Source of the DNA: Nitrososphaeraceae archaeon
GTDB lineage: Archaea > Thermoproteota > Nitrososphaeria > Nitrososphaerales > Nitrososphaeraceae
Direction: 5' to 3'
Assembly (NCBI GenBank): GCA_035297365.1
Contig: DATGZA010000025.1
Span: 1 to 10,037, forward strand
DNA length: 10,037 nt
Below, in pieces: positions 1-10,037 of the stretch; position 1 is the stretch's first letter, and each line of letters starts with the position of its first letter. The notes below the pieces were generated by a model that made no database searches, had not been told where the DNA came from, and saw only the letters and a list, made by a program, of their open reading frames with translations. The position numbers were made by a program, and so were the translations under genes.

Positions 1-23
1 ATGTTCCATATTTTTCAGCAATT

Positions 24-1058
24 ATGATTCTAGTAATAACAATAAGTCTTCATTTCTCTTTAAATAACATTAATCCATTAGCATATAGCATGGATACCAA
101 TAACTATCCTACTGTAGAAAATAATACTAAATTATTTTTAGAAAAGCTACAACAAAGTGGTGGTCCTCCACTCTATACTTTGACGCCCACAGAGGCTCGT
201 AATGTACTGTCTGGAGTTCAGGCAGGTCAGATAGAAAAACTTCCAGCAGAAATAGAAAACAAAACTATTCCGGGGGGTCCTAATGGTGAAATTTCTATTC
301 AGATAGTCAAACCCCAAGGTAGTCGCAATGAAACTCTCCCTGTTGTAATATACACCCATGGTGGTGGATGGGTACTAGGTGGTTTTGATACTCATGAGAG
401 ATTGTTAAGGGAACTTGCTAATGGCGCACATGCAGCAATTGTATTTGTCAACTATACGCTCTCTCCTGAAGCAAAATATCCACAATCGGTAGAAGAAGCA
501 TATGCTGCTACAAAATGGATTTCAGAGAATGGTCAAAGCCTTAATTTAGATTCTTCACGTTTAGTAGTAGCAGGTGATAGTGTAGGGGGCAATATGGCTA
601 CTGTAGTTGCATTACTTGCAAAAGAGCGTGGCGGACCTGCCATTATATTCCAAATGCTATTTTATCCAGTTACAGATGCGAACTTTAACACTTCTTCATA
701 TAATACATATCAAGAAGGATACTTTCTTACGCGTGAGAATATGAAATGGTTTTGGGATAATTATGCTTCAAACGATACTAATAGAAAAGAACCAACTGTT
801 TCTCCACTACAAGCATCAATTGAGCAGCTTAGTGGATTACCACCTACACTAATCATAGTAGGAGAAAATGATGTTCTACGTGATGAAGGTGAAGCATATG
901 CTCATAAACTCATGCAGGCTGGCGTTCCAACCACAGCAATTCGCTACCTTGGTACTATTCATGACTTTATGATGCTTAATCCAATTACTGATACTCCTGC
1001 AGCAAGAGGTGCAATAGATCAGGCTTCTCATATACTTAAAGAAGTATTATCAAAGTAG
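24..1058 (+). CDS. Alpha/beta-hydrolase, hormone-sensitive-lipase (HSL, family IV) esterase/lipase, probably with an N-terminal signal peptide; true start may lie upstream of the window
   Basis: HGGGW oxyanion motif, nucleophile motif GDSVGG, acid residue in ENDVLRDEG, catalytic His in TIHDF. The frame is open to the window edge (3-23 reads VPYFSAI). Confidence 0.93.
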   Translation: MILVITISLHFSLNNINPLAYSMDTNNYPTVENNTKLFLEKLQQSGGPPLYTLTPTEARNVLSGVQAGQIEKLPAEIENKTIPGGPNGEISIQIVKPQGSRNETLPVVIYTHGGGWVLGGFDTHERLLRELANGAHAAIVFVNYTLSPEAKYPQSVEEAYAATKWISENGQSLNLDSSRLVVAGDSVGGNMATVVALLAKERGGPAIIFQMLFYPVTDANFNTSSYNTYQEGYFLTRENMKWFWDNYASNDTNRKEPTVSPLQASIEQLSGLPPTLIIVGENDVLRDEGEAYAHKLMQAGVPTTAIRYLGTIHDFMMLNPITDTPAARGAIDQASHILKEVLSK

Positions 1059-1147
1059 AGAAACCCCATATCCATTTTAATTATTAAAAATACATGTTCT
1101 AGGAATATATATTATATTTTAAAAGTTTAATTGTTTATAATGATGTT

Positions 1148-1437
1148 TTAAATCTTGATAATTTGAATTCCACCTACGGCGAGTAAAGATGATACTACTA
1201 TTGGTATTTTTTGTATATCTTTTTACTCTTTTAAATTGGTGTAAATTTTTTTAATTTATTAGATTTATCATCTATTGGAATTAATATACTGTTACTGTCA
1301 AAAGAAACATACTTCAATATAAGATTCTTTTTCTCAGGATCTAATTTGCTAGTCTGGATATCTGTGAACTGTTCAAAGGTTTTAATACTTTCTTTTATTT
1401 TATCTTGGGCAACTGTTATTATATAAATAAAATTATA
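1148..1437 (-). pseudogene. Possible degraded ORF with weak receiver-domain-like tail
   Basis: Open minus-strand frame 1437-1231 with no ATG (..QDKIKESIKTFEQFTDIQTSKLDPEKKNLILKYVSFDSNSILIPIDDKSNKLKK..). A second frame near the T7 run at 1246-1252 reads IYTNLKE*KDIQKIPIVVSSLLAVGG. Confidence 0.2.
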
Positions 1438-1488
1438 TCAATAAGAAATTTTATAGATATAATTTTCTTGCTTAATATTTCAGAATAT

Positions 1489-1518
1489 TATGTTTAAATT
1501 GATATGTTTAAATTGATA
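1489..1518. repeat. 14-bp tandem duplication TATGTTTAAATTGA x2 (+TA)
   Basis: Exact copies at 1489-1502 and 1503-1516. Confidence 0.9.
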
Positions 1519-1746
1519 CTAAATATCATTTATATTCATTATAGCAGATATTCAGCATTAACCGAATTCTAGTTCTATTTAATTTATAATGCATATATCT
1601 ATTTGTACCTATCTCCTTCAATTTTGTAACCATCAAATTTATTAATTTTATATTTCTGAAACAATATTCAATATTGTAGTAATGAATTTTCATCAGTGAC
1701 GGATATTTTCTATAATTAGTTAGAAAATTATGTAGTTAATAATTGA

Positions 1747-3207
1747 TTATAACATATATACAACATCTGATGAGTTAGTGGGATAGGAATACAATATAGG
1801 ATTTTTAAGATCCTTTGCAGTTAGCCCTTGTCGAATAGCTAAAGAGAAAATGTTAATGACTTCTTCAGCATGTGGACCAAGTATGTGAGCCCCTAAAATT
1901 CGATCAGTATCTTTCTCAATTAATACTTTAAATCCTGAACAAGTCTCCCCTACTCTTTTTGATGATGCCCAGCTATCTGTTTTTTCGTGGTTGGTTCTAA
2001 ATTGTAATCCTCTTTGTGTAGCTTCTTTTTCCTGCATGCCTACCGAGGTTAAAGGTGGAATAGTAAAGACAACACTAGGCAAGCCAGCATAGTTTGTTTT
2101 AAGAGTATTTCCATTGATTAAATTATTTGCTACTATAGCACCTTCATAACTTGCTACAGGAGTTAATGGCAGGCCTCCACTGTCTGCAACATCGCCTGCT
2201 GCATATACAGATGGATTTGAGACACTTTGAAGATATTCATTTACTTTTATACCTCTACGCTCAGTATGTTCTATATTACCTGTAATCAGATTTAATCCTT
2301 CAATATTTGGTATCCTGCCAGCTCCATGTACTACCAAGTCAGCTTCCTCTGTTTGTTCGTCTGAACTCGTTTTTTCCTCTGCAGTAGTAGTAATTATAAA
2401 AGTGTCTGAAACATTACTACTAGAATGTTCAACTCTTAATTTACCATCAGACATTCTATCGATTTTCTTGACTGTTCTCCCAATTTGAACATCTATTCCA
2501 ATATCTCTAGAACGTTTGACCAATTGATTCACAAGGTCTGGATCAAAGTGCTCTAAAGGTTGTTTGCCTCGATGTAAAATAGTAATCTTCTTAACTCCTG
2601 CACGAGCAGCAATATGTGCAAATTCAAACGAGATATATCCACCTCCCACAAATACTATTCTATCAGGTAAATGATCTTCACCAAACTCTAGGAAACCATC
2701 ACTCGTAATAATGTTCTTGGATCCAGGAATGTTCAGATCCATAGGTTTTGCTCCGGTTGCGATTAGAATATTTTTACTATTAAGAACAGTAGTTTTCTTA
2801 TTATTATCATTATTATTATTTTCTTCAACTTGAATGTTATTTCTGCCAATGAACTTGGCATGACCATGAAATACATTGATTCCAGCTTTGATGTAACCAT
2901 TTTCTCTATGTTCAGGAAAAGGTTCAGTAAAAGTACTTTTGAAACGTATCAAATCAGACCATTTTATATGTATTTCATGTGAACCAACTATACCTTTATT
3001 CTCATGCCTCAGATTTGAGTCAACAATCTTGGCTGCCTCCACTAACACTTTCTTAGGATCGCATCCCCGCAAGGCACATGTGCCTCCAAATGGTAATGAA
3101 TCTATTATCGCTACACTCCATCCTTTCGAACGACATTCATGAGCAGCTGCTGATGCTGCTGATCCTGTTCCTATAACTATTAAATCAAATACACTTTCAC
3201 TATTCAT
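1747..3207 (-). CDS. Pyridine nucleotide-disulfide oxidoreductase, class I (glutathione reductase/dihydrolipoamide dehydrogenase superfamily); substrate unknown
   Basis: FAD-binding GTGSAA, redox-active GGTCALRGCDPKK, IATGAKP, NAD(P)H-binding GGGYIS, AAGD, and dimerisation domain ILGAHILG. Start placed at ATG 3207 (MNSESVF) rather than 3225 because a TTTTATAT box lies ~24-31 nt upstream of 3207. Confidence 0.93.
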   Translation of the reverse strand: MNSESVFDLIVIGTGSAASAAAHECRSKGWSVAIIDSLPFGGTCALRGCDPKKVLVEAAKIVDSNLRHENKGIVGSHEIHIKWSDLIRFKSTFTEPFPEHRENGYIKAGINVFHGHAKFIGRNNIQVEENNNNDNNKKTTVLNSKNILIATGAKPMDLNIPGSKNIITSDGFLEFGEDHLPDRIVFVGGGYISFEFAHIAARAGVKKITILHRGKQPLEHFDPDLVNQLVKRSRDIGIDVQIGRTVKKIDRMSDGKLRVEHSSSNVSDTFIITTTAEEKTSSDEQTEEADLVVHGAGRIPNIEGLNLITGNIEHTERRGIKVNEYLQSVSNPSVYAAGDVADSGGLPLTPVASYEGAIVANNLINGNTLKTNYAGLPSVVFTIPPLTSVGMQEKEATQRGLQFRTNHEKTDSWASSKRVGETCSGFKVLIEKDTDRILGAHILGPHAEEVINIFSLAIRQGLTAKDLKNPILYSYPTNSSDVVYML

Positions 3208-3242
3208 TCTATAATATAAGTTCATAGAAAATATAAAAATAC
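3208..3242. promoter_or_regulatory. Compact divergent archaeal promoter region with TATA-like boxes on both strands
   Basis: Minus-strand TTTTATAT at 3238-3231 upstream of ATG 3207; plus-strand TATAATATAA at 3210-3219 upstream of TTG 3243. Spacing fits leaderless transcripts, but the background is AT-rich. Confidence 0.4.
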
Positions 3243-3473
3243 TTGTTATCTCTACTTAAATCTAAAGAAGTAAAAGACTTAGAGTTGGGAAATACAACAA
3301 TAGAGGTTCTAAAATACATTGCAGTAAACCCTTCGACTTCTTTCTACGATTGTTACAAATACATGAAAAATAAATATATTTTAAAGAACAAAACAATAAC
3401 GTATAAAACTGTCCATTTCAAAGTACATAAGTTGCTTCAATTATGCTCTAGTAATCCACTAATATTTTTTTAA
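3243..3473 (+). CDS. Small winged-helix-like protein, probably C-terminally truncated
   Basis: Helix pattern IEVLKYIAVNPSTSFYDCYKYM...ITYKTVHFKVHKLLQL resembles wHTH helices 1-3. The expected wing is absent. Confidence 0.45.
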   Translation: MLSLLKSKEVKDLELGNTTIEVLKYIAVNPSTSFYDCYKYMKNKYILKNKTITYKTVHFKVHKLLQLCSSNPLIFF

Positions 3474-3592
3474 TTACTTTTTTCTAGATTAGTTACTAAT
3501 TTTAATTGATAAATTGTCTTTCAATATTAGTTAAGTTTTAAATCAAATCAAGTTATTTATTATTTGTTAAATTTGTTCTTTGTACGCGTTGC

Positions 3593-4030
3593 TTATTCAA
3601 ATTCTCGATGATGTTCAAATTTAGTATGATTTTTGAGCAAATCTATTAATGGTCCTTTAATTTCTTTAACATTCTGTTTAAATAAAATCATTTCCTTACC
3701 TTCTGCTATGCAATAGATATTTACCTTCCATTTATCATCATCAGGATTTGGAAAATCAAACCGGTAATTAGCTCCTCTGCTCTCTTGTCGCATAAGCGCA
3801 CTTTTTATTATGATCTCACAAATAACCAATGCCGACTTTACTTCCCAAGTTAAAACAATATTTTTATCATCAATTTTAAATTCTTTTATTATTTTATCGT
3901 TAGAATAAAACTCTTTTTTTAATTCTAAAATTCTTTTTAACCTCTTTTGAGCTTTGTCTGTTCCCTTATTATTCCAGCATTCTGTTTCATTAATTCTTGT
4001 ATTTCATTGAGAAACATAATTGGTTCCTTA
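3593..4030 (-). pseudogene. C-terminal remnant of a succinate dehydrogenase/fumarate reductase/L-aspartate oxidase-type flavoprotein
   Basis: Reads EPIMFLNEIQELMKQNAGIIREQTKL, a frameshift near 3940-3950, then LKRILELKKEF...WEVKSALVICEIIIKSALMRQESRGANYRFDFPNPDDDKW. This matches the helical domain and ESRGAHYRxDFP motif (His replaced by Asn). The FAD-binding domain is absent. Confidence 0.85.
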
Positions 4031-4249
4031 ACTATAAAGATAATTCTATTTGTTGAAAAAATATTTTAATATTTAAGGATTAAAAATTTTTTTATGGTAA
4101 TCAACTCATTACATTATAAAAATTTGATAGAGATAATATCATGCATTAAAGAGATAGTTGTGAAACTGTTACTACGAAAAAAGCGTCGTAGAAAAGGTCT
4201 AACCAGGTCGCATTACTTTCTTCTTTTTTATTTTTTATCTTGATTTTTT

Positions 4250-4280
4250 CAATTTGAATTAAATAGTATTATTCAAATTG
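4250..4280. repeat. Perfect 10-bp inverted repeat CAATTTGAAT-N11-ATTCAAATTG downstream of the cyclase gene
   Basis: Arms at 4250-4259 and 4271-4280, about 50 nt past the stop at 4331. Function (terminator, stabiliser or operator) is not determinable. Confidence 0.6.
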
Positions 4281-4330
4281 TTATTCTTCTGATGATATTC
4301 TTTGAACTGAGAAGAAGTAAGTCTTTTAAT

Positions 4331-5101
4331 CTAGAACTTATTATTTTTGCCAATTAACTCATAAACATATTTAACATGTTCATAAGTTTTCAATCTCTTT
4401 TCTTCTGCTATTGTTATTTTTTTAGTTCTAAATATATTATTGTTGGTTATCTTTCTCATTTCATTATTAAACTCTTTTGAGATGATAATTTGATCATTAT
4501 CAGCAAAGCCCTCAAGTCTGCTACAGAAATTAACATCATCTCCGATAGCAGTAATCTGGCTTCTTAGAGGAGAATACCAATATCCAAACAATACTTCACC
4601 AAAATGAATAGCACATTTCAAATTTATATTGGTAGTAGGCTTGTAATCATAATGAGAATATAAAATTTTCATATGTTTTTCCTTGATTTTTATAAAATTC
4701 ACCTTAAACTCTAATGCAGCGTTCATTGCATTTGAATAAACTATATCAAATTTTTTATCTTGGTAACCAAAGTAAGCAAAAATTCCATCGCCTATAAATT
4801 TGTCCAATATTCCATTATATTTTTTAATCACTCTTGTTGCTTCACTATAATAATCTCTTAACAAGTATTCTACTTCTTCAAAGATAGGACCTTGTATTTT
4901 CAGTCTTTTTTTCAGTAATGCTTTTAATTCTTTAATTAAGGCAGAAAATTTACTTATATCCCAAAATACAATAATCAATTTATTGATGTTAATTCCATCT
5001 AATTTTAATTCTTTAATATGTTTATATATGAATAGATCAAAGTACATGCCTAATTGTTCCTTAGAATAAGGTTCATTATCTGTAATATTCTGATTAGCCA
5101 T
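4331..5101 (-). CDS. Class III adenylate cyclase, stand-alone catalytic domain (Lys/Thr specificity pair)
   Basis: Metal Asp48 (VFWDISKFS) and Asp105 (LDKFIGDG), adenine-specifying Lys101, Thr184 (QITAIG), transition-state Asn191/Arg195 (VNFCSRLE). Confidence 0.92.
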   Translation of the reverse strand: MANQNITDNEPYSKEQLGMYFDLFIYKHIKELKLDGININKLIIVFWDISKFSALIKELKALLKKRLKIQGPIFEEVEYLLRDYYSEATRVIKKYNGILDKFIGDGIFAYFGYQDKKFDIVYSNAMNAALEFKVNFIKIKEKHMKILYSHYDYKPTTNINLKCAIHFGEVLFGYWYSPLRSQITAIGDDVNFCSRLEGFADNDQIIISKEFNNEMRKITNNNIFRTKKITIAEEKRLKTYEHVKYVYELIGKNNKF

Positions 5102-5108
5102 TATATTT

Positions 5109-5117
5109 GCACTCCTT
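5109..5117 (-). promoter_or_regulatory. Shine-Dalgarno-like site coupling the cupredoxin stop to the cyclase start
   Basis: Minus strand reads TAAGGAGTGCAAATATA-ATG; GGAGTG follows the upstream TAA in a 14-nt gap. Confidence 0.6.
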
Positions 5118-5523
5118 ATTTATTTTGATCTAGAAAATTTAACAGATTTGGAGTTCTGATATTATATATCTTATTAAGGCATCTTAATCTTTGAATATTG
5201 CTCATATTTTTATAGTCATCAGCAGTAAAAATAGTAATACTATTAACTTCCATTCTATGTATTTTACATACATAATCAATTCGTTCATAATTATAATTAA
5301 ACGTTATTTCTCCTACTTCTCCTGAGTTTAAATAAAGTCTTTCATTTAATAGTTCAATATTTGTCGGGTTTGGATCAATTTTAATAAAGTATAGATTGTG
5401 AGGTTTACTATCTGTATTAATCCATCTAATGGTATCTCCTTTTTGAATTTTGACGGTTTGTGGAATATAATTTCTAATAGACTCATTAGGTTGAAATTGT
5501 GGAATAATTACCTGCTTTTTCAT
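5116..5523 (-). CDS. Cupredoxin (plastocyanin/amicyanin-like) domain protein with no signal peptide and a ~35-aa C-terminal extension
   Basis: YIPQTVKIQKGDTIRWINTDSKPHNL (His42) and YVCKIHRME (Cys86, His89, Met91/Glu92) match the type-1 copper fold. Confidence 0.85.
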   Translation of the reverse strand: MKKQVIIPQFQPNESIRNYIPQTVKIQKGDTIRWINTDSKPHNLYFIKIDPNPTNIELLNERLYLNSGEVGEITFNYNYERIDYVCKIHRMEVNSITIFTADDYKNMSNIQRLRCLNKIYNIRTPNLLNFLDQNK

Positions 5524-5594
5524 TACTATTATGTAATTATATCATATAAGATATATTAATAAAGTAAATTATTTGGTCCCACTTTATAGAAGAA

Positions 5595-5614
5595 TTCAAA
5601 TCCCACGGATTCCA
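5595..5614 (+). other. tRNA 3'-end-like fragment (possible att scar)
   Basis: TTCAAAT-CCCAC-GGATTCC-A has the length and order of T-loop, T-stem 3' strand, acceptor 3' strand and discriminator. No 5' half is present. Confidence 0.3.
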
Positions 5615-6159
5615 TTTGGATTGGGGTTTACATTATTTCATTCTAATAATGATATAATGAAATTTCTTCTATTATTGTAACAATCATGTTTTTATCAAAT
5701 ACAAATTCTGTGCATTGTATAATAAAACTTTAATAATTCAACTGACCCCTTATACTATATGGGCCCAGTGGTTTCCGTTGATATTACTACTAAAAATGGA
5801 TTCAAATTAATTATAGATTATTGTAAACTATAAACATTTCTATTTCCGAAAACTATTAACTCATAGGTTATAATTAGTTTTTTACTCCTCCAATAATGAC
5901 CATCAACAGGTCAGTACTGGATCAGTTATAATATTTTCAATACTATTATTATAGTCTATTTTAAGAGATTTTTTTTCTTATAAGAATTATATATCCTAGA
6001 TACGGTAATAATATTATGGTTTGGCCTATCTTCACAATAACAATAATTTAATTAAAAATAAGACGTCATAGCCAATAGGTCAATCGAGATAGAGTTCAAC
6101 ATAAAAAAATTAAAACAAAATTTTATATATCTGTCTAATTTTTAGTAAATTTCAAAAAT

Positions 6160-6318
6160 TCATCTCATTATCTGCCACGAATTTTGTAGATTATCGTTCC
6201 TGTTAATGTCTTGATGCTGATACCCTCGTAGAAGACATTTTGTCCCTTGAATCACATACTTGTCGGTTATTTTGAAACTAACAACGCATATACCATTGAA
6301 ATAAATGCCATTAATCAT
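6160..6318 (-). CDS. Small hypothetical ORF (52 aa) or gene remnant
   Basis: MINGIYFNGICVVSFKITDKYVIQGTKCLLRGYQHQDINRNDNLQNSWQIMR; starts 28 nt downstream of the 51-aa ORF. Confidence 0.2.
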   Translation of the reverse strand: MINGIYFNGICVVSFKITDKYVIQGTKCLLRGYQHQDINRNDNLQNSWQIMR

Positions 6319-6346
6319 AGAAATCCTAATGTTGAAATTTGTTGTC

Positions 6347-6502
6347 CTATCTAGCTCTTATAGGTTCGTCTTCTATAATATCTAACCCATAGACAGAAGC
6401 AATTATTGCCTTAGCCTTATTATAGGATTCAGATGTACTATTTAGCTTTTGCCTTTCTTTGCTCTGATCCTTTTTTATCTTAGGACGATGAGTTATTCTC
6501 AT
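6347..6502 (-). CDS. Small hypothetical protein (51 aa)
   Basis: MRITHRPKIKKDQSKERQKLNSTSESYNKAKAIIASVYGLDIIEDEPIRAR; protein-like composition and an ATATTAAT TATA-like box ~21-28 nt upstream of the ATG. Confidence 0.45.
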   Translation of the reverse strand: MRITHRPKIKKDQSKERQKLNSTSESYNKAKAIIASVYGLDIIEDEPIRAR

Positions 6503-6584
6503 AATAATAATAAGACATTATCATTAATATGTGTTGTACAACATACTTCCAAAATAATGGTATTAATATATTTATTATTGATTG

Positions 6585-6601
6585 CTAAAAGTTACTTTTA
6601 G
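6585..6601. promoter_or_regulatory. Perfect palindrome CTAAAAGT-T-ACTTTTAG, candidate operator
   Basis: 8-bp arms with a 1-nt centre, ~83 nt upstream of the 6502 start. Confidence 0.4.
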
Positions 6602-6728
6602 GCATATATGTCGGTTTACTATAACTTTTATATATTTTTAAGTACTCGTGACGTACATTAATATATTGAGGTAAATAAGTATTTTATTTTTTCTATTAAT
6701 AAAAGTTGACGAAAAATTACCTATAATA

Positions 6729-6881
6729 TTAGGAATCTAATTCAGGCACTTTCGTAAAAGAGAAATCATGTTCCTCGAGTAATTCATTCAGTATTGTAAT
6801 TATGATAATGGGTATGAATATTATGAATGCCTCTAGAGAGATGACAGATGTTATATGATGATAAGATTCTTTTAGGTTCAT
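6729..6881 (-). CDS. Small putative single-pass membrane protein (50 aa)
   Basis: MNLKESYHHITSVISLEAFIIFIPIIIITILNELLEEHDFSFTKVPELDS; hydrophobic segment followed by an acidic tail; ATGA overlap with the upstream ORF. Confidence 0.3.
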   Translation of the reverse strand: MNLKESYHHITSVISLEAFIIFIPIIIITILNELLEEHDFSFTKVPELDS

Positions 6882-7042
6882 TCCATTCTCTGAAATAAGT
6901 TAAACCGTTGGAAGTGGTGTAAAGGAATATCAGAAAAGTAGGGGTAAATAATGCATCTCCTGTTATTGTACACTATTTTTAGATAAAAATTTAAGTCACT
7001 ATATATAGACTTTAGAATTTTTTCTTGCTGTTCATTGAACAT
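6878..7042 (-). CDS. Small hypothetical ORF (54 aa)
   Basis: MFNEQQEKILKSIYSDLNFYLKIVYNNRRCIIYPYFSDIPLHHFQRFNLFQRME; frame is open upstream to ~7118; stop overlaps the next ATG. Confidence 0.25.
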   Translation of the reverse strand: MFNEQQEKILKSIYSDLNFYLKIVYNNRRCIIYPYFSDIPLHHFQRFNLFQRME

Positions 7043-7278
7043 TTTTTCTTTTATTTTAATCTTATAAGATTTTTCTATCGTTGTATTATGTTCTGTACGA
7101 AAAAATATGAATGGGTCTCATTTTAGAGATAATAATTTATTTAGAACATTATTACTGGTCATTTTTAAGCTCTCGGCATCTAAAAATATTGTAAGCATAT
7201 AGCGACTTTCAATTATTAATTATATATATGTTAATAAAAATTTAAGAATTTATTGAATCTTCTATTGAACGTTTTTGA

Positions 7279-7446
7279 CTAACTATAATTGAAAAAAATT
7301 CTTAACCTTCTCAGCTAATAGTCTATTGTTACCTGTGTTCTAACTGCAAACAGGAATAAAGAATATGCACTAGATTCTTCAAATTTTTGTTCTATTTTCA
7401 CAATTTTCTTTTTTTCATTTCTTATTTTTATTATTTTGTAACGCAA
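7279..7446 (-). pseudogene. N-terminal remnant of a thaumarchaeal-type tyrosine recombinase/integrase
   Basis: TTG start, then RYKIIKIRNEKKKIVKIEQKFEESSAYSLFLFAVRTQVTIDY*LRRLRIFFNYS*. This resembles, from memory, the N-terminal AYSLFxxAxRxxxTxDYYLRRLRIFFN segment of Nitrososphaeraceae integrases. In-frame TAG at 7317-7315; no catalytic domain is visible. Confidence 0.6.
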
Positions 7447-7562
7447 ATTTTTTCAACATATGTAAATTGTACTTGTTGATAATGTTGTCGATTGTTTTTA
7501 AAAGCTAATTTGTGGTAATTAGGTTTACTACATTAAAAGATGTAGAGTTTTAATAGTAACTT

Positions 7563-8675
7563 TCATAAAAATAATTCTTTTACTTTATTTACAAATGTTT
7601 CTTTATCAATAGGCTTTGTTATTATGAGATCTTTGTCCAATCCTGGAATCAAAGTCAATATTTCATCTGCAATATACAAACCAGTAATAAAAAGAACCTT
7701 TATAGTAAGATCTATACTCTTGATTTGCTGATAAAGTTGAAATCCATTTAATTTGCTCATTCTAATATCTGCAATTACCAATAGATTCTGATAAAAAGGA
7801 TTTGATCGCAAGTACTCTACTGCCATAGTAGGGTCGATAAAGGATGTAACATAAAAGTCATGTGCTGTTAAAAATAATTCTATGGTTGTTAATACTTCAG
7901 GATCGTCATCTACTAAAATGACTTTTTTTCTGAGATCATAATTCCTATAAATCATTTGTTGACTTTCCTGTTCTTTATCTAATATGATAGAATAGCTAGC
8001 ATTAGTTTCTCCATTAGAATCTGAAATATCCTGATCTTTTAAATATTCACTCTTAGATGGTCTTCTTTCTATTGTATATGTAAAATATTTAATATCTGAA
8101 GAGATATTATATTGTTCTGACTTGGTAAAATTATATAATTTTTCAAAAAATGGAGAATAAGCGTTCAATATTCTATAAAGATTATCTCCTATCCTCAATT
8201 CATTCTGTAAAGATAATTGATTAATTTTTGCACATAAATTCACAGTTGATCCAAACAAATCGAGTTGATTATATTCTCCAGATAGTGCTATTTCTACTAC
8301 TCCATAATCCAAGCTGATTCTGTAGTTAAATGGTGAAAAGTTTTCTCTTGATAACTTGTCGTTGATATTATGACGATTCTCAAGAATCTCAAAAGAACAT
8401 TCTAATGCTTCATAAAAAGCTGAGATATTTGTACTGTCAGATGTCTTGGGAAAGTAAAATAAAAGCGAATCTCCCATATTTTTTATTATTTTAGCCTTAT
8501 TCTTTTTAGCTATCTTGGATACCGAATTGATAAACGTTTCATAATATCTTCTAGTATCTTTCGAATTGCAAAACGCTAAAGTGTTTTTAGTTGAATCGAC
8601 CAAATCAATAAAACAAATACAACAATTTATACTAATATCAGAGAATTTGATTCCTTTTGAACCGACAAATCTCAT
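7563..8675 (-). CDS. Class III nucleotide cyclase fused to a C-terminal response-regulator receiver domain
   Basis: Cyclase: Asp24 (CFIDLVDST), Lys65/Asp69 (IIKNMGDS), Asp139 (QLDLFG), Asn146 and Lys150 in place of the usual Arg (VNLCAKIN). Receiver: VILVDDD, IADIRM, FITG, TKPI. Confidence 0.92.
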   Translation of the reverse strand: MRFVGSKGIKFSDISINCCICFIDLVDSTKNTLAFCNSKDTRRYYETFINSVSKIAKKNKAKIIKNMGDSLLFYFPKTSDSTNISAFYEALECSFEILENRHNINDKLSRENFSPFNYRISLDYGVVEIALSGEYNQLDLFGSTVNLCAKINQLSLQNELRIGDNLYRILNAYSPFFEKLYNFTKSEQYNISSDIKYFTYTIERRPSKSEYLKDQDISDSNGETNASYSIILDKEQESQQMIYRNYDLRKKVILVDDDPEVLTTIELFLTAHDFYVTSFIDPTMAVEYLRSNPFYQNLLVIADIRMSKLNGFQLYQQIKSIDLTIKVLFITGLYIADEILTLIPGLDKDLIITKPIDKETFVNKVKELFL

Positions 8676-8812
8676 TGATAATTAACAACCCCGTCGAATG
8701 GAAAAATGATAGTAATAATAAAAATTAACGAAATTTTACCCTTGTTCTCGTTACTTGTAAGTGAATTCGACAATTATTTCTCTTCCTATTTTTTCTTTTA
8801 TATTTTTTAATA

Positions 8813-8836
8813 TTAAAAGTTATAGTTTAAAAGTTA
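8813..8836. repeat. 10-bp direct repeat TTAAAAGTTA-N4-TTAAAAGTTA in the divergent intergenic region
   Basis: Copies at 8813-8822 and 8827-8836. Confidence 0.5.
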
Positions 8837-8980
8837 GTGAAATCCTAAACATAGAACTATACAAAATATTTAATATTTTGTAATAATTATAAATTTGTAT
8901 AATTATGAAGAAATTATTAGATTGATATATGGAAAAAATATACTTTATTTTTTGTAAAGTTATTAATTCATTCCCTTAAG

Positions 8981-8994
8981 ATTAAACTTTAAAT
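8981..8994 (+). promoter_or_regulatory. Candidate BRE/TATA promoter for the 9018 gene
   Basis: ATTAAAC-TTTAAAT with the TATA-like box at 8988-8994, ~24-30 nt upstream of TTG 9018. Confidence 0.4.
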
Positions 8995-9017
8995 CAAATA
9001 ATCATCTAAAAAGCATA

Positions 9018-9514
9018 TTGCCAAAGAACAGCACTCATACAATTATAGAAAGAAGAAGTAAAGTCATAATGCTTTTGGCTGAAGGAAAGACACAGATTCA
9101 AATTGCTCCTTTTTTAAAAGTATCTCCTCAACTGATTCATGATGATAAAAAAGCCATAGAAAGAGATGTACAAAAATACATAATGGAAAATGCTTCCAAA
9201 AATACCGCGTACCTTCTCTATATTTCAATGGGCAATATTTTAAGAGTAAACAGAGAGGCATGGAAAATATACGAGGATAAAAAACGACGGCGAGGGATAA
9301 GATCAACAGTCTCAAAGTATCCATTCAGGCTTCTGAGGCATTACAGCATCTGGCAATAGAGGGATTCAACTCTCAAGAGGCATATATGACAACAATGGAC
9401 CTGCAGAAAGTATAAGATGAACAGAATAATAACAAAATAAATTATCCGGTAATTCCTTTGGTGAATGAAGAATCAGATGTTATAGATTTAGAACATTCAC
9501 CTACTTCATCATAA
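9018..9514 (+). pseudogene. Frameshifted HTH-domain protein (N-terminal HTH plus helical bundle)
   Basis: HTH: IERRSKVIMLLAEGKTQIQIAPFLKVSPQLIHDDKKAI. After REAWKIYEDKK, the -1 frame at the A6 run 9279-9284 continues TTARDKINSLKVSIQASEALQHLAIEGFNSQEAYMTTMDLQKV to TAA 9413-9415. That frame is open again to TAA 9512-9514. Confidence 0.7.
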
Positions 9515-9877
9515 ATTACCAGATCAGATGACGATACATACAGATAATGAAAAATAATCCTCATTATTTCGAGTTGAAATATAATATTGTTCCTATGTTT
9601 ACATAAAATATGAGATGATTTAATAAGATAAATATACTTTCAAGATTTTATTTATGAGTGAAACGATTTTTTGTAATAGAATAACATATCTAAAATATAT
9701 AGTCAAGATTATTATTATTCCTTTTATATCTAATATTACATTATACTGATATGATAACCATTCCTTAATTTGATAATAATGAATTGATTCGAATTATAAA
9801 AATAAAATTATTTGATCAAATAAAAATGAAATAGGATCAGTAATATGGTTTTTTTGATTTTCTGTATAGGAAGAATG

Positions 9878-9914
9878 TATTCAATAGTGTTATAATATTC
9901 AATAGTGTTATAAT
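9878..9914. repeat. 18-bp tandem duplication TATTCAATAGTGTTATAA x2
   Basis: Exact copies at 9878-9895 and 9896-9913. Confidence 0.9.
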
Positions 9915-10037
9915 CTTTATATCTTTTAATGAGAAAGTACGACATAACTATGGACTTCCATCGTAAAAAAAGGAATAGAGACAACTTTTTATACGTTGTT
10001 GCCGCATTAGTCACAGACATTTGATATGGGAGACAGT

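Follow-up and report, generated by a model that had tools for sequence, protein, structure and literature searches.

In class III nucleotide cyclases, we take the catalytic roles to be divided among two metal-binding aspartates, an asparagine and an arginine acting at the transition state, and a lysine that selects adenine together with a threonine or aspartate. A lysine/threonine pair (Lys101 and Thr184 in the protein studied here) indicates ATP as the substrate. On the side of the copper proteins, the known axial variants of type-1 blue copper carriers have glutamine or leucine in place of methionine, and an anionic glutamate at the axial position should favor Cu(II) and lower the potential. 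Such carriers are marked by a blue band at ~600 nm and by a small hyperfine splitting in EPR. Two nitrifier cupredoxins are described in the accessible text of PMC13746201: Nmar1307, at +361 mV, which has NO oxidase activity and reacts with NO, and nitrosocyanin, which has a His2-Cys-Glu-water site at +85 mV. A cyclase transducer element (CTE) is described in the accessible part of PMC5995499. For archaea, the available text of a 2023 review (PMC10249747) states that no protein making, degrading or binding 3',5'-cAMP has been characterized and that the general role of cAMP is unknown; the word "copper" has no occurrences in that text.

The window analyzed here, an entire contig of 10,037 nt (C25), comes from a Nitrososphaeraceae archaeon whose genome (2.5 Mb, 97% complete) encodes archaeal AmoA, and the related loci carry record titles of Nitrososphaeraceae or Nitrososphaerales. 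The original prediction described a cupredoxin gene and a cyclase gene that are co-oriented and 14 nt apart, and both open reading frames indeed lie on the minus strand around a gap at 5102-5115, with the word GGAGTG at 5110-5115 immediately after the cupredoxin TAA (Table 1). The Pfam model Copper-bind matches cupredoxin residues 18-91 (E 3e-8, above the cut-off), and Guanylate_cyc matches cyclase residues 40-240 (E 4e-10; 39.9 bits vs a cut-off of 21.9). Neither protein shows the signal peptide or transmembrane helix that the prediction had said would be missing, with 19-residue Kyte-Doolittle values that peak at 0.42 in the cupredoxin and at 1.10 in the cyclase, a call made by hydropathy alone. 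Hydrophobic segments (19-residue values of 1.6-3.0) are present in 14 of the 17 other cupredoxin-like ORFs of the same genome. One ORF that has no such segment, at C14:261415-261738, encodes a 107-aa Met-type cupredoxin that is possibly also cytoplasmic.

Table 1. Features of the cupredoxin-cyclase locus, in window positions.
Feature	Position	Strand	Remarks
Cupredoxin-fold gene	5116..5523	-	135 aa; encodes the predicted sensor part
Class III adenylyl cyclase gene	4331..5101	-	256 aa; Guanylate_cyc match, six catalytic residues
Intergenic gap, likely fission point	5102..5115	-	14 nt; Shine-Dalgarno-like GGAGTG
His42, first predicted metal ligand	5398..5400	-	From homologue alignments
Predicted ligand loop Cys86-x2-His89-x2-Glu92	5248..5268	-	Glu at the axial-Met position
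Cupredoxin C-terminal tail	5128..5199	-	Two predicted helices; homologous to the first half of the fused linker
Cyclase N-terminal arm	5003..5059	-	Contains Y-[FV]-D-P; similar to the cyclase transducer element
Pro23Leu codon of the window cyclase	5033-5035	-	Leu where Pro is conserved

The cyclase was proposed to be catalytically intact, and it has all six expected residues (D48, K101, D105, T184, N191 and R195), none of which varies among the 85 homologues aligned. The protein can be aligned with CyaB and CyaC, and its sequence makes it a class III adenylyl cyclase, predicted to produce cAMP from ATP as a dimer. Its N-terminal arm has a conserved Y-[FV]-D-P motif, followed by a helix in the fused model, and resembles a transducer element, an assignment made by likeness to the CTE. 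Within this arm, position 23 is proline in 83 of the 85 aligned sequences and leucine in the window, a substitution also found in a neighboring lineage, in a copy from genome G010 that is broken by an insertion sequence (IS); the window's own copy may therefore be deregulated. At about residues 60-75, the window's clade has a basic 11-residue insertion relative to the fused members described below, which is a possible partner-binding surface. The genome encodes 13 class III cyclases in all. A second one, of 370 aa, is encoded in the window at 7563-8675 (minus strand) and carries a REC domain at its C-terminus. It falls outside the subfamily of the pair's cyclase, has lysine at the usual transition-state arginine position, and shares 45-62% identity with at least five paralogues of the same genome.

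The model of the cupredoxin (pLDDT 84.5) matches Nmar1307 best (5fc9; Z 12.9, rmsd 2.5 over 92 aligned residues), followed by the C-terminal cupredoxin of a Nitrosopumilus multicopper protein (Z 12.4); in the ESM Atlas, it matches its own cluster and unnamed look-alikes at 0.87-0.91. H42, C86 and H89 reproduce the His...Cys-x-His equatorial ligand pattern. The protein is nevertheless not canonical blue copper, as the fourth ligand shows: aligning the C-x2-H-x2-E loop with the C-x2-H-x2-M loop of amicyanin places Glu92 at the axial-Met position. Only 15 of 120 homologues retain Met91, next to this glutamate. Cys, His and Glu are invariant in all 105 sequences of a mixed alignment of split and fused proteins. 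The first histidine is slightly less constant: among 120 close homologues, 112 have His42 and eight, forming a subclade near the window, have arginine. In the clade of pairs at about 47% identity, the glutamate is retained behind a loop insertion of 4-5 residues. Sorting the cupredoxin domains by locus type, we found the glutamate in 47/47 fused domains and, at the same spacing, in 23/34 adjacent ones, the other 11 being apparently the insertion clade plus one deletion variant; among the 11 unlinked domains, two have it, and these are broken or cut fusions. None of the 17 other cupredoxin-like ORFs in the window's genome has an axial-position glutamate, and 12 of them have methionine. Two distant fusions (P0252 and P0262) have histidine or glutamine in place of the glutamate; P0252 holds both a Met-type and a His-type cupredoxin. 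A new point here is that the predicted metal site is not standard blue-copper: it keeps His-Cys-His and replaces the axial methionine with glutamate.

In a search of 61 genomes, 19 places, counting the window's own, matched the cupredoxin with at least 45% identity. Conservation of the neighborhood among homologues had been put forward as a check on the original prediction, and a cyclase lies directly downstream of the cupredoxin in 16 of 16 testable loci outside the window; two more matches end at a contig edge. A second contig set, from partly the same genomes, gave 11 of 11. All of these loci come from related genomes that are not independent, and the numbers are counts rather than statistics. 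The adjacent split pairs fall in two clades, at about 78% and 47% identity. Searching from the cyclase side added two matches at 44% identity or more, both fragments with no cupredoxin (L072 in G017 and L058 in G005). Of 21 dN/dS comparisons with the window, 20 gave values of 0.22-0.42 (cupredoxin) and 0.14-0.33 (cyclase); the exception, at 0.53, is the cyclase of the IS-broken G010 copy. Both split genes are thus under purifying selection. The link between cupredoxin and cyclase is not a product of chance.

The surroundings of the pair differ from locus to locus. Flanking genes are variable, and no copper gene was noticed among the recurring neighbors, which were judged from their sequences alone. 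Several genomes, complete ones among them, also contain cyclases of the subfamily that lack a neighboring cupredoxin (L118-L122, L124-L127), and six copies are frameshifted or truncated (L071, L072, L079, L080, L084, L156). In the G010 locus (L031, 6839-7810), an insert of about 1 kb with transposase-like ORFs, presumably IS5-like from its motifs, breaks the cyclase gene. In the window, 3593-4041 (minus strand) is the 3' remnant of a gene for a fumarate-reductase-type flavoprotein, 612 aa long in G010; compared with that locus, about 2 kb just downstream of the window cyclase is missing, comprising the 5' part of the flavoprotein gene and a 135-aa ORF. Positions 1-3990, with an esterase (24-1058, plus strand) and a pyridine nucleotide-disulphide oxidoreductase (1747-3225, minus strand), are syntenic with L088 and L089 at 89% DNA identity, and a split pair of the 47% clade fills the position of the window's pair there; this synteny places a thiol-redox enzyme near the module in four loci. 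Two short ORFs of the window (9018-9359 and 3243-3473, both on the plus strand) have weak Pfam matches and are HTH- and wHTH-like. In genus g5 (L096-L117, L173-L180), about 22-29 loci show the fused gene in a fixed neighborhood that also holds two conserved ORFs and an MFS-like transporter, which suggests that the fusion is a core gene there.

The weaker cupredoxin matches turned out to open frames of 350-375 aa whose remainder is the same cyclase, so that both domains are found as one chain of about 360 aa in many relatives, as a search for fusions had been expected to reveal if the pairing was real. A profile built from 14 fused proteins retrieved 299 proteins at E<=1e-30, many of them labeled "class 3 adenylate cyclase/plastocyanin" by JGI's automatic annotation. 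In the best 120 of these 299, each of the H, C, H and E ligands and each of the D, K, D, T, N and R catalytic residues is present in 120/120. Counting unbroken full-length rows only and leaving out two unpublished genomes, the fusion occurs in at least 49 of 199 genomes of the family, a lower bound, and spans seven genera. An order-level sample gave a match of any length in 46 of 89 Nitrososphaeraceae genomes and in one of 211 genomes from other families of the order, that one being cyclase-only; the best reading is that a metal-site-gated adenylyl cyclase is confined to Nitrososphaeraceae. Among longer proteins with this cupredoxin domain (211 in all), 113 of the best 120 carry PF00211 and the other seven are truncated fusions, so that no other output domain was found among those 120. 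Some fused forms are longer still, with an extra N-terminal domain before cupredoxin and cyclase (L062, L086, L087, L147, P0249, P0250, P0252, P0258, P0261, P0262); two have weak MG2/Ig-like matches, and some have a further C-terminal domain.

The two window proteins are colinear with the fused form: the alignment with fused L081 spans its residues 9-131 for the cupredoxin and 148-362 for the cyclase. After the beta-sandwich, the models show two tail helices at matching positions (109-120 and 127-132 in the window protein, 107-117 and 124-129 in L081), and in the L081 model more helices follow, the last one just before the cyclase core. The tail of about 35 residues and the arm of about 40 residues noted in the original prediction are therefore present, although not as separate features; given this colinearity and the shared pair of helices, they are the two halves of the linker of the fused relatives.

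We examined the direction of this change with a cyclase-domain tree (a quick maximum-likelihood analysis of 76 rows with nearer outgroups, leaving out five distant outgroup rows and near-identical rows that matched 22 name prefixes), which replaced an earlier tree with distant outgroups whose base was unresolved. The split cyclases form one clade (SH-aLRT 99) whose sister group comprises longer cyclases, extended at the C-terminus, and a separate upstream cupredoxin is also present at two loci of this longer type (L158, L159). The split and longer-type group nests inside the fused forms (SH-aLRT 100), with REC- and GAF-cyclases outside; an AU test disfavored the fused forms as a single clade (p 0.023), for a group picked after seeing the tree. 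This nesting makes fission the likely direction, and the split pair thus likely arose from a fused gene. Among 50%-identity representatives, the nearest cyclases lacking a cupredoxin have REC or GAF in the same position, one of them named from the bacterium Fibrella, and this shared position suggests that the cupredoxin is an input domain.

Gap lengths across 22 split pairs range from 10 to 23 nt, with all three frames represented. Programmed frameshifting or read-through was ruled out by this spread over the three frames, and sequencing error as the origin of the split by its recurrence in the 22 pairs. The exact word GGAGTG occurs at two of the 22 junctions, most of the others having words of GGTG- or GGAG-type. 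A scan with a sigma-70 promoter and terminator model, which is ill-suited to archaea, stayed at chance level (17 hits vs 15.0 +/- 3.7) and returned zero terminators.

The original prediction of a trans-acting sensor subunit is partly supported: from the adjacency of the cupredoxin to the cyclase, its fusion with it and the REC and GAF domains at the same position in related cyclases, we infer that the cupredoxin is the sensor part of the cyclase, a role that is well supported. The prediction did not anticipate that the pair probably derives from a common fused protein, nor that the axial position of the metal site holds glutamate. We regard sensor-type coupling between the two proteins as highly probable, and favor as fairly likely a model in which a fission-derived pair has a copper site at His42, Cys86, His89 and Glu92, and re-association of the chains switches cAMP by copper state. 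In this model, these four residues would hold one copper ion in the cupredoxin; its oxidation, ligation or presence would shift the tail helices; these helices would pack on the transducer arm of the cyclase and, so packed, would set the activity of the cyclase dimer, turning cAMP synthesis on or off. In the window, the coupling would run between two chains, the cupredoxin re-associating with the cyclase dimer. Since an axial glutamate would favor Cu(II) and a low potential, the site is a better fit for a switch than for an electron shuttle.

Overall, we consider copper a reasonably probable metal and input. For the signal itself, our tentative preference is the copper's state of oxidation or ligation, under oxidant or NO stress; plain copper occupancy, which we rank below it, is rather unlikely. 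With similarly limited confidence, we put forward the broader proposal that soil ammonia-oxidizing archaea possess a dedicated family of copper-gated cyclases that reads NO or oxidant stress arising from ammonia oxidation and adjusts cAMP levels to it, with the sensor acting in trans in one lineage. On the output side, no cNMP-binding domain (PF00027) was found in the window's 97%-complete genome, and one occurs in only four of 25 genomes of the genus. Genes for USP proteins were considered as a cAMP receiver and rejected: they lie near 12 of 132 loci, mostly in one kin clade, and with 11 USP matches genome-wide this is no evidence.

A coupled sensor-cyclase might instead use its His2-Cys-Glu site to report a different metal, for example Zn(II), Fe(II) or Ni(II), or to read pH by way of a protonatable glutamate. 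Replacing methionine with glutamate gives a harder ligand set, typical of zinc or iron; the protein is predicted to be cytoplasmic, where free copper is scarce; the iron-uptake proteins EfeO and FtrB, which have a cupredoxin fold, match at Z of about 10; and the recurring neighbors include no copper gene that we noticed. However, the closest matches by sequence and by fold are copper proteins of ammonia oxidizers, Nmar1307 and 9cck, and according to the accessible text of PMC13746201 the His2-Cys-Glu set binds copper in nitrosocyanin, so we consider another metal, or pH, improbable. To much the same degree, we doubt that the cupredoxin is a constitutive structural partner, serving solely for the folding or sustained activity of the cyclase dimer, or the pair an uncoupled and slowly decaying remnant of the fused gene with an unregulated cyclase in the window. 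Orphan cyclases of the subfamily, the many broken copies, the His42Arg subclade and the Pro23Leu change all point that way, but split clades that share only about 47% identity all keep Cys, His and Glu, despite the loop insertion, split pairs appear again in deeper sister lineages (L158, L159, L168), and purifying selection acts on both genes.

Two further readings deserve very little weight. The pair could be a Pycsar-like anti-viral system, with a cyclic nucleotide from the cyclase as its alarm signal, given that PycC models match it at E 3e-14 to 2e-4, its flanks are variable and its presence is patchy. Yet the unrelated cyclase-REC of the window matches PycC equally well, which reduces these matches to a likeness among class III cyclases in general; Lys101 and Thr184 point to ATP; we saw no effector gene that recurs beside the pair; and one genus keeps the fusion in a fixed neighborhood in most of its genomes. 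In a genome that encodes 13 class III cyclases as well as some 18 cupredoxin-like ORFs, an ordinary electron-carrier cupredoxin might also come to lie beside a cyclase by chance. Conserved adjacency, frequent fusion and a shared linker speak strongly against such a coincidence, as does the finding that the best 120 of the longer proteins with this domain are all cyclase fusions, whole or truncated.

Taken together, our data describe a real, conserved, probably sensor-regulated class III cyclase whose cupredoxin input domain is absent from the literature searched. We found no description of a cupredoxin-cyclase in that literature, a search whose reach excluded most subscription journals; the fusion is visible in automatic database labels, and is unstudied rather than unseen. 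In the main text of PMC13577086, class III cyclases and blue-copper proteins are separate family orthogroups; the accessible part of PMC4836417 places genes for a cyclase and for secreted copper-domain proteins in one cluster of a different system; the words "cyclase" and "cupredoxin" are absent from the available text of PMC5847659; and the copper sensors in the available text of PMC10141476 include none with a cupredoxin input. The family consists of small soluble enzymes with active sites intact by sequence and a built-in candidate input, and natural fused and split versions allow a direct comparison of sensor-cyclase coupling in trans. A natural cupredoxin with an axial-position glutamate is also of interest for copper-protein chemistry. 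If our model is right, a cupredoxin would serve as a signaling input, archaeal cAMP would gain an assignable source with a defined stimulus, the split sensor would be a separate, exchangeable subunit, and the copper- and NO-dependent metabolism of abundant soil nitrifiers would be tied to a second messenger.

Compared with described systems, the pair falls outside the plastocyanin/amicyanin, nitrosocyanin and Pycsar families. The adjacent cNMP-binding effector gene of Pycsar is absent at the pair. Amicyanin and plastocyanin share the cupredoxin fold, and amicyanin an identical C-x2-H-x2-X spacing, but the protein studied here has glutamate for the axial methionine, carries no export signal, and scores below the cut-offs of two NCBIfam models (36 vs 88 bits and 24 vs 110 bits). 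CupA of Streptococcus pneumoniae (4f2e) has a cupredoxin fold too (Z 9.1, 16% identity); we take it to handle Cu(I) rather than transfer electrons, as a copper chaperone with no enzyme output. Nitrosocyanin, a red copper protein (1iby; Z 10.8, rmsd 2.2 over 90 aligned residues, 12% identity), has the same kinds of ligand, His2-Cys-Glu, in a different order: Glu60...Cys95-His98-His103, vs His42...Cys86-His89-Glu92 here. Nmar1307, the purple cupredoxin of Nitrosopumilus maritimus (5fc9), is the best match by sequence (29% identity) as well as by fold, and also combines His-Cys-His with a non-Met axial residue, the aligned residue being arginine there and glutamate here; it has no helical tail, and we saw nothing that links it to a cyclase. 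Nitrosocyanin and Nmar1307 together provide a precedent for the ligand set, though with a different ligand order, and for NO chemistry at nitrifier cupredoxins.

The closest likeness in architecture is to sensor-linker class III cyclases (bPAC and OaPAC with BLUF, CyaC, CyaB, and REC- and GAF-cyclases), which have the same core with its Lys/Thr pair and likewise connect an N-terminal input domain through helices and a transducer-like element. The fused model superposes on CyaC (1wc3) with a TM score of 0.88 over the target and an rmsd of 2.2, and its top matches include no solved structure with both domains. What sets the present system apart is a cupredoxin as its putative input domain, for which the window has a gene of its own.
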